Shown here: piece by piece, positions 1 to 64,000 of the stretch | How the letters are laid out: each line of letters starts with the position of its first letter | Position numbering within the stretch: the stretch's first letter is position 1 | Origin: Mariniblastus sp. | Lineage (GTDB): Bacteria > Planctomycetota > Planctomycetia > Pirellulales > Pirellulaceae | Assembly: GCA_022447605.1 (NCBI GenBank) | Contig: JAKVBG010000016.1 | Coordinates: 28,376-92,375, forward strand | DNA length: 64,000 nt | Direction: 5' to 3' | Translations under genes and position numbers: made by a program | Notes under the pieces: model-generated | The model's input: only the letters and a program-made list of their open reading frames with translations | Told to the model about the DNA's origin: nothing | Database searches by the model: none

Positions 1-727
1 GCTCGTCGGCAAGGTACTTATCGATATCGGGTCGTTTGGAGAGGGGGTGGATCTGGTGGGCAAACGACTCCAGTGCCAGTCGTTTCATCTGGGGGTCATC
101 GGACATCCCCACCTTTTTTTCCGTCCAGTTGACCAGTCCGGTTTGAATCAGGTACAGCCTCTCGAGCGTGGCGACTGCCTGTTTCGGAGATTGGTTCGAG
201 AATGCCTCCTCATCCGCAATCCGCTGTTTCAATTGTGATGAAAAATTGGATACAAAATAGAGATCGGCCCGGTCATGCATCAACGAGCGGGGGAAGCGGG
301 GATAAATCCCATGCGAATACTTCGATTTGTATTCGACTCCCTTGATGCCGAGGAAAACCAGCCCCAGTAGCATCGTTGCCAAAAGCCAGCTCCGCGCCGA
401 GCGAACCCGGTCCGACTTGGCTGCTTCGTAGGCGAACACAATGGTCATGCTGGAACAGATCAGCACAAATGTATTCAACGCTCCCAGCCACTCGACAACA
501 CCGACCTGAGCCGGGGTTGGCCATGTGCCGCCTGGCGCCCCAAACCTGAGGACAATGTAGGTTCCAATCAGGGCGGTAAAAAACATGATCTCGGTGGAAA
601 GGAACAGCCAGATTGCCACCTTGCCGGGTGACATCGGCAACGCCCGTTGATAGACCAGGGGCACGGCGTGGCCGTGCGAGCCATGATCGGGTTCCGGTTT
701 TGTTCGGGAGTTTGCCATCGTGTCCAT
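1..727 (-). CDS. ctaE: Cytochrome c oxidase subunit III (3' end runs off the window edge)
   Basis: Not in the ORF track because it has no stop in the window. Manual translation from ATG at 727 gives MDTMANSRTKPEPDHGSHGH...GKVAIWLFLSTEIMFFTALIGTY...WLGALNTFVLICSSMTIV...LGLVFLGIKGVEY, with the subunit III motifs WLFLxxE and NTxxLxxSS; directly follows the heme O synthase gene. Confidence 0.9.
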   Translation of the reverse strand, partial: MDTMANSRTKPEPDHGSHGHAVPLVYQRALPMSPGKVAIWLFLSTEIMFFTALIGTYIVLRFGAPGGTWPTPAQVGVVEWLGALNTFVLICSSMTIVFAYEAAKSDRVRSARSWLLATMLLGLVFLGIKGVEYKSKYSHGIYPRFPRSLMHDRADLYFVSNFSSQLKQRIADEEAFSNQSPKQAVATLERLYLIQTGLVNWTEKKVGMSDDPQMKRLALESFAHQIHPLSKRPDIDKYLADE

Positions 728-733
728 CTGCAA

Positions 734-1660
734 TCAGGAAAGGCTGGCGACGACCAGCGCCAACATGAACAGGGGAAGGTAGATGATTGACGTTTTGAGT
801 AAGCGTCGAGCCGTGTTCACCTCGCGGGCCTTGGCAAAGCGGATCGAGTCACGCATGTACAGGCCGCCGAGGAAGAGTGCGCCACAGGAGAAAAGGATGC
901 TTTGCAGGTCGGTTCGAAATGTCAGGGCGGGTAACAGGCTGATCCCGATCAGCAGGGCACAGGTAACCACCGCTTTGATTCCCGCCTCCCGGCCAGTTGG
1001 ATCAGTCACGGTCAGCATCTTGTGACCTCCCTGGCGATACTGTTCACGGTAAAGCCAGGCGATGGCCATGAAGTGCGGGAATTGCCAAAGCAAGAGCGTG
1101 GCAAAGAAAGCCCATCCCTGAAGATTGACCGTTCCGCTGACCGCCAGCGAACCCATGATGACTGGCATGGCCCCGGGGATGGCGCCGATTTCCGTATTGA
1201 GCACCGTTCGAGTCTTGAGCGGTGTGTAGACACAGACATAGAGAATCCAGGTCAGCAGGCCGCACAAGGCCGTTTGCCAGTTGACCGTTGCCAGGAAGAT
1301 GCCGGCTGATATCCCGAAACAGACCGACGCAAACATCACCACTTCACCGGACGAGAGCCGCTGATCCGGCAAGGGTCGCTTGGCGGTTCGGACCATCAGG
1401 AAATCCGTGTACCGCTCCAGATACATGTTCATTGCGTTGCCGCTGGCAGCCATGAATAGCAGGCCCAGGGCGGCCCAGGCCAGGGTCCCAATCGGGACAC
1501 CGGGTCCGGCAGCCAAAACGCCCGCCACACAAAACGTGAACAGGACCATGACCGTGATTCGGAGCTTGGTCAACTCGACGAAGGCGCGCAGCTTGCTCGA
1601 GAGGCCACTCGATTTCATCGGTTCGGTGTTCATGGCAGTCAGTTCGGTCATGGAATTCAA
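734..1660 (-). CDS. ctaB: Protoheme IX farnesyltransferase (heme O synthase)
   Basis: ELTKLRI, NMYLERYTDFLMVRTAKRPLP, YTPLKTRT, GAIPGAMP and WQFPHFMAIAW motifs of the CyoE/CtaB family; lies in the cox operon. Confidence 0.96.
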   Translation of the reverse strand: MNSMTELTAMNTEPMKSSGLSSKLRAFVELTKLRITVMVLFTFCVAGVLAAGPGVPIGTLAWAALGLLFMAASGNAMNMYLERYTDFLMVRTAKRPLPDQRLSSGEVVMFASVCFGISAGIFLATVNWQTALCGLLTWILYVCVYTPLKTRTVLNTEIGAIPGAMPVIMGSLAVSGTVNLQGWAFFATLLLWQFPHFMAIAWLYREQYRQGGHKMLTVTDPTGREAGIKAVVTCALLIGISLLPALTFRTDLQSILFSCGALFLGGLYMRDSIRFAKAREVNTARRLLKTSIIYLPLFMLALVVASLS

Positions 1661-1681
1661 TCTGATAGTCTAATTTGTTTG

Positions 1682-3469
1682 TCAGGCTGTGGGAGACGGT
1701 ATCTCCTGGGAATCGGGTGCTTCTGCCGATTCGACCTGGGGCCAATGATCGTCCTCCCGCCCGGGGTGACTGTACTCGTAGGGGCCACGATAGACGTAAG
1801 GCTGGAAATCAAAATTCCCGTGAGGAGGCGGGCTGGGGGCGGACCATTCCAGCGAGTTGGCATTCCATGGGTTGCGGCCAGCTTTTCGACCCCAGAACAG
1901 GCTGCCGAAAAAGTTCACCAGGAAGATCAACTGGGCGGCTCCCATCAGGAAGGCGCAGAGCGTTATGAATTGGTTCAAAGGGAGCAGGTCCTGGAATTCC
2001 TCAAAGCGGTACGGGTCGGCATACCGCCGCGGGAATCCGCGGGCACCCAGGAAGTGCATCGGAAAAAAAGTGCCGTTGAGGAAGATGAATGTCAGCACAA
2101 AATGGATCTTCCCCATGGTCTCGTTCATCATTCGGCCGAACATCTTGGGGTACCAGAAATAGATGGCGCCCATCACGCCGAGTACGCTGGCACCAAACAG
2201 AACGTAATGAAAGTGGGCCACGATGAAATAGGTGTCATGGATCTGGATGTCGACCGGCGGCGCTGCCATCACGATACCGGACAGTCCGCCAATGATGAAC
2301 ATCGAAACAAAGCCGATGCTGAACAGCATGGGCGTGGTCAGGTACAGTCGCCCGCCCCACAGGGTGCCCAGCCAATTGAATACCTTGATACCACTTGGCA
2401 GGGCAATCAACATGGTCGAAACCATGAACGAGATGGCCAGGATGCGGTTCATTCCGGAAACGAACATGTGGTGTCCCCAGACGACAAACCCGAGTCCGGC
2501 GATCGCCGTCAACGAGTAGACCATGGGCCGGTAGCCGAACAGCGGTTTCCTGGCAAAGCAGCTGAGCATGTCGGAGACCATGCCCATGGCTGGCAGGATC
2601 ATGATGTAGACGGCCGGGTGTGAATAGAACCAGAACAGATGTTGCCACAACAAGGGCTCGCCCCCACCACTGATGGAAGTCGTGTCGTTGACCAGGATTG
2701 CCTCGGGTGCAAAAAACCCGGTTGCCAGTATGCGGTCGGACAACTGCATGAACAGGGCGGCCGTCAAAACGGGCAGAGCAAAGGCCTGCAGAATGGCGGT
2801 AATGAACAGGGCCCAGACGGTCATGGGCATCCGGAACATTCGCATGCCGGGTGCCCGCATCTGCAGGATGGTGGTCATGTAATTGATCGACCCGATCATC
2901 GAGGAGATACCGACAAAGATCAGCCCCAGTATCCACAGGTTTTGCGCGTCACCCGTAATCAGGCTGAGCGTGGGGTAGGAGGTCCAGCCCGCCGTGGGGC
3001 CAAAACCGGGCATGAAAAAACTGCCAATCATGCAGGCGAATGCCGGCCACATGAACCAGTAGCTGAACATGTTCAGTCGCGGGAACGCCATGTCTTCGGC
3101 GCCGATCATCAGTGGAATCAGGTAGTTACCAAAAGCGCCACTCAGGATCGGGATGATCACGAAAAAAATCATGATCGTGGCGTGCATGGTGAATAGCATG
3201 TTGTAGAAGACCCCGGGGATCTGTCCCCCCTCCGAGGCAAACAGCGTCGGTCCGAAGATCGGCATGTCACTCCAGGGGAATGCCAGTTGCCAGCGAATTG
3301 CCAGGGCGAGCATTCCCCCGATGGCAAACCAGATGAGCGAGGAAAACAGGAATTGCAGACCAATGATCTTGTGATCTGTGGAAAAAACGTAGGACCCCAG
3401 GAACCTCAGGATCGGGTTACCTGATCGGCCCTTCGAAGCTGTTTCGAGTTGTGTTGACATATCTGACAT
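1682..3469 (-). CDS. ctaD: Cytochrome c oxidase subunit I, A2 type
   Basis: TDHK, HATIM, DMAFPRLN, FWFYSHPAVYI (YS motif), WGHHMF, HDTYFIVAHFHYV and PRRY motifs. Confidence 0.98.
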   Translation of the reverse strand: MSDMSTQLETASKGRSGNPILRFLGSYVFSTDHKIIGLQFLFSSLIWFAIGGMLALAIRWQLAFPWSDMPIFGPTLFASEGGQIPGVFYNMLFTMHATIMIFFVIIPILSGAFGNYLIPLMIGAEDMAFPRLNMFSYWFMWPAFACMIGSFFMPGFGPTAGWTSYPTLSLITGDAQNLWILGLIFVGISSMIGSINYMTTILQMRAPGMRMFRMPMTVWALFITAILQAFALPVLTAALFMQLSDRILATGFFAPEAILVNDTTSISGGGEPLLWQHLFWFYSHPAVYIMILPAMGMVSDMLSCFARKPLFGYRPMVYSLTAIAGLGFVVWGHHMFVSGMNRILAISFMVSTMLIALPSGIKVFNWLGTLWGGRLYLTTPMLFSIGFVSMFIIGGLSGIVMAAPPVDIQIHDTYFIVAHFHYVLFGASVLGVMGAIYFWYPKMFGRMMNETMGKIHFVLTFIFLNGTFFPMHFLGARGFPRRYADPYRFEEFQDLLPLNQFITLCAFLMGAAQLIFLVNFFGSLFWGRKAGRNPWNANSLEWSAPSPPPHGNFDFQPYVYRGPYEYSHPGREDDHWPQVESAEAPDSQEIPSPTA

Positions 3470-3499
3470 GGATAAAACGAATCACTCTGCCGATTCCGG

Positions 3500-4333
3500 T
3501 TACTCCGGTTTGGCCTGATCGGTGCCTGTCTCCTCTTGTTCTGGGTTCATGGGCGGCGTCTGTCGCTGGCGGCGCTCGGCCAACCAAGCCTGGTAGTCAG
3601 TCGGTGTCACCAGGCGGAGTCGCCCTTGCATCGTGTAATGTCCCCAACCGCACAATTCAGTGCAGGCGATCTCCATTTCCGCAGTGGACGTTGCCCGAAA
3701 CCACATGAACTGCTTCATGCCGGGAACGATGTCCTGTTTGACTCGCAGTTGCGGTACGAAAAAACTGTGAATTACATCGCGCGTTTCCAATTGCAGTACG
3801 ATATCGGTATCGATCGGAAGGACGAGTTCATTCTCGATGTAATCGTCGTCCGCGGTTTCAATCAGGCCGTCGGGTCCGGCGTAATGGAACTCCCAGCCGA
3901 AACGCTTGGCCATGACCAAGACCATTGGGGGTTTGGTCACGGCCTGGCCATTTTGCATGATCGTGGGTCGGATCATCTTGGTCTCTGCCCAGGCGTTCAT
4001 CTGGTAAAAGGCAATAAACACAAGGATGATGGCCGGGATGATGGTCCAGACCATCTCCAGCTTGAAGTTGTGTGAAAAATAGTGGGCCCGCTGCTGGCGG
4101 CGATGGTCGTATCTCCATAGGACCCAGCCGATCACGATCCCCGTACCGATGAAAATCAGGGCCGAGATCCAGCATAGCAGGTAGAAAAGATGGTCGATCG
4201 TTTTACCCGCAACGCTGTAATTCTCCGGCAGCCAGGCTCCCTGGAAGGGCGCCATCCCCCAGGCGGCCATCAGGAAGGTCCCGGTACCCAGCAGGGGGAC
4301 GAGGAAAAACAGGATGCTCCAGAATCGATTCAC
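3500..4333 (-). CDS. ctaC: Cytochrome c oxidase subunit II (CuA)
   Basis: Two TM helices, EMVWTIIP, DVIHSFFVP and CuA loop CTELCGWGHYTM; no fused cytochrome c domain. Confidence 0.97.
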   Translation of the reverse strand: MNRFWSILFFLVPLLGTGTFLMAAWGMAPFQGAWLPENYSVAGKTIDHLFYLLCWISALIFIGTGIVIGWVLWRYDHRRQQRAHYFSHNFKLEMVWTIIPAIILVFIAFYQMNAWAETKMIRPTIMQNGQAVTKPPMVLVMAKRFGWEFHYAGPDGLIETADDDYIENELVLPIDTDIVLQLETRDVIHSFFVPQLRVKQDIVPGMKQFMWFRATSTAEMEIACTELCGWGHYTMQGRLRLVTPTDYQAWLAERRQRQTPPMNPEQEETGTDQAKPE

Positions 4334-4345
4334 CAGGGAATTACC

Positions 4346-5653
4346 TTAATCTACGACACGTTCATTGACTGGAAGTTCGTCGCGAGGCAGACCTTCGTTC
4401 TCGTAAGGCAGCGACTTGACGTAGCATACGAGTGCCCATATTTCTTCATTGGATAGCGTGGGAGACGAAGGCATCGGTGTCCCCTCAATTCCATTGGCGA
4501 TGCGTCGATAAACATCTGAGGGGAGGTTGCCACCTCGAAAGACGGGTATTCTCAGATTCCTGGGGATAATGGGTCGGGGGTACAGCGCACCTGCCTGGAG
4601 GAAGTCGTTGTACGACGCCGGATCGTCATAGCTGACACCTGCCGTCTTGAGCCAGTCATTGGTCCAGTCATCAAAATTGGTTGTCTGCCCGTCACCCAAC
4701 CCGGTTTCCCCGTGGCATTGAACACAGTTGGCCTTGCCGTAGAACAGCGATTTTCCCTGCAGGATCAGGTTGGAATGAGCGGGATGGTCAAGACGGAATG
4801 CGGCCGGTGCCATCTCGACGCTACTGATTTCGTCTTCCGGTTCGACCCAGCGCGAGAGTATGTCTTCACCCAGGTATTCGCCCACGACCATGTACATTTG
4901 AGCCTGGAATTCTTCCAGATTCTCCGCCTGGGTTTCCTCGTCGACTTGCTGGCCCTGGGGATCGTTCTCTTGCAGTAAATCGAAGTTCATGAACGGTTCG
5001 CCGTCGAGGTTGCCAAGTTCTGCAATCAAACGTCGTTCGTGTTGGCCTCGGATCGTCAAGTACTTGACGTAATCGACCAACGCGTCGACCTCCTCGTCGG
5101 TAAGCGTGCGAAACGATGGCATGGCGGTGCCGGGGATGCCGTTCCTGATGATCCGGTCCAGATCTTCGTCTGTTGGCATTCGCCGAAGGGGTGTCGATTT
5201 GAACTTGAATTTGCCCAATCGAAAATCACGTGGGTAGGGGGAGAGTGAGGGGGCGGTGCCACCGAAACCATCTCCGGTAATTCCGTGGCAGTGGGAACAG
5301 AGTTCCCGGTAGAGCCCTGCCGTGCGGCCAAGTTTGTCGGTCCTGACGGGACCGGCTGCCCGCTCCAGGTTCTCCAGTGAGAGGACCTCGTGGCCCGGGT
5401 CTTCCGCACCTAGGGGAAAGGGGAAACGGGGTTGGTCAGGTGTACCATACAGGGCGGTCAGGACGTTGCCGATCTCCTGCTGGTAATCAGCCGGGTACGT
5501 CTCTCCCTCCGAGAGATCGGTCTTTTCCTGTTTCAATAGCGCAACTCGATTGAAACGAAACTGCGGTTCTGGTGAAGAATGGCAGCCGGCAAGGATGGCT
5601 GGAATCAAAATGACGGCCAGCAAGCGGGATGTTTGCAGCAATACGTGTCGCAA
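4346..5653 (-). CDS. Di-heme c-type cytochrome lipoprotein
   Basis: Lipobox LAGC; CSHCH and CVQCH, each followed by a distal Met motif (PGTAMPSF, EGTPMPS); TTG start. Confidence 0.9.
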   Translation of the reverse strand: MRHVLLQTSRLLAVILIPAILAGCHSSPEPQFRFNRVALLKQEKTDLSEGETYPADYQQEIGNVLTALYGTPDQPRFPFPLGAEDPGHEVLSLENLERAAGPVRTDKLGRTAGLYRELCSHCHGITGDGFGGTAPSLSPYPRDFRLGKFKFKSTPLRRMPTDEDLDRIIRNGIPGTAMPSFRTLTDEEVDALVDYVKYLTIRGQHERRLIAELGNLDGEPFMNFDLLQENDPQGQQVDEETQAENLEEFQAQMYMVVGEYLGEDILSRWVEPEDEISSVEMAPAAFRLDHPAHSNLILQGKSLFYGKANCVQCHGETGLGDGQTTNFDDWTNDWLKTAGVSYDDPASYNDFLQAGALYPRPIIPRNLRIPVFRGGNLPSDVYRRIANGIEGTPMPSSPTLSNEEIWALVCYVKSLPYENEGLPRDELPVNERVVD

Positions 5654-5818
5654 GGTTTTCGTTCCCGAGTTTAAATCGGATGGCAGTCTCTATTTTCGCC
5701 GATAGATCCACCGATTGTCGACCGGACAAATTGTCGCATTTTCCGATTAGTTACCCGCAAATCGGGGCTGCTGACAACGATGGAATCGGGCGTCGGCCGT
5801 GTTTTGGTTGAGGCTGGC

Positions 5819-6631
5819 TCATTCCTTGAACGCCTGGCCGGGCAGGATGATTTCCCCTAAATCGACCGTTGATCCGGCGGAAATCGGAGTCGTGATCTCA
5901 CCTTGAGGGCTGACCTTGAAACCGGCTACCCGCATTTCATCAAGGTATCCTGTTTTACTGTGCCAAAACATGAACTTCCACGTCCCGGGTGGAATATTGC
6001 GAATCTCGAACCGTCCGTCGGCCTGCGAGATCACGTTATAAGGATGCTCCTTGATAAGAATCAGGCCGTCGATCCACGGGTGGATTCCACAACGGACTTT
6101 CACCGGTGTCCGGTCCGATTGCTGAAATTGGAGTGAATATTCACTGGACCGGGCAATCAGCAGGTTGTCGTGATTATGAAGCCCATCAATTTGACAGTGA
6201 TGCCCCACCTCGTCCCGGTTCTTCACCATGAGTTCCTGGCCGGTCAGCAGGACAACGGCATGGGGTCGGAGTCGGCAGTTACTGAATTCCAGGGTGACCG
6301 CTTGATCCTGTCGTGAACGGTACACTGGGTGAATCGGCAACTCGGCTTCCGAATCATCCTGGACCAGCATCACGAAAACGTCGGCCAGGCCTCCTGCCGG
6401 ATCGATCAGCAGGTTGTCATCGGTGATTCCCGCTTTGCCCTCGGTGCAGATTGCCAGGTCGGAGGGGATGCGTTCCTCTTCCGTCGAGGGGAGTTCTCCG
6501 CTGACGATGATCTGACCGCGCAGATGCCCCCAGCCCACGACATCCAGAGGCGTTTGCGCCGCAACCGTCAAGTGTGCAGAAAGCCAAGTCACCCCCAGGA
6601 GACCGATCATCAGCTTCACCATGTGTCGCAT
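5819..6631 (-). CDS. Exported cupredoxin-like / carboxypeptidase-regulatory-like protein (paralogue 2)
   Basis: Signal peptide; GHHC and CGIHPWI motifs; clearly similar to 6879-7670; likely ATG at 6631, 2 nt after the stop of the small lipoprotein. Confidence 0.75.
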   Translation of the reverse strand: MRHMVKLMIGLLGVTWLSAHLTVAAQTPLDVVGWGHLRGQIIVSGELPSTEEERIPSDLAICTEGKAGITDDNLLIDPAGGLADVFVMLVQDDSEAELPIHPVYRSRQDQAVTLEFSNCRLRPHAVVLLTGQELMVKNRDEVGHHCQIDGLHNHDNLLIARSSEYSLQFQQSDRTPVKVRCGIHPWIDGLILIKEHPYNVISQADGRFEIRNIPPGTWKFMFWHSKTGYLDEMRVAGFKVSPQGEITTPISAGSTVDLGEIILPGQAFKE

Positions 6632-6633
6632 CA

Positions 6634-6789
6634 CTATTCCCACTCAAAGTCGTCGATTTGGGTCCGGATGTCATCGACCCGCTGCGGGTCAAACTCGAGG
6701 GCCGGGGCGGCCGGGCCCGGGTTGCAGCCAGCCGATGACAGGACCAGCGCTGCGGTCGCCAGAATCAGTGAAAAATAGAATGTGCGCAT
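6634..6789 (-). CDS. Small (51 aa) putative lipoprotein, below the ORF-track cutoff
   Basis: MRTFYFSLILATAALVLSSAGCNPGPAAPALEFDPQRVDDIRTQIDDFEWE*: basic N-terminus, hydrophobic core, SAGC; fills the gap between two co-directional genes. Confidence 0.7.
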   Translation of the reverse strand: MRTFYFSLILATAALVLSSAGCNPGPAAPALEFDPQRVDDIRTQIDDFEWE

Positions 6790-6878
6790 CGGTCGGTCCG
6801 TACTGGCTGTCAGCGCTGGCGGGTTCGGGAAATCTGGTCAGTTACCATGCCCCCGGTTTCCCAGGGCCCTGGACAGTT

Positions 6879-7670
6879 CTATTTTTTCTTGATGGAGGAT
6901 GCAGGCAAGGTCAGTTTTCCTAAATCGAGCGTCTCTCCATCCTTGATGGTCACCTCGATGTCGGCCTTGATCTTGCCAACCTTGTAGTCCGGCACGTCCA
7001 GTTTTTTCATGAAACCGGTTTTCTTGTGCCAGAACTGAAACTTCCATGTACCGGCCGGAATGTTCTTGATTTCAAACGTGCCATCGGACCCGGTGATCGC
7101 CGCGTACGGTTCATCACGCACCAGGATCACGGCGTCCATCCAGCTGTGGATGTCGCAGACCACGTTGCCGGGGGTCTTGTCGGCATCGGAAAACGTGATT
7201 TTGACCGTGTCCTGCTTGGCCAAGTTGACATTTTCCTCGTTGTTGAAGGTGATGATATGGCAGTTGTGGCCGACGTCGTCACTGTTGCGCAGCTCCAGGG
7301 GCTGGCCGGTCTGCAGGAAGATGGCATGCGGGACAAACCGGCAGTCCTTGTTGTCCAAAACGACCGGCGTTTTCTTCGCCTCTTCGTAAGAGGGGTGGAC
7401 CGCCGGTTCCGGGTCGCTGCTCTTGCGGTACATCATGATAAAGGCGTCCTTCAGTTCACCCCCTGGCCCGACCAGCAGGTTATCGTCATCCGGGGCTGGC
7501 TTGTCCGAAAGGCAGGAAGCTTGGTCCTTGTCAATTTTCTCCTTGGAAATCTCGGGAAGTGTCCCATCGACAACGATTTTTCCCTTGAGCGAACCCCAGC
7601 CATCATCACTGACCAGGGGCATCGAAATAAAACCGAGGATTATTACGGCAAACAAGAAGGACTTTTGCAT
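6879..7670 (-). CDS. Exported cupredoxin-like / carboxypeptidase-regulatory-like protein (paralogue 1)
   Basis: Signal peptide; GHNCH and CDIHSWM (C-x2-H-x2-M); C-terminal DGTFEIKNIPAGTWK beta-sandwich. Confidence 0.8.
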   Translation of the reverse strand: MQKSFLFAVIILGFISMPLVSDDGWGSLKGKIVVDGTLPEISKEKIDKDQASCLSDKPAPDDDNLLVGPGGELKDAFIMMYRKSSDPEPAVHPSYEEAKKTPVVLDNKDCRFVPHAIFLQTGQPLELRNSDDVGHNCHIITFNNEENVNLAKQDTVKITFSDADKTPGNVVCDIHSWMDAVILVRDEPYAAITGSDGTFEIKNIPAGTWKFQFWHKKTGFMKKLDVPDYKVGKIKADIEVTIKDGETLDLGKLTLPASSIKKK

Positions 7671-7861
7671 GTTCTTTCCATTGAAATAATTGAGGGGTGG
7701 TCTGGTTGGAGGCTATTGTAGTCGGATTTCATCTGTTTTTCACGCCTTCAATTCTTCCAACGTCTTTAGGATTTTTCAACAGCCGGTAGAATCAGCCGGG
7801 TGTTTTTCGCTGGTTCAGCCGATCGTCGACAACGAATCCTCCAGATACGACAGTTTCACAA

Positions 7862-9160
7862 ATGAATGTACTCATCATTGGCAGTGGTGGTCGAGAGCAT
7901 GCATTGGCCTGGAAAATTGGTCAAAGCAGCCGTGTCGACCGGGTTTTCGTGGCACCAGGCAACGCGGGCACCGAGCTGGACGCGGAAAATGTCGACATCG
8001 CGGCTACCGACACGGCCGCACTGATTGCGTTTGCCAAGCAGAACCAGGTCGAGATCACCGTGGTCGGCCCCGAGGCACCGCTCTGTGATGGCCTGGTCGA
8101 CGATTTTTCCGAGGCTGGCTTGAGGGCCTTTGGGCCAAGCCGACGCGCAGCCCAGCTGGAGGGTAGCAAGGTGTTCTGCAAGAACATGTTGCGCGCCGCG
8201 GATGTGCCGACCGCCGATTTCCATACATTTGAAGATGCGGCTCATGCCGAACGTTTCATCAATGAGCGTTACGGTGAGACACCGGATGATGTCCCCCTGG
8301 TGGTCAAGGCGGACGGTTTGGCGGCCGGCAAGGGCGCCATCGTCTGTGGGACCCAGCAGGAAGCCCTGGAAGCGATCGAAAAAATTGCCCGCAGTCGTGA
8401 ATTTGGCGCCGCCGGTGATCGTTTCATTATCGAGGACCGTATGTCGGGCCAGGAGGCCAGTATCCTGGCGATTACCGATGGCCAGACGATCTTGACCCTG
8501 CCCCCGGCCCAGGATCATAAGCGGGCCGGTGACGGTGACACGGGGCTCAACACGGGGGGCATGGGCGCTTACTGTCCCACGCCTGCCATCGACGAGGCCA
8601 TGCTCGCCTGGGTGGAGGAGAGTGTCCTGGTGCCGACGGTGCACGCCATGAAGCGTTCGCGAAACCCGTTTCGCGGGATCCTGTATGCCGGCTTGATGCT
8701 CACGCCGCAGGGACCAAAGGTACTCGAATACAACGTGCGGTTTGGTGATCCCGAGTGTCAGCCGATGTTGATGCGGATGCAGACCGATTTTATCGATGTG
8801 ATCGAGGCCACGCTGGATGGCCGCCTGGCAGAAATCGAACCTCTCCAGTGGGATCCCCGTCCCAGTATCTGTGTGGTGATGGCCTCCCAGGGCTATCCGG
8901 GTTCGTATGACAAGGGGCATGCGATACGGGGCTTGGAGGAGGCCGCCGGTATCGAGGATGTGAAAGTTTTCCACGCCGGTACCAAGATGGCTGACCAACA
9001 GGTCGTGACCAACGGGGGACGGGTGCTGGGTGTCACCGCCCTCGGTGAGAGTGTGGCGAAAGCCAAGTTACAGGCTTACCGGGCGGTCCAGTGTATTCGC
9101 TGGGATGGTGCCTGGTGTCGCAAGGATATTGCCGACCGGGCGATTGCCCAGAATATCTAG
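7862..9160 (+). CDS. purD: Phosphoribosylamine--glycine ligase
   Basis: MNVLIIGSGGREHAL, VVGPEAPL, LEGSKVF, VKADGLAAGKG, QDHKR, NTGGMGAY, EYNVRFGDPE, TNGGRVL. Confidence 0.99.
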   Translation: MNVLIIGSGGREHALAWKIGQSSRVDRVFVAPGNAGTELDAENVDIAATDTAALIAFAKQNQVEITVVGPEAPLCDGLVDDFSEAGLRAFGPSRRAAQLEGSKVFCKNMLRAADVPTADFHTFEDAAHAERFINERYGETPDDVPLVVKADGLAAGKGAIVCGTQQEALEAIEKIARSREFGAAGDRFIIEDRMSGQEASILAITDGQTILTLPPAQDHKRAGDGDTGLNTGGMGAYCPTPAIDEAMLAWVEESVLVPTVHAMKRSRNPFRGILYAGLMLTPQGPKVLEYNVRFGDPECQPMLMRMQTDFIDVIEATLDGRLAEIEPLQWDPRPSICVVMASQGYPGSYDKGHAIRGLEEAAGIEDVKVFHAGTKMADQQVVTNGGRVLGVTALGESVAKAKLQAYRAVQCIRWDGAWCRKDIADRAIAQNI

Positions 9161-9193
9161 ACGATCGTGGGAAACTTGGTGGGCCCAGGCGTG

Positions 9194-9859
9194 TCAGGAA
9201 CCGTCTTCGGGGGGCCGCATTTGGCGCTCGAGCTCTTCCAGGTATTCCTTGGGAAACGGGCTTGGATCACCCGGTTCCGTGTCTTGATCCTGTTCCGGCG
9301 GAACGTCATCGGCCAGCTGCTCGCGGCGGTTGGCCCACCGTTTCCATGCGTTGATTTCATCCTCGTTGAGCAGGTCATCGACTGCGTCGACCGCATTGCC
9401 TGGTTTCGTGCTCCTCTTTTTTACCTCTTCGCCCGAAGAGGATTCAGGCAACTCGGCTGCCCGCAACTGATCGTAATACCAGGCTTCAGCATCGATAAAC
9501 TGGGCTCGCCGACGACGGGCCGCATTTTGTACCCAGTGATCCGAGGAGACGACTGTCAAACGCTGGGGATCCGTGTGCGCGCCGATCAGTTCATCGATCA
9601 ACAGGTCGGCATTGGCATATCCGACCGAGTAATGAACATCGATGCCAAACTCGTTCTGTTGTTCGACTGCTGCCGACGAGGGAACTTTCTGGGCATCGAA
9701 CACAACGGAGACCGTGTCGGCCCGCTTTCCACAATGCCGACCAATTTCCAGCAGTAGCCGCTGCCGAGCCTGGGCCAGCGAAGCGGCCGTCGCGCGCTTG
9801 CCATACAGCCCGCATCCAAAAATAACATTGTAACCGTCGATCAGGGTGGCACAGGTCAT
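9194..9859 (-). CDS. NYN/PIN-like domain protein (YacP/Rae1-like RNase) with acidic C-terminal tail
   Basis: LIDGYN, ADLLI and VVSSD motifs; likely start MTCATLIDGYN at 9859. Confidence 0.8.
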   Translation of the reverse strand: MTCATLIDGYNVIFGCGLYGKRATAASLAQARQRLLLEIGRHCGKRADTVSVVFDAQKVPSSAAVEQQNEFGIDVHYSVGYANADLLIDELIGAHTDPQRLTVVSSDHWVQNAARRRRAQFIDAEAWYYDQLRAAELPESSSGEEVKKRSTKPGNAVDAVDDLLNEDEINAWKRWANRREQLADDVPPEQDQDTEPGDPSPFPKEYLEELERQMRPPEDGS

Positions 9860-10164
9860 GGCAGGCCGTCCAGAGTTGGCAGCTCGGTTTTCTCCCGATC
9901 CTGCGCCCAGCTGGTGGTGGTCTCGAGGTAACCGCCTCGTAGCATTGAGCAAGTCAGTTTTGATTTCGTCAGAATTTTCATTGATTAGTCATCGGTCTTA
10001 GTAGTTTTTGCTGCCATTCAGGAATTTCTTCAGAACGTTGGATCCCGCCATGCGTGTGTTGCCGGGGGAAATTCTAGCGAACCGACCGGTGGGTTGCTGT
10101 TCATGGTACGTTAACTGTTTAAAATCCGAATGAGAATGACAACCGGCAATTTTTGATCGAAGAA

Positions 10165-11604
10165 ATGCAAAACAAGACACTCGCTGATATTTCCCGCACC
10201 AAGACGATTGCCACGGTCGGACCCGCCTGCGAGTCGTTGCAGGTCCTGAAAGATCTGATCGACCGGGGCGTGGACGTTTTCCGGCTTAACATGGCCCATG
10301 GAGATCGGGAGAGCCACGAAACGGCCATCGCCCGCATTCGCCAGGCGGAAGACGACCTGCAGACCTCCGTCGCGATCCTGATCGACCTGGCCGGTCCGAA
10401 AATCCGTCTCGGTCAACTGGTCGAGGACCCGCGGGTAGTTGCCAATGGTCAGACCCTGACGTTTGTCCGGGGTGCCGAACCAAACTCTGCCGATGAGTTG
10501 ACCTGTACGTATGCTGGCCTCGTCGATGAAGTTCAGCCGGGCCAGGCAATTGTCCTGGCCGATGGTCTGGTCCGCCTGCAGGTGACGGGAAAAACGGAAG
10601 ATCGAGTCGAATGTGTCGTGGTCGATGGCGGCACGTTTCGCAGTCGCCAGGGGGTCAACCTGCCGGCCACGCAGCTCAGCATTCCTGCGCTGGGAGAAAA
10701 AGACCGGGATAATGCCATCTGGGCGACGAAGCAGTCAATCGATTTTGTCAGCCTCAGTTTCGTCCGGAACGCGTCCGAGATTGAGGAGTTGAAAGCGCTG
10801 CTGCGGGAACACGATTGCCAGGCGGGCGTGATCGCCAAAATCGAAAAACGGGAGGCGCTGGACAACCTGGAAGAGATCGTCCAGGCCTGTGATGGCGTGA
10901 TGGTTGCCCGTGGTGACTTGGGTGTTGAAATCGAGATTTACAAGACACCGGTCGCCCAGAAAAGAATTATCCACACCTGCCTGTTGCATCGCAAACCGGT
11001 GATTGTTGCTACACAGATGCTGGAGAGTATGCATACGTCCAAACAGCCGACGCGTGCCGAGGTCAGTGATGTGGCCAATGCAATCCTGGATGGTGCGGAC
11101 GCCTGCATGCTGTCGGGGGAAACTGCGATTGGACAATACCCGGCCGAGGCGGTCACCATGATGCAGCAGATCATGCTGGAAACGGAGCAATTGCTGAAAC
11201 GATCCGCCTCGAAGATTTCGGGCCCCGACGATTCCCATCAGAACGACGTTGCCGAGGCCGTGATGTTCGGCGCGGCGCAAATTGCCCAGCAGCTGGAGGC
11301 CAGGATCGTCGTGATATCGAGTTCGACCGGGGAAACTGCCTTGATCAAATCGAAACAGCGCGATTTTATCCCGACCGTTTGCCTGACCCACCACCGGTCG
11401 GTGGCCCGTTTCATCTGCCTCTACTGGGGAGTGATCCCTGTTTGTACCGATCAACCCCACCCGCCAGAACAGTTCCGGGCCTTTGTCAACGAGTGGGCAA
11501 AGTCCGTCGCCATGGGCCAGATCGGGGACCCAATCGTGATGGTCACCGACAACCAGTGGATGCCCGATGTCCACGACAATATTCTGGTCGGTCGCATCTC
11601 CTGA
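10165..11604 (+). CDS. pyk: Pyruvate kinase
   Basis: TKTIATVGPA, RLNMAHG, DLAGPKIR, AKIE, GVMVARGDLGVE, ATQMLESM, MLSGETA; ORF opens at TTG 10153. Confidence 0.99.
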   Translation: MQNKTLADISRTKTIATVGPACESLQVLKDLIDRGVDVFRLNMAHGDRESHETAIARIRQAEDDLQTSVAILIDLAGPKIRLGQLVEDPRVVANGQTLTFVRGAEPNSADELTCTYAGLVDEVQPGQAIVLADGLVRLQVTGKTEDRVECVVVDGGTFRSRQGVNLPATQLSIPALGEKDRDNAIWATKQSIDFVSLSFVRNASEIEELKALLREHDCQAGVIAKIEKREALDNLEEIVQACDGVMVARGDLGVEIEIYKTPVAQKRIIHTCLLHRKPVIVATQMLESMHTSKQPTRAEVSDVANAILDGADACMLSGETAIGQYPAEAVTMMQQIMLETEQLLKRSASKISGPDDSHQNDVAEAVMFGAAQIAQQLEARIVVISSSTGETALIKSKQRDFIPTVCLTHHRSVARFICLYWGVIPVCTDQPHPPEQFRAFVNEWAKSVAMGQIGDPIVMVTDNQWMPDVHDNILVGRIS

Positions 11605-11643
11605 CTGCCGTGTAGCTATTTCGATCAGGCGCGCGACAGGCAC

Positions 11644-11670
11644 AAAAAAACCCGCCGGTGAGGGCGGGTT
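11644..11670 (-). terminator. Rho-independent terminator (U-run on the minus strand; may also stop pyk)
   Basis: Minus strand AACCCGCC-CTCACC-GGCGGGTT running into TTTTTTT. Confidence 0.85.
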
Positions 11671-11897
11671 GTTTCGTCGTGAAAAACTGGTGGGCCGAGT
11701 TCGTATTTCGGCGATCGTTGGTCACGGCATGGTGTGACGGTTCCTTAGATTCACGAGTGACGTCCCTGTCTGAAACGTTGGCCCAATCCGGAGGATGTGG
11801 TTTCTCCCGCTCGGCTTCCCGTGGCCAAATCCCGTGAGTGATCTGGCACGATTTGCCCGGGGTCCACATGCGCCGTTTCGAACGTCGTCTTGGGCAT
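11644..11897 (-). ncRNA. Candidate ~250-nt small RNA (sigma54 promoter, eight GGA motifs, own terminator)
   Basis: Bounded by a -24/-12 promoter at 11908-11923 and the terminator at 11644-11670; no convincing protein ORF; nested complementary segments. Confidence 0.55.
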
Positions 11898-11907
11898 CCC
11901 GATCTAA

Positions 11908-11923
11908 AGCACTTGCCGTGCCA
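11908..11923 (-). promoter_or_regulatory. Sigma54 (-24/-12) promoter
   Basis: Minus strand TGGCACG-GCAA-GTGCT; GG (11922-11921) and GC (11910-11909) exactly 12 nt apart; one mismatch to TGGCACG-N4-TTGCW. Confidence 0.65.
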
Positions 11924-12069
11924 AACCGTGGCAAACCGTGGCAAAACAGCTGGGCCGCCATTTTACGACGCGCGGCTCGGTGCGGTGACTCGCCTTGTCT
12001 GTACTTTTGCTAATCGATTGTAGGAATTACCGATTGACTGCTTCCGCTTGACGGGTGCTGCCCATCACT

Positions 12070-12507
12070 TCAGGTGAGGTTTTTCAGCAAGCTGGATGTG
12101 ATAGCAGCAAACACGTCCCGCTTCTCATCGAATTCCCGACTCTCTGCCTGGCAACAGACGACCAAGGTCTGTCCTGGCATCGAGATGACGCTCAGGTTGG
12201 CCGTCACGAGGAAGTCGAGGCAATAGAAAAAAGCATCGGTACCGATGCTGGGATAAACCTCGTCCAGCAGGCTGGTCGAAACCTGGAATTCGACGTCCTG
12301 ATACTGGTCGACCAATCCCTGTTTCGCGTTGTCCAAAAGTTCCGCGGCATCGACATCGGGGGGGAACACGACCAGCGTCCAAAATCCACCCTCGGGGGTT
12401 TCCAGTGAGACTTCCCCCGAAAGTGGGTCGTCTTCAAACGTGTCACTGAGTTGCCACGTCTCGGGATAGGTAAATTCGATCTGGTCTCGTTTGAAGGTGG
12501 ATGTCAT
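12070..12507 (-). CDS. Hypothetical acidic protein (possibly PsbP/Mog1-like fold)
   Basis: Protein-like ORF from MTSTFKRDQIEFTYPETWQL; the fold guess rests only on the FxYPxxW start pattern. Confidence 0.65.
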   Translation of the reverse strand: MTSTFKRDQIEFTYPETWQLSDTFEDDPLSGEVSLETPEGGFWTLVVFPPDVDAAELLDNAKQGLVDQYQDVEFQVSTSLLDEVYPSIGTDAFFYCLDFLVTANLSVISMPGQTLVVCCQAESREFDEKRDVFAAITSSLLKNLT

Positions 12508-12687
12508 GGTCTTGCTAGCAAATAGGTATTGGACGTCTGTTCCTTTATATCCGATTCCATCCGGATGAACATTGCTGGCAATTCGGATCATGAGGAATGA
12601 GTTGAGATTCCGATATAGATACAACAGGCTGTGGGTGTTATGGTTGGCCGCTGCGCTGATGACGGGTGACTCTCCGAGGAAGAAAAG

Positions 12688-13626
12688 TTGAGCCAATTGT
12701 TGAACCTGAGATTGCGAAAGCTGACCCGTGGGTCAATCTTGGTTCTGGCATTGGCCGTCGTCGCTTCTACCGGCTGCCACGCCTTTCGGCCATTCCAGCA
12801 GGTCAACAACTCATTGGCCGATGCGCGACTTTGGGAACAGGGGGGACGGGAAGCCCTTTCTCATGGAAATATTGACGAGGCAAAAAACTGCCTCCGAAGA
12901 GCGATCAACAACGCGCCGGGTGATCGACAGATTCGCGAGCAATTGGCTGATATCTGCATGGAGCGAGATGAATATCCGGAAGCGATTGCCGAGTTGACAC
13001 GAGCGGTGGATCTGGCTGAAGAGGATGCCGAATTGCGGGTCAAGTTGGGACGCGCCTACTTGAAATGCGGGAAGCTGATTCCTGCCCAACGACAGGCCGA
13101 GTTGGCCCTGGAGACTGACCGGCAGTTGGCCTCGGCCTGGGAATTGTGTGGCCAGACCCATTGGGCCAAGAAAGAATTACCGGCAGCGGTGGCTGATTTG
13201 CAACGGGCTTTGAGCATTGAGCCAAAACGGCGCGGTGTCCAGGTCCAGATTGCCTGTCTACACCGGCAAATGGGCGAATCGAAGCGCGCCCTGTCAGGTA
13301 TTGAGCAGCTGCTGAGTCAATATCCGGATGGCCAGGAGCCACAGGATGCTCTTCTCCTGCAGGGAGTTGTGTTGATCGATCTGCATCAGTACTCATCGGC
13401 CATCGAACAGTTGCAGATGGCCGTCAACCGTAGCGATGCGACCTGCGAGGCGTTTGTTCAGTTATCACGGGCCCAATTCCTGGCCGGGCAACCATCACTG
13501 GCCCGGTCCACCTTGACCCGTGGATTGGAGAGGTACCCGGCAGAAGCGAAGTTGACCGCCCTGTTGAACCAGTTGCAGGAAATCGACAGCGGCCATGTGG
13601 CGACCACCGGATCATTGAAGCGTTGA
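12688..13626 (+). CDS. Tetratricopeptide-repeat protein, probable lipoprotein
   Basis: Signal-like N-terminus ending STGC; repeated helical A/L/G TPR patterns; TTG start. Confidence 0.8.
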   Translation: MSQLLNLRLRKLTRGSILVLALAVVASTGCHAFRPFQQVNNSLADARLWEQGGREALSHGNIDEAKNCLRRAINNAPGDRQIREQLADICMERDEYPEAIAELTRAVDLAEEDAELRVKLGRAYLKCGKLIPAQRQAELALETDRQLASAWELCGQTHWAKKELPAAVADLQRALSIEPKRRGVQVQIACLHRQMGESKRALSGIEQLLSQYPDGQEPQDALLLQGVVLIDLHQYSSAIEQLQMAVNRSDATCEAFVQLSRAQFLAGQPSLARSTLTRGLERYPAEAKLTALLNQLQEIDSGHVATTGSLKR

Positions 13627-13791
13627 TTTCCCCATTGCTTTTTCCCCTCCAGGGTTCCTCGAATTTCCGGCATGCTCCTCAGCATCAGTCTGCGTTCTGC
13701 TGGAAAGTTGGCAAACTGACGACTTTTGCCACGCCCCGCCGGCCGATCGTGACCTATACCTAGGTAGACCCTTGATCCAGGAAACTGCCTA

Positions 13792-14061
13792 ATGAAAAAC
13801 GGTAATGAAAATGGTACGCCCGGCCATTGCGTACCACCTGCCTATGTTGATCGAAGAAACTCGGCTGTGCCGTTGAATTATGGGGGCCATGAACGGCGCC
13901 AGTTCCGCGACTCTCACAGCGAACTGTCTGATGAGGCAGCCGAATTGGGTCGCGCCCTGGACCACTACAAGTTGACCCACCACCGTCGCTTCATTAACCA
14001 CGAAGAAATGCTGGAGGTGATTCGCTCACTCGGTTACCAAAAGGTGCCGCCTGCCTCCTAG
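13792..14061 (+). CDS. Small hypothetical protein (DRR...ERRQF; C-terminal HRRFIxxEExLxVIxxLGY)
   Basis: Protein-like composition; pattern resembles small conserved planctomycete proteins (recollection, not searched). Confidence 0.7.
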   Translation: MKNGNENGTPGHCVPPAYVDRRNSAVPLNYGGHERRQFRDSHSELSDEAAELGRALDHYKLTHHRRFINHEEMLEVIRSLGYQKVPPAS

Positions 14062-15047
14062 CGGCGAAACGAACCGAGTGGACCTTTCAATAGAGGTTCG
14101 GTTAACTGGTCAATCGACAGGAGCCCCAGCGTTTGACCGTCTTCTCGCATGATTCGAGCAATCGTTTCACGTTTGGATTGCATGGTGAGCAAGGCCTCAC
14201 CCAGCACTTCCTTTTCAGGGATTTCCATCATCGGACGCGCTTGTTGAATGGTCTCATTGGGCTGGTTGGCCAATAGCAGATCAATCGTCCGGACGTATCC
14301 AACGATACGGTTCCGGTTGGTTTGGTAGATGGGAATGTCAGCCAGTTCGTGCTTGCGCGCGTGTCGGATTGCCACCCCATTTTCGGTTCCCATCGGGAGC
14401 GGCAACGTCTTGTTCAAAGGTGTACAGACCGAACGCACCGGGTTCGAAGCGACCAGGAAAAAATTCTGACCCAGGTGTCGCTGGGTGGGGTGCAGGATGC
14501 CCGCCTGCTGGCCTTCGACCAGAACCTCCTGCAGTTCCTGTCGAGCCAACATCAGGCGGACCTTGTCGGGTGATTTCCCCAGTGTCCGTTCCAACAGGCG
14601 CGCCAGACCCCAGAGGATCAGGGCAATCGGTGTAAACAGCAAGGTGAACAACAGGAACAGCGGCCCGCCTCTGCGGAGCAACCGGTTGGGGGCGTTGTAA
14701 AACAGGTGCTTGGGCAGCAGTTCTCCGTAGACGAACAGGAACGGGGCAAACAGGATGGGCGCCAGCATCTCGGCCAGGCCGGCATCGCTGACGTAAAGGG
14801 TTCTGGTCAACAAAACGATGGCCAGGGAAGTCAGGTAGTTGGCGACATTATTTCCCACCAGCGTCGTTGCCACGAACAGCGTTGGGTTGTTGGCAAACTT
14901 CAGAAGGTACCTGGAGACGGAATCCCCATCCAGGCCATCCATCACCAGCCTGACCCGGCTGGCCCGGTAAAAGCCGGTTTCATTGCCGCTGAAAAAAGCG
15001 CTCAGGAAAACCCCGGCCAGCAACAGAATGACGGACACCCAGATCAT
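14058..15047 (-). CDS. CNNM (DUF21) domain protein with degenerate CBS pair
   Basis: SAFFSGNETGFY, TTLVGNNVAN, VYGELLPK; ATG at 15047 overlaps the stop of the upstream paralogue (ATGA). Confidence 0.85.
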   Translation of the reverse strand: MIWVSVILLLAGVFLSAFFSGNETGFYRASRVRLVMDGLDGDSVSRYLLKFANNPTLFVATTLVGNNVANYLTSLAIVLLTRTLYVSDAGLAEMLAPILFAPFLFVYGELLPKHLFYNAPNRLLRRGGPLFLLFTLLFTPIALILWGLARLLERTLGKSPDKVRLMLARQELQEVLVEGQQAGILHPTQRHLGQNFFLVASNPVRSVCTPLNKTLPLPMGTENGVAIRHARKHELADIPIYQTNRNRIVGYVRTIDLLLANQPNETIQQARPMMEIPEKEVLGEALLTMQSKRETIARIMREDGQTLGLLSIDQLTEPLLKGPLGSFRR

Positions 15048-16315
15048 GGCTGCTCCTCTTCCGATGGGTTCAGGGTCAGCTCGACGATCATGTGTCCCCG
15101 GTGCGGGATTTCCAGGACCCGGAAGTGCAGCGGTCCCCAATCGCATTGGTCGTTGGGCGTGGCCAGGCGCTGCATACTTTCCTGGATCACACCGGCCACG
15201 GTGACACTGTGGGTGTCCGGGATCGGTACGTTCAGTTCACGGCTCAGCCGGCGCAGGCTCATCATCCCGGAGACGACCCATTTCCCCTCTTCAATCTTGT
15301 GCAACGGGTTTTGATCCAACAGTCGCTTGGTTCGACTCGGGGCGTAATTGAAAACGGTTTCCAGGACGTCTTCGATCGTCAGGATGCCAATCGTCTCGCC
15401 ATATTCGTTCAGCACGACCGTTACTTCGCGGTCACGGTGGGACATTTTTTCCAGCGCGTCCGCCACGGTAGCGGACCAGGGCAGGTACAGGACCGGTTCA
15501 GCCAAACGTTCGACGTTTTCGTCCGGTAAATCAAACAACTTGTCCAGGCGGATGGCCTTGGCAATCTCCTCGGAATCGGGCTCCGTGACCAGCAGGTAAC
15601 CACTGGCCGGGACGGATCTCAGGTCGTTTAAACTGACGGGTGGCGTGTAATTGACGAACTGGGTCCGTGGCCGCATCCATTCATCGATCCGGATCTTGGA
15701 GAGTTGGACGATGTTCTGCAGGACGGCCTGTTCCTGCTTGATTACTGTGGCATCATTGTTGCCGGTCAGCTCAATGGCCCGCTCCAGGTCGCCCGTTTCC
15801 AGATAGGACTCTTCGCTGAACGAAGGGAGCAGGATCCTCCGCGATACGAGGTTAACCCCTTGTAGCACGGGCATGACCGGGTCGAGCAATCGTACGGCGA
15901 TCGACAAGGGTAGGCTCACAAAGCGCGTGATAGAACGTGGCTTGATCACGGCCAGGCTCTTGGGCAGCATTTCACTGAAAAAGATGATGGCCAGCAGGGA
16001 AAATACGGCGAACCCGATTCCTATGCTCTGGCCCAGTTGCGGGTCACTCTCCATCCGCAGCGAAATGATGGAACTGATGGTGAAATAGGCGATATTGATC
16101 ACCAGATTCCAGAATAGGACTGCCGATAACAGCCGGTCCGGATCACTCAGCAGCTTCCAGGCAAGCTGCTCAGCCGGTGTCCCATTTTTCAGGGAGCGGC
16201 GATCACTCGGGCGCAGGTAGAACAGGGCTGCTTCACTGGCGGAAAAAAATCCCGAACAGCAGACCAGGACGAACATTCCTATAAACCATGGCAAGAGTGG
16301 CAGTAGGTTATTCAT
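15044..16315 (-). CDS. CNNM (DUF21)-CBS-CorC/HlyC protein
   Basis: SGFFSASEAALF, FSEMLPKSLA, WMRPR, VVLNEYGETIGILTIEDVLE, C-terminal TVAGVI transporter-associated domain. Confidence 0.9.
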   Translation of the reverse strand: MNNLLPLLPWFIGMFVLVCCSGFFSASEAALFYLRPSDRRSLKNGTPAEQLAWKLLSDPDRLLSAVLFWNLVINIAYFTISSIISLRMESDPQLGQSIGIGFAVFSLLAIIFFSEMLPKSLAVIKPRSITRFVSLPLSIAVRLLDPVMPVLQGVNLVSRRILLPSFSEESYLETGDLERAIELTGNNDATVIKQEQAVLQNIVQLSKIRIDEWMRPRTQFVNYTPPVSLNDLRSVPASGYLLVTEPDSEEIAKAIRLDKLFDLPDENVERLAEPVLYLPWSATVADALEKMSHRDREVTVVLNEYGETIGILTIEDVLETVFNYAPSRTKRLLDQNPLHKIEEGKWVVSGMMSLRRLSRELNVPIPDTHSVTVAGVIQESMQRLATPNDQCDWGPLHFRVLEIPHRGHMIVELTLNPSEEEQP

Positions 16316-18137
16316 TCTCGGAAATTTTTGAGCGACCCGTGGAGACCAGGAACTCGCTCAACCTTGGCATGACCATGGCGGTGGTCGTGAATCCATAGGT
16401 GAAAGCGACCACCAATATGACGGACAGGTAGTTCTCCAGCAGGAGACTCGTAATCGAGTAGAACATCGCCAGTGGTAACACCGCCGAAGCGAGTACCAGG
16501 GCGGGTGACGGTGTATTCCAGCCCAGCGCGACGTACAATCCGATTGCACCACCGACGATGCAGGCCAGGAATGGAGTCAGTTGGGCTTCTACATTTCCGG
16601 TAAAGGAAACCATCATGACCATGCAAGTGACGATTCCCAGGAACAGGAAGAAAACAGTCCCCAGACTGACGCTGATCGCCTGGCGACTTCCGCCATACGA
16701 CATCCCGCAGTGAATCCCGAGAACGGTAACAAACACATTGAGGATGAGAACGGCTAATAGGAGATAGAGCAGGTTCTCCACCGTGATCGCACCGTTGAAG
16801 GCAAGGTACAGGCACATGGCGACCGGTATCAGCACGATGTCGATGGCGACATACAAGACCCCAAACACCTTGCCGAACAGGAATTCCTTGGGCGAAATAT
16901 CGGTGACCCGCAGCAAGTCGAGAGCACGGCCATCCCGTTCATTCGTGATCGATGTGACGGCTAATGCATTGACCATCACCAGGCTGACCAGCAGGAACGG
17001 GGCAAACGGGCGGGCGATGATCGGGATCGATACGGACGCATCGGCTGTCGCGCGGGTCGCTTCACCCATCAGGGAATAGAGGGCAACAAAGACCATCGCG
17101 GCCATCGCCCAGTAGGCGATTCGGATGAACAGGATTTTTCGTCCGTACGCCCAGGTGCACATTTCCCTCCACAGGATCGGGTTGTCCCAGACACGGCGGC
17201 TTTTCTGGTTGACCTTTCGCGACCGGTCATCGACATGGTGACTTGTGCCAGTTTGGGCGACTGGATTCCCCTCTTCGTCCAGTTTTACTTGTCCGGTAAA
17301 CAGGTCGACGTCACCGGAATATTCTTCTTGTTGCCCGGGACGCACCTCCCGGTTGGGGTTCCATTTGCGGACCCGGAAGACCGACAAACTGCAAAGCGAG
17401 ATGGTTAGGGCCGTGGCGAACAGAAGGTAGGGGACCACTTCGCTGGACCAGTTGGAGGCGACCGACGGGCTGCTGGCAGCCAGGATCGCCGAGATGGGGC
17501 TCATGGCCGACGATACCCATTCCGGATCCAAGCCCAAAATCGGTTGCTTGACCAGTCCGATTCCGGCCGCCAGGCCAATCCAAAAAACGATTGCCAGGGC
17601 AACCAGGGCCAAGGTCTGGAATGTTTTTTCTCGCCAGAGGGCAACCGTGGCACCAATGGATCCGGCAGTCAGGGCGGTGCTGAAAGTGACCGCGACGGTC
17701 CAGGCAACCTGGTCAAAGGAAGTCCCCCCAAACAGGACAATCAACATCAGGATCGGGATGCTGGTCATCAACATGACGCCATTGTTGAGGAGGCTGGAAA
17801 ACAGTTTTCCCAACACCAGTTCACTATTGGTCAGGCGACTCATCAGTAGCAAGATCAAGGTCTGCCTGTCTTTTTCCACCGCGATACTGCTGGCCGACTG
17901 AATGGCTGAGAGGAACAGGATGATGGCCAACTGAAGCGGGGCCAGGATCTGGAACAGGATGGCGCCAAAACGAGCCATGTCTCCAACATTTCGGATGACC
18001 TGAGTGCCTGCCAGGATCATCCAGGCGGTGCAGATCAACAGCAGCAGGGCCAAACCGTAGACGGTTCGCATCAAGTAATGCCGGGTCCGTCTCGGTGCGA
18101 CAACGGCTTCTCGAGAAAATACTGGACCGACCAACAA
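16308..18137 (-). CDS. ABC-2 type permease with internally duplicated membrane domain
   Basis: Two copies of the SIxxE(K/R)D.(T/A)L.LL...(L/I)...E...GK motif; many TM helices; TTG start. Confidence 0.85.
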   Translation of the reverse strand: MLVGPVFSREAVVAPRRTRHYLMRTVYGLALLLLICTAWMILAGTQVIRNVGDMARFGAILFQILAPLQLAIILFLSAIQSASSIAVEKDRQTLILLLMSRLTNSELVLGKLFSSLLNNGVMLMTSIPILMLIVLFGGTSFDQVAWTVAVTFSTALTAGSIGATVALWREKTFQTLALVALAIVFWIGLAAGIGLVKQPILGLDPEWVSSAMSPISAILAASSPSVASNWSSEVVPYLLFATALTISLCSLSVFRVRKWNPNREVRPGQQEEYSGDVDLFTGQVKLDEEGNPVAQTGTSHHVDDRSRKVNQKSRRVWDNPILWREMCTWAYGRKILFIRIAYWAMAAMVFVALYSLMGEATRATADASVSIPIIARPFAPFLLVSLVMVNALAVTSITNERDGRALDLLRVTDISPKEFLFGKVFGVLYVAIDIVLIPVAMCLYLAFNGAITVENLLYLLLAVLILNVFVTVLGIHCGMSYGGSRQAISVSLGTVFFLFLGIVTCMVMMVSFTGNVEAQLTPFLACIVGGAIGLYVALGWNTPSPALVLASAVLPLAMFYSITSLLLENYLSVILVVAFTYGFTTTAMVMPRLSEFLVSTGRSKISENE

Positions 18138-18485
18138 GGGAAATGCACGCTCCGGGATGTGGCGCGCGGCACGCCACGACCGCCTAAAATGACTCGCAAC
18201 AGGGAATCTGAAAATGATGACTGTTAAACCCGTTTATGGCAAGGCTTTGTTGCCGGGCCGAACTTCGGGGTTCACTTTGACAGGTCGGGTTGCCTGGGCC
18301 TGTTGGCGAGAGAGCCCAAAATCCGCGGTTTTTTTGCTACGAAGCCGTTTCAGGCCTCGATCAGGGCTAAATTCGGGCCTTTTTCGCTGCCGGGAGCAAA
18401 ATTCGGCAATAAACAGTCCCGGCAGCGTATTAAAAAAGCGTCGCTGGGACGATATTTGTCCGACTTGTGGCACCAATGAAGGTAG

Positions 18486-19049
18486 ATGGGCCGAGCGACT
18501 GACCAATTGAACGACGAAAAGAGTGAATCCGATCGACTGGATGGGGCGGCGGCCGAACAGGCGTTTGTCGCCCATGCGGTAGAAATCGAGCGTTTTTTGG
18601 TTGGCATGCTGAAGGACCCGGCGCTGGCCGCGGACATTGTTCAAACAACGTTCGTCCGGTTGATCGAAAAGGGGGGCGGTGTTGTCGATCGCACCCGTCG
18701 TGCCTGGTTGTTCAAGGTTGCCTACAACGAGGCGATGTTGTCGATCCGGCGAGGCAAAGTCGCCAGGCGGGCAAATGAGAAGTTGGCCTGGCAGGTCCGG
18801 TCGGGCGAAAACGTTCGTTCGTTGGACAGCAGCCTGCAGGAAGTCCTGCATGCTGAAGATGTTGAAAAGGTTCGAGCGGCTTTGGACGACTTGAGCCCGG
18901 AGCTGCGGATGGTTGTTCATTTGCGGATTTACGAAGGTTTGAAATTTGCTGACATTGCCCAGCGGCTGGAAGTCCCACTGGGAACCGTGTTGACACGCAT
19001 GAGAAACAGCTTGGCAAAACTGAGATTGAAGTTGAATGAAATCGAATGA
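18486..19049 (+). CDS. ECF-family RNA polymerase sigma factor
   Basis: Region 2 DIVQTTF...AWLFKVAYN; region 4 EGLKFADIAQRLEVPLGTVLTRM. Confidence 0.95.
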   Translation: MGRATDQLNDEKSESDRLDGAAAEQAFVAHAVEIERFLVGMLKDPALAADIVQTTFVRLIEKGGGVVDRTRRAWLFKVAYNEAMLSIRRGKVARRANEKLAWQVRSGENVRSLDSSLQEVLHAEDVEKVRAALDDLSPELRMVVHLRIYEGLKFADIAQRLEVPLGTVLTRMRNSLAKLRLKLNEIE

Positions 19050-19096
19050 GTATCCCAAGTGAGACTCAGGACGATTGAAACTGAGGATAGAGTCGA

Positions 19097-19780
19097 ATGA
19101 ATTGGAATTCGGAAATGGAGCGAAGTCGGGACGAGCTGGATTGGCAGGCGTTCCGATACGTTGCCGATGAAATGAACCCGAGCCAGCGGCGCGAATTCGA
19201 AGACCGCATGGCCGACGACCAGGAACTGCGCGATGCCGTTGTGCGCGTGATGGAACTTGGCGAATTGACCTACCATTGCCTGCAGTCATCCTCTTCGAGC
19301 AACCCGGTTGCCCGGCCAGCCAACCGGAGCCCCGAGCGGGCGATGGTAGATCGGTCGGTCGACAGGTTGACCCCGGATGTGGGCGCAAGGCCAAAGAAAT
19401 TCCGTGCACCCGGGATTCTGTTTGCCGCGGCGGTTGGGCTGTTCTTTCTGGCATCCACCTGGGTGGTGATATGGCAGGGGGCGAGTGAGCACGACTCGGT
19501 CACTGTCATGAACCTGGACGTGGTCGATGCATGGAGCAACCTGGGCGCCTGGGAGCCAGGGGAGACCTGGACATTGCCAACGGCTGACCCCGGTTTTTCC
19601 GAGCGGGATCCATGGTTGAGCCCAATCGTGGATCGGGATTCCGATGTGGAAACTGAGGTCGAAGCGATGGGGCATCCCTCTGAAAGTGATACCCTGAACA
19701 GCGCCGGCGGTGAATCGGGCAACTGGATGCTGGTGGCCTTGATCGATTTGGAACGTGAAGAAGCAGGTGGCTCAAAATGA
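19097..19780 (+). CDS. Putative single-pass anti-sigma factor
   Basis: Follows the ECF gene; N-terminal AFRYVADEM...FEDRM..D; one TM helix (GILFAAAVGLFFLASTWVVIW); acidic exported tail. Confidence 0.7.
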   Translation: MNWNSEMERSRDELDWQAFRYVADEMNPSQRREFEDRMADDQELRDAVVRVMELGELTYHCLQSSSSSNPVARPANRSPERAMVDRSVDRLTPDVGARPKKFRAPGILFAAAVGLFFLASTWVVIWQGASEHDSVTVMNLDVVDAWSNLGAWEPGETWTLPTADPGFSERDPWLSPIVDRDSDVETEVEAMGHPSESDTLNSAGGESGNWMLVALIDLEREEAGGSK

Positions 19781-20577
19781 ATTTTCGATTGAATTGGCTG
19801 GTCTATGGCGTTGGTTTGCTTTCCCTTGGTGTGATGGTTGCCGATGCGCCAGCCCAATCATCGATGGTGGTTTCCACCAATGATCCGTTGGCATTCCAGG
19901 GCGTAACCACCCAGGGCGGCGAGAAGCTGTCGGGGGATCGCCGTGGTTCAAATGAAAAGCGGCCGGTGGCCATGGATCAAGAGAGACGCGCCGCTCTCTT
20001 TGTATTTGTAAAGGATCACCACCCGGAGCTGACAAGATTACTCAAGTCGCTGGAAAAAAGCCGACCCCGCCAGTTTGAGGTGGCGATGCGATCGCTTTCC
20101 AATTCGTACCAACGATTGGAAACGCTACAGTCTCAAGGGAAAACCAAGCAGTACGAAGCGGCATTGGAGCAATGGAAATTGAGTTCCCGGATCAAGCTCG
20201 CGGCGGCTCAGGTGGCGGTCAAGGATACGCCCCCCAACCGTCGAAAACTGGAAACGTTGATTGCCAGGCAGTACGACAGTCGAATGGAGGCGTTGGTGGC
20301 CGAGCAAGGCCGGTTGCGTGAACGATTGGAACGAGTGTCAGACCTGCTGAAAAAACAGACCGATCGTCAGCTTGAAATCGAGCGGACGCTGGACACGGCC
20401 ATGCGGACGGCTTCGCGCAACATGCAGCGAGCAAAAAACGATCGAGGTGACAAGAGCGATGGCACGGCCAGCAAGAAATCGGCCAAACCAGCCGAGGAAC
20501 AGAAAGGTAAAAAAACGAATCGCGACAGAAACCGGAAATCGGGTAAAGAAAATGAAGATGGTTCCGACAGGAAGTGA
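19777..20577 (+). CDS. Exported helical/coiled-coil protein, third gene of the ECF cluster
   Basis: Signal peptide, helical core, basic low-complexity tail; ATGA overlap with the anti-sigma gene. Confidence 0.7.
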   Translation: MNFRLNWLVYGVGLLSLGVMVADAPAQSSMVVSTNDPLAFQGVTTQGGEKLSGDRRGSNEKRPVAMDQERRAALFVFVKDHHPELTRLLKSLEKSRPRQFEVAMRSLSNSYQRLETLQSQGKTKQYEAALEQWKLSSRIKLAAAQVAVKDTPPNRRKLETLIARQYDSRMEALVAEQGRLRERLERVSDLLKKQTDRQLEIERTLDTAMRTASRNMQRAKNDRGDKSDGTASKKSAKPAEEQKGKKTNRDRNRKSGKENEDGSDRK

Positions 20578-21018
20578 CCTGGTTTTCCCGACGCACAGGG
20601 GAAGCCATGATGTGTCGGTTCCCGCCGCCGGGCCGCGCGGTCCCGTTCGAGAAATCGCTGGCCCACGATGGCCGACGGCCGAGTTTTGAAAACGGGTGGC
20701 CACGTCGACGGATAGGGAAGTTGTGGTGAGAGGTCGGTTCTCTTGAAACCCGCAGCCGCGTGAAAACGGGCATCCCTGGTGATGTTCAATCGTTTTTTTT
20801 CGTACAGCCGACCCTGCCGGTAAAATTCCGATCCACGTGAGGGCCGGAATGCGGCTTTTGTGTACGGCGGCCAAAAAAACTGGGCTATTATGATTCAGAA
20901 CGTGGAATTCTAATGATTTGTTCCCAGCTGGCGCCCTGAGCAGCGAATGGCCTGGTTGGGAGCGGGAGTGGACCGGCCAAGAACCCTCCCTCGACGTAGT
21001 ATCTGGATCGAGTCGCCC

Positions 21019-22572
21019 ATGCAACTCCGCAAAACCATGTCCGGGTTTATGATGATTGTCTTGCTTGCTTTTGCAGGCTTGGCGTTGGTCTATTTGCCGA
21101 ATTGGTTGCTCTCCAACTATCGGGCGGCTGCCGGGCTGGGGCAAATCTGGGGGACGCTCTACCTGGTGGTGGTCGGTACGGGTCTGTTCCTGATTACGGG
21201 GAGCGCCGTTTGGATTGTCTGGAAATTGTGGGGCGCATCGATCTACAAGGCGCGGCGCCGCCTGCGGCGCAACAAGAACCCCAGTGAGTTGTCGCATTCC
21301 CAGCAGCAACGTGAAATTGATGAAAATCTGGAGCATGTAGAGACACTCAAGTCGAAAACCGGGGGACAGGATGAAGTCAACCGCCAACTCGATCCGCTGG
21401 TCCGCCAGGTGGTGGAAAAGCGCGAGCAGCAAGTCCTGGAAATCGTTGCCTTCGGGACCATATCGAGTGGAAAGTCATCCGTTTTAAACCTGTTGGCCGG
21501 GCGAGACGTTTTTGCTACCGATACTCGCGGGGGAACGACCGTTACTCGCAATGAGATCCCCTGGCCAGGCATGGACCGGGTCACTCTGGTCGACACCCCT
21601 GGCCTGGGCGAGGTCGACGGGGAATCCCACGTACAGATTGCCGCCGAGAGTGCCAGGGATGCGGATCTCGTCCTGCTGGTTGTCGACGGTCCCTTGCGGG
21701 CCAGTGAACACGAGTTGGTGGATCGATTGGGAGAGATGGAAAAACGGATCATCGTCTGCCTCAATAAAGGCGATTGGTACTCGGATCCCGACCGTGAAAA
21801 ACTGGTAGCTCAGATCTGCCGTCAAACCCAACCCCATGTTCGGGCAGAAGACGTGGTTTCGATTCAGGCCGAAACCGGACGACGACTGCGCAGGCGGATC
21901 CAGGTTGATGGCACGCAGAGCGAGGAGCAGGTCGAAGTCCCGGCCTCCATTGAACCACTGGCCGATCGAATGCTGGTCGTGCTGCAACAGGATGGCAAGG
22001 AACTGTTGGCAGCGAATCTCCTGTTGCAATCCCGGGGATTGGTGGAAAAAGCAAGGAGCCGAGTGCAGGAAGCGCTGGACCGGAAAGCCTGGTCCATCGT
22101 TGACAAGTACATGTGGGGTGCGGGTGGTGTGGCCGCGATCAACCCGTTCCCGCTTGTCGACCTGGCGGCAGGTACGGGTATTTCAACCAAGATGGTCTTT
22201 GACCTGGCAGAAGTGTACCAGCAGAAAGTTGATCTGGAGACGGCCAAACAGTGGCTCAGTGAAATGGGAAAGAACCTGGTCGGATTCCTCGGTGCCCAGG
22301 GTGCGACGGTCGCCGTAACCTCCATCACGGCGTCCCTGATCAAAACGGTTCCCGTGGCCGGGACGATTGCCGGGGGCGTTTTACAGGGAACCGTTCAGGC
22401 CCTGATCACCAAGTGGATTGGCGCGGTTTTTATTGAGTATTTTCGCAATGAAATGAACACTCCCGAGGGGGGAATGGCTGGTTTGGCTCGTCGCCAATGG
22501 GATATTGTGACTCGTGCCGACGAATTGCGCAAACTGGTTCAGTCGGCCCGCTCCAAACTCGGTTCTTCCTAG
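21019..22572 (+). CDS. Membrane-anchored TRAFAC GTPase with DUF697 (YcjF-like) C-terminus, copy 1
   Basis: Two N-terminal TM helices; G1 FGTISSGKSS, G3 DTPG, G4 NKGD; hydrophobic C-terminal helices. Confidence 0.85.
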   Translation: MQLRKTMSGFMMIVLLAFAGLALVYLPNWLLSNYRAAAGLGQIWGTLYLVVVGTGLFLITGSAVWIVWKLWGASIYKARRRLRRNKNPSELSHSQQQREIDENLEHVETLKSKTGGQDEVNRQLDPLVRQVVEKREQQVLEIVAFGTISSGKSSVLNLLAGRDVFATDTRGGTTVTRNEIPWPGMDRVTLVDTPGLGEVDGESHVQIAAESARDADLVLLVVDGPLRASEHELVDRLGEMEKRIIVCLNKGDWYSDPDREKLVAQICRQTQPHVRAEDVVSIQAETGRRLRRRIQVDGTQSEEQVEVPASIEPLADRMLVVLQQDGKELLAANLLLQSRGLVEKARSRVQEALDRKAWSIVDKYMWGAGGVAAINPFPLVDLAAGTGISTKMVFDLAEVYQQKVDLETAKQWLSEMGKNLVGFLGAQGATVAVTSITASLIKTVPVAGTIAGGVLQGTVQALITKWIGAVFIEYFRNEMNTPEGGMAGLARRQWDIVTRADELRKLVQSARSKLGSS

Positions 22573-22580
22573 GTGCTGTC

Positions 22581-23927
22581 GTGAATCAACCGGAAAAAAA
22601 ACCTGACCAGGTCGATCGCCAGTACCAGGACGCGGTCGAATCCATTCAATCCACGCTGGCGCGTCTGCGCGGTTGTTCTGATCAGGAACGAGCCGAACTG
22701 AAATCCGATTTGACTCAGTTGAACGAGATGTACGAAAAGATCCGCAACGGCCGGGTTGAGATCGTGATTTTTGGAGAGATCAGCACTGGGAAATCTGCAT
22801 TGATCAATGCTTTGATTGGGAAGCAGGTGGTGGATGTCGATGTCCAGGGTGGCTGGACCCAGCAGGTTTGGGGGACGCACTGGGAAGGGGCTGGCCATCG
22901 CATCCCCGGTTTTGAGAATTCCGAGTTGGTGTTGGTAGACACTCCCGGAATCAATGAAGTGGGAGGATCGGATCGCGCCGAGTTGGCTGAAAAAACAGCG
23001 CGACAGGCCGACCTGATTCTGTTTGTTACTGACTCCGACTTGAATGAAACCGAGTTTTCAGCCCTGGTTGAATTGGCGGCAATCCAGAAACCGATCATCC
23101 TGGTTTTTAACAAACAGGACCTCTATCCCGAGCAGGACCTGCAAACCTTGCTGAGGGCACTCCGGCAACGTCTTGTGGACGTGATCTCTCCGGATCTGAT
23201 CGTGACCACGGCGGCCGATCCGAGACCTGTCGAGTACGTGATCGAGCAAGCACGGGGTTCCAGTCGAACCGAGTGGAGAAAACCGGCACCCGAAGTGGAA
23301 TCACTGAAATCGCTGATCCTGCAGACTCTGGACAGGGAAGGACTCGGATTAATCGCCTTGAATGCGGCCATGTTTGCCGCCGACAAGAGTGACCGAATGG
23401 CGGCCTTGAGGGTGGAGATGCGGAATCGGAAGGCGAATCAGGTCATCTGGACGATGGCGGGAACCAAGTCGCTGGTCGTCGCTTTTTCCCCGGGCATCGT
23501 CGACATCGTCAGTGGTGTTGCGATCGACGCCGTCATGATCCTTTCTCTTTCCAAAGTCTATGGATTGAATTTTTCCATGGCTCAGGCTCGCAATCTCTCC
23601 CGCGCGATTGGCAAAGCGGCCGGTATTTTTGCCCTGGGTGAATTGACATCATGGGGTGCCAGTGCCCTGAAGGTGGCAACAGTCCAACTGGGAGTTATCC
23701 TGACCGCTATTCCGCAGGGGGCGGCAGCCGGATTCAGTTCCTACATCATTGGCCAGGCGGCCAAGCACTATTTCGAACATGGGGGATCATGGGGAACGGG
23801 TTCTGCCAAGTCGGTTGTTTCCGACATTCTCAAGAATACCGACAAGGATTCAGTGCTGAATCACCTGAAAGATGAAATCCGCCTGAAGCTCAAACGGAAC
23901 CGCCATGCCCAGGATGTGTCCCCCTAG
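22581..23927 (+). CDS. TRAFAC GTPase with DUF697 (YcjF-like) C-terminus, copy 2
   Basis: G1 FGEISTGKSA, G3 DTPG, G4 NKQD; no N-terminal TM; likely GTG start 8 nt after the stop of copy 1. Confidence 0.85.
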   Translation: MNQPEKKPDQVDRQYQDAVESIQSTLARLRGCSDQERAELKSDLTQLNEMYEKIRNGRVEIVIFGEISTGKSALINALIGKQVVDVDVQGGWTQQVWGTHWEGAGHRIPGFENSELVLVDTPGINEVGGSDRAELAEKTARQADLILFVTDSDLNETEFSALVELAAIQKPIILVFNKQDLYPEQDLQTLLRALRQRLVDVISPDLIVTTAADPRPVEYVIEQARGSSRTEWRKPAPEVESLKSLILQTLDREGLGLIALNAAMFAADKSDRMAALRVEMRNRKANQVIWTMAGTKSLVVAFSPGIVDIVSGVAIDAVMILSLSKVYGLNFSMAQARNLSRAIGKAAGIFALGELTSWGASALKVATVQLGVILTAIPQGAAAGFSSYIIGQAAKHYFEHGGSWGTGSAKSVVSDILKNTDKDSVLNHLKDEIRLKLKRNRHAQDVSP

Positions 23928-23944
23928 TCGTCAGAACCGCTACA

Positions 23945-23968
23945 GATCCTTCCCCTTGGGGAAGGATC
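23945..23968. promoter_or_regulatory. Perfect inverted repeat (terminator-like hairpin or activator site)
   Basis: GATCCTTCCCC-TT-GGGGAAGGATC; no U-tract; about 65 nt upstream of the flp sigma54 box. Confidence 0.5.
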
Positions 23969-24033
23969 GATCAAACGAATCCTATCCGGCCAACTTGGAG
24001 AGCCAAGGGTCCATTTGTGACATAGGCTATTGA

Positions 24034-24049
24034 TGGCATCGCGATTGCT
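24034..24049 (+). promoter_or_regulatory. Sigma54 (-24/-12) promoter of flp
   Basis: TGGCATC-GCGA-TTGCT; GG at 24035-36 and GC at 24047-48; 90 nt upstream of the pilin start. Confidence 0.7.
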
Positions 24050-24138
24050 CCCGTAACGGGAGGCGGAAGGAGCCGAGTTTTTCGATTGAGCGAGCCGTCT
24101 TCTTCGTTTTTCCCGCCCCCGTTTTAAAAGGTAACCCA

Positions 24139-24333
24139 ATGAGCCACGGAGTACTTGAATCGATCAGGCGTTTTCTCAAGAACGATGATGGCCCCACCGC
24201 GATCGAATATGCGGTCATGCTCGGTGTGATCGTGATTTTCTGCCTGGCTGTCTTGTTCAACCTGGGCGAAGTTCAAAACGGAATTTGGCAGGAGAGCGGC
24301 GAGGCGTTGTCGGGTATGGGTGGAGGTGATTAG
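24139..24333 (+). CDS. flp: Flp/Fap family type IVb pilin
   Basis: FLKNDDG|PTAIEYAVML: class III signal with G|xxxxEY Flp motif, then a hydrophobic helix; 64 aa. Confidence 0.95.
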   Translation: MSHGVLESIRRFLKNDDGPTAIEYAVMLGVIVIFCLAVLFNLGEVQNGIWQESGEALSGMGGGD

Positions 24334-24604
24334 CCTGACCAGGCTGAGAGGTTGCCCAGGCCGGGCGGCGTTAGCCAGTCGAGCTTGCCTGAACCCGCCC
24401 GTTGTGAATCCAAACGTCCTCAGCCAGTCCCCATCTCGGGAAGCGGGCCTCCCATAACCCATCTCGAGGGTAGCGCTGTGCCCCAGCCAGCTTCGAACCT
24501 TTACAATGGGGAGGTTCCAGGGGGAAGGTTTTTCCATGCCTTCACCGTTCCATTGGTCACCAGCCCGGTGGCAGGGTTGCTTCAGAAGGGGTGGCGAGGG
24601 CGAA

Positions 24605-25075
24605 ATGATGTCGGAAACGAAGTCGGTCCTGTTTGTTTGTCTCGGTAATATTTGCCGTTCTCCCACGGGTGAAGGGATTCTGCTTCACCTGGCTCAACAG
24701 CAGGATCTGGAGTCTCGCCTGCTGATTGATTCGGCGGGTACCAGTGGTTACCACGTCGGCCAACCGGCCGACCTTCGAATGACGGAGTGTGCGTCCAGGC
24801 GTGGCTACCGGTTGCTCAGTCGCTCTCGCCAGTTAACGCATGGTGACCTGCATGAGTTTGACTTGGTCATCGCGATGGATCGATCCAACCAGGAGGCGAT
24901 TGCGGCAATCAATTCCGAGCCGACGGCCACGGTTTGCCTGTTGAGTGATTTCCTGGAGGGCGATTGGCCGGTGGATGTACCCGATCCGTATTACGGTGGG
25001 GCGGACGGATTTGAGGAGGTCGTCGACATGATCGAGGCCGCCTGTCCGAAGATTCTTGCCCAGTTACTGGAGTGA
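24605..25075 (+). CDS. Low-molecular-weight phosphotyrosine phosphatase
   Basis: P-loop VCLGNICRS, DSAGT, DLVIAMD, VPDPYYG. Confidence 0.95.
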   Translation: MMSETKSVLFVCLGNICRSPTGEGILLHLAQQQDLESRLLIDSAGTSGYHVGQPADLRMTECASRRGYRLLSRSRQLTHGDLHEFDLVIAMDRSNQEAIAAINSEPTATVCLLSDFLEGDWPVDVPDPYYGGADGFEEVVDMIEAACPKILAQLLE

Positions 25076-25968
25076 GCATGATCGACGCAAGCTTGTTGGC
25101 GTCGGTCCAGCAGACGGTCGAACAGCACTCGGGTCGGCCCGTTCGGTTGGCGAATCCGCGCCCTGTCGGCGGAGGCTGTATCAACCAGGCAATCATCCTG
25201 GAAACCGATGCCGGCGAGTCGCTGTTCCTGAAATGGAATGACCAGGCACCTGACCAACTGTTCGAGACAGAGATGGCCGGGCTGGAAGCGATTCGTGGGA
25301 CAGGGGCGTTGCGGGTTCCACGCGTGATGGGGCAGGGGGTGTCGACCGCAGGGACGGCGTTCCTGGTTTTGGAAGCGATCCAGACGGCGGCGCCCGCCGG
25401 CGATTTTGAACAGCGGTTAGGTCGACAACTGGCTCAAATGCACCGGTCCGGGAGAGGGGAGGCATTCGGGTTCTCCCAATCCAATTTTCTGGGCCGCACT
25501 GGTCAGCCGAACGCCTGGAATGAGAACTGGGTCGAGTTTTGGCAAGTGCATCGCCTGGGGTATCAATTTGAATTGGCTTGCCAAAACGGTTACGGCGATG
25601 CGCGATTTTCCAAGTCGGCGGAACGGATGTTGGGCCGCCTGGCGGAGCTGCTCGGTCACGATGTCCAGCCCTCCCTGATCCATGGCGACTTGTGGAGTGG
25701 GAACTACCTGTCTGACTTGCAGGGGAACCCCGTGCTGGTTGACCCGGCGGTCTATTACGGTGATCGGGAAGCCGAGTTTGGTATGACCACACTGTTTGGT
25801 GGGTTAGGTCACAGTTTCTACCAGGCGTACCAGGAGGCTTGGCCACTGCCGGCCGGATCCGAAACGCGGATCGAGATTTATCGTCTGTACCACCTGTTGA
25901 ATCACTTGAACCTGTTTGGCACTTCCTATCTGGCGGAGTGCTGTCAGATTATGCAAAAATACGGCTAG
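25072..25968 (+). CDS. Fructosamine/ketosamine 3-kinase family protein
   Basis: GGGCIN, FLKWN, LIHGDLWSGN, DPAVYYGDREAE; GTGA overlap with the LMW-PTP stop. Confidence 0.95.
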   Translation: MSMIDASLLASVQQTVEQHSGRPVRLANPRPVGGGCINQAIILETDAGESLFLKWNDQAPDQLFETEMAGLEAIRGTGALRVPRVMGQGVSTAGTAFLVLEAIQTAAPAGDFEQRLGRQLAQMHRSGRGEAFGFSQSNFLGRTGQPNAWNENWVEFWQVHRLGYQFELACQNGYGDARFSKSAERMLGRLAELLGHDVQPSLIHGDLWSGNYLSDLQGNPVLVDPAVYYGDREAEFGMTTLFGGLGHSFYQAYQEAWPLPAGSETRIEIYRLYHLLNHLNLFGTSYLAECCQIMQKYG

Positions 25969-26021
25969 GCGATCAGGCGGGTCGATTGTCGCTTTACTGG
26001 TTTGGTGTGATGGTGTGTTGG

Positions 26022-27269
26022 ATGAGAGATGAATTTCCCGGTCGGAAACCGTTCCGGTTTTTTCCCCAGGTGAGATGGATCGCCTGGTTGTTGATGTGCG
26101 GATTCGTATGGGACGGCCTGTTGGGCGTTGACTGTTGGTCACAGGAAACCGAGCCGGTTGATGGCCGACCAGATTCGGTTCGCTTTGCCACGTTCAATAT
26201 TTCCTTTCACGATTCCCAGGCGGGTGGCGTGGTGAAAAAATTGACCGGCGGCCAATGGTCGAAAGCGAAGCAGGTTGCCGAGGTGATCCAGATGGTTCGC
26301 CCCGACATCCTGTTGCTCAATGAGTTTGATTACCAGGCAGACCAGGCTGGTGTCGATCTGTTTCTCAAGGAGTATCTGGCGGTTGCACAAAATGGCAATC
26401 GCCCGATCGATTACCCGTACCGGTATTCGGCCGAGGTCAACACGGGTATCGACAGTGGTTTTGACCTGAACGAAGACCGCCGAACCGGCACTGCCGACGA
26501 TGCTCTGGGCTTTGGTCGTCATCTGGGCGAATTCGGTATGGTCGTCCTTTCCAACCGTGAATTTGACCGGGACCAGGTTCGCACCTTCCAGAAATTTCTC
26601 TGGAAGGATATGCCGGGCGCCCGTTTACCGATCGATCAGGCGTCCGAGCAGTCATATTATCGCCCCAAGGTGTTGGATGTTTTTCGCCTCTCGTCCAAGA
26701 GCCACTGGGACTTGCCCATTCCGCTGGGGGACCGCGTAGTTCACTTCCTGGTCAGTCACCCGACGCCCCCTGTATTTGACGGGCCAGAAGACCGGAACGG
26801 GTTGCGCAATCATGATGAAATCCGTCTCTGGTCCGATTATATCCAGGACCAGGCTGACTACCTGTATGATGACCGCGGTACCCAGGGAGGTTTGCCGGCC
26901 GGTTCGGCCTTTATCGTGGCGGGTGATCTGAATGCAGACCCTTTGGATGGGGACAGTCACGACCAGGCGATTGGTCAACTCCTGGAGAACCCGTTGGTGC
27001 AGTCGGAATTCGTGCCCACATCGACCGGTGGTCAGTATTGGGCTCAACAGCAGGGGGGAATCAACGCGCAGCATAAGGGGGATCCGTCACACGATACGGG
27101 GGATTTCCCGGATGAGACCGTGGGCAATATTCGGGTCGACTATCTGCTTCCCTCACGCAACCTGAAGGTGGTCGACGGCGGAGTGGTATGGCCCGCGCCG
27201 GGTGAACCGGGGGCGGATGCCGTGACGGCATCGGATCACCGGATGGTCTGGATCGATATTGAAAAGTAA
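26022..27269 (+). CDS. Exported endonuclease/exonuclease/phosphatase (EEP) family protein
   Basis: FATFN, PDILLLNEFD, SHPTPP, AGDLNAD, RVDYLLPS, ASDHRMVW; start position uncertain. Confidence 0.9.
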   Translation: MRDEFPGRKPFRFFPQVRWIAWLLMCGFVWDGLLGVDCWSQETEPVDGRPDSVRFATFNISFHDSQAGGVVKKLTGGQWSKAKQVAEVIQMVRPDILLLNEFDYQADQAGVDLFLKEYLAVAQNGNRPIDYPYRYSAEVNTGIDSGFDLNEDRRTGTADDALGFGRHLGEFGMVVLSNREFDRDQVRTFQKFLWKDMPGARLPIDQASEQSYYRPKVLDVFRLSSKSHWDLPIPLGDRVVHFLVSHPTPPVFDGPEDRNGLRNHDEIRLWSDYIQDQADYLYDDRGTQGGLPAGSAFIVAGDLNADPLDGDSHDQAIGQLLENPLVQSEFVPTSTGGQYWAQQQGGINAQHKGDPSHDTGDFPDETVGNIRVDYLLPSRNLKVVDGGVVWPAPGEPGADAVTASDHRMVWIDIEK

Positions 27270-27313
27270 CCGGTTCGAGGGCGGTTGGTCTGAAGCTGAC
27301 CGGGTTGATCGAA

Positions 27314-30300
27314 TCAACGAAAATCCCTGGATTGAATGTTGTGGTCCTGCAGCCTGCTGGAAAGATCTTCGATCCGGTTAACGACCACATGAATGACCCC
27401 CTTCTTCTTTTCCAGTTTTCCGTGGGCGATCCAGGCTGGGCTTCGTCTGGCAACCTGATAATACCGCTCCCAGATTGTCTGCCTGACGACGAGGTTGGCC
27501 GTCCCGGTCTCGTCCTCAATTGTGACAAAAGTAATTCCCTTGGCCGTCGACGGTCGCTGCCGCAGGATGACCATGCCCGCGACTCTCAAGTGGCGATTGT
27601 GGGTTCGGCTGTTCAAGTCGCCGGCGGTGGTGATCTTCAGTTGGTCCAGTAGTTCGCGATGAAAAGAAAGCGGATGGGCTTTCAATGAAAGACCCACGGT
27701 GCGGTAGTCTTCGGCGACCTGTTGTTCCGGTGTCAGCCGGGGGAGTGAAGCGATGGCGTCATCGGTCGCGTCCAGAGTGTCGAACAAGGGCTGGCAGACC
27801 GGCTTTGATTCCTGCGCCAGCGCCTGCCACAATGCCGCTCGGCGGTCCTGGTTGAGCGATTCGAAAGCGTCGGCTGCGCTCAATTTTGAAATGACGGATT
27901 GGCCCAACTGCGTTCGCCGGGCAAGGTCCGCGATACTGGTAAACGGTCCATTGCGACGCGCGTACAACAAGGTTTCCGAGCAGGCTGTAGACAACCCTGA
28001 AATCATCCGCAGGCCCAGTCGCAGGGAAAAATTCTGGACCGAGATCGGGTGCTCTGCGGTTGGTGTCGACGCTGCCCGGTGGGCGCGACCCTGCGGTATC
28101 GGTTCCAGTGTGCAATCCCATTGACTGTCGTTGACATCGACCGGCAGCACCTGGACGCCGTGCCGCCGGGCATCGGCCACTAGCTGAGCCGGGGCATAAA
28201 ATCCCATCGGCTGGCTGTTCAGGATGGCTGCCGTAAACGCTGCCGGGTAGTGCCGTTTGAGCCAGGCCGAGACGTAGACCAGCAGGGCAAAACTGGCAGC
28301 GTGAGATTCCGGGAATCCGTATTCACCAAACCCGCGGACCTGTCGGAATACCTGCTCGGCAAATTCATCGCTCAAGCCGTTATGGCGCATGCCGAGCATC
28401 ATTTTTTGACGGAATTTTTCAATCACTCCCGTCTTCCGCCAGGCTCCCATGGCGCGGCGGAGTTGGTCCGCTTCTCCCGGTGTGAAACCGGCGGCCACCA
28501 CGGCCAGTTTCATCGCCTGTTCCTGGAAGATGGGGACTCCCAGGGTTCGTTCCAACACGGAACGGATCGCCTCGTTGGGATAGACAGCCTGTTCCTCGCC
28601 GTTACGGCGGCGCAAATACGGATGCACCATGTTTCCCTGGATAGGGCCCGGCCGTACGATCGCGACTTCGATGACCAGGTCGTACCAGCAACGGGGTCGC
28701 AAGCGGGGTAGCATGCTCATCTGGCCCCGGCTTTCAATTTGAAACACGCCGACGGTGTCCGCTTCGCAAATCATATCGTAGACCAACGGGTCTTCGCGGG
28801 GCACGGTTGCCAGGGAGACAGATTGATCCCAGTGTTCGTCCAGCAGTTGAAAACATTTGCGGATAGCGGTCAGCATTCCCAGGCAGAGGCAATCGACTTT
28901 CAACAGGCCAAGTTCCTCCAGGTCTTGCTTGTCCCACTGGATGACGGTCCGGCCGTCCATGGAGGCATTTTCAATCGGGACTAACTCGTCCAATTGGCCA
29001 TGGGTGATGACCATGCCACCCACGTGCTGTGACAGGTGGCGCGGAAAGCCGATGATTTCGTTGACCAGGTGGTCCAGCTGCCGGCCTTGCTGTGAGTCGG
29101 GATCCATGCCCACCTGCTTCATCCGCTCCGGCAACCGGTCGTCGCGGGAATAGCCGTCGACCTGTTTGGCCAGGGCATCCACACGATCCAGGGAGAGCCC
29201 CAACGCCTTGCCGACGTCGCGGATAGCACTGCGGACCCGGTACGTGATCACGGTCGCTGCCAGACCGGCCCGGTCGCGCCCGTATTTTTCGTACAGGTAC
29301 TGCAATACCTCTTCGCGTCTTTCATGTTCAAAATCGACATCGATATCGGGAGGTTCGTCCCGTTCCTTGCTGACGAAACGTTCGAACAGGAGATCGCTGG
29401 TGCTGGGGTCGACCGAAGTGACTCCCAGGCAGTAACAGACGGCCGAGTTGGCCGCAGAACCGCGTCCCTGGCAGAGAATTCCCCGCTGGCGGGCAAACCG
29501 GACCAGGTCCCAGACCGTCAGGAAGTACGCTTCGTACTTCAGTTCCTCGATCAATCGCAGTTCGTGGCGGATCTGTGTTTGCACGCTTTCCGGGATGCCT
29601 TCCGGGTATCGTTGGTGGGCCCCGGTCAGGGTCAATTGTTTCAGGTATTCGATCGGTTTTTGCCCGTTCGGAGCAAGCTCTTCGGGATACTCATATCGCA
29701 ATTGACTGAGACAGAAAGTACAGCGTTCAGCGACCTCCAGATTGCGGGAGAGGGCGTCGGGAATGGCCGAAAAGGCGTGTTTCCGCTGGGTGATGGTTTG
29801 CAAGTGGCGTTGGGCGTTGGGCAACAGGCGGGCCCCGGCCAGATCGACCGAGGTCTGGTGCTTGATCGCGGTCAGGACGTCGTGCAGTGGCAGCCGGGTC
29901 GGGGCGTGATACAGGACGTTGCCGGCGGCCACCAGCGGCATCCCGGCCTGTCGGGAAAGTTGCTGCAGCTGCTCAATCCGCCAGGCATCATCGACTCCCT
30001 GGAACAACTCAGCCAGCAAATAGGCCCGGTCGCCGAACAGTTCCCGGTAGCGTTGTTCCTGGCCGACCAGGTTCGGTCGACCGGAGAACCAGTCATGGCT
30101 GGGGTGCGTGGGATCGATATGGTCGATCGGGGAGCGATCCCCGGCGATCTCCGGCACCACTCCGGCCAGCAGTTCCGAACTGTGGCTGGCAATGTCCTCG
30201 AAGGCCAACCAGCATTCCCCCTTGGGAGCCCGCCTCCGTCCGACTGTGATCAAACGGGAGAGCTGCGCGTAGGCCGTGCGATTGGGAGCCCACAATACGA

Positions 30301-30520
30301 CTGTGGGCGCATCCCTGGAAATGATCTCGGCGCCGACAATCACCTGGATCGGCTGTTCCCGGGCGGCCGCATAGGCTCGGACGATGCCGGCCAGGCTGTT
30401 TTCATCGGTAACCGCCAACGCGGAATAGCCATGCTTGACAGCCTGATCGACCAGTTCATCGGCGTGCGAGCCGCCGGTCAGGAATGAGTAATTGGTTTTG
30501 CAGTGAAGCTCTGCATACAT
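27314..30520 (-). CDS. dnaE2: Error-prone DNA polymerase III alpha
   Basis: MYAELHCKTNYSFL PHP domain, GRGSAANS, PDIDVDF, HLSQHVGG, GVFQIESR, YGFPESHA, OB fold; ends SRDFR, the DnaE2-typical tail. Confidence 0.98.
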   Translation of the reverse strand: MYAELHCKTNYSFLTGGSHADELVDQAVKHGYSALAVTDENSLAGIVRAYAAAREQPIQVIVGAEIISRDAPTVVLWAPNRTAYAQLSRLITVGRRRAPKGECWLAFEDIASHSSELLAGVVPEIAGDRSPIDHIDPTHPSHDWFSGRPNLVGQEQRYRELFGDRAYLLAELFQGVDDAWRIEQLQQLSRQAGMPLVAAGNVLYHAPTRLPLHDVLTAIKHQTSVDLAGARLLPNAQRHLQTITQRKHAFSAIPDALSRNLEVAERCTFCLSQLRYEYPEELAPNGQKPIEYLKQLTLTGAHQRYPEGIPESVQTQIRHELRLIEELKYEAYFLTVWDLVRFARQRGILCQGRGSAANSAVCYCLGVTSVDPSTSDLLFERFVSKERDEPPDIDVDFEHERREEVLQYLYEKYGRDRAGLAATVITYRVRSAIRDVGKALGLSLDRVDALAKQVDGYSRDDRLPERMKQVGMDPDSQQGRQLDHLVNEIIGFPRHLSQHVGGMVITHGQLDELVPIENASMDGRTVIQWDKQDLEELGLLKVDCLCLGMLTAIRKCFQLLDEHWDQSVSLATVPREDPLVYDMICEADTVGVFQIESRGQMSMLPRLRPRCWYDLVIEVAIVRPGPIQGNMVHPYLRRRNGEEQAVYPNEAIRSVLERTLGVPIFQEQAMKLAVVAAGFTPGEADQLRRAMGAWRKTGVIEKFRQKMMLGMRHNGLSDEFAEQVFRQVRGFGEYGFPESHAASFALLVYVSAWLKRHYPAAFTAAILNSQPMGFYAPAQLVADARRHGVQVLPVDVNDSQWDCTLEPIPQGRAHRAASTPTAEHPISVQNFSLRLGLRMISGLSTACSETLLYARRNGPFTSIADLARRTQLGQSVISKLSAADAFESLNQDRRAALWQALAQESKPVCQPLFDTLDATDDAIASLPRLTPEQQVAEDYRTVGLSLKAHPLSFHRELLDQLKITTAGDLNSRTHNRHLRVAGMVILRQRPSTAKGITFVTIEDETGTANLVVRQTIWERYYQVARRSPAWIAHGKLEKKKGVIHVVVNRIEDLSSRLQDHNIQSRDFR

Positions 30521-30543
30521 CGAAGTGGATCCGTCTGGAGGGT

Positions 30544-32379
30544 TCAAAAAGCACCGTGCAGGAACCAGTCCCCGTTGTTCAGATCCCGGTAGATCCAAAA
30601 CTGCTGGTGAGAGCTGGTTTCGACTCGCCAATAGTCGCGCCGTGCCAGGCGGCCGCGCCACCAACCGGTTTCAATCCGTTCAGGACCCCAGGAGTGAACG
30701 ATCTGGTACTCGCCGTGGGAGGATGATGGAACCGGTTCGGGCCGGGTGGCCTCGTCGTTTTGCTGACCTGGTATTGAGGGTGTGCCGAACCCCGGGGCAC
30801 TTCCGGCCTGCACTCGGTCCGGTGGTGAAACCAGGGAGTCGGATGCGTTGGATCGATTGGCGGTCGCGGTCAAACCGGGTGTTAACGGGATGGGTGGTTC
30901 ATAAAGCTGCAAGGGACGGGCCATGACATGCGACAGGTGGCCCGGTTTCCCGGTAGACCGGGGGCGCTTGCCAGTATGAATCAGTGGCTGGAACCGGAAT
31001 GCGTGTTCGGGCTGGGCCTGGCGGCGAAGGGTCGGATAGACCACCTGTTCGGTTCCCAGGCGGCTGGCCAGTCGGTTGATCAACTGGGCCAGTTCCTGGC
31101 GATTCTCCCGGGGCCTTTCATCAAACAGCTGTCTCTGTTGATGAGTTAACAGGACGCAGGAAGTGACTTCGACGGAAACCTCGTTGATTTCCATGGTTTG
31201 GCCATCCGGCAATTTCACGATCTGCCGGCGACGTCGGGGTTTTTTGTGACGGGAGTGCAGGTCGTTTTCCTCTTTCCGAGTGGGCCGCACCTGCCAGGCC
31301 TGTTGCAATTGCATCTGAACCAGTTGCATGATCTGCTCGACAGCTGAAGTCGGTTGAAATAGACGGACGCGAAACTGCAGTGGCAGCCGCTTGTTCTGAC
31401 AGTACATTTTCACGGTCCATTCCAGTGCGCCTTGTTGTCTGCCTGATAACTCGTGGCAGAGTTGACCGATCAGTTGTTGCAGGATGGTTTCGACCGTTTC
31501 CCGATCCGAGGTGGGGAAGTCAAGTAATTGTTTCGCGTCAAAGGTGGCCGGTTTACGGCGGGCGACAATCGGTTCTTCCAGGATGCCCGTCATCTGATCC
31601 AGGCGGCGATGAATTTCATCCCCAAAACGGGCAGCCAGGTCGCGGCGCGGCAGCTGCAGGAGTTGCTCGATATTTAAAATGCCGAGTTGGTGCAACGTTT
31701 CGGTGACCGGTTCGCTCAGCCGCAAGGCCTGGACTGGTAGTCCGGGCATGATGTGCGAATCATGAACCGGGATCACGAGCGGACCGGTTGGGTCCCGCAC
31801 CAGGAACCGGGCTGCTCCCCAGGCCAGCCCCGGTGTATCGGCAATGGCAATGCGGGCTACATAACCCCGGACTTGGCAGTGCTGTAACACCTGCCGGGCC
31901 AGTTGGTTCTCGCCCCCGAACAGGTGTTGCAATCCGGTCACATCGAGCAACAGGCAGTCGGGCGGGTCGACTTGCTGCACGCCAACGATCGGGCTGAATC
32001 GTTCCAGTGAATCGGCCAGATTTTCCAGCCCGGCCCGGTCTTTGCGGGGGTCGTGCAGCAAGATATTCAATTTGACTGGGGGGCGATGGGACGTTGTGGG
32101 CTGTGGGGTATCGCGTCGATTGGCATTTCGATTGGCATTTCGTTGCAGTAGCGATTTTGCTTCCGACAGTGGCATGCGGCAGCGCGCTCCATGTTGGCTG
32201 GCCAATGGAGAAACGGCTGAAACCAGCTGTCCTCGACGCGGGTCCCGGCGAAACAGGATGACTTGTTGGCGTTTAAGCTCGGGCTGAGCGGCGACCAATC
32301 GCTGGATGGGCCAACTGGGTAGCCAGAGACAGAGCGCGCGCTTGGCCTCGGTTCTGGTGGTCATGTTCATTTCGTGCAC
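30544..32379 (-). CDS. imuB: ImuB (catalytically inactive Y-family polymerase scaffold)
   Basis: RALCLWLPSWPIQR, LLLDVTG, IAIADTPGLAW, C-terminal GPERIETGWW...RDYW. Confidence 0.95.
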   Translation of the reverse strand: MHEMNMTTRTEAKRALCLWLPSWPIQRLVAAQPELKRQQVILFRRDPRRGQLVSAVSPLASQHGARCRMPLSEAKSLLQRNANRNANRRDTPQPTTSHRPPVKLNILLHDPRKDRAGLENLADSLERFSPIVGVQQVDPPDCLLLDVTGLQHLFGGENQLARQVLQHCQVRGYVARIAIADTPGLAWGAARFLVRDPTGPLVIPVHDSHIMPGLPVQALRLSEPVTETLHQLGILNIEQLLQLPRRDLAARFGDEIHRRLDQMTGILEEPIVARRKPATFDAKQLLDFPTSDRETVETILQQLIGQLCHELSGRQQGALEWTVKMYCQNKRLPLQFRVRLFQPTSAVEQIMQLVQMQLQQAWQVRPTRKEENDLHSRHKKPRRRRQIVKLPDGQTMEINEVSVEVTSCVLLTHQQRQLFDERPRENRQELAQLINRLASRLGTEQVVYPTLRRQAQPEHAFRFQPLIHTGKRPRSTGKPGHLSHVMARPLQLYEPPIPLTPGLTATANRSNASDSLVSPPDRVQAGSAPGFGTPSIPGQQNDEATRPEPVPSSSHGEYQIVHSWGPERIETGWWRGRLARRDYWRVETSSHQQFWIYRDLNNGDWFLHGAF

Positions 32380-33127
32380 GCTGCACGCTCCCTGTGACGG
32401 TGTTGATATTCAACGAGACGGTTTTTCCCGATCTTCCAGTGCGGCAGCGGAGCAGTTTCAGAGAGACCCGCCGCCATGGCAGGTCATGCGGGCCAGGTCT
32501 GGTCCGGATTTTCCATTGGGTTTCTGCCCAACTCGGTTGCCGGCGCGTCCACGCGGGCCGGACGAATAAACCGAGGCAACCACTCGACTCTGCCGATAGT
32601 TGAAAACGGCGAAACCAGCGTTCATGGATACCTGAAAAACAACCCCAGACCGCCGCGACCGCGGTGGAACGGAGCGCCTGGTCGACGGCCCAGAACAGAT
32701 CATCGCATTGAAAACCGGAGCCCCCCGAATGATGGGGCACCATGGTTCGTTCTGGACGCAGAACGACAAGGTCGGCAAGCTCGATCCCGAGCAAGGCGGC
32801 CGCCGGTGGATAGAAACGACGACACGGGTCGGCAATGACCAGAGCGCCTCCCCCTGACAATGCCCGTGAGGCGACCAGTAGAGAGAGGAATTCTCCCGAA
32901 TTTCCGGGTTGATCGACAAACCACTCGGTCAATGTTCCACGGGGGATTCCGCCCGAGGGAAGCGATTGATCGATGTCAGGGGAACCAGAGGAAACCGGTG
33001 TGCCATCGTGATTTCGAAGGGACGCCTCGGTCTTGTTGATTTTTTTGCGCAGTTGACCAATCAGCTTTCGGTGATTGTCCGAGTCGGTCTCTTGTTTCTC
33101 TTGTTTTGTTGTGACGTTGATAAGCAT
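32273..33127 (-). CDS. imuA: ImuA (RecA/SulA-like)
   Basis: LPSGGIPRGTLTEW, WAVDQALRS, RRFQLSAES, degenerate Walker A; likely ATG at 33127 (ORF opens at TTG 33196). Confidence 0.9.
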   Translation of the reverse strand: MLINVTTKQEKQETDSDNHRKLIGQLRKKINKTEASLRNHDGTPVSSGSPDIDQSLPSGGIPRGTLTEWFVDQPGNSGEFLSLLVASRALSGGGALVIADPCRRFYPPAAALLGIELADLVVLRPERTMVPHHSGGSGFQCDDLFWAVDQALRSTAVAAVWGCFSGIHERWFRRFQLSAESSGCLGLFVRPAWTRRQPSWAETQWKIRTRPGPHDLPWRRVSLKLLRCRTGRSGKTVSLNINTVTGSVQRARNEHDHQNRGQARALSLATQLAHPAIGRRSARA

Positions 33128-33229
33128 CCCAGCTCTCTCCGGTGTTTCCAGTTCTGCGGCAACATTACAAAAGGTTGGGCAGACACCTTTGGTCAATATC
33201 GACTGCCAAGTTGCGAAAATCTGGAATAG

Positions 33230-33243
33230 TGTACAAAAGTACA
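33230..33243. promoter_or_regulatory. Candidate LexA (SOS) operator
   Basis: Perfect palindrome TGTAC-AAAA-GTACA directly downstream of the imuA -10 element. Confidence 0.7.
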
Positions 33244-33270
33244 GTTATAACGCGCAGGGGTGATATGCAA
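33244..33270 (-). promoter_or_regulatory. Candidate sigma70 promoter of imuABC
   Basis: Minus strand TTGCAT-N15-TATAAC; spacer is short. Confidence 0.45.
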
Positions 33271-33393
33271 GCAGAAACGGCTGTCAGAACCGTTTTTCGC
33301 GAAAAGCGGGGCCTCAGACCAGGCAGAGGAGAAACAAGAGCGTTGAAAACGTGTTGATGGACCCGTTTTCAACCATTCTCTGGGACAGTCGAA

Positions 33394-34005
33394 TCAGGCA
33401 TCCCACTGCGAGAAATTCCGGATGATCTGCAGGCCGACGGCCTGGCTTTTCTCCGGGTGGAACTGGGTAGCAAACAGGTTGTCGCGCGCTGCCGCCGCGC
33501 AAAAATCATGTTCGTGACAAGCTGTCAGTGCGATGATGTCCGGATCGGCGGGTTGGACATAATAGGAGTGAACAAAGTAGACATGCGAATTGGGGGTAAC
33601 TCCCTTGAGCAGTGGTGAATCGTGGCAGATGTCGATTCGATTCCAGCCCATGTGGGGGACCTTGTAAGCTGGAGAGAGCTCAAATCGACGAACTTCGCCA
33701 GGCAGGATGCCCAACCCGGCCGTCGGTTCTCGCTCGTAACTGGTGTCGAACAGCATCTGCAAACCGAGGCAGATGCCCAGGAACGGTTTGCCCGAGCGGA
33801 TCAGCTCGCGCAATGGACCCGCCAACTCCTGGCGGTGGATTTCTGCCATCGCATCCGGAAATGCGCCGACGCCCGGCAAGACGATCCGGTGTGCGTTTTT
33901 CAGGTCCGCAATACGGTTGGTCAGGATCGCGTCCGCGCCCACATGCTCAAATGCTTTTTGAACACTGCGGAGGTTGCCCATCTGGTAATCGACAATCGCA
34001 ATCAT
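33394..34005 (-). CDS. hisH: Imidazole glycerol phosphate synthase, glutaminase subunit
   Basis: MIAIVDYQMGNL, LPGVGAF, GICLGLQ, PHMGWN, YFVHSY, QFHPEKS. Confidence 0.98.
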   Translation of the reverse strand: MIAIVDYQMGNLRSVQKAFEHVGADAILTNRIADLKNAHRIVLPGVGAFPDAMAEIHRQELAGPLRELIRSGKPFLGICLGLQMLFDTSYEREPTAGLGILPGEVRRFELSPAYKVPHMGWNRIDICHDSPLLKGVTPNSHVYFVHSYYVQPADPDIIALTACHEHDFCAAAARDNLFATQFHPEKSQAVGLQIIRNFSQWDA

Positions 34006-34142
34006 GGTTTCCCAAGGTTCCAATGGAAAAGGAGCAGATGTCCAAGGCCTTTAGACATACCATCAATTAGTCCTTTTGCGAAGACAGGGCAGGGCAGGGG
34101 CGAGGCGTAGTTGGCGCGCATTGCAGATCGACCCGGTGCCGA

Positions 34143-35102
34143 TCAATTCCCGTCGATGGTATCGGGATAAATGACGATTTCGATGCGACGATTGAGACTG
34201 ATCCCCTCGGTGGCACCCTGGGGATGACGAAGCTGATTGCTTCCCATGCCCATGGTGAACATCTGGTTGGCAGGTAGTCCCTGCCGCTGCAATTCATCGA
34301 AGACGGCCAGCGACTGGGTGGCCGTCAACTGATGATGAGTGGTCGTCGGTGGATTCAAAGGCGTTCCGTCCCAGTGCGCTTCGATACCGATAATCTGTCG
34401 TGGGAAGTGTTGTCGGACGATCGCCACCAGGTTGTTCAGCGTCGTGATCTGAGTCGGTTGGACCTGGTACGAACCTGGGGAAAACAGGCGGTCGGATGGA
34501 ATTTCCACCCGGATTACTTCGCCGTCCATGCGTGTATCGGCGCCGGCAATCTGGATATCGGCGACCTTTTTTAACAGGCTGTTGTTGGCTGGTAGGCTTG
34601 CGGAACCGACCAACCGGGTCGGTGCCTGGCCGGGAGAACTGGCCAACTGGGCCGACTGCTGTATTTGTGACAGTTTCTGTTCGGCTTCCATTTTCCGGGA
34701 GGCCAGCTGTTTAAACTGATTGATGTTGTCGGCCAGTTGTTGCTTGAGTTGTTGGTTGTAATCGTTGGCCACCTGCAACTTCTGTTGCAACGCGGCAATT
34801 TCGGTTTGCAACTGCTGATTGTCCGAGTCCATGCTCCCCAGTCGCTGGTTCAGCGAGTTGATCTGATTGGCGAGTTCGGAGAATTTCTGGTATTGCTCTG
34901 GCGAATCGGTTTGAATCGGGTTGTCGGATTGGGACGAACCAAACAGTCCAAAAGGAAACGTCGACGTATTGGCGGCCGTTTGAGTATTGCCGTACGCCGC
35001 GCCAAAGGGTGGCTGTTTGGAAACTTGGGGCCCCGCGACCTGGCGACAGCCAGTCGACAGGATGGCAAGGATGATCAGAATGGGAAAAAAACGATTCATC
35101 AT
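34143..35102 (-). CDS. Lipoprotein with long coiled coil and divergent OmpA/MotB-like C-terminal domain
   Basis: LSTGC lipobox-like signal; Q/L heptad region; VEIPSDRLF, EAHWD, GMGSNQ, NRRIEIVI. Confidence 0.8.
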   Translation of the reverse strand: MMNRFFPILIILAILSTGCRQVAGPQVSKQPPFGAAYGNTQTAANTSTFPFGLFGSSQSDNPIQTDSPEQYQKFSELANQINSLNQRLGSMDSDNQQLQTEIAALQQKLQVANDYNQQLKQQLADNINQFKQLASRKMEAEQKLSQIQQSAQLASSPGQAPTRLVGSASLPANNSLLKKVADIQIAGADTRMDGEVIRVEIPSDRLFSPGSYQVQPTQITTLNNLVAIVRQHFPRQIIGIEAHWDGTPLNPPTTTHHQLTATQSLAVFDELQRQGLPANQMFTMGMGSNQLRHPQGATEGISLNRRIEIVIYPDTIDGN

Positions 35103-35345
35103 AGTACGTTTAACAGTCGTCCCCGGGACGGATTACGAGAGGGAAATTACCAAGGCGGTCCGGCCCAGTAAATATCAACCGTGGTTTCGTGGTTTTGCCG
35201 CGCCGATTCGGGCGGTTTTGCTAGCTGAAATTCCTGCTGTCACGTCGGGAAAAGGGTGACAGGCTCCTGCGCGGTCGAGACGTGATGCTTGAAGGTCCGG
35301 TCACAGGCTGACCACGGGGACGATGGCCGGCTGGCCTGTCGCACC

Positions 35346-35843
35346 TTATTCGCTGGCTGCGAGATTATCCGTGTAGGCGGGGTATTGGCCGTAAAACCGT
35401 TTGATGTAGTGGTGGCCCGACCGCTCCGGACAGTGTGGCACCCAACCGAGTCGCCGCATCAGGCGATCGGAAATACGTCGATTGAAGACTTCGGTTACGA
35501 TGGCATCGGATCGCTTGATCCTGGCCACACAATCGAGCGTTTTGGTAGCTTGGTGGAGTGTCCGACAGGAACTGCCCTGTGACGAGAAGATGTACTTGAG
35601 TGCAAGAAAATTACGGTGCCTGATCGGTTGGTTGAAGTAGAGCAGGCAGCGGTCGCGTGTGAGGTGGCGATGCTTCCAACGCCCGATTGAATTCACCTCC
35701 AGGGCCGTAATGATTCTTGGCCACGGTCGAAAATGAATGGCAAAAAACTGACCATCGCGAATTTCGATCAGACCGTAGCGGCGCCTCTGAACCAGTGCGA
35801 GGTGATCCTCGAATCGACGAATCGACTCAAACATTCTCCCCAT
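35346..35843 (-). CDS. Hypothetical protein
   Basis: 165-aa ORF abutting the prepilin peptidase gene; no recognisable motif. Confidence 0.7.
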   Translation of the reverse strand: MGRMFESIRRFEDHLALVQRRRYGLIEIRDGQFFAIHFRPWPRIITALEVNSIGRWKHRHLTRDRCLLYFNQPIRHRNFLALKYIFSSQGSSCRTLHQATKTLDCVARIKRSDAIVTEVFNRRISDRLMRRLGWVPHCPERSGHHYIKRFYGQYPAYTDNLAASE

Positions 35844-37138
35844 CAGTCTTCTTTCACTGGTGAGCTGGCTTTTTCTTTACCGAGCCGAATGACAAACAGC
35901 ATTCCGGCAAACAGGACCAATGCCACGACCAGGACGGTGAAGAGGAAAACGGGGCCCACGGCAAAAATGGAAGTCGCTGCCCAGCCCCAGATCAGGGGCC
36001 AGAACAACAGGATGCCGAGTGCACTGAGGCAAAGGTAGGGACCGAATGCCAACTCGTTGTCCCGTGTGAGGATGAAATTGGCAGCCGTTACGATCAAACC
36101 TGCAAACGGCGCGAAAGCAAACACCAGCAAAGATGCTTGCCACCCCAGGAACGCACCAATCATTGCCATCAAGGTCACGTCACCAAATCCCATTGCTTCC
36201 TGGCCCAGTGCATGGCTGCCAATGATCCGGATCAACCAGACAAGCATTCCCGCGAACCCCATACCGACCAAGGCGCCGAACAGGCTGTCGATATTACCCG
36301 GTAACCAGTGCCAGGCGATGGGCATGAGGACAATCCCGGTCAACCATATCACGGTGATGGTGATGGCCTGTTGGCGCAGGTAACGGTGCACTTTGAGTGG
36401 CTTTCGTTTCCAGAACCGGACCATGCTGGCTGCCGTCAACATCCATGATCGCAGATGCCACTGCCGCGGGATCAGCTTGGGGTACAGGGCAAAGGCCCAT
36501 ATGGAGAAGATCAGCAGGCCGACCAGACATCCGGTGGATGACGCTTGCCATGTCGAAACCGGATCGGGCGACATGAACGTCAGGCTTTCCAGGCTTGCTC
36601 CCTGGCTGGCCATGACCGGCAGTCGGAAGGTGGGGAACAGACTGGCAATGGCCAGGCCGATGATGGCACCCGGAATGGTAATCCAGTCCGGGATCAATCG
36701 CTGGTCCAGGTCGATCAGGGTGGCGATGCACATCAGGACGATCAGGATGCTGTGTCCCCAGAACCAGATTTCTCCCCAGGCAGGCTCGGGTACCACGGTG
36801 AATCCGACCAGGCCTCCCTGCATTTCCCAGAGGTAGAAACAGGGTAAGCCGATCACCCAGGCCAGTTCGACCAGGAAGGGGCGTATCCAGAAAGTACGTC
36901 CATGAATCTCCGAGTCCCGCCGAATCCATAACCAGCCGAACACGGGGAGGTAGTCGGCCAGTTGGCGGGGGGTTGTTCCGGGGGCCGGCCTGGACCATGG
37001 ACTGTAGGCCCATTTTTGATAGCCCCACTGCAAAGTGGCCCAGTTGATGAACGTGCCGAGCAACCCGCCGATCAGGGCGAGTACGAGGATCTGCAGCAGC
37101 GGGTTCGTAAGGCTGTTGATCACGTCGGGATCGATCAT
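35843..37138 (-). CDS. Prepilin peptidase (family A24), extended and lacking the Zn cysteines
   Basis: GTFIN, FLVEL, catalytic LIDLDQRLIPD and MGFGDVTL, ELAFGPYL. Confidence 0.88.
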   Translation of the reverse strand: MIDPDVINSLTNPLLQILVLALIGGLLGTFINWATLQWGYQKWAYSPWSRPAPGTTPRQLADYLPVFGWLWIRRDSEIHGRTFWIRPFLVELAWVIGLPCFYLWEMQGGLVGFTVVPEPAWGEIWFWGHSILIVLMCIATLIDLDQRLIPDWITIPGAIIGLAIASLFPTFRLPVMASQGASLESLTFMSPDPVSTWQASSTGCLVGLLIFSIWAFALYPKLIPRQWHLRSWMLTAASMVRFWKRKPLKVHRYLRQQAITITVIWLTGIVLMPIAWHWLPGNIDSLFGALVGMGFAGMLVWLIRIIGSHALGQEAMGFGDVTLMAMIGAFLGWQASLLVFAFAPFAGLIVTAANFILTRDNELAFGPYLCLSALGILLFWPLIWGWAATSIFAVGPVFLFTVLVVALVLFAGMLFVIRLGKEKASSPVKED

Positions 37139-37209
37139 TCAAAGGTTAGGTGGTGACTTTGGCAACGCCAGATTTGATTCAGGCTTGGCACTTGGGCAAT
37201 AGTATCGAT

Positions 37210-37755
37210 TCAGGAATGTTTATCGACCGATTGCCACTGGTTGACGATAAGCTCAGCGATCTCACGGGGAGGCAATTCATGAATCTCGACCGTGTAATCA
37301 GCACAAGCCGCATAAAGGTTGCAGCGCTCTTGCAATACGTGCTGCACTTCGGCCAGTCCGTCATGCCGTGACAAGCGGGGCCGTGTTTCCGCGGACTGCG
37401 GATCCTGTTCGATTCGCTCGCAGAGCAGCGCGGCTGGCGCGTCCAGCCAAACGGTCCAACCAGTGGCTCCCAGGGTCTGGCAGTTGGCGGGATCAAGGAT
37501 TGCTCCACCTCCCAGTGAAATCACGGTTTGGGAGCGCGTAGCGACAGCCTGGATCACGGTACTTTCCCATTCGCGGAAGACAGCTTGGCCATCCTGCTCG
37601 AAAATTTCGCGAATGGAATTGCCGGCCAGATTTTCAATTTCCCGGTCCGTGTCGAGGTAGGGCCAATCCAGCATCCGGGCCACCAGGGGGCCGACCGTTG
37701 ACTTCCCGCTGCCACGGTATCCGATCAGGTAGAGGTTCATGGGTTGCGCTGCCAT
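37210..37755 (-). CDS. aroK: Shikimate kinase
   Basis: GYRGSGKST, DTDREIE, FREWE, VISLGGG, RPRL. Confidence 0.97.
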   Translation of the reverse strand: MAAQPMNLYLIGYRGSGKSTVGPLVARMLDWPYLDTDREIENLAGNSIREIFEQDGQAVFREWESTVIQAVATRSQTVISLGGGAILDPANCQTLGATGWTVWLDAPAALLCERIEQDPQSAETRPRLSRHDGLAEVQHVLQERCNLYAACADYTVEIHELPPREIAELIVNQWQSVDKHS

Positions 37756-37803
37756 TGGAAATGGCCATTGGGAGGTGAGGGCGGGACCCGGACGGTTGCC
37801 AAC

Positions 37804-39291
37804 CTAATAGCGCGCCGCACTGGTTGCCCGTTTGACTTCGTAACGAATCAGGTCGATATCCGGTTCTTTTCCGGTAAACAACTTGAATTGTTGAGCAGCC
37901 TGTAAAACGAACATGTCGACCCCGGTGATCAATTCACATTCAGCTTCCCGGGCATACTTGATGAATAACGTCTGTTCCGGGTTGTAAACCGCATCAAAAA
38001 CCAGCATTTTCCTGTTTAACCAGTCGGCCTCAAAGGGGGATTCGTCGAGGTTGGGGTGCATGCCGACCGGGGTGCAGTTGATCAAAACGTCACATTCAAA
38101 ATTTTGGCGGTTCGGCCAGTCGATACTCTCGCACCCGAGATCAGCTGCCAGGTCTTCGCTCTTTCGGTAGTCACGGGCCGTGATCGTTATCTCACCACCT
38201 TTCCGTGTGATTCCGAAGCCGATGGCGCGGGCAACGCCACCGGCGCCCATGATGCAAAATCGAATTCCTGCGAATGGTTTTTCTTCGGCGGGGTCCAACT
38301 CGAGTTTCCGCAGCAGGCAGGTGATGGCTGCATCGCAGTCCGTGTTGTACCCGTAGGCATTGACGTCGCGGAAGACGACCGTATTGGCGGCCCGGATGCC
38401 CGCTACGTTGTCATCAATCGCGTTGAGTGACTTGAGAATTTTCTGCTTGTGGGGAATCGTCACGCTCAGGCCGCGCACCCCCAATTCGGGGCAGATCGTA
38501 ACAAATTCTTCCAGGTGTTCGGCAGGAACCCGGAAGGGTAAATAGATCATGTCCAGCTTGGCATGGCGTAAGCAGGCATTGTGTACGGCCGGGCTGAAAC
38601 TGTGGGCTACCGGGTCGGCAATGACGCCCAGGATATCGGTCGCTTCCGTGATCCGTTCGTAGTTGTATTCCTCGGTCATTTGCCTCCAACTCAACTGACC
38701 AGGTGCCAGTTGGCGGTCCTCGTGGAACGTGGCATAGCTCATGGGGGAACCGAAGCGGCCGCACAGGATCCGGGAGGCAAGGCCCATCTCACCCATGCAG
38801 AAAGCGACCGTAGGAATTTTGGAGTCGCGGCATAACCGCAACGTCCGAATGTTGTCGATTGGATTATTGGCCGTGGTGGCGATCTTGATAATGTCCGGAT
38901 CCAGCTTGGTCATCGATTCGTGAATCTCGCCCAGGTTTTGGGGCGTTTCATCAAAATTGTGATAGCTGATGATCCGTTTGGTTTTGCCGTAACGGGCAAT
39001 TTTATGTGCGATGTCAGCTTCGATGTCCACGTAGTCAACGCCATCGGCAATGGCTGTGCGAAGAAGCATCAAACGATCCTCCTCGCTCCTCATCCATTTA
39101 CCGCCATCCTTGGGCCGCCGGACGGTGGCGACGACTTCACAGTCTCGCCCATCCAGCAATCGCATCATATTGACCGGCCTGCGAATGTAATCGAGGCGTA
39201 ATTCGACAAGCTCAACACCCTGTTCTGCCAGATGCTTGCGCTCGGCGATCATCATCCGGTGACGACCCCGTCCAATACTTACGCAAATCAT
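37804..39291 (-). CDS. aroDE: Bifunctional type I 3-dehydroquinate dehydratase / shikimate dehydrogenase (AroD-AroE fusion)
   Basis: N-half: VELRLD, ISYHNF, IIKIA, MGEMGLASR, APGQ. C-half: HSFSP, SVTIPHK, AANT, NTD, GAGGVARA, NCTPVGM. Confidence 0.95.
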   Translation of the reverse strand: MICVSIGRGRHRMMIAERKHLAEQGVELVELRLDYIRRPVNMMRLLDGRDCEVVATVRRPKDGGKWMRSEEDRLMLLRTAIADGVDYVDIEADIAHKIARYGKTKRIISYHNFDETPQNLGEIHESMTKLDPDIIKIATTANNPIDNIRTLRLCRDSKIPTVAFCMGEMGLASRILCGRFGSPMSYATFHEDRQLAPGQLSWRQMTEEYNYERITEATDILGVIADPVAHSFSPAVHNACLRHAKLDMIYLPFRVPAEHLEEFVTICPELGVRGLSVTIPHKQKILKSLNAIDDNVAGIRAANTVVFRDVNAYGYNTDCDAAITCLLRKLELDPAEEKPFAGIRFCIMGAGGVARAIGFGITRKGGEITITARDYRKSEDLAADLGCESIDWPNRQNFECDVLINCTPVGMHPNLDESPFEADWLNRKMLVFDAVYNPEQTLFIKYAREAECELITGVDMFVLQAAQQFKLFTGKEPDIDLIRYEVKRATSAARY

Positions 39292-39599
39292 TTTTTCAGC
39301 AAGCTCATCTTGTTTAGGGAACCGTGTGAAGTGTCCGGTGCACCCGCGTAGATTTTACCCATATTTGCTATCCAGCTTTCCTTGACTAGGCGATAACGTG
39401 GTGGGGTTCGGTGCGGACCTATTATAGACGTTATCCAATTTCATAGAAAGCAAAACCGGGCAATTTGCCACGGCAATTACCCGGAATGAACTGAATTTGT
39501 CGTATCGTATCCTTGCGACCATGGTTCGCTGGGGAAGATTCGCGCTAACTGATGGAAGCGAAACGGCAACCGGATCGTGCCCTCGGCGGGTCGATTGCC

Positions 39600-41441
39600 T
39601 TAGGTCCTTTTGAATCGACGATCTAGCTCTTCTCTGGAGAAAACCAGCGCGGTCGGCCGGCCGTGGGGGCAATGGTGTGCGTCCTGGCAATCGTCGCGGT
39701 GTTGGAGGAGGCTGTCAATTTCCTCCGGCGTCAATGGATCACCCGCCTTGATGGCCGCTTTGCACGAATACATGTGCAGCATTTCATCTACCAGATCCTG
39801 TTGGCCGAGAGAGCGACCGTCTGACATCACGAGTTCAACCATCCCGCGTAACATCTCGGCAGGATTGTGATTGGTCAGCATGGCTGGGTAGGCAGAAATC
39901 AGCAATGTGTCACCTCCGAATGGCTCGATGACCATCCCGATCTGGCGCAGCAGTTCCTGCCTTTCCAGCATCGCGGCGGCTTCGGCCGGGGGTAAGGTGA
40001 CCGGCTCGGGTACCAACAACCGCTGGGTTTCCAGCGTTCCATTCTGGACTCTCGACTTCAATTGTTCGTACAACACCCGCTCGTGCAGGGCATGTTGATC
40101 AATCACCAGCATGCCTTCTTCCGTTTCGGTTACCAGGTAGGTGTTTTGAATCTGCATCGCCCGGACCCGCTGGACCGGCTCCCCGCTAATGACCTGACTC
40201 TCTTCGGCCAACCGGGATGCGGATGACCACTCGGCCGCAGGTACAGGAAGATCACTCGGCTGAAAGGACGGGATCGCTCCGGTGGCTGGACGGGGGTTGG
40301 CCGTCCAGTCCCGTTGCGGTTCAGCGCGGGGGAAGGAGAGTTGTTCCTGGGTCTCCTGAGAGACGGGTAAATCCGAACCCCCTGTCGGCACGGGTTCCCG
40401 GGTCACCAGCTTGGCCCTGGCCGTCAAATCAGTTGCCAGGAACCGGTTGCGGATCGTGCTCAACAGCTGACTGTAGAGCTTGCCGCCATTCTGGAATCGA
40501 ACTTCCAGCTTGGCGGGGTGTACGTTGACGTCAACCTGGTCAGCTGCCATCTGCATGCGCAAAAAAGCAACTGGATAACGCCCCGTCATCAACAGCCCGC
40601 GGTAAGACTCGCTCAAGGCGTGCTGGAGTGATCGGTCCCGAATGTAACGACCGTTGAGGAACAGGTATTGCATCCGGTTGTTGGCCCGGTTGACCGAGGG
40701 ATCGACAACGAATCCGGATAGTTCAATTCCGAAATCATGGCTGTTGACCTCAATCAGACCACTGCCAATTTCAGGTCCGAAAAACGTGCCGATGCGCTCC
40801 GACCAATCGTTGGTCGATGGCAGATCGAATTGCTGTTTGCCGTTATGCGTCAATGACATGTGCAGTGCGGGATTGGCCAGGGCAATCCGTGTAAAGGCCT
40901 CGAGAATATGGCCCCGCTCGGTCTGCATCGTCTTCAGGAATTTTCTGCGGACCGGGGTGTTGTAAAACAGGTTCTGTACGGTGATCGATGTGCCGACTGA
41001 CATACCGGTTGGCTCAACGGGAATCCGTTGGCCACCGTTGACGGCCAACTCGTAACCGCAGTCATCGTGGGCAGTACGACTGCGCAATAAGAATTGACTG
41101 ACTTCGGCGATGGAGGCCAACGCTTCTCCGCGAAAGCCGAAGGTGGCGACTTCGAAAAGGTCGTTGGCATCCTGGATTTTACTGGTTGCGTGGCTGGTCA
41201 CGGCCAACTCCAGTTGGTCTGGACCAATCCCACAGCCATTGTCAGTTACGCGAATCAGGTCGATCCCGCCATTGTCCAGAGCGACGTCGATTCGGGTGGC
41301 CCCGGCATCCACCGAGTTCTCCAGCAGTTCCTTGACCACGCTGGCCGGACGTTCGATCACTTCGCCGGCGGCAATCTTGTTGACGACGCTTGTCGAAAGC
41401 TGGCGAATAGGACGGGGTTGAACCTGGGCCATGATACTCAT
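39600..41441 (-). CDS. mutL: DNA mismatch repair endonuclease MutL
   Basis: KIAAGEVIERPASVVKELLENS, DNGCGI, TFGFRGEALASI, DVNVHPAK, DQHALHERVLYE, CPHGRP. Confidence 0.99.
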   Translation of the reverse strand: MSIMAQVQPRPIRQLSTSVVNKIAAGEVIERPASVVKELLENSVDAGATRIDVALDNGGIDLIRVTDNGCGIGPDQLELAVTSHATSKIQDANDLFEVATFGFRGEALASIAEVSQFLLRSRTAHDDCGYELAVNGGQRIPVEPTGMSVGTSITVQNLFYNTPVRRKFLKTMQTERGHILEAFTRIALANPALHMSLTHNGKQQFDLPSTNDWSERIGTFFGPEIGSGLIEVNSHDFGIELSGFVVDPSVNRANNRMQYLFLNGRYIRDRSLQHALSESYRGLLMTGRYPVAFLRMQMAADQVDVNVHPAKLEVRFQNGGKLYSQLLSTIRNRFLATDLTARAKLVTREPVPTGGSDLPVSQETQEQLSFPRAEPQRDWTANPRPATGAIPSFQPSDLPVPAAEWSSASRLAEESQVISGEPVQRVRAMQIQNTYLVTETEEGMLVIDQHALHERVLYEQLKSRVQNGTLETQRLLVPEPVTLPPAEAAAMLERQELLRQIGMVIEPFGGDTLLISAYPAMLTNHNPAEMLRGMVELVMSDGRSLGQQDLVDEMLHMYSCKAAIKAGDPLTPEEIDSLLQHRDDCQDAHHCPHGRPTALVFSREELDRRFKRT

Positions 41442-41444
41442 CCT

Positions 41445-42857
41445 CTACCGCAGTTCATATTCGTTGAGCTTGCGATACAGATTTCGCTCACTGATTCCCA
41501 GAATCGTCGAAGTCTCTTCACGGTTTCCGCCTGTCAGTTTTAACGTATTCTCGATGGCCCAGCGTTCGATCTCTTTGAGGGAGCGGCCGACCAGGTCGGA
41601 GTTGTCTTCTAGTGATATCATTGCCGACGGCCCGGTCGATTCGCTGACAGGTTGCTCGTCGATCAAGTCGGGCGAAAGGTCATCCACCCCCAGGATCCCG
41701 TCCAGGTCCATGACGACCAGGCTCTCAACCACGTTTTTCAACTGCCTGACATTTCCTTTCCAGTCAAAGTCAAGCATCCACCGTCGCAGTTCCTGCGTGA
41801 ATGTTTTCGTCTGTTTGTGATTTTTCTTGTTCGCCTGTTTCCTGAAATGGTCCGCCAGGGGCAGGATGTCATCTCGTCGCCGGGAAAGTGGATCCAGATG
41901 GACGGTCACGATTTTCAGCCGAAAATAGAGATCGCTCCGAAACCGGCCGGCTTCTACCTCCGCTTCGAGGTCCTTGTTCGTTGCCGCCAACACACGGACG
42001 TTGACGTGGATCGGTTTGTTGTCGCCAACGCGTGTTATTTCCCGTTCTTCCAGGACGCGCAGCAATTTGATTTGGGTTGGCATCGGCATGTCGCCGACTT
42101 CGTCCAGGAACAACGTGCCACCGTTGGCGTACTCAAACTTGCCTTGCCGATCGGTAATGGCATCGGTAAAGGCACCTTTGACATGCCCAAACAACTCGCT
42201 TTCTACCAGATGCTCGGCAACGGCTGCTGTATTGATTGCCACGAACGGCTTTTTCTTGCGCGGGCTGTTCTGGTGGATTGCCTGGGCAATCACATCTTTA
42301 CCTGTCCCGGTTTCACCCGTGATCAATACACCGGCGTCGGTGGGGGCGATGCGGCGCACCCGATCGACGACCCGGTTCATGCTGTCACTTGCGTAAACCA
42401 GGTTCTCGAATCCGAATTTTTCGTCCAGCCGACGTTGCAACTGCTGATTGGTCTGTCGCAATCTGACGGAGTCTGCCGCTTTCGAAGCGACGACCTGGAG
42501 TCGCTTGGGCGTAATTGGTTTCTCGAGAAAATTGAAGGCGCCCTGCCGCATGGCATCCACGGCGCGAGGTACCGTGGCGTGACCGGTTACCATGATGACT
42601 TCACAGTCCGGCTGCGTTTCCTTGGCCAGACCCAGGATGTCCATTCCGTCGACATCATTCATCATCAGGTCGGTAACGATGATATGGTAGATGTTCTCCT
42701 GGATCAGTTCCGAGCCCTCCTGGCCGGACGTGGCGCAGGTGCATTCGAACCCGATCCGGTCAAGGCTCTCGGTCATTGCCCGGGCGAGGTCCTTGTCGTT
42801 ATCGACAATCAGCACACTGATCGCTTGGATTTTTGTATTTTCTTGCTCTTCGTCCAT
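41445..42857 (-). CDS. Sigma54-dependent response regulator (NtrC family: REC-AAA+-HTH)
   Basis: Receiver VDND...TDLMM...FLEKP; GETGTGKD, ESELFGH, GAFTDA, LFLDEVG, RSDLYFRL, GNVRQL; C-terminal HTH. Confidence 0.96.
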   Translation of the reverse strand: MDEEQENTKIQAISVLIVDNDKDLARAMTESLDRIGFECTCATSGQEGSELIQENIYHIIVTDLMMNDVDGMDILGLAKETQPDCEVIMVTGHATVPRAVDAMRQGAFNFLEKPITPKRLQVVASKAADSVRLRQTNQQLQRRLDEKFGFENLVYASDSMNRVVDRVRRIAPTDAGVLITGETGTGKDVIAQAIHQNSPRKKKPFVAINTAAVAEHLVESELFGHVKGAFTDAITDRQGKFEYANGGTLFLDEVGDMPMPTQIKLLRVLEEREITRVGDNKPIHVNVRVLAATNKDLEAEVEAGRFRSDLYFRLKIVTVHLDPLSRRRDDILPLADHFRKQANKKNHKQTKTFTQELRRWMLDFDWKGNVRQLKNVVESLVVMDLDGILGVDDLSPDLIDEQPVSESTGPSAMISLEDNSDLVGRSLKEIERWAIENTLKLTGGNREETSTILGISERNLYRKLNEYELR

Positions 42858-43632
42858 GCCGCGATGATACAAAAACCGGCGGCCAGCGTCGACCAGCACT
42901 CGTTTCAACTCCCGTCCGGAATGAAGGGACCAGGTCTCGGTGAGCGGTAACGCGTCGCTTTGGCAGACCGGGATCAGAGCGTTCCTGCATCGGCAGGTGT
43001 GGTTTCCGCAAGCATGTATGGGATGGATTTAACGTGGAGGCAATTTCAGGTTATTCTCGGGAAATAAAGGGAGCCCCCAGTGACGGTTCCCAAAAAATGG
43101 ACGGAATGGCCCCCGTTTCGCTGATTTCTTACGGGTTGCATATTATCTCGACAATCTTCCTGGTGGGAGAACTCTGTTTGTCAGGTTCTTGTTTTACGGC
43201 CGCTTTCGAGAACTGGGCAACAGCGCCCAGCTGCGCGCGGATGTGCCGAAACGAGAGTCCCCTCTGGCGATACTCTCGTTTTTCCTGCGACCAGTACCGG
43301 TCGCTTCCTTTGCGACCCAATTGCCCGCGGTCGGATGGCTAGATCCCTGCGTCGTCATGCTGGGTCAACGGGTCCTGATCCGATGATGTGAATGATCGGA
43401 ATAATCTGGCCAATTCAGGTAGCGGGGGTATTTGGATCGCGAAAACCGGGATTCCTGAACGGGGATTAATGGTTCAATAATCGCCCGGGCGAAGATAGAA
43501 TTAATAGCTGCGAGGTAGCCGTCCCACCGCTGGCCCGGCTGTCTCACGAACCCCACAGGGATGACCGTCCAACGGGGCGTAGGTCGGCTGTGTGGAATTG
43601 ATCGATCCAGGTTTTCTTGATTTCCAGACCCC

Positions 43633-45036
43633 ATGAAACGACAAGGCATAGTCAGAATTACCATCCTGGTGGCGCTGGTGCTCATCGGCGCGGTCGTGAT
43701 CGGGTCGGTTTTCTTCCAGGAAACGCTGCAATCAAAAGGCAGCCCGAGCGACGAGCTGCTGTTCGTGGTGATGCAGGGTGAGTTTGTTTCGTCGGTCAAC
43801 GAAACGGGCGATATTGAGAGTTCAAGCAATATCGAGATCCGCTGTGAAGTCAAGTCTCGGGGGAAAGCGGGTACGGCAGTTATCTCGATCGTCCCCGAGG
43901 GTACGATCGTCAAGGAAGGGGATTTCATCTGTCAGCTGGACGACTCGGTTTTGAAGGATGAGCTGACGACCCAGAAAATCAGCGTTGCCGAAGACCGTGC
44001 CGTGGTCATTCAAGCCGCTAGCGACCTCGATACGGCACAGCGCAGCTTGAAGGAATATGAAAGCGGCTTGTATGAGCAGGAGCGCAGTCAATTGCGAGCA
44101 CTGATTGCCACAGCCGAGGAAGCGTACCGCCGCGCCAGTGAATTCCGCCGACATAGTGAATTCCTGACGCGCAAGGGGTATCGGACTCAGGCTCAATTGG
44201 ATGCGGATGTCTTTGCCGAGGAAAAGACGAAGATCGACCTGGAACTTGCCAACCAGAACCTGGCGGTCTACGAGGAACATACACGGGATCGAATGACGGC
44301 GGAACTAAAAGCGGAAATTGCCAAGCAGGAAGCCAACGTCGAGGCCTCCCAATACACGATGGAATTGAGTGAGAGTCGCCTGGCAGAAATCCAGGAAGAG
44401 ATCGCAGCCTGTCGCATCGCCGCGCCGGTGGACGGGATGGTGGTTTATGCCAACGAAATCGACCGCCGTGGTGACGCCTCGTTTGTGATCGAGGAAGGTG
44501 CCCTGATCCGTGATGGGCAACCGATCATCCGCTTGCCCGATCCCAAGCGGATGCAGGTCAGGACCAAGGTGAATGACTCGAAGATCAACCAGATTGAAAT
44601 CGGCCAGGAATGCCTGATTCGAGTCGATACTGACCCGGAAAACCCGATTTTGGGGCGGGTTCAAAAAGTCAGTTCCTTTCCGATGCCCCGGCGTTGGTAC
44701 CAGGCACCCATTGAGTACGAGGTTTTTGTTGAGGTGGTCGAGAAGAACCCGCTGATCCGTTCCGGGTTAAGAGCCAAAACCGAAATTTTTGTTGAACGGT
44801 TGCCCAACGAGCTGCAGGTTCCGCTCAGTAGCCTTTTTCGGGGTCAGCCCGAGGAAGAAGGCTATTGTGTGTTCGTCAAACATCCGGACCGGGTGGAGGT
44901 CAGGGCCGTGGAAATCGGCTCGAACAATGACAAGTTTGTGGTGGTCAAACAAGGGCTGGCAGTGGGTGAACAGGTGTTGTTGGATGCGGATAGCTACAAT
45001 GACGCACTGGATGTCCGCAACCTGAATCACCCGTAA
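43633..45036 (+). CDS. Periplasmic adaptor (MacA/HlyD-like membrane fusion protein)
   Basis: N-terminal anchor, lipoyl halves (VPEGTIVKEGD; IAAPVDGMV), long coiled coil, LQVPLSS. Confidence 0.9.
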   Translation: MKRQGIVRITILVALVLIGAVVIGSVFFQETLQSKGSPSDELLFVVMQGEFVSSVNETGDIESSSNIEIRCEVKSRGKAGTAVISIVPEGTIVKEGDFICQLDDSVLKDELTTQKISVAEDRAVVIQAASDLDTAQRSLKEYESGLYEQERSQLRALIATAEEAYRRASEFRRHSEFLTRKGYRTQAQLDADVFAEEKTKIDLELANQNLAVYEEHTRDRMTAELKAEIAKQEANVEASQYTMELSESRLAEIQEEIAACRIAAPVDGMVVYANEIDRRGDASFVIEEGALIRDGQPIIRLPDPKRMQVRTKVNDSKINQIEIGQECLIRVDTDPENPILGRVQKVSSFPMPRRWYQAPIEYEVFVEVVEKNPLIRSGLRAKTEIFVERLPNELQVPLSSLFRGQPEEEGYCVFVKHPDRVEVRAVEIGSNNDKFVVVKQGLAVGEQVLLDADSYNDALDVRNLNHP

Positions 45037-45055
45037 ACGACCTGGACATCCAACG

Positions 45056-46381
45056 ATGCAACTGTTTCGACTTTCCATCTGGAAACTGGGTGTCAAGAGC
45101 CTGACGTTACACCCGATGCGATCCGCCCTGACCGTCCTTGGTATTTTTATCGGGATTGCCAGTGTTGTCTGGCTTTTGGCCATCGGGGAGGGGATTAGCC
45201 GCAAGGTCCAGGAGCAGATCGAGGAACTGGGCACCAACAATATCATCCTGCGCAGCGTCAAGCCCGTTTCCGAGAACACGTCCGCCAGCAGCTCGATGGC
45301 CATTTATGGCGTGACCCGGGATGACTATGACGCCTTGAGGGATACTATCAACACGGTTGACCAGGCGCTCAAGATCCGCGATGCCAGTCGGGAGTTGTAC
45401 TACGGCGAGTACGACCGCAATGTGCATTTCATCGGCTGCACGCCTGAATATGACCAGGTCATGAAGCTCGAGTTGCACGAAGGGCGTTTCCTGGAACACC
45501 GTGATGTTGATACCTGCGACAACGTTTGCGTGTTGTCCTATGAGCTTGCCAAAACCCTCAGGCCGCTCGATTCGGCCCTCGGGATCATTGTGCAAATACG
45601 GTCGACTCCTTACCGGGTCGTCGGTGTCATGAAGCGACGGGGAATCATGGCCTCGATCGGCAGTTCCCTGGAATCCCAGGACTTCAGTGATGATGTTTAC
45701 GCACCAATCACGACGTTTTGGCGAAGGATTGGCGACTGGACGATGGAGATGGGGCCAGGCACCCGAACCAATGAAGTCGTTGAGTTGAGCCAGATCACGT
45801 TCCGGGTCAAGCGCATGGAAGATGTTATGAAGACATCCAAGGCGATCGAATCGCTGATGAAACGGCGACATGATCAGGAGGACTTTGCGATTGTGACACC
45901 GCTGGAATTACTCGAGCAGGCCCGGACAACCCGCTTGATGTTCATGGCATTCATGGGGTTGATCGCGGCCATTTCACTGATCGTAGGCGGAATCGGGATC
46001 ATGAATATCATGCTGGCCACGGTGACTGAGCGGACGCGGGAAATCGGCATTCGCCGTGCGCTGGGCGCCAACCGGTCCGCCATCATTCGGCAGTTCCTGG
46101 TGGAAACGGTGGTGCTTTCAACCGTGGGTGGGGTCACGGGGATTTTGGGTGGCTTGGCCTGTCCCTGGATTGTGGTTCAACTGCGAGAAGCCCTCATCGC
46201 CTGGTTCCCATCGACCATCGACCAATTGCCCTCGGCAGTCCGTGATATCACGCCGATGATTGTTCCCCTTTCGATTCCGTTGGCGTTCATGATCGCTGTG
46301 GGAGTCGGGCTGCTGTTCGGGATCTACCCGGCCATGCGGGCTGCCCGACTGGACCCGATCGAAGCACTCCGCCATGAATAG
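45056..46381 (+). CDS. MacB/FtsX-family ABC permease (no ATPase domain)
   Basis: RSALTVLGIFIGIASVV, VGGIGIMNIMLATVTERTREIGIRRALGA, YPAMRAARLDPIEALRHE. Confidence 0.95.
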   Translation: MQLFRLSIWKLGVKSLTLHPMRSALTVLGIFIGIASVVWLLAIGEGISRKVQEQIEELGTNNIILRSVKPVSENTSASSSMAIYGVTRDDYDALRDTINTVDQALKIRDASRELYYGEYDRNVHFIGCTPEYDQVMKLELHEGRFLEHRDVDTCDNVCVLSYELAKTLRPLDSALGIIVQIRSTPYRVVGVMKRRGIMASIGSSLESQDFSDDVYAPITTFWRRIGDWTMEMGPGTRTNEVVELSQITFRVKRMEDVMKTSKAIESLMKRRHDQEDFAIVTPLELLEQARTTRLMFMAFMGLIAAISLIVGGIGIMNIMLATVTERTREIGIRRALGANRSAIIRQFLVETVVLSTVGGVTGILGGLACPWIVVQLREALIAWFPSTIDQLPSAVRDITPMIVPLSIPLAFMIAVGVGLLFGIYPAMRAARLDPIEALRHE

Positions 46382-46422
46382 GTAAGGTCGCCAGGTTCGC
46401 ACAAGGCCCCGGTTTCCGCCAC

Positions 46423-46455
46423 AAAAAAAGCCGCCTTTGAAAAACAAAGACGGCT
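46423..46455 (-). terminator. Rho-independent terminator for the 46493-47185 gene
   Basis: Minus strand AGCCGTCTTTG-TTTTT-CAAAGGCGGCT (one G-U pair) running into TTTTTTT. Confidence 0.8.
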
Positions 46456-46492
46456 GGCGGAGAGAGAACGATTAGCAGCGGCCGGTTTGGAA

Positions 46493-47185
46493 TCAGTGGT
46501 TTCCATCCAGGCCGAGTCGAGCTCTTAGCTGTTCAAATTGCTGGGCATAGTTGTCGGTTGATGAATGGATATGTTCGGCTTCTGTAATGAATTGCATGTC
46601 GTCGTTATGGGGTACCTTGTGACACTCCAGTACGTGTTCAAAATGCTCCAGTGGGCTGCCATAGACAATCAACAACTTGTGTTCATCAAACTGGATTTCC
46701 TGGGGCGTTTTCGGGTTGAGCACCGCAATGCCCGTACATCCGTCGTTGGTCAACAGGTCTTCGAATTGCCATAAAATACTGGTGAGAACCGGCATGTCGA
46801 TATGTTCACGGTACATATCCACATGCTCGGGCGACTTCTGTTCGTGGCTGGTTTCCAACACGACATCGACGACCGGGCCGAGTCGCTGGATCAAGTCCAT
46901 GAACAATGGGAACAGGGTGTCGCGTGAAGCGGAGGCCATGACGACGGGGACCTTTGACTGGGTGCTTTCGTCGACGTAGGTGTCGTTGCGGTATCCCTGA
47001 ACCGGTTTGATTTTCAGGTCGATTGCCGGGCGGACCGCATCGGTCAGTTCGAACGAACCGTACTGATTGATTTTCATATGAGCTTCGAGTTGTTCCTGGC
47101 TAATCGTCTGGAAACTGTTACTCGAATGTCCCAGGGGATTGGGCTCATCATATGGATTCTCGAAAAAACGCTGTAAAAAAGCCAT
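46493..47185 (-). CDS. Hypothetical acidic/His-rich cytoplasmic protein
   Basis: 230-aa protein-like ORF with its own terminator; no family recognised. Confidence 0.75.
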   Translation of the reverse strand: MAFLQRFFENPYDEPNPLGHSSNSFQTISQEQLEAHMKINQYGSFELTDAVRPAIDLKIKPVQGYRNDTYVDESTQSKVPVVMASASRDTLFPLFMDLIQRLGPVVDVVLETSHEQKSPEHVDMYREHIDMPVLTSILWQFEDLLTNDGCTGIAVLNPKTPQEIQFDEHKLLIVYGSPLEHFEHVLECHKVPHNDDMQFITEAEHIHSSTDNYAQQFEQLRARLGLDGNH

Positions 47186-47471
47186 TGCGCTGCAACCTTG
47201 GGTCCTAAAGTATGATCTGGCAGATCGGGAACTGTTTTTTGTGGAACGATTTGAATTCGATCGCGGATGTCGCGTCGTCTACAAAAAACCCTAGGTTGTC
47301 GTTGATGAGGTCAGGTTAAAGTTGGTTGGGAAGGTTGTGAAACTAAGGATTTAGTTTCCCCACCGGCGTTAAAATCGGCATATCCTGCCAAACGTCCCCA
47401 TAACCCTTGATACGACCAATAATTACCGCGAAGATTAGTCCGTCAAGAGCTTGAAAAACAGGGCTTTACCG

Positions 47472-48098
47472 ATGACTGACGAATTTCCGTCAAAACCGCA
47501 GGATCTGCCGCAACCTGCTGCCCCCCAGTCGGTTCCTCACCCAATTCTCCGTGCGGGACGCTTGGTTTTAAGGCCGCTTGAATCGGCTGACGCCCCGCGA
47601 GTGCAGGAGATCTGTCGGGATCGAGGGATTGCGGCCACGACCCGCAATGTTCCTCATCCGTATCCCGAGGGTGCCGCTCTGCTGTGGATTGAATCCCATC
47701 CGGAGCTTTGGTCCAGTGGAAAAGCGGCCGTTTTTGGCATCTGCCTGGACGAGGACCAGGGAGCGAGTCTGGTCGGTGCGATCGGTTTGGAGATCAATCC
47801 ATTGGATCACCACGCAGAAATCGGATATTGGTTGTCCAGGGAATGCTGGGGGCAGGGGATCTGTACAGAGGCCGTCGAAGTGATTGTCCGTTTCGGCTTT
47901 GAACAACTCGGCTTGCAACGAATTCATGCCATTTGCATGGCCAGCAACCCGGCCTCGGGGCGGGTGTTGGAAAAAAACGGCCTGATCAAGGAGGGGCGGC
48001 TGCGAAATCACATTCGAAAATGGGGCGTTTTTCACGACGTTGACGTGTACGGCATCCTCCGCCGTGATTCTGACTTGGTAGCTCACCGCGACGGCTGA
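47472..48098 (+). CDS. GNAT acetyltransferase, RimJ/RimL family
   Basis: RLVLRPL, AEIGYWL, WGQGICTEA, NPASGRVLEKNG; ORF opens at TTG 47451. Confidence 0.92.
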   Translation: MTDEFPSKPQDLPQPAAPQSVPHPILRAGRLVLRPLESADAPRVQEICRDRGIAATTRNVPHPYPEGAALLWIESHPELWSSGKAAVFGICLDEDQGASLVGAIGLEINPLDHHAEIGYWLSRECWGQGICTEAVEVIVRFGFEQLGLQRIHAICMASNPASGRVLEKNGLIKEGRLRNHIRKWGVFHDVDVYGILRRDSDLVAHRDG

Positions 48099-48352
48099 CG
48101 CTGGGGATTCGGCGCCCGGCGCCATCGTTTCCCGATATTTTGGCAGGGCCTGTTTTTTTGTTTCTTTTCTGAAATCTGCAAAAGATCGAGAGAACGGGCG
48201 CGAATAACGTTTAAAGACTGCCTGACAAAGCTGACTTCGGTGGGCCCGAGCAAGGTGATCCGCCGCGCTTGTTCGCCGTGTTCGGTGGCTGGCTGGAGGG
48301 CCGATCTGATCGACGTTCGCTTACTTTTTTGCCGAAATTACCGGACGAGGGG

Positions 48353-48655
48353 ATGACTGAGATGGCCGAGACAAAGACCCCTGAACAGCAAGGGACACGA
48401 GTTACGTTCCTGGACCAAACCGGAGCCAAGAGTGTGGATGCGGTGGTTTCTGACGCCATTACCGTGCGACGGATTCTGCCGAGCATCATCACCAAGATGA
48501 ACCTGCCTGTGGTCGGACCGGATGGTCAGCCGCTGAGCTACAGTCTGGACCACAAAGAGGGGGGCCGACGTTTGGATGAAAATCAGACACTCGTCGAGGC
48601 AAACGTTTCCACGGGCGACCACTTGATTATCTATCCTGAAATCGTAGCCGGGTAA
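48353..48655 (+). CDS. Ubiquitin-like beta-grasp protein (EsaB/YukD-like) ending in -VAG
   Basis: VTFLDQTG...LxENQTLxEAxVxxGDxLxI pattern typical of Ub-fold proteins; stop directly after Ala-Gly; starts at ATG 48353 (GAGGGG upstream) or 48362. Confidence 0.85.
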   Translation: MTEMAETKTPEQQGTRVTFLDQTGAKSVDAVVSDAITVRRILPSIITKMNLPVVGPDGQPLSYSLDHKEGGRRLDENQTLVEANVSTGDHLIIYPEIVAG

Positions 48656-48769
48656 GCCACTTTTTGGCATGGGGATGATGTTGTTAAAGCCCGGTCATTA
48701 ACCGAACCTTTCTGGCTTCCCCAGGGGACTGCCAAAACGAATGGAAAATTTCAAGTTGTTAAAGGAACG

Positions 48770-49348
48770 ATGCGTAAATCACCCAGGGAACGCCGATTGC
48801 AGGCCGATTTCGAGTCGGTTCAAAAACTAAGCCGAGAGAGTTCCATCTTTGGTTTCGTGGCTTCAGGAACCCCGCATCAACAGTACCGGCTGCTTTTCAA
48901 CGGGAAGGGACTGGCGCGGGATCCGGCTGGCCGGATTGCCTTGGCCCAGCATCACGAAGTGATCGTTGAGTTGGGTGCTGCCTATCCCCGGATGATGCCC
49001 CAATTGGCATGGCAAACCCCGATCTTTCATCCCAACATCTCCAACAATGGCGTGGTCTGCCTGGGGGGGTATGGAGCCCACTGGGTGCCGAGCCTGACGC
49101 TTGACCAATTGTGCGGCATGCTGTGGGACATGATCCGTTACAGGAACTTTGATACCGATAGTCCCTATAACCGTGATGCGGCCCTTTGGATTCGGGCGCA
49201 GAACCAATTTTCATTGCCGCTCGACCGGCGAAATATCCGTGATCGAGTTGCGGGTGATTCGGCCGGAGCTGCCCCGAAGCGGAGGATAATCGATTCGGGG
49301 ATCGAGATCATTACACCCGGAAGTGACGAAATCACCTTTATCGAGTAA
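48770..49348 (+). CDS. Stand-alone E2 ubiquitin-conjugating (UBC-fold) enzyme
   Basis: RRLQADF helix 1, AYPxxxP, TPIFHPNI (HPN 87-89), catalytic Cys97 in GVVCL, W-x-P, DSPYNRDAA. Confidence 0.92.
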   Translation: MRKSPRERRLQADFESVQKLSRESSIFGFVASGTPHQQYRLLFNGKGLARDPAGRIALAQHHEVIVELGAAYPRMMPQLAWQTPIFHPNISNNGVVCLGGYGAHWVPSLTLDQLCGMLWDMIRYRNFDTDSPYNRDAALWIRAQNQFSLPLDRRNIRDRVAGDSAGAAPKRRIIDSGIEIITPGSDEITFIE

Positions 49349-50615
49349 TTTCCAATCTCATCATGAGGCTTGTGGATTGAATATCGAAAGATGCAATCTC
49401 AGTGACGAGGTGTTTGCCGGTGCGGCCTGTCCAGAGCAAGTGGCCTTGAGCGGCTGTGAAGCGACCGGTTCACCCGACTTGTTGATTAACGATGATGATC
49501 GCTATTCCCGGCTGCGCCTGATTGGCTGGTGGGAGCAGGAAAAAATCGCGGCCGCCAAGGTGTTGGTGGTGGGCGCCGGGGCGCTGGGCAACGAGGTCTT
49601 GAAGAACCTGGTCCTGATGGGGATTGGTGAAATTACACTGGTTGATTTTGATACCGTGCAATGCTCCAACCTTTCGCGGTCAGTCCTGTTTCGATCCGGG
49701 GATGCGGGCCAACCGAAGGCGGTGGTTGCAGCCAGGGTGGCTCAAGAATTGAATCCCGACTGTAAAATCAAAGCCGTGCAGGGAGATGTCCTGACCGAGA
49801 TCGGGTTGGGGTTCGTTCGTGAACAGGACGTGGTGATCAGTTGTGTGGACAACCGGGAGGCCCGTCTCTGGATCAACCGCATGTGTTGGAAGGTGGCGAC
49901 GCCCTGGATCGATGGCGGGATTCAGGAAATCAACGGCGTGGCCAAGGTGTTCCGGCCTGGCGAGGGTCCCTGTTACGAGTGCGGGATGACGGAAAAAGAT
50001 TACCAGCTCATCCAGTTGCGTTACAGTTGCCCTTTGTTAAAGCAGGAAGACGTGCTGCAGGGCAGGGTGCCCACGGCACCGACCATTGCCTCGATGATCG
50101 GAGGACTCCAGGTCCAGGAGGCGCTGAAGCTGATTCACGATATGCCAACCGAGGGAGGTACAGCGCTTGTTTACAACGGCGTCGCCAATCGGTTTTATTC
50201 GACCCGATACCCCTGGCGAGAAGACTGCCTGTCTCACGAATCGTATGAACCGATCATCCGTTCCCCCTTGAGCGCGCAGACTTCCACCTTGTCGGATCTG
50301 TTTGGCTTTGTTGATTTACTTGGGGTGGGCCGAGCCGAGCAGCTTGAACTGGACCGGGACCTGGTCGAACAGCTCGAATGCCGGCTGTGTGGTCACCAAG
50401 TTCCAGTGGGGCAACCCCGCTCCGATGTCCCGATGAAGCGTGCCATCTGTGAGCGGTGTGAACAACCGATGGCCATCACGATGACCCATCAAATTGACCG
50501 CGCTGCAGCGTCCAGCCGTAAGCTCTGTCAGGTCGGGATCCCAGCATACGATATCGTGAAGGTCCGGACCGATTCTGGCATCCAGTTCATTCAATTGTCG
50601 GGAGATGCCCCCTGA
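49323..50615 (+). CDS. E1-like (ThiF/MoeB/UBA) activating enzyme with C-terminal Zn-ribbon extension
   Basis: VVGAGALGNE, VDFDTVQCSNLSR, CVDNREAR, PCYEC, candidate catalytic Cys in YSC, CLSH, then CRLC...CERC; true start uncertain. Confidence 0.93.
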   Translation: MTKSPLSSNFQSHHEACGLNIERCNLSDEVFAGAACPEQVALSGCEATGSPDLLINDDDRYSRLRLIGWWEQEKIAAAKVLVVGAGALGNEVLKNLVLMGIGEITLVDFDTVQCSNLSRSVLFRSGDAGQPKAVVAARVAQELNPDCKIKAVQGDVLTEIGLGFVREQDVVISCVDNREARLWINRMCWKVATPWIDGGIQEINGVAKVFRPGEGPCYECGMTEKDYQLIQLRYSCPLLKQEDVLQGRVPTAPTIASMIGGLQVQEALKLIHDMPTEGGTALVYNGVANRFYSTRYPWREDCLSHESYEPIIRSPLSAQTSTLSDLFGFVDLLGVGRAEQLELDRDLVEQLECRLCGHQVPVGQPRSDVPMKRAICERCEQPMAITMTHQIDRAAASSRKLCQVGIPAYDIVKVRTDSGIQFIQLSGDAP

Positions 50616-50682
50616 CGGGGAGCTCCCGTTTGCCCTGCCAAGGGGCAGAACCCGTTTCCTGACTTCAAGCCACCGTCGAACC

Positions 50683-52131
50683 ATGGATGCTGATATCCAA
50701 CTTGGCCCCCTGCAACAGGCCGCGACCGAGCAGGCGATCCGTCCCGATCGGGATCGGCGTTACCTGACGGCAACGTGTGGGCGATTTGCTCCTGATGATT
50801 TGCCAATTTTTGTCGATCTGGATGTCATGCGAGACATGGAGGCCCACGCCCGGTCCAACACCAATGTTGAGTTGGGGGGTGTGATGCTGGGAGTCCAATG
50901 CATCGACGCCGAGGGGGCTCCGTTCATCATGGTGACCGATGCTCTAAGGGCCCGGCACTACGAGGCGACCCGGGGGAGCTTCAAGTTCACTGCCGATACC
51001 TGGAGCCAAATCACCCGTGACCGTGCCGAGTTACCCGGTCACCTCCAGATGATCGGCTGGTATCACACACATCCTGGATGGGGCGTGTTCCTTTCCGGTC
51101 TGGATCGTTTCATTTGCAACCACTTTTTCGGCCGGCCACTGGATGTGGCCCTGGTGATTGACCCCTGTTCCGGTGAACGGGGTTGGTTTCAGTGGGCCGC
51201 GTCGTCAAGAAAGTTGAAGAAGAAACGCAAGGTCAAGGGATTTTTCCTGATGGCCAACCGTTATCGAAAATCGGAGCTGGAATATTATCAGCGTCTTTAC
51301 TCGGGCCCGGGCTCGACGTCGATGAACTCCCACTCCGATTCGCATGCCGAGCGTGACGGTCTTTTGCCAGATTCGAACAGATTCCCAACCGATGACTCAA
51401 GGGTGAACATGATGGATGCTCGAAGAACTGTTTTTGACCTTGCCGTGGTTTCTGTTTTGCTGCTTCAGCTCGTGATGGCTTCCCTGTTTGGATGGAAGTT
51501 ACTGGAATGGACGCCCAGGCCAGAGTCCGCTGATGTTTCTCGACAGCAGGCATCGGAGGCTGTCGCCACTGCCCGAGAGACAGCTTACGCAGAAATCTTG
51601 GAAAGTGTCGTGGCCGGCCAGACCGGGCAGGAGGGAATGGTTGAAGAGATGATGGAAATGAAGGAGCAGAAGAGGCTCTTGCGGGCCAACCTGCAGGGGC
51701 AACTGGCCCGTGTCGAACAGATTCGCCTGGAGAACCACTCCATACAGGACGAGTTGGATTTGACCCGGAAACGGGCGCATGCACTGGAGCAGCAGGTGGC
51801 CGGCCTGCAGGACAAAAACCTCCGGTCTGACCGTGAACTGAGGGAACTCAGGAATTCTGCCCCAATGGCGGTAGAAAATCGGTCAGATCCGGTGGTCGCC
51901 GACGAATCAGGATGGTGGCAGGCGGTCTGGCCAGTTTACGGATTCTGGGGGAGCGGCCTGATCTTCCTGCTGGGCGGATTCGCCGGTTGCCTGGTCGCCC
52001 GGTGCTTTGTCAGCCGAGTTGATCCCGGCCGGGAGCCGAGCGAGGAGGTAGTCGATCTGGTAGGGGAAGCGGACCGGCTCGAATTTGAACGAGGGGACAA
52101 ACGGCCGCCGCTGAGTCGGCTGGAAGGATAA
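50683..52131 (+). CDS. JAB/MPN+ metallo-isopeptidase fused to TM-coiled coil-TM
   Basis: VELGG Glu and GWYHTHPGWGVFLSGLD JAMM motif (HxH-x7-S-x2-D); two hydrophobic segments around a heptad region; likely ATG at 50683. Confidence 0.9.
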   Translation: MDADIQLGPLQQAATEQAIRPDRDRRYLTATCGRFAPDDLPIFVDLDVMRDMEAHARSNTNVELGGVMLGVQCIDAEGAPFIMVTDALRARHYEATRGSFKFTADTWSQITRDRAELPGHLQMIGWYHTHPGWGVFLSGLDRFICNHFFGRPLDVALVIDPCSGERGWFQWAASSRKLKKKRKVKGFFLMANRYRKSELEYYQRLYSGPGSTSMNSHSDSHAERDGLLPDSNRFPTDDSRVNMMDARRTVFDLAVVSVLLLQLVMASLFGWKLLEWTPRPESADVSRQQASEAVATARETAYAEILESVVAGQTGQEGMVEEMMEMKEQKRLLRANLQGQLARVEQIRLENHSIQDELDLTRKRAHALEQQVAGLQDKNLRSDRELRELRNSAPMAVENRSDPVVADESGWWQAVWPVYGFWGSGLIFLLGGFAGCLVARCFVSRVDPGREPSEEVVDLVGEADRLEFERGDKRPPLSRLEG

Positions 52132-52170
52132 TCCGTGTCGTCTCGTGTTCCGATTTGACGTTGAAAAAAA

Positions 52171-53022
52171 ATGACCGTAATCATTTTCATTTTTGTGTTA
52201 GCCGTGCTGCTGGGAACAGGTGTCCTGGTCTTCATCAGCATTTGCTCCATGTTTGCGAGCTTGGCACCGTCGTACCGTACTTATGAGAAACTTGCCGACC
52301 GTTACCAGGGACATTTCCAGGCAGGTATCCTGTTTCGCGATCCATGGCTTAAGTTTCGACATGGTGACTCGAATTGTGTGTTGAATCATGGGAGCCGGAA
52401 GGTTGGTTATCCGGCAGGCATGACCCGATTGACGATTGACGGGCATGACCCGCACGTTGGGCTGCTGGTGACGACGCCAACGGCAGAGAAGGGGCTGCCG
52501 AGCCGATTTGGCATGCAGTCAGTTCGTTTGCCCGCTGAGTTTTCCGGTCACGATTTCAAGGTGCAAAGCAACCGACCCGACGAGGCTGCTCTCCTGTTTC
52601 AGGGCAGTGCATTGTGGAAGTTGCGCCAATTGGCCTATCATGTCGGGCAGGCCGGGATCGAGATCCGTATGGATCGGGGCAAGCTGATGATCACCCAATG
52701 TGAATCGCTTCACGAGTTTCAGGCATTGGATGACTTTGTGCGGTGCGGGCTGGAACTGCATCATCAATTTTCCCTCAAAGCGGCCCCGGAGATCGAGTTT
52801 GTAAAGGAAGATCTGGTGACGATCGTGGAAGCGGTGCAATGCCCGATTTGCAGCGATTCAATTCACGATTCCATGGTGGTCTGTGTCCGTTGCAAAACAC
52901 CGCATTGCCTGGACTGTTGGCAATACAATGGCCGATGTTCGACATTTGCCTGTGGGGAGACCCGATACCTGGGCGCAGGCATAGCCGGAATTTTGGCAGG
53001 CGATCAGGAGAGTATGAGCTAG
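52171..53022 (+). CDS. Membrane-anchored protein with C-terminal prokaryotic RING-like finger (candidate E3)
   Basis: N-terminal TM helix; CPIC-x10-CVRCKTPHCLDCW-x5-CSTFAC at 52840-52953. Confidence 0.85.
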   Translation: MTVIIFIFVLAVLLGTGVLVFISICSMFASLAPSYRTYEKLADRYQGHFQAGILFRDPWLKFRHGDSNCVLNHGSRKVGYPAGMTRLTIDGHDPHVGLLVTTPTAEKGLPSRFGMQSVRLPAEFSGHDFKVQSNRPDEAALLFQGSALWKLRQLAYHVGQAGIEIRMDRGKLMITQCESLHEFQALDDFVRCGLELHHQFSLKAAPEIEFVKEDLVTIVEAVQCPICSDSIHDSMVVCVRCKTPHCLDCWQYNGRCSTFACGETRYLGAGIAGILAGDQESMS

Positions 53023-53096
53023 GCTGACGCCAGTCGTCCTGGTCCTGTCAGGAGAAGACCGGCCGACCGGCAGACCGGCAGGGTGAGCATGGATTG

Positions 53097-53738
53097 ATGA
53101 GTCAATTTTTCATTCAGACTGAGCGAGTCGGGTTGCGTAAGTTTCAAGCAACCGACCTGGATCCGTTCACCCGGATCAATAACGATCCCCGGGTCATGGA
53201 GTTTTTCCCGCAACGGCTGTCACGCGAGGAATGTCGCGATTACATGCAACGGATCAACACACGAATCGACCTGCAGGGTTTTGGATTTTGGGCCGCCGAA
53301 AACCTGCAGGATCGTCAGCTGATGGGGTTTGTCGGGATCACCGAAGTGACCTACCAGACTGATTTTACGCCGGCTGTAGAGATTGGCTGGCGGTTGGCCG
53401 TTCCCTACTGGGGCCACGGTTTCGCGACCGAAGCGGCCTGGGGCTGTCTGCAGTTTGGTTTCGAACAGGCCAGCCTGGAACGTATCGTCTCCTTTACGAC
53501 CCCACTCAACCAGCGATCCCGGCGCGTTATGGAGAGGCTGGGGATGGTTTGCCGGGGGCAGTTTAATCACCCATTGATCCCGCCAGGCCATCGTTTGCGA
53601 CCCCATGTCTGGTATTCGTGCGAGCGAGACCAGTTCCGGGAGTCAGCCCCGCCTAAGGAGACGCCCAGTGATTGCTCAACTGTTCCAGCAGCGGATCAAT
53701 CGTCTGGCCCTGGATCGAATGGGGAGGCTCCCACTTAA
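53097..53738 (+). CDS. GNAT acetyltransferase, RimJ/RimL family
   Basis: TERVGLR, VEIGWRL, WGHGFATEAA, NQRSRRVMERLGM. Confidence 0.92.
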   Translation: MSQFFIQTERVGLRKFQATDLDPFTRINNDPRVMEFFPQRLSREECRDYMQRINTRIDLQGFGFWAAENLQDRQLMGFVGITEVTYQTDFTPAVEIGWRLAVPYWGHGFATEAAWGCLQFGFEQASLERIVSFTTPLNQRSRRVMERLGMVCRGQFNHPLIPPGHRLRPHVWYSCERDQFRESAPPKETPSDCSTVPAADQSSGPGSNGEAPT

Positions 53739-54072
53739 ACCACTGGTAACCCTCATGTTCTGTGACGACGATGGTGACCGGTTCGATCAGCCGGGCTAAA
53801 AAAATGGTCAGCTGTTTTTCTTTTTTTTTGCCAGATCGTTTTGTCCGTACGACGTATTGGTGAACGAATTTGAAGTCCGGATCGATTACAATCTGATTCG
53901 ATGTAATCCCTGTTTCTTCCCAGAGCTCCCGCAGTGCACACTGGATCTTGGTTTCACCCTTGTCCCTGTGCCCTTTGGGCAAGTCCCAGCGGTCCGCGTG
54001 TTTCATCAACAGAAATGTTGGTTCGGGCTCCTGGCGAATGATCAGAAATCCACAGGATTGCAGCGCTGGCAT
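53653..54072 (-). CDS. NUDIX hydrolase (asymmetric Ap4A hydrolase-like)
   Basis: WDLPKGHRDKGETKIQCALRELWEETG Nudix box; EHEGYQW. Confidence 0.9.
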   Translation of the reverse strand: MPALQSCGFLIIRQEPEPTFLLMKHADRWDLPKGHRDKGETKIQCALRELWEETGITSNQIVIDPDFKFVHQYVVRTKRSGKKKEKQLTIFLARLIEPVTIVVTEHEGYQWFKWEPPHSIQGQTIDPLLEQLSNHWASP

Positions 54073-54106
54073 GGCATCATCTCGACAAGAACTGGATTGA
54101 GGATCG

Positions 54107-54664
54107 ATGAAGATTTATACCAAAACGGGTGATCAGGGCGATACCGGGTTGATTTCGGGCACACGGGTCGCCAAGGACCATGTGGCGATCGAGGTCTGTG
54201 GCAGCTTGGACGAGGCCAATAGCGCCATCGGCGTAGCCTGCAGTCACACCTTGCCCGAGTTGGTCGGTGTGGCACTGAAAGATGTGCAGCAGGATCTGTT
54301 CCTGGTTGGCAGTACCGTTGCCAATTGTGGCAACCAGGGGAAAGATCTTCCCGTCCGCCTCGCTACCGGGAGAACGGGCGAATTGGAATCGATGATTGAC
54401 CGATTGGTCGCCGAGTTACCCCCGCTGGACGCGTTTGTTCTGCCGGGCGGGGACCGGGGGGCGGCGGCCCTGCATTTTGCCCGTACCGTATGTCGACGCG
54501 CCGAACGCAGCCTGGTCGAGTTGATCCACACGGATTTTGTCGTCGCTTCACTGAACAGTGAATTGAAGTACCTGAATCGTCTGAGCGACTACCTGTTTGT
54601 GGCGGCCCGCTACACGAATCAGCAGCATGGCGTGGCGGAAACCAAATGGCTGCCCAAATCGTGA
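54107..54664 (+). CDS. pduO: PduO-type ATP:cob(I)alamin adenosyltransferase
   Basis: MKIYTKTGDQGDTGL, GSLDEANS, FVLPGG, RTVCRRAER, YLNRLSDYLF. Confidence 0.96.
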   Translation: MKIYTKTGDQGDTGLISGTRVAKDHVAIEVCGSLDEANSAIGVACSHTLPELVGVALKDVQQDLFLVGSTVANCGNQGKDLPVRLATGRTGELESMIDRLVAELPPLDAFVLPGGDRGAAALHFARTVCRRAERSLVELIHTDFVVASLNSELKYLNRLSDYLFVAARYTNQQHGVAETKWLPKS

Positions 54665-54781
54665 GCGACACAAAGGATCCTGGCCCCGGCCAGCTTGATT
54701 CAACCCTTAGGCCTTGTTTTGTGGGGTAGGATGCCACCTTGCCCCCAGGAGGTTCGACAGGGCACACGAATTAGCAGATAA

Positions 54782-55219
<438 letters not shown>

Positions 55220-55324
55220 TTGTTGAGTCAGCTGCCGTGTCACAGGGCACCCGGCATCGTTGTGGCCAGTTCCGGTTAGTGAATCCAGCGATGCGGGCCA
55301 TGTCGGACGGTCGATTGAGGTTTT

Positions 55325-57976
55325 TTGCAAATCATGTCGGTAACCGGGGCAGGATTTCGAGAATCGGTGCAAGCCGCGCGGGAACGCTGGTGCCACGGCC
55401 GCGATACATTGCAAAAGTTGCACGAGGAGGGTGCACCGGGACGACGGGTGGTGAACGCCTTGTCGGATTTGCTCGATCACGTCTTGCTTGGCCTGTACCG
55501 GAACTGCCTGGCCGATTTCTCACCGGAAGTGGCAGGCAATGTCTCTTTTGTTCTGCACGGAGGTTGCGGGCGACGTGAAGTAGCGCCCTTCTCCGATGTT
55601 GATTCGATGCTGCTGTATCAGGGTAGCATGACCGATGAACTCGGCGAGTTTTCTCGCCGGATCGCCCAGGATATTACCGATGCCGGGTTCCAGCTGGGAT
55701 TTAGCTTGAGAACGCCACGAGACGCATGCACCATGTCTTTGAAAGATCCGGCTGTGTTCTCGTCGTTGACCGAATCCCGATTCCTCGGTGGCAATCCCGA
55801 ACTCTACGAAAATTACTTGAACCGTTTGCAGCGTTTGGCCAGTCGCCGCAGTACCAATCTGATTCGTGGCATTGTCGACGCGCGGGAGCAGGAGCGCTTG
55901 CAGTTCGGCGAAACGGTTTACCTGTTACGGCCGAACATCAAGAAGTCGCGGGGAGGGTTGCGGGATATCCATCTGATTCGTTGGCTGGGATTTATTCGGT
56001 TTGGTGAGACCGACATCGATCAACTCTGCCGGCGGCGGGCCCTGTTTGGTGTTGAAGCGACCCGCTTGCAGGCGTCCGCCGAGTTTCTTCTGCGCCTGCG
56101 AAATGAACTCCACTGGCAGGCCGATCGTGCCAATGACGGTTTTGGGCGAAATGAACAGGTCCGGATCGCAGAGAAATTTGGCTATGTCGGCGACGACGGT
56201 GTGTTGCCGGTTGAAAAACTGATGCAGGATTATTTTCGTTTTTCCAGCCAAATCAGGAACATCTGTGATCATTTCGTTGCCAAGAGCCTGAACCGTGGCT
56301 CATTTGCGACCAATGTTTTTTCGCCTCTGGTCACTCGTCAACTGGGTGAGAATTTCCTGATGGGTCCGCTTTATATCGGGGTCAACAAGACGGCTATCGA
56401 AAGTGTGCAGGGCGATTTGTCGGAGGTCCTGCGCCTGATGCAACTGGCCGCCGTTCATGAAAAGAAGATCGATTATCCCACTTGGGACGCGATTCGCCAC
56501 ACCATGACAAGCAAGACGGACATCGAACTGACCCGACAGTCGGCAGAGCAGTTCATGGCGCTGTTGGCCAACACGAAAATGTTGGCTGACCTGTTGAAGC
56601 TCCTTCACGAAATGCGGGTCCTGGAAAAAATCCTGCCGGATTTCAAGCATGCGCGGGGGTTGTTGCAATTCAACGAGTACCACAAGTACACAGTCGACGA
56701 ACATACGCTGAAGGCGATTGGTAACCTGACAGAATTCGAACAGGATCAAACGACCAAGGGAAAGGCTTATCGCAGTATTCAGGACAAGAGCGTTTTGCAC
56801 CTGGCGCTGTTGCTACACGATCTGGGGAAAGGCTATCCCGAGGATCACTGCCAGGTGGGTGTCGAAATTGCCAAGGCAACCGGTCAGCGGCTCGGCTTGT
56901 CGGAAGAGGATGTCGGGACGATCCAGTTCCTGATCAAGAATCATCTTTTGATGAGCCACCTGGCGTTTCACCGGGATATCAATGACGAAGAAATGGTGGC
57001 CGAGTTTGCTGCCAATGTGGGGTCGGTCCGTCTGCTGTCCATGTTGTATGTTTTGACCTGTGCCGATATCGATGCCGTCGGGCCGGGCGTGCTGACACCC
57101 TGGAAGCAAGGCTTGTTGACGGACCTTTATCGGCACGCCAAGAACATCTTGACCGGTCATCGGGAGGATGATGCCTACCTGACACGCCAGGCAGAATTCT
57201 ATCAGCAGATCGCCGACACGGCAGAAGATCCGGAAATGGCTGCCTGGCTGAACCACGCGGCCCAGAACCTGCCTCGTAATTTTTGCGAGCAGCATGAGCC
57301 CCAGGCAATTTCCGGACAACTACAGCAATTGCGAGGCATGGCCGATGACCAGGTTCAGTGTAGCGTGGGCCGGGTCAAGGACAGGAAGTTGATCGAATTG
57401 TGTATCGGCAAGCGCGAGGAACGAAGGGCGGGTGTTTTTTATCGTATGACGGGTTTGCTTGCCAGCATGGGATTCTCGATTACGTCCGTCGATATCAAGC
57501 CGATTGGCGACTCCCTGATTTTTTACTGGTTCAAGTTCTCCGATCCTGATTTCAAACGTACTCCCCAGCGGCGCTTGGACGAAATTCAACGTCGAGCCCT
57601 GGCTCTGATCGAGGGGGGTGACAAGAGTCCTCCCAAGTTTCGAACCAAGTGGAAGAAACGTGGAGGCGGTAAGGCATTGCAGCTGTCGCGTCCTGTTATC
57701 GAAGTCAAGATTGACAATCAAACCGTCGATTCGGCGACAATTATTGATGTGTTTGCCTACAAGAAAATTGGCCTGTTGTATAGAATCTCGAGGAAACTGC
57801 ATGAACTTGGGCTGGATGTCAACTACGCCCGTGTTTCCACCTACGCCCACCAGTTGATCGCGGTCTTTTACGTCTGTGATGAAAAGGGGAATAAGGTTCG
57901 AAACAAGAATCAATTGCAGGTGATCCAGCAGGAAGTACTGCAGGAAACGAGTGGTTTCCTGCAACAGGAAGAATGA
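55325..57976 (+). CDS. glnD: [Protein-PII] uridylyltransferase / uridylyl-removing enzyme
   Basis: Nucleotidyltransferase GGCGRREVAPFSDVD, NIKKSRGGLRD, QFNEYHKYTVDEH, LLHDLGKG (HD), two C-terminal ACT domains; TTG 55325 or ATG 55334. Confidence 0.96.
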   Translation: MQIMSVTGAGFRESVQAARERWCHGRDTLQKLHEEGAPGRRVVNALSDLLDHVLLGLYRNCLADFSPEVAGNVSFVLHGGCGRREVAPFSDVDSMLLYQGSMTDELGEFSRRIAQDITDAGFQLGFSLRTPRDACTMSLKDPAVFSSLTESRFLGGNPELYENYLNRLQRLASRRSTNLIRGIVDAREQERLQFGETVYLLRPNIKKSRGGLRDIHLIRWLGFIRFGETDIDQLCRRRALFGVEATRLQASAEFLLRLRNELHWQADRANDGFGRNEQVRIAEKFGYVGDDGVLPVEKLMQDYFRFSSQIRNICDHFVAKSLNRGSFATNVFSPLVTRQLGENFLMGPLYIGVNKTAIESVQGDLSEVLRLMQLAAVHEKKIDYPTWDAIRHTMTSKTDIELTRQSAEQFMALLANTKMLADLLKLLHEMRVLEKILPDFKHARGLLQFNEYHKYTVDEHTLKAIGNLTEFEQDQTTKGKAYRSIQDKSVLHLALLLHDLGKGYPEDHCQVGVEIAKATGQRLGLSEEDVGTIQFLIKNHLLMSHLAFHRDINDEEMVAEFAANVGSVRLLSMLYVLTCADIDAVGPGVLTPWKQGLLTDLYRHAKNILTGHREDDAYLTRQAEFYQQIADTAEDPEMAAWLNHAAQNLPRNFCEQHEPQAISGQLQQLRGMADDQVQCSVGRVKDRKLIELCIGKREERRAGVFYRMTGLLASMGFSITSVDIKPIGDSLIFYWFKFSDPDFKRTPQRRLDEIQRRALALIEGGDKSPPKFRTKWKKRGGGKALQLSRPVIEVKIDNQTVDSATIIDVFAYKKIGLLYRISRKLHELGLDVNYARVSTYAHQLIAVFYVCDEKGNKVRNKNQLQVIQQEVLQETSGFLQQEE

Positions 57977-57991
57977 GCACCGGCCCGGCCC

Positions 57992-59341
57992 ATGAATAGA
58001 GCGGAACGATCCAGTTTGAAAGAGCGTTTGCAGGTGTTTGCCGTCATCTGTTTTTTTCTGGCGCTTGTCGCATTGCCCGTTTTGGCGTTGGCCCTGGAAG
58101 GGGAGCGTGCGCGATGGCACGCTGCAGAAGCCGTGAATCGTGTTCTGCATGCCCAGGACGATCGGGTGGACGCGGGTGATGTCTTGAAGCAGGCAGCCGC
58201 GTTGGACCTGGGCGATGACATGATGAAGTATGGGATTGCCCGGGTCCTGCTCGACCATGGTCATGCCGAGGCAGCACTGGAACTGGCGGAAGCCGTTTCG
58301 GAGAACCCGGATACACAGTACGCGGGAAATAACCTGATGGTCCGCAGTCTCAATCATCTCGGTCGTTTTGACGATTCGTTACTGGTCTACCAATCGATTG
58401 CCGAGCAACTCAAGGACTTTGAAGAATCTCAAAGAAATGCATCGAGTTGGCTGGATGGTTTGGCCGGCAGTGGCGAGACGGTACAGGAGGTCCGCAACCA
58501 GCGGCTTAACGGGTTGGCTTACCATCGTGCGCTGGCCGGTCGTGAGCTCCCTTTGGCCGAGGATAACATTGAACAGGTGATTGATGGACTTTCAGCGCGG
58601 CTCTGGTTTCCCGTCAAGGCCAGGATCTCGTTTGTGGAACGAACCCTGATTGCCATTGCCTTGATTGGTCGCCAAGTGGATCGCGGCCCAGAAGTGTTGC
58701 GTCTTCTGGATCAGTACATACCACGACTGGAGGCCGCTTCCGATGTGCAGGGGGCCCAAATGGCGGCCAGCCTTAACGAGGAACTGAAGGGCGAGTTTCC
58801 TTTCAGCCCAGCGGTTGAAAAATCGATCCGGCAACGGGCGGTGGCTTACCGGATTGGTCGTGAACGTTTGGCGACGTTGTTGGTTGTCCGGGCACTAGTG
58901 CTGGATGACCTGGGCCAGTACACACGTTCGGATCAGGACCGCCATCGAGTTACCGTCATGGGAATTGACCCGCAACAGGTGTTGAATGAGTTTCCCGACG
59001 ATATCGAGTGCCTGCGGACGCTGGAAAAAGCGGCAACCTACCTGGATACTCGCGGCGTGGTGATGATGAAGCGTGGCAGGCAGACCTCTGCCAAAAAGGA
59101 CCTGGATCTTGCGTTGACGGCCGCCGAGATGCTCAATCAGTCTTTTGCCGGGGGCATTCAGAACAGTGTCATGAACGAGGGTGGCCGGTTTTTCCAGGAA
59201 TCAAGAAGCCGTGAACTCGAGGCATCGGTCCTCTACCATCGAATGCAGCTGGCCGAGGAGATGGCCAAGGATGAGAAAGCGGCTGAAGATCGAAGCCGTA
59301 TCGAGGCGCTGGGATTTCAGCCTGGACCCTGGCTCAACTAG
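57992..59341 (+). CDS. Membrane-anchored helical (TPR-like) hypothetical protein
   Basis: One N-terminal TM helix; repeated LxxRA / YLDTRG helical motifs. Confidence 0.7.
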   Translation: MNRAERSSLKERLQVFAVICFFLALVALPVLALALEGERARWHAAEAVNRVLHAQDDRVDAGDVLKQAAALDLGDDMMKYGIARVLLDHGHAEAALELAEAVSENPDTQYAGNNLMVRSLNHLGRFDDSLLVYQSIAEQLKDFEESQRNASSWLDGLAGSGETVQEVRNQRLNGLAYHRALAGRELPLAEDNIEQVIDGLSARLWFPVKARISFVERTLIAIALIGRQVDRGPEVLRLLDQYIPRLEAASDVQGAQMAASLNEELKGEFPFSPAVEKSIRQRAVAYRIGRERLATLLVVRALVLDDLGQYTRSDQDRHRVTVMGIDPQQVLNEFPDDIECLRTLEKAATYLDTRGVVMMKRGRQTSAKKDLDLALTAAEMLNQSFAGGIQNSVMNEGGRFFQESRSRELEASVLYHRMQLAEEMAKDEKAAEDRSRIEALGFQPGPWLN

Positions 59342-59413
59342 CCTTGCCTTGGCATGCTGGAAGGGCAGGGGCGGTGGGGATACTCAGCCTGGGCAATGGG
59401 CGCGGGGAACGGA

Positions 59414-59557
59414 TTACCTGGATTGACCACGCAGCAGGTAGTAGCCGAAGAGGACGGTCGTGGCGGCCAGGATGCACCAGGTTGTTTCGTCAAACCGGCT
59501 GACTTCCTTTCCCATCGTTTCAATCAGACCAACGATTTGGCGAATGACGCTGTCCAT
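59414..59557 (-). CDS. Small (47 aa) single-TM protein, below the ORF-track cutoff
   Basis: AAGGAAG shortly upstream of ATG; MDSVIRQIVGLIETMGKEVSRFDETTWCILAATTVLFGYYLLRGQSR*. Confidence 0.65.
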   Translation of the reverse strand: MDSVIRQIVGLIETMGKEVSRFDETTWCILAATTVLFGYYLLRGQSR

Positions 59558-59945
59558 GTTGGGGCTTCCTTTTGGAATAACGAATTCGGTTTCCAGAGGC
59601 AGATCAAGGGGAATGGTGACGGGGGCAAGGCCTAGCCAAATATAGGTCTGAAGAACGTGGGGATGCCGAGAAAACAGAAAAATAGCTCGGCCGGTGCGAA
59701 TGGACTGATCCGGTTATGACTGCAGTAGCCGGGCCGGTCCTGTTACGTGCAGAGGCTCACAAAGTCGGGGTGATTGGTATCTTCGTTTGGCTAGCCTGCT
59801 GTTGCCGCTGGGCGCGCACAGATCGGAAATCAAGACCCTACGGGTTGCTGGGGTCAGCCGGACATTTCCCGTTGACAGGGGGCCTGCTTGCTGTCAGTAT
59901 CCCCGCTGTTTTTCAAAAAGTGACTCTCTCGATTTTGTGTTCCGG

Positions 59946-60746
59946 ATGAGTAAAATTCTGCGGAAACGATTAGTCGCCAGCGCTGCAGCCTGGGCAGTAC
60001 TCGGTGCGTTTTTCGTCTTCACTCCAGACGGTCAGCTGGGGGCCCAGGATGTCTGGTATCAGCTTGACTTTTCTGGCTTGGCGGATGAGAGGAAACGTTG
60101 GGATGGATCGGTCGGCTTTGGTCTCAATGGGACGGGTGGAAACAGCCAGAACGTGGACATTAACCTGAGTGTTGAAACCAAGAGGGAGACCGCGGACGGT
60201 GTGACAGATTTACTGTTCAACTATTTTTATTCGGAAAACGACCTGGTAGCCTCCACCGACCGGATTTTCTCCAAAGCGAGGCATGAGCACAAATTGGCCA
60301 ACCCCAACCTGGATTGGTATTACAGTGGTACCTGGGAATGGGATCGTTTCAGCGGCTACGATTTTCGAATCGCCTTGCATACGGGTGCCGGGTGGTTGCT
60401 ATGCAAGGACGATATCCGTTCGTTCAAGACCCGTTTCGGTGCTGGTTCTTCGCGTGAGATTGGTGGTGTTCAGGACGATTGGCCGCTGGAACTGCAGTGG
60501 GGTCTCGATTGGGAACGTAAACTGGGCAGCAAGATCAGGTTGTTCGCCACGAACGACTACTACCCGCAGTTCAAGGATTTTGCCCGTTTTCGGGTCAATA
60601 CTCGGGCCGGTTTGGAGACCGTATTGGATCCGGCCTACGGATTGAGCCTGCAGACTTTCGTGCTGAACCGGTATAACAGCACACCCGACCCCGGATTCCA
60701 GGCCAACGACATTGATTATGGCGTTACACTCGGATTCAATTTCTAG
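59946..60746 (+). CDS. DUF481 (YdiY-like) outer-membrane beta-barrel protein
   Basis: Signal peptide, alternating beta strands, GxNGTGGNS, C-terminal YGVTLGFNF (BAM-type terminal Phe); likely ATG at 59946. Confidence 0.85.
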   Translation: MSKILRKRLVASAAAWAVLGAFFVFTPDGQLGAQDVWYQLDFSGLADERKRWDGSVGFGLNGTGGNSQNVDINLSVETKRETADGVTDLLFNYFYSENDLVASTDRIFSKARHEHKLANPNLDWYYSGTWEWDRFSGYDFRIALHTGAGWLLCKDDIRSFKTRFGAGSSREIGGVQDDWPLELQWGLDWERKLGSKIRLFATNDYYPQFKDFARFRVNTRAGLETVLDPAYGLSLQTFVLNRYNSTPDPGFQANDIDYGVTLGFNF

Positions 60747-60904
60747 TCGTTTGGCGCTGACCGTTGGTCCCGTATAGGGAGACGCCCGACAGATCCTGGT
60801 CCATGGCTTCGATCACGGGAGTACCGGGTCGTGCCGCCAAATCGATGTTTTGCTCTATTTTTTTTGGATTCGCAGCAGATTGGAAACATTCTTTTAATGA
60901 CGAC

Positions 60905-60931
60905 TTGTAAAATTGACGAATTCAATATAAT
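60905..60931 (+). promoter_or_regulatory. Candidate sigma70 promoter of tRNA-Asp
   Basis: TTGTAA-N15-TATAAT in an AT-rich patch, 18 nt upstream of the tRNA. Confidence 0.45.
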
Positions 60932-60949
60932 TTCGTATTCCCCTTGAAT

Positions 60950-61023
<74 letters not shown>

Positions 61024-61029
61024 CTGTTC

Positions 61030-61065
61030 AAAGCCTCGTGAACTTTGTTTCACGAGGCTTTTTTT
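61030..61065 (+). terminator. Rho-independent terminator after tRNA-Asp (probably bidirectional)
   Basis: AAAGCCTCGTGAA-CTTTGT-TTCACGAGGCTTT followed by more T. Confidence 0.9.
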
Positions 61066-61117
61066 GGCTCTGCACCCGTTGGTGATCAGAATCGACCCAT
61101 TGCCGGTTGGCCGACCA

Positions 61118-62434
61118 TCATTGACCCGAATCGTGGGTCGGGTCCTGGCTAGGATCGGACGACAAGTCAACTGTGTGGCCCATCTCTTCCATCAATCGCG
61201 TGATCTCCCGGTCGAGCGGTTCCGTGTCCGGACCCATCTGCTTGTAGCGGATGATTCCCTCGGCGTCGATCAGGAAGATTGTAGGCCAGCCCTCGATATT
61301 CCAACGTCTGGAAATGGGTCCGAATTTTCCATCCGGGCCGTTCCAAAAACTGCGCCAAGTCAGGTTCTTCTGTTTGGCAATCTGGCGAATGGCTTCCCGA
61401 TCGCTATCGCTGTTGACACCGACGATGGCAAATGGCTTGCCCGACAGTTTTTCCACGAGCAACTGCTCATGGGGATACATATCCCGGCAGGGGGGTCACC
61501 AGTCACCCCAGAAATCGAGCATCACGATCTTTCCCCGGTATTCTTTCAGGGAAAACGTCAATCCGTCCAGATCCTCAGCCTGGATGTTGGGTGCCGGCTT
61601 TCCAACTTGCAGGTGTTGCAGGGAAAATAGCATGTTGGTCGCCAGCTGGCCGATGTTCTGGGCAGGACGGCCTTGGTTTTTGACACCAAAATCATATTCG
61701 CCATAGATCGATGAAGGATTCAATTCCTGTAGTTTGGATTCCAAATCGAAATTCTGGGTTGCCGATTTCCGGTAAAACTCCAGAGTCGATTTCTCGACAA
61801 ACGACTTCATTCGTTCGGTCCATTTTGGATTATCCAGAAAAACAACGAACCGGAGGATGGCCTGGTGCCCTTTGATATGGGCCATTTTGGCAACGGCCCG
61901 GACACGATTGTGAAGCGAGTTTTCGGCAAGTTGTTCCATCAGTTGCATGCTGGCTGGGTCGGGATACCCTTCGACCAAAACGGGTAACACGTCAGCAATC
62001 GGTTCGGTCTCGATGTAATCCATTCGAAGCAGTTCGATCGCGGTGCGGAAGTTCGGTCCGCTGGGCACCTCTTTCAATATCCACTGGATCGCTGCGAGAT
62101 TGCCCCGGTCGCCTCGGTTGTCCTGAATAATTTCGATTAACCGCGAGGCATAAACTTCCGGGTCCGGAGCAAGCATCTCCGTTTTTCCCCGTTCATCCTT
62201 TGCCTGGCCGGTAACAGGAGCCTTCTTTGGCCTCTGGTCAAATTGGCGTTGATGGTCTCTGTAGGCTTGAATCACCTCCGCCAGTTGTTGGCTGGTTGGC
62301 TGGACCTTGACGACGGGCGCGTTGCCTCGATCACGTTCCTGAGCCTTGGTTGACTCTGGTGGGGAAGAGGGTTGGCAGGAAAGGGCCGATAGGAGCAGCA
62401 GACAGCCGAGAGAATAAATCGGTAGGCGGTTCAT
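61118..62434 (-). CDS. Exported TlpA/redoxin-family thioredoxin-fold selenoprotein (UxxC), about 438 aa
   Basis: ORFs 61496-62551 and 61118-61480 are in the same frame and separated only by the TGA at 61498-61496: LDFWGDW-(TGA)-PPC-RDMYPHE...GWPTIFLIDAEGIIR; likely start MNRLPIY at 62434. Confidence 0.85.
61453..61495 (-). promoter_or_regulatory. Candidate bacterial SECIS hairpin(s) downstream of the Sec UGA
   Basis: GGGAT-ATGT-ATCCC starting 11 nt after UGA; CCATGAGC-AGTT-GCTCGTGG at +24 to +43. Confidence 0.5.
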
Positions 62435-62578
62435 GTTGGGCTCTGTGATCCGGGAAGGGGCGACACTCAAAAACGGAGCAAGTCGATTTGCTGATGATTG
62501 TACCGGTCGGATGCCGGCACGGTGGCCAATCGCACCAAGAAATTCGGACAAGAAACGGGCCTTTTTCCCGGGAAAGCT

Positions 62579-63397
62579 TCAGCCGGTCTTGGCGGAACTG
62601 GCAGCAAGCCCGGGCAATTCCGGGCCGACGGTCGCCAGCGGCTTCCCAAAATTGATCAACTCCAGGGTTCCATTCTGGTGTTCCACCAGGAACGACTCGT
62701 TTTCAACCCAGTCACCCAAGTTGATGCTCAGAACTCGGTCCTGTTGACTGATACAGGGTTGGTGAATGTGTCCGTACACAAACCCATCACAGTCCCGTTT
62801 TACCGTTTCCTCGATCAGGCGTTGTCGAATGGATTCTGGGCGGGCCATGAACCATTTGAAGAAACGCCTGATTTGATGACACAGTTTGGTAGGGAGAACC
62901 CACAGGATTCGATCGAAAATGCGGCTTCCCCAAACCGAAAGTCCCTTGGTCCGTTTTTCGACATTGTCGAAAAGGTCGCCATGAATCACAAGCAGACGTT
63001 TACCGGAACCGGTTGTATGAATGGTGTCTTCGGCCCACGTGAATGTTTCCAACTGATTGCCTATGGCAGAAAAAATCGGTTCGTGTTTCGGACAACGGCG
63101 CTCGTTCTTGAAGTCGGGATGGCGAAGGAAATCGTCATGATTGCCGGGGAGCAATACAATTTCACAACCGGCCAATTGCATTTCAGACAGTCGCTGGAGA
63201 ACCTGCTGGTGTTCTGACGGCAAAAACCAGCGGTGCATCAGGCGCCATCCGTCGATCGTATCACCAACCAGGTAAAGCCGTTCCGGTTGGATTTGCTTGA
63301 GCAGTTCCAGGCAAGCGGTGGCGTTGGACAAGCGAAAACCGAGATGCAGATCGCTGATGAAGACGGCACGGCAGTTCTGCAGGTCGTGTTTTCGCAT
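62579..63397 (-). CDS. Calcineurin-like metallophosphoesterase (UDP-2,3-diacylglucosamine diphosphatase LpxH-like)
   Basis: ISDLHLG, VGDTIDGW, GNHDD, HGDLFD, GHIHQP, NLGDW. Confidence 0.9.
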   Translation of the reverse strand: MRKHDLQNCRAVFISDLHLGFRLSNATACLELLKQIQPERLYLVGDTIDGWRLMHRWFLPSEHQQVLQRLSEMQLAGCEIVLLPGNHDDFLRHPDFKNERRCPKHEPIFSAIGNQLETFTWAEDTIHTTGSGKRLLVIHGDLFDNVEKRTKGLSVWGSRIFDRILWVLPTKLCHQIRRFFKWFMARPESIRQRLIEETVKRDCDGFVYGHIHQPCISQQDRVLSINLGDWVENESFLVEHQNGTLELINFGKPLATVGPELPGLAASSAKTG

Positions 63398-63423
63398 CTT
63401 GTTGAACTCAACCCCTCATCCGG

Positions 63424-63990
63424 CTAAGAACTTTCTGGCAAACGGGGGGCTGTCGATGAGCGACGTGTCAGGTTGACGGGCGAGGCAGGCAGACGGGCCA
63501 GATGCCTGCCAGGTAAACCAATCGTGTTGCAGGCGGAAAACATGGTGAACGCTACCCCGATGACCGAGAGCATGTTCCCCGTGCACCAAACACTAAAGGA
63601 ACCGGCCATGAAGGCCCCGATGGAAACCAGCTGGCCGAATACAAAGATCATGAGTCCCAGGCCAACCCAGCGATTGCCGGAAATCCAGAGGTTTCCGGTG
63701 CCCGGCATTCGGTGATCCGACTCCGTGAGCCGTTTCGTAGAATTGGAGAATTCATTATCCATTTCCGGCCGTGAACTACCGGACCGGATGGTCTGGATCC
63801 CGGTGGTAGACTGGAAACCGCGGTGGGCGGGGTTGTTTTTGCGCAGCACCTGCCAGGAAAGTGGGCGGTCTTCGGTGAGCTGACTGGCCACCAGTGGATT
63901 CGATTTGCTGCGAGTCTTGTAGCAGTGGTTACAAAGACGTGTACCATGCGTCTCAATTTGGCATCGTGGACAAGCCATGACTATTTTCAC
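63424..63990 (-). CDS. Hypothetical protein: N-terminal Zn ribbon plus two C-terminal TM helices
   Basis: CPRC-x9-CNHC; hydrophobic hairpin WVGLGLMIFVFGQLVSIGAF...MLSVIGVAFTMF; start GTG 63990 or ATG 63978. Confidence 0.7.
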   Translation of the reverse strand: MKIVMACPRCQIETHGTRLCNHCYKTRSKSNPLVASQLTEDRPLSWQVLRKNNPAHRGFQSTTGIQTIRSGSSRPEMDNEFSNSTKRLTESDHRMPGTGNLWISGNRWVGLGLMIFVFGQLVSIGAFMAGSFSVWCTGNMLSVIGVAFTMFSACNTIGLPGRHLARLPASPVNLTRRSSTAPRLPESS

Positions 63991-64000
63991 AGTGCAATTA

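Follow-up and report, generated by a model that had tools for sequence, protein, structure and literature searches.

The window, by which we mean the whole 64,000-nucleotide stretch of Mariniblastus sp. DNA that was analysed (contig JAKVBG010000016.1, positions 28,376 to 92,375), carries on its forward strand, to which all coordinates below refer, five co-oriented genes in the order Ubl-E2-E1-JAB-RING, with successive gaps of 114, -26, 67 and 39 nt. The first gene (48353-48655) encodes a YukD-like Ubl of 100 aa (Pfam YukD, E 9e-16), which ends in P-E-I-V-A-G directly before the stop codon, a C-terminus that is identical in Mariniblastus fucicola. It is followed by an E2 of the UBC fold (48770-49348; Pfam UQ_con, E 3e-13), whose HPN motif and catalytic Cys (H-P-N...C) are conserved in the reads of 91 loci, and by a ThiF-type adenylating E1 (49323-50615; Pfam ThiF, E 8e-60). 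The fourth gene (50683-52131) encodes a JAB-TM-coiled coil-TM protein of 482 aa plus stop, and the fifth (52171-53022) a candidate membrane-anchored RING E3, made of an N-terminal TM, a middle domain of ~180 aa and a Prok-RING_1 domain (Pfam PF14446, 33.9 bits against a cut-off of 29.1). The N-terminal TM of the RING partner is present in 62 of 67 orthologous loci and starts at residue 2 in the protein of the window; according to the Pfam entry, bacterial RING proteins of such operons carry TM helices, as this one does. All five proteins score above their Pfam cut-offs and, conservation of the neighbourhood included, make up an operon of the Ubl-E1-E2-JAB-RING (Prok-RING_1) type. Indeed, the gene order is identical in M. 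fucicola and likewise in 22 further loci, and among 35 fully flanked species-representative loci the E1 is found in 35, the E2 in 34 and the downstream RING in 31.

The limits of the JAB gene are given by the ORF list, by a database gene call of 482 aa and by the N-termini of homologues: the start at 50683 matches the M-x-x-(D/E)-I-Q-F-G motif at which all homologues begin, and an alternative in-frame ATG lies upstream at 50605, overlapping the E1 stop. The protein consists of four parts, namely an MPN+ domain, a disordered linker, two hydrophobic helices and, between these, a 74-residue heptad helix. The order that an earlier note on this DNA had proposed (JAB domain, TM1, heptad region, TM2 and acidic tail) is all there, near the positions where it had been placed. 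The AF2 models used below are monomers that were read for secondary structure and pLDDT; they are silent on oligomers and on hairpin versus extended geometry.

The MPN+/JAMM domain (aa 26-205, 50758-51297) is recognised by its Pfam scores (JAB 26.3 bits against a cut-off of 22.5, Prok-JAB 28.4 bits against 25), by its catalytic residues, by an AF2 model with pLDDT mostly above 90 and by its PDB matches. The motif E...H-x-H-x(7)-S-x2-D is intact, and E63 (codon 50869-50871), H128 (51064-51066), H130 (51070-51072), S138 (51094-51096) and D141 (51103-51105) are invariant across 118 homologues. In the PDB the domain is matched best by CSN5, Rpn11 and the Caldiarchaeum Rpn11 homologue (phmmer E ~1e-10; Foldseek E ~4e-10). 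Motif on the one hand, fold and profile on the other, both place the domain among the JAMM/MPN+ metalloisopeptidases of the Rpn11/CSN5 type, and it would be expected to act as an isopeptidase on the Ubl.

The domain is joined to the membrane by a disordered linker (aa 206-246, 51298-51420) of about 40 residues, with an AF2 pLDDT of ~46, an entropy of 2.24 bits and 22% gaps in the family alignment; within it a D-P-R-Y-like motif is conserved, D215, P216 and R217 each at 90% or more. TM1 spans aa 247-275 (51421-51507) and TM2 aa 412-443 (51916-52011), close to the 51430-51500 and 51913-52011 estimated in the earlier note, and each is supported by hydropathy, by an AF2 helix over the same residues and by column counts. 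Their Kyte-Doolittle 19-residue peaks are 2.29 and 2.05, respectively, and on a Hessa-type scale their windows come out at +0.3 and +0.9 kcal/mol, with all other windows at +9.6 or more. TM1 is the best-conserved part of the protein outside the JAB domain: R247, K/R248, P249, D/E252, M258, L259, Q262, W271 and K/R272 are conserved, and among them the polar Q262 and D/E252 occur in 115 and 111 of 118 sequences. TM2 begins with aromatic residues, contains a G431-x3-G435 motif and has R440-R441 towards the cytoplasm. Two hydrophobic segments are found at equivalent places in 104 of 120 database homologues (Kyte-Doolittle threshold 1.6), and with a threshold of 1.5 two TM segments are found in 74 of 78 species-representative loci of Pirellulaceae/Mariniblastus-type planctomycetes and in 23 of the 23 operon loci examined (the window and 22 relatives). 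The two-pass membrane architecture is confirmed as real and as conserved in hundreds of relatives. That the segments are hydrophobic but do not span the membrane, which would make the protein a soluble or peripheral coiled-coil JAB, is extremely improbable: TM2 is glycine-rich and weaker than TM1, and 16 of the 120 homologues fall under the 1.6 threshold, but the two windows lead every other one by at least ~9 kcal/mol in the query and across 119 homologues, conserved Arg/Lys and Trp belts flank them, and both are predicted helices of 29-32 residues.

Mean K+R is 4.5 in the predicted cytoplasmic flanks versus 2.4 in the periplasmic ones; conserved charges stand before TM1 (R247 and K/R248) and after TM2 (R440/R441), and the aromatic belts (W271, W411-413) are at the loop-side ends of the helices. 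This charge bias and these belts fit an N-in, loop-out, C-in topology. In this respect, the JAB domain must be cytoplasmic because its Ubl, E1 and E2 partners carry no export signals and the E1 needs ATP. The suggestion that the protease sits in the cytoplasm and the coiled coil across the membrane is thus consistent with the K+R bias, the belts and the partners alike. Beyond TM2, the C-terminal tail (aa 444-482, 52012-52128) is disordered (AF2 pLDDT ~45) and is the most variable region of the family alignment; it had been described as acidic, and the tail is there but the acidity is only mild (11 D+E versus 7 K+R in 39 residues).

The loop between the TM helices has ~136 residues (121-168 across homologues) and comprises two predicted helices. 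The first (aa 284-314, 51532-51624; AF2) ends in a conserved T-G turn, with L306 kept in 108, T314 in 72 and G315 in 87 of 118 homologues. The second, the coiled-coil helix (aa 319-392, 51637-51858), is a single 74-residue helix in the AF2 model, with 10-residue block-mean pLDDT of ~86-97, and corresponds to the heptad region of about 75 residues that the earlier note had proposed. The heptad score of the loop is not significant in the single sequence, since 75 of 500 composition-preserving shuffles reached the observed value, and periodicity was therefore tested on the family profile. The family hydrophobicity profile shows a sharp 3.5-residue periodicity with a power of 1.15, against a mean of 0.09 and a maximum of 0.74 in 5000 shuffles; the a/d positions are 57% L/I/V/M/F versus 12% elsewhere, and the pattern is kept across the 118 homologues while the sequence itself varies over aa 348-392. 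The same helix carries a conserved N336-L337-x-G339-Q340-x-A342 motif, Q340 being present in 113 of 118. If straight, the helix would be ~11 nm long, with no more than 19 residues to lead back to TM2; it must therefore be bent, run along the membrane or pair with another chain. With the isolated membrane module as query, Foldseek found no meaningful match in the PDB, and in a profile search of 1.84 billion proteins the module was found, among the top matches, only in the present JAB family; these matches were full-length members, 5′-truncated gene calls starting at a conserved internal Met and two giant generic coiled-coil proteins. Reuse of the module in other domain contexts was considered, and the top matches gave no evidence for it.

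Of 48 sampled genomes of the sister GTDB family, 43 encode a member of this JAB family, as do 9 of 23 from the window's own family, and at least 464 related species-representative loci were found. In Pirellulaceae-type planctomycetes, the distribution of the membrane JAB is clade-wide, not sporadic. Distant single-pass JAB relatives have genes for a Ser/Thr kinase and an FHA protein in their operons, and BLASTP detected no homology of their periplasmic parts to those of the two-pass proteins. Every operon form includes the membrane-bound JAB, and some add a soluble JAB to it. Where a soluble JAB is present, 5 of 7 operons encode a Ubl extended beyond the A-G terminus; where it is absent, 5 of 12 do. 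A division of labour in which the soluble JAB processes the Ubl precursor and the membrane JAB serves deconjugation only was considered, and it fits imperfectly.

What might a JAMM protease do with such a membrane module? The reading that we favour, with a probability of roughly 0.55, is that the protein is a membrane-tethered deconjugase of a membrane-localised, eukaryote-like Ubl system and that the TM/coiled-coil module serves mainly as an anchor and as a scaffold for assembly or oligomerisation. The YukD-type Ubl would be made with its Gly already terminal, activated by the ThiF-type E1, handed to the canonical HPN-Cys E2 and attached by the single-pass membrane RING E3 to targets on the inner side of the cytoplasmic membrane. 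The Rpn11/CSN5-like JAMM domain, held at the membrane face of the E3 through the flexible ~40-residue linker, would take the Ubl off again, and presumably it would also trim the Ubl precursor in relatives that have a 2-4 residue extension and no soluble JAB. Gln, Asn, Asp and Glu within TM helices, as well as GxxxG motifs, promote helix association. D/E252 and Q262 in TM1, the GxxxG motif of TM2 and the heptad helix might in this way drive helix-helix association, of the protein with itself or with partner membrane proteins, and the module would set both the place of work of the protease and its stoichiometry. The invariant JAMM residues, the nearness to CSN5, Rpn11 and CsRpn11, the operon linkage, the TM-anchored RING, the two conserved TM segments, the heptad pattern and the disordered, variable linker between JAB domain and TM1 argue for this reading. 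JAB and E3 would meet at the same membrane, and the JAB protein may oligomerise as well. On the other side, the conserved L306, T314-G315 and N336-L337-x-G339-Q340-x-A342 indicate that the periplasmic part is not featureless. They suggest a specific contact or function that anchoring alone would not require, and this counts against a mere tether. As for the proposal that oligomerisation might gate deconjugation, monomeric CsRpn11, an archaeal relative, is catalytically active (PMC6043591), and oligomerisation is therefore not a known requirement for catalysis.

A second reading, possible but rather unlikely, is that the protein works as an Rpn11-like recycling subunit at an integral membrane protease, either FtsH or an M48 peptidase of the Ste24/HtpX type, where it strips the Ubl from tagged membrane proteins during their extraction and degradation, in analogy with ERAD and proteasomal deubiquitination. 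The JAB domain is nearest to Rpn11 and CSN5, E3 and JAB are both membrane-bound, and the presence in 43 of the 48 sampled sister-family genomes looks like housekeeping and not like a mobile defence island. Moreover, a gene for a Ste24-like Peptidase_M48 with a five-helix N-domain directly follows JAB in 8 of 13 loci of the sister GTDB family, in one case after a gap of 10 nt. However, this adjacency is that of a single bacterial family and may be inherited synteny instead of functional linkage; the operon of the window has no protease gene, the only M48 gene of the genome lies on another contig, and M48 is absent from all 35 fully flanked loci of the window's own clade.

It is unlikely, in our view, that the protein is a receptor deubiquitinase, whose periplasmic coiled coil would sense an envelope condition or ligand while TM1 and TM2 switch the JAMM domain, so that Ubl marks follow the state of the envelope. 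Its layout, TM1-extracytoplasmic domain-TM2, is that of a sensor receptor as far as topology can be judged from charge bias, and it is the only product of the operon with a sizeable extracytoplasmic part. Conserved periplasmic residues (the positions named above) accompany the polar mid-membrane Q262 and D/E252, the length of the loop is constrained to 121-168 residues, and the kinase and FHA neighbours of the distant single-pass relatives provide a signalling context. The idea of gating is weakened by the flexible, variable linker that carries the catalytic domain: this output domain precedes TM1 and is separated from it by ~40 disordered, indel-rich residues, with no continuous helix or HAMP-like converter, and the tail after TM2 is disordered and the least conserved region, leaving neither side with a structured transducing element. 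Only two helices are predicted in the loop, where neither Pfam nor Foldseek gave a match that would reveal a ligand-binding fold; conserved motifs are present in it. The gating of deconjugation by an envelope signal that the earlier note had imagined thus found no support in any computation, the low-pLDDT, gap-rich linker being no rigid transducer, and envelope-gated deconjugation is speculation. The version in which the coiled coil reads the envelope, or the enlarged planctomycete periplasm, and controls removal of the Ubl from membrane proteins through the polar TM1 and the GxxxG-bearing TM2 seems to us quite doubtful. If true, it would be a form of transmembrane signalling whose output is deconjugation, not phosphorylation or a second messenger.

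An anti-phage module of the CBASS-Cap3 or Bil type, in which JAB would limit or prime conjugation during infection, is very unlikely. Defence is the function of other bacterial E1/E2/JAB/Ubl operons (10.1101/2023.09.26.559546; PMC11601596 for the related Bub operons), and the E1 weakly matches the PADLOC E1-E2 and BilD models, but the JAB protein reaches no better than E 1e-4 against the PADLOC JAB models, Ubl, E2 and RING match no PADLOC model at all, and no NCBIfam defence model passed. PADLOC and NCBIfam scans of the operon gave no assignment to a defence system or a named family and did not place it with Cap3, Bil or Bub; there is no CD-NTase or effector gene nearby, and no Cap2, BilABD or BubE neighbour. 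The clade-wide, non-sporadic arrangement points instead to membrane housekeeping, that is quality control, turnover or regulation of membrane proteins.

With the tethered deconjugase as the preferred reading, a complete eukaryote-like Ubl cascade would have both its eraser (JAB) and its writer (RING E3) built into the cytoplasmic membrane, in bacteria known for elaborate membrane systems. If tagging were confirmed, these planctomycetes would offer a bacterial model for membrane-associated Ubl tagging, and ERAD-like logic outside eukaryotes would become testable.

How does this system compare with known ones? Ubl-E1-E2-JAB-RING operons with a YukD-like Ubl and Prok-RING_1 (PF14446) were predicted by Burroughs, Iyer and Aravind (Mol Biosyst 2011, as cited in PMC3417536 and PMC4197634). 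Their gene set and Pfam families are identical to those of the operon in the window, and Planctomycetes are among the phyla named for them (PMC4197634). In the accessible literature, which does not comprise the 2011 prediction paper itself, we found no description of the JAB as membrane-embedded with a periplasmic coiled coil, nor any experimental test of the Ubl(YukD-like)-E2-E1-JAB-RING operon type. Cap3 (type II CBASS), BilC and BubC are also bacterial JAMM peptidases that act on Ubl/target conjugates or Ubl precursors and belong to E1/E2-containing operons. In contrast to the JAB of the window, which resembles them only marginally (PADLOC E 1e-4 or worse), they are soluble and come from sporadic defence or mobile operons without a RING E3. 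Indeed, to our knowledge, all bacterial and archaeal JAMM deconjugases studied so far are soluble. The statement that known bacterial JABs are soluble stands for the characterised ones (Cap3, BilC, BubC and Mec+), but the membrane form is a large conserved family in an operon type that was described computationally in 2011.

Membrane-anchored machinery of this kind is familiar in eukaryotes, whose RING E3s include TM proteins of the ERAD and MARCH types and whose DUBs include the TM-anchored USP19 and USP30. There, too, ligase and deconjugase are tethered to one membrane face to act on membrane or membrane-proximal proteins, but the eukaryotic TM-anchored DUBs are cysteine proteases whereas the enzyme of the window is a JAMM, and no evolutionary link is known beyond the JAMM, RING, E1 and E2 domains. 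We know of no eukaryotic TM-anchored DUB with a two-pass anchor and a luminal coiled coil. In BRCC36-Abraxas/KIAA0157 (6gvw, among the Foldseek matches) an MPN domain is combined with coiled-coil helices that drive assembly, and the coiled coil of the present protein could likewise set its oligomeric state; there, however, coiled coil and MPN domain share one side and are in contact, whereas here the membrane and a disordered linker come between them. The JAMM motif and MPN fold are shared with Rpn11, CSN5 and the Caldiarchaeum subterraneum Rpn11 homologue (PMC6043591, PMC5654768), and CsRpn11 is likewise encoded in an operon with Ubl, E1, E2 and RING E3. These relatives are soluble or part of soluble complexes, whereas the JAB of the window has two TM helices and a periplasmic coiled coil, and its Ubl is YukD-like instead of ubiquitin-like, requiring no C-terminal trimming in this genome.

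The membrane JAB, called TM-JAB here, is encoded by the fourth of five co-oriented plus-strand genes that together span 48353-53022. The operon opens with a YukD-like Ubl (48353-48655; Pfam YukD E 9e-16), followed by a UBC-fold E2 with an HPN motif and catalytic Cys (48770-49348), a ThiF-type E1 (49323-50615), TM-JAB itself (50683-52131) and a RING protein that joins an N-terminal hydrophobic helix to a C-terminal Prok-RING_1 finger (52171-53022), the intergenic gaps being, in order, 114, -26, 67 and 39 nt. As listed, the TM-JAB ORF reaches an upstream ATG at 50605 and overlaps the E1 stop; because the database gene call is 482 aa long and all homologues begin at the motif equivalent to 50683, the start given in the earlier note is right. 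For the Ubl, a TTG start at 48269, which gives the longest ORF by adding 48269-48352, was rejected, homologues favouring the ATG at 48353 and a product of 100 residues. The TM helix of the RING E3 candidate starts at residue 2, leaving it essentially without a periplasmic part, and the roughly 180 residues of its middle domain had no match in Pfam. Two GNAT acetyltransferase genes of the RimJ/RimL type (Acetyltransf_3) flank the operon, at 47451-48098 and 53094-53738, the upstream one having a counterpart of 43% identity immediately 5′ of the Ubl gene in Mariniblastus fucicola (locus L001, 3453-4022).

Residues 26-205 of TM-JAB score above the gathering scores of both Pfam JAB and Prok-JAB. 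An alignment of 118 homologues shows no variation at the JAMM residues E63, H128, H130, S138 and D141, and with it AlphaFold2 returns a confident MPN fold (pLDDT mostly >90). In the PDB, structure and sequence alike match best to CSN5, Rpn11 and CsRpn11, the Caldiarchaeum subterraneum homologue of Rpn11; the PADLOC CBASS-type JAB models match marginally (E 1e-4 or worse), and no model in an NCBIfam scan gives the protein a name. By sequence and predicted fold, TM-JAB is therefore an MPN+ enzyme of the eukaryote-like kind, unlike Cap3.

Two hydrophobic segments follow, TM1 at residues 247-275 and TM2 at 412-443, with Kyte-Doolittle peaks of 2.29 and 2.05, both modelled by AlphaFold2 as helices of 29-32 residues. 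On a Hessa-type biological hydrophobicity scale (2005 values, summed over 19 residues) they come out at +0.3 and +0.9 kcal/mol, and all other stretches of the protein at +9.6 or higher; in 119 homologues the corresponding medians are -0.8 and +0.9, with no third-best stretch below +10.5. Column counts show conserved ends: TM1 is preceded by R247, K/R248 and P249 and has W271 and K/R272 at its far end, and TM2 opens with a W411-W413 belt and closes with R440 and R441, features typical of real TM helices. These residues, together with a mean K+R of 4.5 in the flanks predicted to be cytoplasmic vs 2.4 in the loop-side flanks and the cytoplasmic location of Ubl, E1 and E2, support by inference the topology proposed earlier, with the JAB domain and tail inside and the coiled coil outside.

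Between the two segments AlphaFold2 places two helices, one at residues 284-314 and a single 74-residue helix at 319-392 (10-residue block-mean pLDDT about 86-97), and the same four helices returned when the membrane module was modelled alone with an independent 71-sequence alignment. In the single sequence the heptad signal is weak, with 75 of 500 shuffles scoring at least as high; what is decisive for a heptad pattern is the family profile, in which the per-column share of L/I/V/M/F at residues 319-393 peaks sharply at a period of 3.5 residues. Power there is 1.15, vs 0.18 at 3.6 and 0.15 at 3.3 (5000 shuffles: mean 0.09, maximum 0.74), and the a/d positions are 57% hydrophobic vs 12% elsewhere in an unbroken register. 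The tail (444-482) has a variable, mildly acidic sequence and is disordered. The architecture described in the earlier note, including its heptad region of about 75 residues and its acidic tail, is confirmed in every detail. A straight helix of 74 residues would measure about 11 nm, and because the 19-residue linker back to TM2 cannot bridge that distance, the model requires a helix that is bent, runs along the membrane or pairs with one from another chain. The JAB domain and TM1 are joined by a linker of about 40 residues, modelled as disordered (pLDDT about 46), whose sequence is variable and rich in indels. Within it (51298-51420, residues 206-246) a Met and a D-P-R-Y-like motif are conserved amid variable sequence; many truncated database gene calls begin at this Met, where a separate internal start is a bare possibility.

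A word-indexed protein search gave 622 related proteins of 430-530 aa, the named sources being all Planctomycetota, for example Mariniblastus. At least 464 related loci were found in a scan of species-representative genomes; the best 80 all belong to Pirellulaceae, Mariniblastus or Planctomycetota MAGs, and two hydrophobic segments follow the JAMM motif in 74 of the 78 that were readable. In a sample of 201 genomes of the window's class, TM-JAB matches occur in 9 of 23 from the window's GTDB family (8 full-length), in 43 of 48 from a sister family and in 0 of 41 from another family, and a phylum-wide sample of 301 genomes yielded only JAB-domain matches outside the class. Such a distribution does not resemble that of defence operons, which is sporadic and island-like. 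Leaving the JAB domain aside, conservation falls from TM1 through the first half of the long helix, periplasmic helix 1, TM2 and the distal coiled coil to the linkers and tail, and both TM segments are kept in all 23 operon loci examined, the window included.

The five-gene order Ubl-E2-E1-TM-JAB-RING is found in the window and in M. fucicola. The window's own family often has a seven-gene form with two further genes, one for a soluble JAB whose JAMM motif is intact and one for a UEV-like E2 paralogue that keeps HPN and has lost the catalytic Cys (L027, 6181-6702 and 9308-9982; also L030-L032, L034-L036 and many of L063-L127); the two co-occur, and the window has neither. In one relative (L031) a tandem pair of RING-protein genes (7671-8498 and 8649-9443) lies downstream of the gene for the membrane JAB. 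In the sister-family form the RING gene is often upstream. The JAB that stays constant across all three forms is the membrane one. The Ubl ends in V-A-G immediately before the stop in the window and several relatives, and by this reading no Ubl trimming is needed in the window genome; other relatives have extensions of 2-6 residues. Since 5 of 12 operons without the soluble JAB encode an extended Ubl (2-4 residues), the membrane JAB can probably trim Ubl precursors as well as deconjugate. Directly 3′ of TM-JAB, 8 of 13 sister-family loci carry a gene for a Ste24-like M48 membrane protease, Peptidase_M48 with a five-helix N-domain (L029, 8042-9349, 10 nt from the membrane JAB; also L040-L043 and L045-L047), with an MMPL transporter gene coming after it. 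This neighbour and the Rpn11-like JAB domain hint that TM-JAB may release Ubl for reuse at a membrane protease, in the way that Rpn11 works at the proteasome. The window operon lacks an M48 gene, the only one in the genome lies on another contig, and we consider this role unlikely.

We favour, with a probability of about 0.55, a model in which TM-JAB is tethered and scaffolded by its membrane module. The module would keep a deconjugase of the Rpn11 kind on the cytoplasmic face of the membrane, close to the membrane-bound RING E3 and that enzyme's targets, as part of a defined oligomer or complex. Mid-membrane polar or acidic residues and G-x3-G motifs drive TM helix association, and structural coiled coils keep their heptads and not their sequence. 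TM1 has a near-invariant mid-membrane Q262 (115/118) and an acidic D/E252, TM2 has G431-x3-G435, and the distal coiled coil retains heptads and not sequence; these features and the flexible JAB-TM1 linker argue for the tethered scaffold. Receptor-like gating, as suggested in the earlier note, draws on the conserved periplasmic motifs and on TM-JAB being the operon's sole protein with an outside part, but is somewhat disfavoured and quite improbable, the flexible linker being a poor conduit for a signal and CsRpn11 being active as a monomer (PMC6043591).

TM-JAB would matter mainly for its clade-wide spread and for placing both the predicted writer and the predicted eraser in the membrane; in 62 of 67 orthologous loci the RING protein opens with a TM helix. 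Among the matches listed in a profile search, the TM-coiled coil-TM module occurs only with the TM-JAB family. More remote relatives from planctomycetes combine a JAB with a single TM helix and an extended helical C-terminal region, and sit in operons of YukD-Ubl, E1, JAB and FHA protein (L017, 4117-10384; L015, 5876-10949), in which the Ubl has residues beyond the A-G terminus. Among the genes scanned there, no E2 was detected; a Ser/Thr kinase gene lies upstream in one such locus. No description of a membrane-embedded JAMM was found in the accessible literature, which did not include the Burroughs 2011 paper itself. The window operon is of neither the Bil nor the Bub type (PMC11601603, PMC11601596). 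It belongs to the type with a RING protein and a YukD-Ubl that Burroughs, Iyer and Aravind predicted in 2011, as summarised in PMC3417536 and cited for Planctomycetes in PMC4197634, and TM-JAB appears to be a JAMM deconjugase variant within an already predicted prokaryotic Ubl/E1/E2/RING system.

Follow-up and report, generated by a model that had tools for sequence, protein, structure and literature searches.

The DNA stretch analyzed here (hereafter the window) comprises 64,000 nucleotides of a Mariniblastus sp. contig, and within it one locus raises the question whether two adjacent reading frames are two genes or a single selenoprotein gene in which the selenocysteine (Sec) codon is mistaken for a stop. 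Under translation table 11, the minus strand carries an ORF of 351 amino acids (61496..62551), whose last residues VMLDFWGDW directly precede a TGA, and a second ORF of 120 amino acids (61118..61480), which starts at an internal Met. Reading this TGA as U from the ATG at 62434 yields a single open frame of 438 residues (61118..62434, minus strand; 438 codons, ATG start at 62432-62434), which ends on an ordinary TGA stop at 61118-61120. This ATG was chosen as the start since it puts the signal peptide at the N-terminus, matching the orthologues L023, L053, and L054. Around the in-frame TGA the frame reads VMLDFWGDW-U313-PPCRDMYPHE, with the active site U313-P-P-C316 at 61487..61498 (Sec codon UGA at 61496-61498) and a G-W-P-T cis-Pro loop 66 residues downstream (residues 382-385; 61280..61291, all minus strand). 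An initial annotation made from the letters of the window had proposed that the ORF caller divides one gene in two at this point, and that the LDFWGDW-U-PP-C stretch matches a TlpA-type active site in a frame running on to GWPT; its coordinates proved exact, and both motifs are read in the 438-residue frame. Considering the evidence presented below, we regard it as very likely that the region from 62434 to 61118 (minus) is one gene, predicted to encode an exported TlpA/ResA-type redoxin of 438 residues with an active-site Sec at UGA313.

The genomic surroundings contribute little to this question. The gene stands alone in its context, with a metallophosphoesterase gene on one side and a convergent tRNA-Asp on the other, the latter being the sole match of an Rfam scan of 60900-62600 at the E-value threshold. 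A DUF481 protein gene is a further neighbour, and these neighbours are uninformative on function. A context of cytochrome-c-maturation or Sco/Cox genes was not found within the 64-kb window.

A search for read-through homologues across 40 related genomes revealed dozens of homologues interrupted by a single in-frame TGA, as well as uninterrupted ones. The genome of origin itself harbors six members of this redoxin family with UGA and several with Cys, the five further UGA paralogues sharing both the TGA and a hairpin behind it. In every fetched locus (101 distinct Sec and 20 Cys forms) the TGA occupies the position of the first Cys in F-W-G-x-W-[U/C]-x-P-C, the Sec forms almost always reading G-D-W-U and the nearest Cys clade G-H-W-C. 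The alignment of homologues suggested at the outset thus shows the expected alternation, with UGA against UGC or UGU at exactly that column. The recurrence of TGA in one column of about 100 homologues, together with Cys forms aligned at the same place, is far beyond chance.

Phylogenetic analysis of 120 redoxin domains requires three Sec/Cys changes in the free tree, with a Cys clade sitting among Sec forms. This clade within the Sec-rich group consists of 12 members with the motif FWGHWCPPC, one per genome of the genus. Reversion from Sec to Cys, which is called rare in bacteria, was considered and set aside: the tree constrained to a single Sec clade was 10.5 log-likelihood units better than the free tree, and a single Sec clade is not rejected by the AU test (p-AU 0.64), so that no reversion is claimed and one Sec origin is enough. 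One conversion acquiring a SECIS element, followed by duplication and spread, is sufficient to account for the Sec forms.

Bacterial Sec insertion depends on an RNA hairpin in the coding sequence, and such a structure is found behind UGA313. The hairpin CCAUGAGC-AGUU-GCUCGUGG occupies nucleotides 27-46 counted from the U of UGA (61453..61472, minus strand), has 8 bp at -13.1 kcal/mol, begins 23 nt past the UGA, and presents an apical loop of 4 nt (AGUU, 61461-61464), in which G at position 2 is followed by U, at a UGA-to-loop spacing of 31 nt. A recent review gives as bSECIS criteria a loop of 3-9 nt on a stem of 4-16 bp, a G in the first two loop positions, a UGA-loop distance of 16-37 nt, and a minimum free energy of -7.5 kcal/mol or lower (PMC13188914, Fig. 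2); by this figure, the window hairpin lies within all four published criteria. A core of the form GAGC-NGUN-GCUC was found at this position in 100 of the 101 Sec forms and in none of the 20 Cys forms. In addition, synonymous sites are frozen across it: third-codon positions at nt 30, 33, 36, 39, and 42 have an entropy of 0-0.24 bits, compared with 1.5-2.0 bits at neighbouring third positions. In order to match for relatedness, the comparison was made within one genus, where the entropy over nt 30-42 amounts to 0-0.26 bits in 23 Sec forms versus 0.86-1.84 bits in 14 Cys forms, while the third-codon positions flanking the hairpin are similar in both. These patterns argue for selection on the hairpin at the RNA level, and only where the UGA is present. 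Proof by covariation was sought and not obtained, as the stem shows no two-sided compensatory pairs and one-sided G-U substitutions only; the support for the hairpin consequently consists of conservation and frozen synonymous sites, not of covariation. One relative (L154 of genome G012) carries a frameshift within the hairpin, showing that copies can decay.

The apical loop is GGUC nearly everywhere in the family, and AGUU in the orthologue group of the window (L022, L023, L053, L054), which keeps the invariant G and U. The element resembles the SECIS of E. coli fdhF in lying in the coding sequence just past the UGA and in exposing G-U in a small apical loop. The family consensus GGUC equals the tetranucleotide of the fdhF apical loop, whose G23 and U24 contact SelB. 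It differs from fdhF in that the G-U of the window loop is found at nt 36-37 instead of 23-24, in that no bulged U is evident, and in the loop AGUU itself. The AGUU-loop hairpin is a putative SECIS for the SelB of the organism itself.

The components needed to use such an element are all encoded elsewhere in the assembly (203 contigs, 94% complete), as the initial annotation had predicted. A tRNA-Sec was detected with 68.7 bits against RF01852 (gathering score 47) and classified by ARAGORN as tRNA-SeC with anticodon tca, and selA (TIGR00474, 573 bits), selB (TIGR00475, 377 bits, whole-length match), and selD (TIGR00476, 271 bits) all score above their curated cut-offs. A genome without Sec machinery and with TGC or TGT in close relatives had been named as the situation that would speak for a pseudogene or a sequencing error; instead, the machinery is complete and the four closest orthologues carry TGA.

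Four other explanations for the interrupted frame were weighed against Sec insertion. The one that survives best, even though we consider it very improbable, is genuine termination, in which UGA mostly or always stops translation, a 312-residue protein with the helical N-terminal domain is functional, and the redoxin part is either untranslated or made from the internal Met. Sec decoding in bacteria competes with release factor 2, so that part of the product should be truncated, above all under selenium shortage, and gene callers predict exactly these two pieces. However, the product starting at the internal Met would be devoid of the U/C-x-x-C motif, the first beta-strand, and the signal peptide, even though in-frame conservation extends over the motif and the entire domain. 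The Cys-form paralogues, moreover, combine the two domains of the Sec form in one uninterrupted full-length protein, and termination would leave the SECIS and the Sec machinery without a role.

Less probable still is a nonsense mutation at the catalytic Cys codon of a dead or dying gene. Besides the interruption of the frame under table 11, the decayed hairpin of L154 could be cited in its favor. Against it stand the TGA in the same column of about 100 distinct homologues from many families of the phylum, the conserved RNA hairpin accompanying the UGA in all but one of the Sec forms, and the sequence downstream of the codon: the frame stays open, the cis-Pro loop is kept, and in an alignment of 30 full-length relatives P315, C316, H322, W378, P384, T385, and others past the UGA are invariant, with W383 nearly so. 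This invariance indicates that the downstream part is translated and under selection, and on the conservation seen in these sequences the pseudogene reading is effectively refuted.

Equally small is the chance that the UGA is decoded as Trp, Cys, or Gly, whether through suppression or through a changed code. Near-cognate tRNA read-through exists in bacteria, and UGA has been reassigned in some lineages. A genome-wide reassignment is ruled out here by the fact that TGA is the commonest ordinary stop, closing 1043 of 2300 long frames, this gene included. Read-through with another amino acid is also at odds with the dedicated tRNA-Sec (UCA) and the presence of selA, selB, and selD, with the alignment of the UGA to Cys, the usual counterpart of Sec, and with the restriction of the SelB-type hairpin to UGA forms. 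A sequencing or assembly error hiding a true TGC or TGT is the least credible of all, as, even though the source is a 203-contig draft, TGA recurs in independent assemblies of the closest orthologues L023, L053, and L054 and about 100 others, five more paralogues of the same genome have it together with the hairpin, and all 11 orthologue clusters found in public collections stop at residue 305-312, i.e., at the TGA. The judgement that Sec recoding is likelier than a nonsense mutation, with which the analysis of this locus began, is hence supported by the Sec/Cys alternation, the machinery, and a SECIS specific to Sec forms.

The predicted Sec residue lies in a TlpA/ResA/DsbE-like thioredoxin-fold (redoxin) domain of the cd02966 type, assigned to residues 261-417 (61184..61654, minus strand) by Pfam, PDB profile, and Foldseek. 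Pfam matches on residues 276-406 were AhpC-TSA (PF00578, 70.7 bits, cut-off 26), Redoxin (PF08534, 67.5, cut-off 26.6), and Thioredoxin_8 (PF13905, 57.5, cut-off 27). A family profile searched against the PDB returned TlpA/ResA/DsbE-type structures only, including 2lrn, ResA, and TlpA, at E-values down to 5e-23 and over residues 250-413 only. AlphaFold2 run on the 30-sequence alignment gave a pLDDT of 86 and a pTM of 0.78 for the whole protein, and in the model U313 is located where strand 303-309 gives way to the N-terminal end of helix 314-317. Foldseek aligned this model to 4nmu, 3gl3, and 1st9 with TMt 0.87-0.88 and rmsd 1.7-2.3 A, ResA and DsbE being among the matches. The Pfam names could suggest a peroxiredoxin, an identity we rejected: the peroxidatic Cys of peroxiredoxins (AhpC/Prx/BCP) resides in a PxxxT/SxxC context, and no PxxxTxxC precedes the U; DFWGDW-U-PPC is of the thioredoxin-type WCxxC, and the best structural matches are reductases.

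Within the reductases, membership in the individual families is not indicated by NCBIfam, with scores below cut-off for ResA (NF002854, 76.5 vs 170), TlpA (NF047696, 57.2 vs 230), and DsbE (TIGR00385, 57.9 vs 123). These scores do not allow the exact physiological role to be read off from those proteins. With ResA of Bacillus, TlpA of Bradyrhizobium, and CcmG/DsbE of E. coli the window protein shares the fold (TM 0.71-0.88), the position of the W-C-x-x-C-type motif, the cis-Pro loop, and, probably, extracytoplasmic membrane or lipid anchoring, and it is from these matches that a mechanism is inferred; it differs from them in having a predicted Sec in place of the nucleophilic Cys and in possessing an additional helical domain, some 250 residues long, at the N-terminus. 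By analogy, the selenoprotein would work like the ResA/TlpA/DsbE enzymes while belonging to none of these families.

The N-terminal part is less readily classified. Residues 1-20 (62375..62434, minus strand) read as a signal peptide whose end, MNRLPIYSLGCLLLLSALS-C20, resembles a lipobox, a probable lipoprotein anchor and in line with the signal peptide initially noted. The A-L-S-C20 end fits only a loose PROSITE-type lipobox pattern, the canonical form being [LVI][ASTVI][GAS]-C, and canonical lipoboxes (LTAC, LASC, VAGC) occur in many paralogues. By a heuristic count, 71 of the 84 full-length Sec forms begin with a signal-like sequence, and 32 of these have a lipobox. As judged from these sequence features, the selenoprotein is probably exported and a lipoprotein. 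A helical N-terminal domain of about 250 residues had likewise been proposed; AlphaFold2 confidently models residues 47-236 (61727..62296, minus strand; about 190 residues) as all-helical and alpha-solenoid/HEAT-like, with a pLDDT of 90 when the domain is folded alone. For this domain, neither a sequence match in the PDB nor a Pfam family above cut-off was found, HEAT_2 being matched weakly by 7 of 30 members; structural matches were not significant either (best E = 0.1, TM <= 0.44). Its conservation is far lower than that of the redoxin domain, and the resemblance is to generic alpha-solenoids only.

Taken together, the predicted layout would consist of a signal/lipobox segment, a flexible linker, the helical-repeat domain (some 190 residues), and, at the C-terminus, a TlpA/ResA-type domain with Sec313. 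Following the known bacterial pathway, SelA and SelD would make Sec-tRNA(Sec), and SelB loaded with it would bind the hairpin at nt 27-46, so that Sec instead of a release factor is accommodated at UGA313. Homology to ResA, TlpA, and CcmG suggests a role as periplasmic thiol-disulfide reductase, in which U313 would attack a substrate disulfide and C316 would resolve the intermediate to an internal selenenylsulfide. A CcdA/DsbD-type membrane protein may then re-reduce the U313-C316 selenenylsulfide; the genome encodes a single protein of this type (DsbD_TM), a possible electron donor. More speculatively, the poorly conserved helical domain might select the substrate or partner, and a Cys paralogue of the same genome (G000:C193) might serve as the selenium-independent counterpart.

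The initial annotation had called the selenoprotein hidden, and thereby implied a novelty that the literature does not bear out. The GOS selenoproteome already contains 'Prx-like 3 (pfam08534, UxxC)' and 'Prx-like (UGC-containing)' (Zhang & Gladyshev 2008, PMC2398784), and a class 'Redoxin family protein (PF08534, UxxC)' is catalogued in a 2026 review (PMC13188914, Table 1). As described in these entries, the classes share with the window protein a PF08534/PF00578 redoxin domain, a UxxC motif with Sec first, Cys homologues, occurrence in marine bacteria, and identification by computation only. The comparison is one of descriptions, not of sequences, and the entries, so far as they describe the classes, make no mention of the helical N-terminal domain combined with signal/lipobox, the 1-6 copies per genome across Planctomycetota, or the frozen GAGC-GGUC-GCUC SECIS. 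A ResA-like WAxxUGC selenoprotein (NF041054) is similar in its TlpA/ResA-like fold, its active-site Sec, and its type as an exported thiol-disulfide oxidoreductase, but the window protein has WGDW-U-PP-C (UxxC), not WAxxUGC, and scores 33.8 bits against a cut-off of 300 for that family. Closest in taxonomy, selenoprotein candidates split into 'thiol-disulfide isomerase-like thioredoxin' and 'AhpC/TSA' were listed for planctomycete P1 from Porphyra (Kim et al. 2016, PMC4807772, table S9). Phylum, protein type, the two adjacent annotated genes, and a Cys in the closest homologue are the same; however, that table gives names and gene identifiers only, so that the likeness is one of description, and bSECISearch gave no SECIS for the two thioredoxin-like candidates (PMC4807772). 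Our literature search found no paper on a Planctomycetota-wide expansion of Sec-redoxins, subscription journals lying outside its coverage. The gene is an additional UxxC redoxin/TlpA-like selenoprotein, of a type already known and routinely split by gene callers.

In order to determine the distribution of the family, the pattern TGG-TGA-NNN-CCN-TGY-N18-GAGCNGTNGCTC was applied to 401 genomes sampled evenly over the phylum. This simple DNA pattern recovered 1-6 copies in 66 of 401 Planctomycetota genomes, i.e., about one sixth (49 of 288 genera), and the reversed pattern used as control matched none. Named relatives are Planctomycetota MAGs only, the closest labelled Mariniblastus or Pirellulaceae and others Planctomycetaceae, Gemmataceae, Isosphaeraceae, and Brocadiaceae. 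Tandem pairs are frequent (e.g., G000:C1:380257-382521 in the genome of origin). A selA gene above cut-off was found in 30 of 41 relatives. Outside the genus, all four genomes with UGA forms have selA, and the five without selA show no credible UGA form. Within the genus, four MAGs with UGA forms give no selA match: G006 has selB and tRNA-Sec, G004 has tRNA-Sec, and in G007 (80% complete) and G012 (75%) only selD was found, with selA, selB, and tRNA-Sec not detected. The selD of G012 itself contains an in-frame TGA.

A rough scan for SECIS elements in the genome of origin, insensitive in that this crude bSECIS scan misses four of the six redoxin family members, gave a separate candidate family at G000:C138:41059-42408. 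Its product of 450 aa contains the motif EKCGGGG-U86-GGGSC and, towards the C-terminus, HEAT repeats. Of 24 genomes of the genus, 20 encode full-length homologues interrupted by a single TGA. The motif is conserved, and behind it lies a hairpin whose loop is of the GGUC type and whose stem shows compensatory changes on both sides. In full-length 'hypothetical/HEAT repeat' proteins of Rhodopirellula and Neorhodopirellula, an invariant Cys stands at the position of the U. The motif region lies outside all NCBIfam and Pfam families, and we found no such motif in the selenoprotein table of PMC13188914. Judged by its sequences, CGGGG-U-GGGSC is a candidate for a second, uncatalogued Sec/Cys family. 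Two further scan candidates, C91:521-1351 and C134:24508-25035, were discarded as unsupported, since homologues were lacking for the first among 40 genomes from the genus and for the second among 40 relatives.

The redoxin finding leaves the knowledge of Sec decoding unchanged, and the selenoprotein, while escaping annotation, is of a kind the field already knows. The consequence for genome data is tangible nevertheless. Cys forms appear in public collections as full-length proteins named 'redoxin domain-containing protein', and since the UGA orthologues are stored as fragments ending at the UGA, the catalytic half of an exported redox family is invisible in Planctomycetota genomes. The gene represents a well-supported predicted case of extracytoplasmic selenocysteine in marine heterotrophs. 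Sec forms and one Cys paralogue in the same genomes provide a natural comparison of what selenium buys a thiol-disulfide reductase. Beyond the single gene, a wider picture can be sketched, which we put forward tentatively and consider rather less likely than not to hold: a phylum-wide, multi-copy periplasmic selenoprotein system in the largely aerobic Planctomycetota, in which a Sec-redoxin module would have been duplicated, often in tandem, with a near-invariant SECIS matched to the SelB of the lineage and fast-diverging helical-repeat N-terminal domains acting as substrate adaptors. The recent review describes a trend by which selenoproteins are seldom retained in aerobic bacteria (PMC13188914, section 10). 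If true, such a phylum-wide system would oppose this trend, and these bacteria would possess a selenium-based disulfide-reduction network outside the cytoplasm.

Outside the window, the source assembly (G000) holds a different candidate selenoprotein gene on the plus strand of contig C138 (41059-42408; locus L162:1501-2850), coding for 450 aa with an in-frame TGA at position U86. Judged from sequence, its product is a candidate for a second selenoprotein family distinct from the redoxin of the window, combining the motif EKCGGGG-U86-GGG[ST]C with HEAT repeats in the C-terminal part. Full-length homologues with exactly one in-frame TGA were found in 20 of 24 congeneric genomes, and 3' of the UGA the family carries a GGUC-loop hairpin, in which the stem changes are two-sided and compensatory. 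The U86 column is occupied by an invariant Cys in full-length Rhodopirellula and Neorhodopirellula proteins annotated as "hypothetical" or "HEAT repeat". None of the curated families in NCBIfam and Pfam spans the motif region, and a motif of this type is absent from the motif table of the review of prokaryotic selenoproteins (PMC13188914).

Two further TGA-interrupted frames with a SECIS-like hairpin, both on minus strands outside the window, are unsupported as selenoprotein candidates because no homologues were found among the relatives searched. One is a membrane-anchored (TM), redoxin-like ORF on the 2-kb contig C91 (521-1351; L160), which reads DLWGDW-U-PRV with the resolving Cys missing and had no homologue in 40 genomes of the genus. 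The other, a lipoprotein-like ORF on contig C134 (24508-25035; L159:309-836), reads GCGGGC-U followed by Cys-rich repeats and had none in 40 relatives.

The selD gene of the source genome (C160:164144-165052, minus strand; L020:1393-3594) is part of a 733-aa frame, in which an N-terminal pyridine-nucleotide-disulfide oxidoreductase domain (Pyr_redox_2) is fused to AIRS/AIRS_C. A comparable frame of 773 aa is present in G007, an incomplete MAG of the genus, while selD of a second such MAG, G012, shows no fusion and contains an in-frame TGA, so that it is itself a Sec form. The sole DsbD_TM match (CcdA/DsbD-type) in the source genome lies on the plus strand of contig C120 (18882-19514; L157) within an open frame of 739 aa, far longer than CcdA; its product is a candidate electron donor to exported redoxins.

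Within the window, a tRNA-Asp(GUC) with a 3' terminator hairpin (60950-61061, plus strand) is convergent with the redoxin gene. The strong 13-bp hairpin (61030-61061), a predicted terminator, could stop transcription arriving from both sides. Directly 5' of the redoxin UGA, positions 61499-61507 encode G-D-W. Across the family alignment, the identity of the residue two before the active site follows the Sec/Cys state: Asp (G-D-W-U) in 95 of 102 Sec forms, versus mostly His or Asn in the nearest clade of Cys forms (of 14 FWG-motif Cys forms, 11 read G-H-W-C and one reads G-N-W-C). This difference may reflect tuning of selenol against thiol or, alternatively, mere clade history.

Of the redoxin copies with the active-site UGA in G012, one (L153) is intact, and another (L154; C18:64700-67500) carries a 1-nt deletion in the hairpin loop (GAGCGG-CGCTC), shifting the frame 13 codons past the UGA. 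Either L154 is decaying or the deletion is a long-read indel. In two Planctomycetia MAGs (L076:653-2932 and L082:778-2121), a single reading frame comprises two tandem redoxin domains that both have a UGA and a hairpin of their own, making the predicted products candidate double-Sec, double-domain proteins. Outside the window, the source genome harbors a head-to-tail pair of UGA-form paralogues about 1.2 kb apart (C1:380257-382521, minus strand; L042/L044). Similar pairs in G062, G136, G181, G297, and G372 suggest an expansion of the family via tandem duplication.
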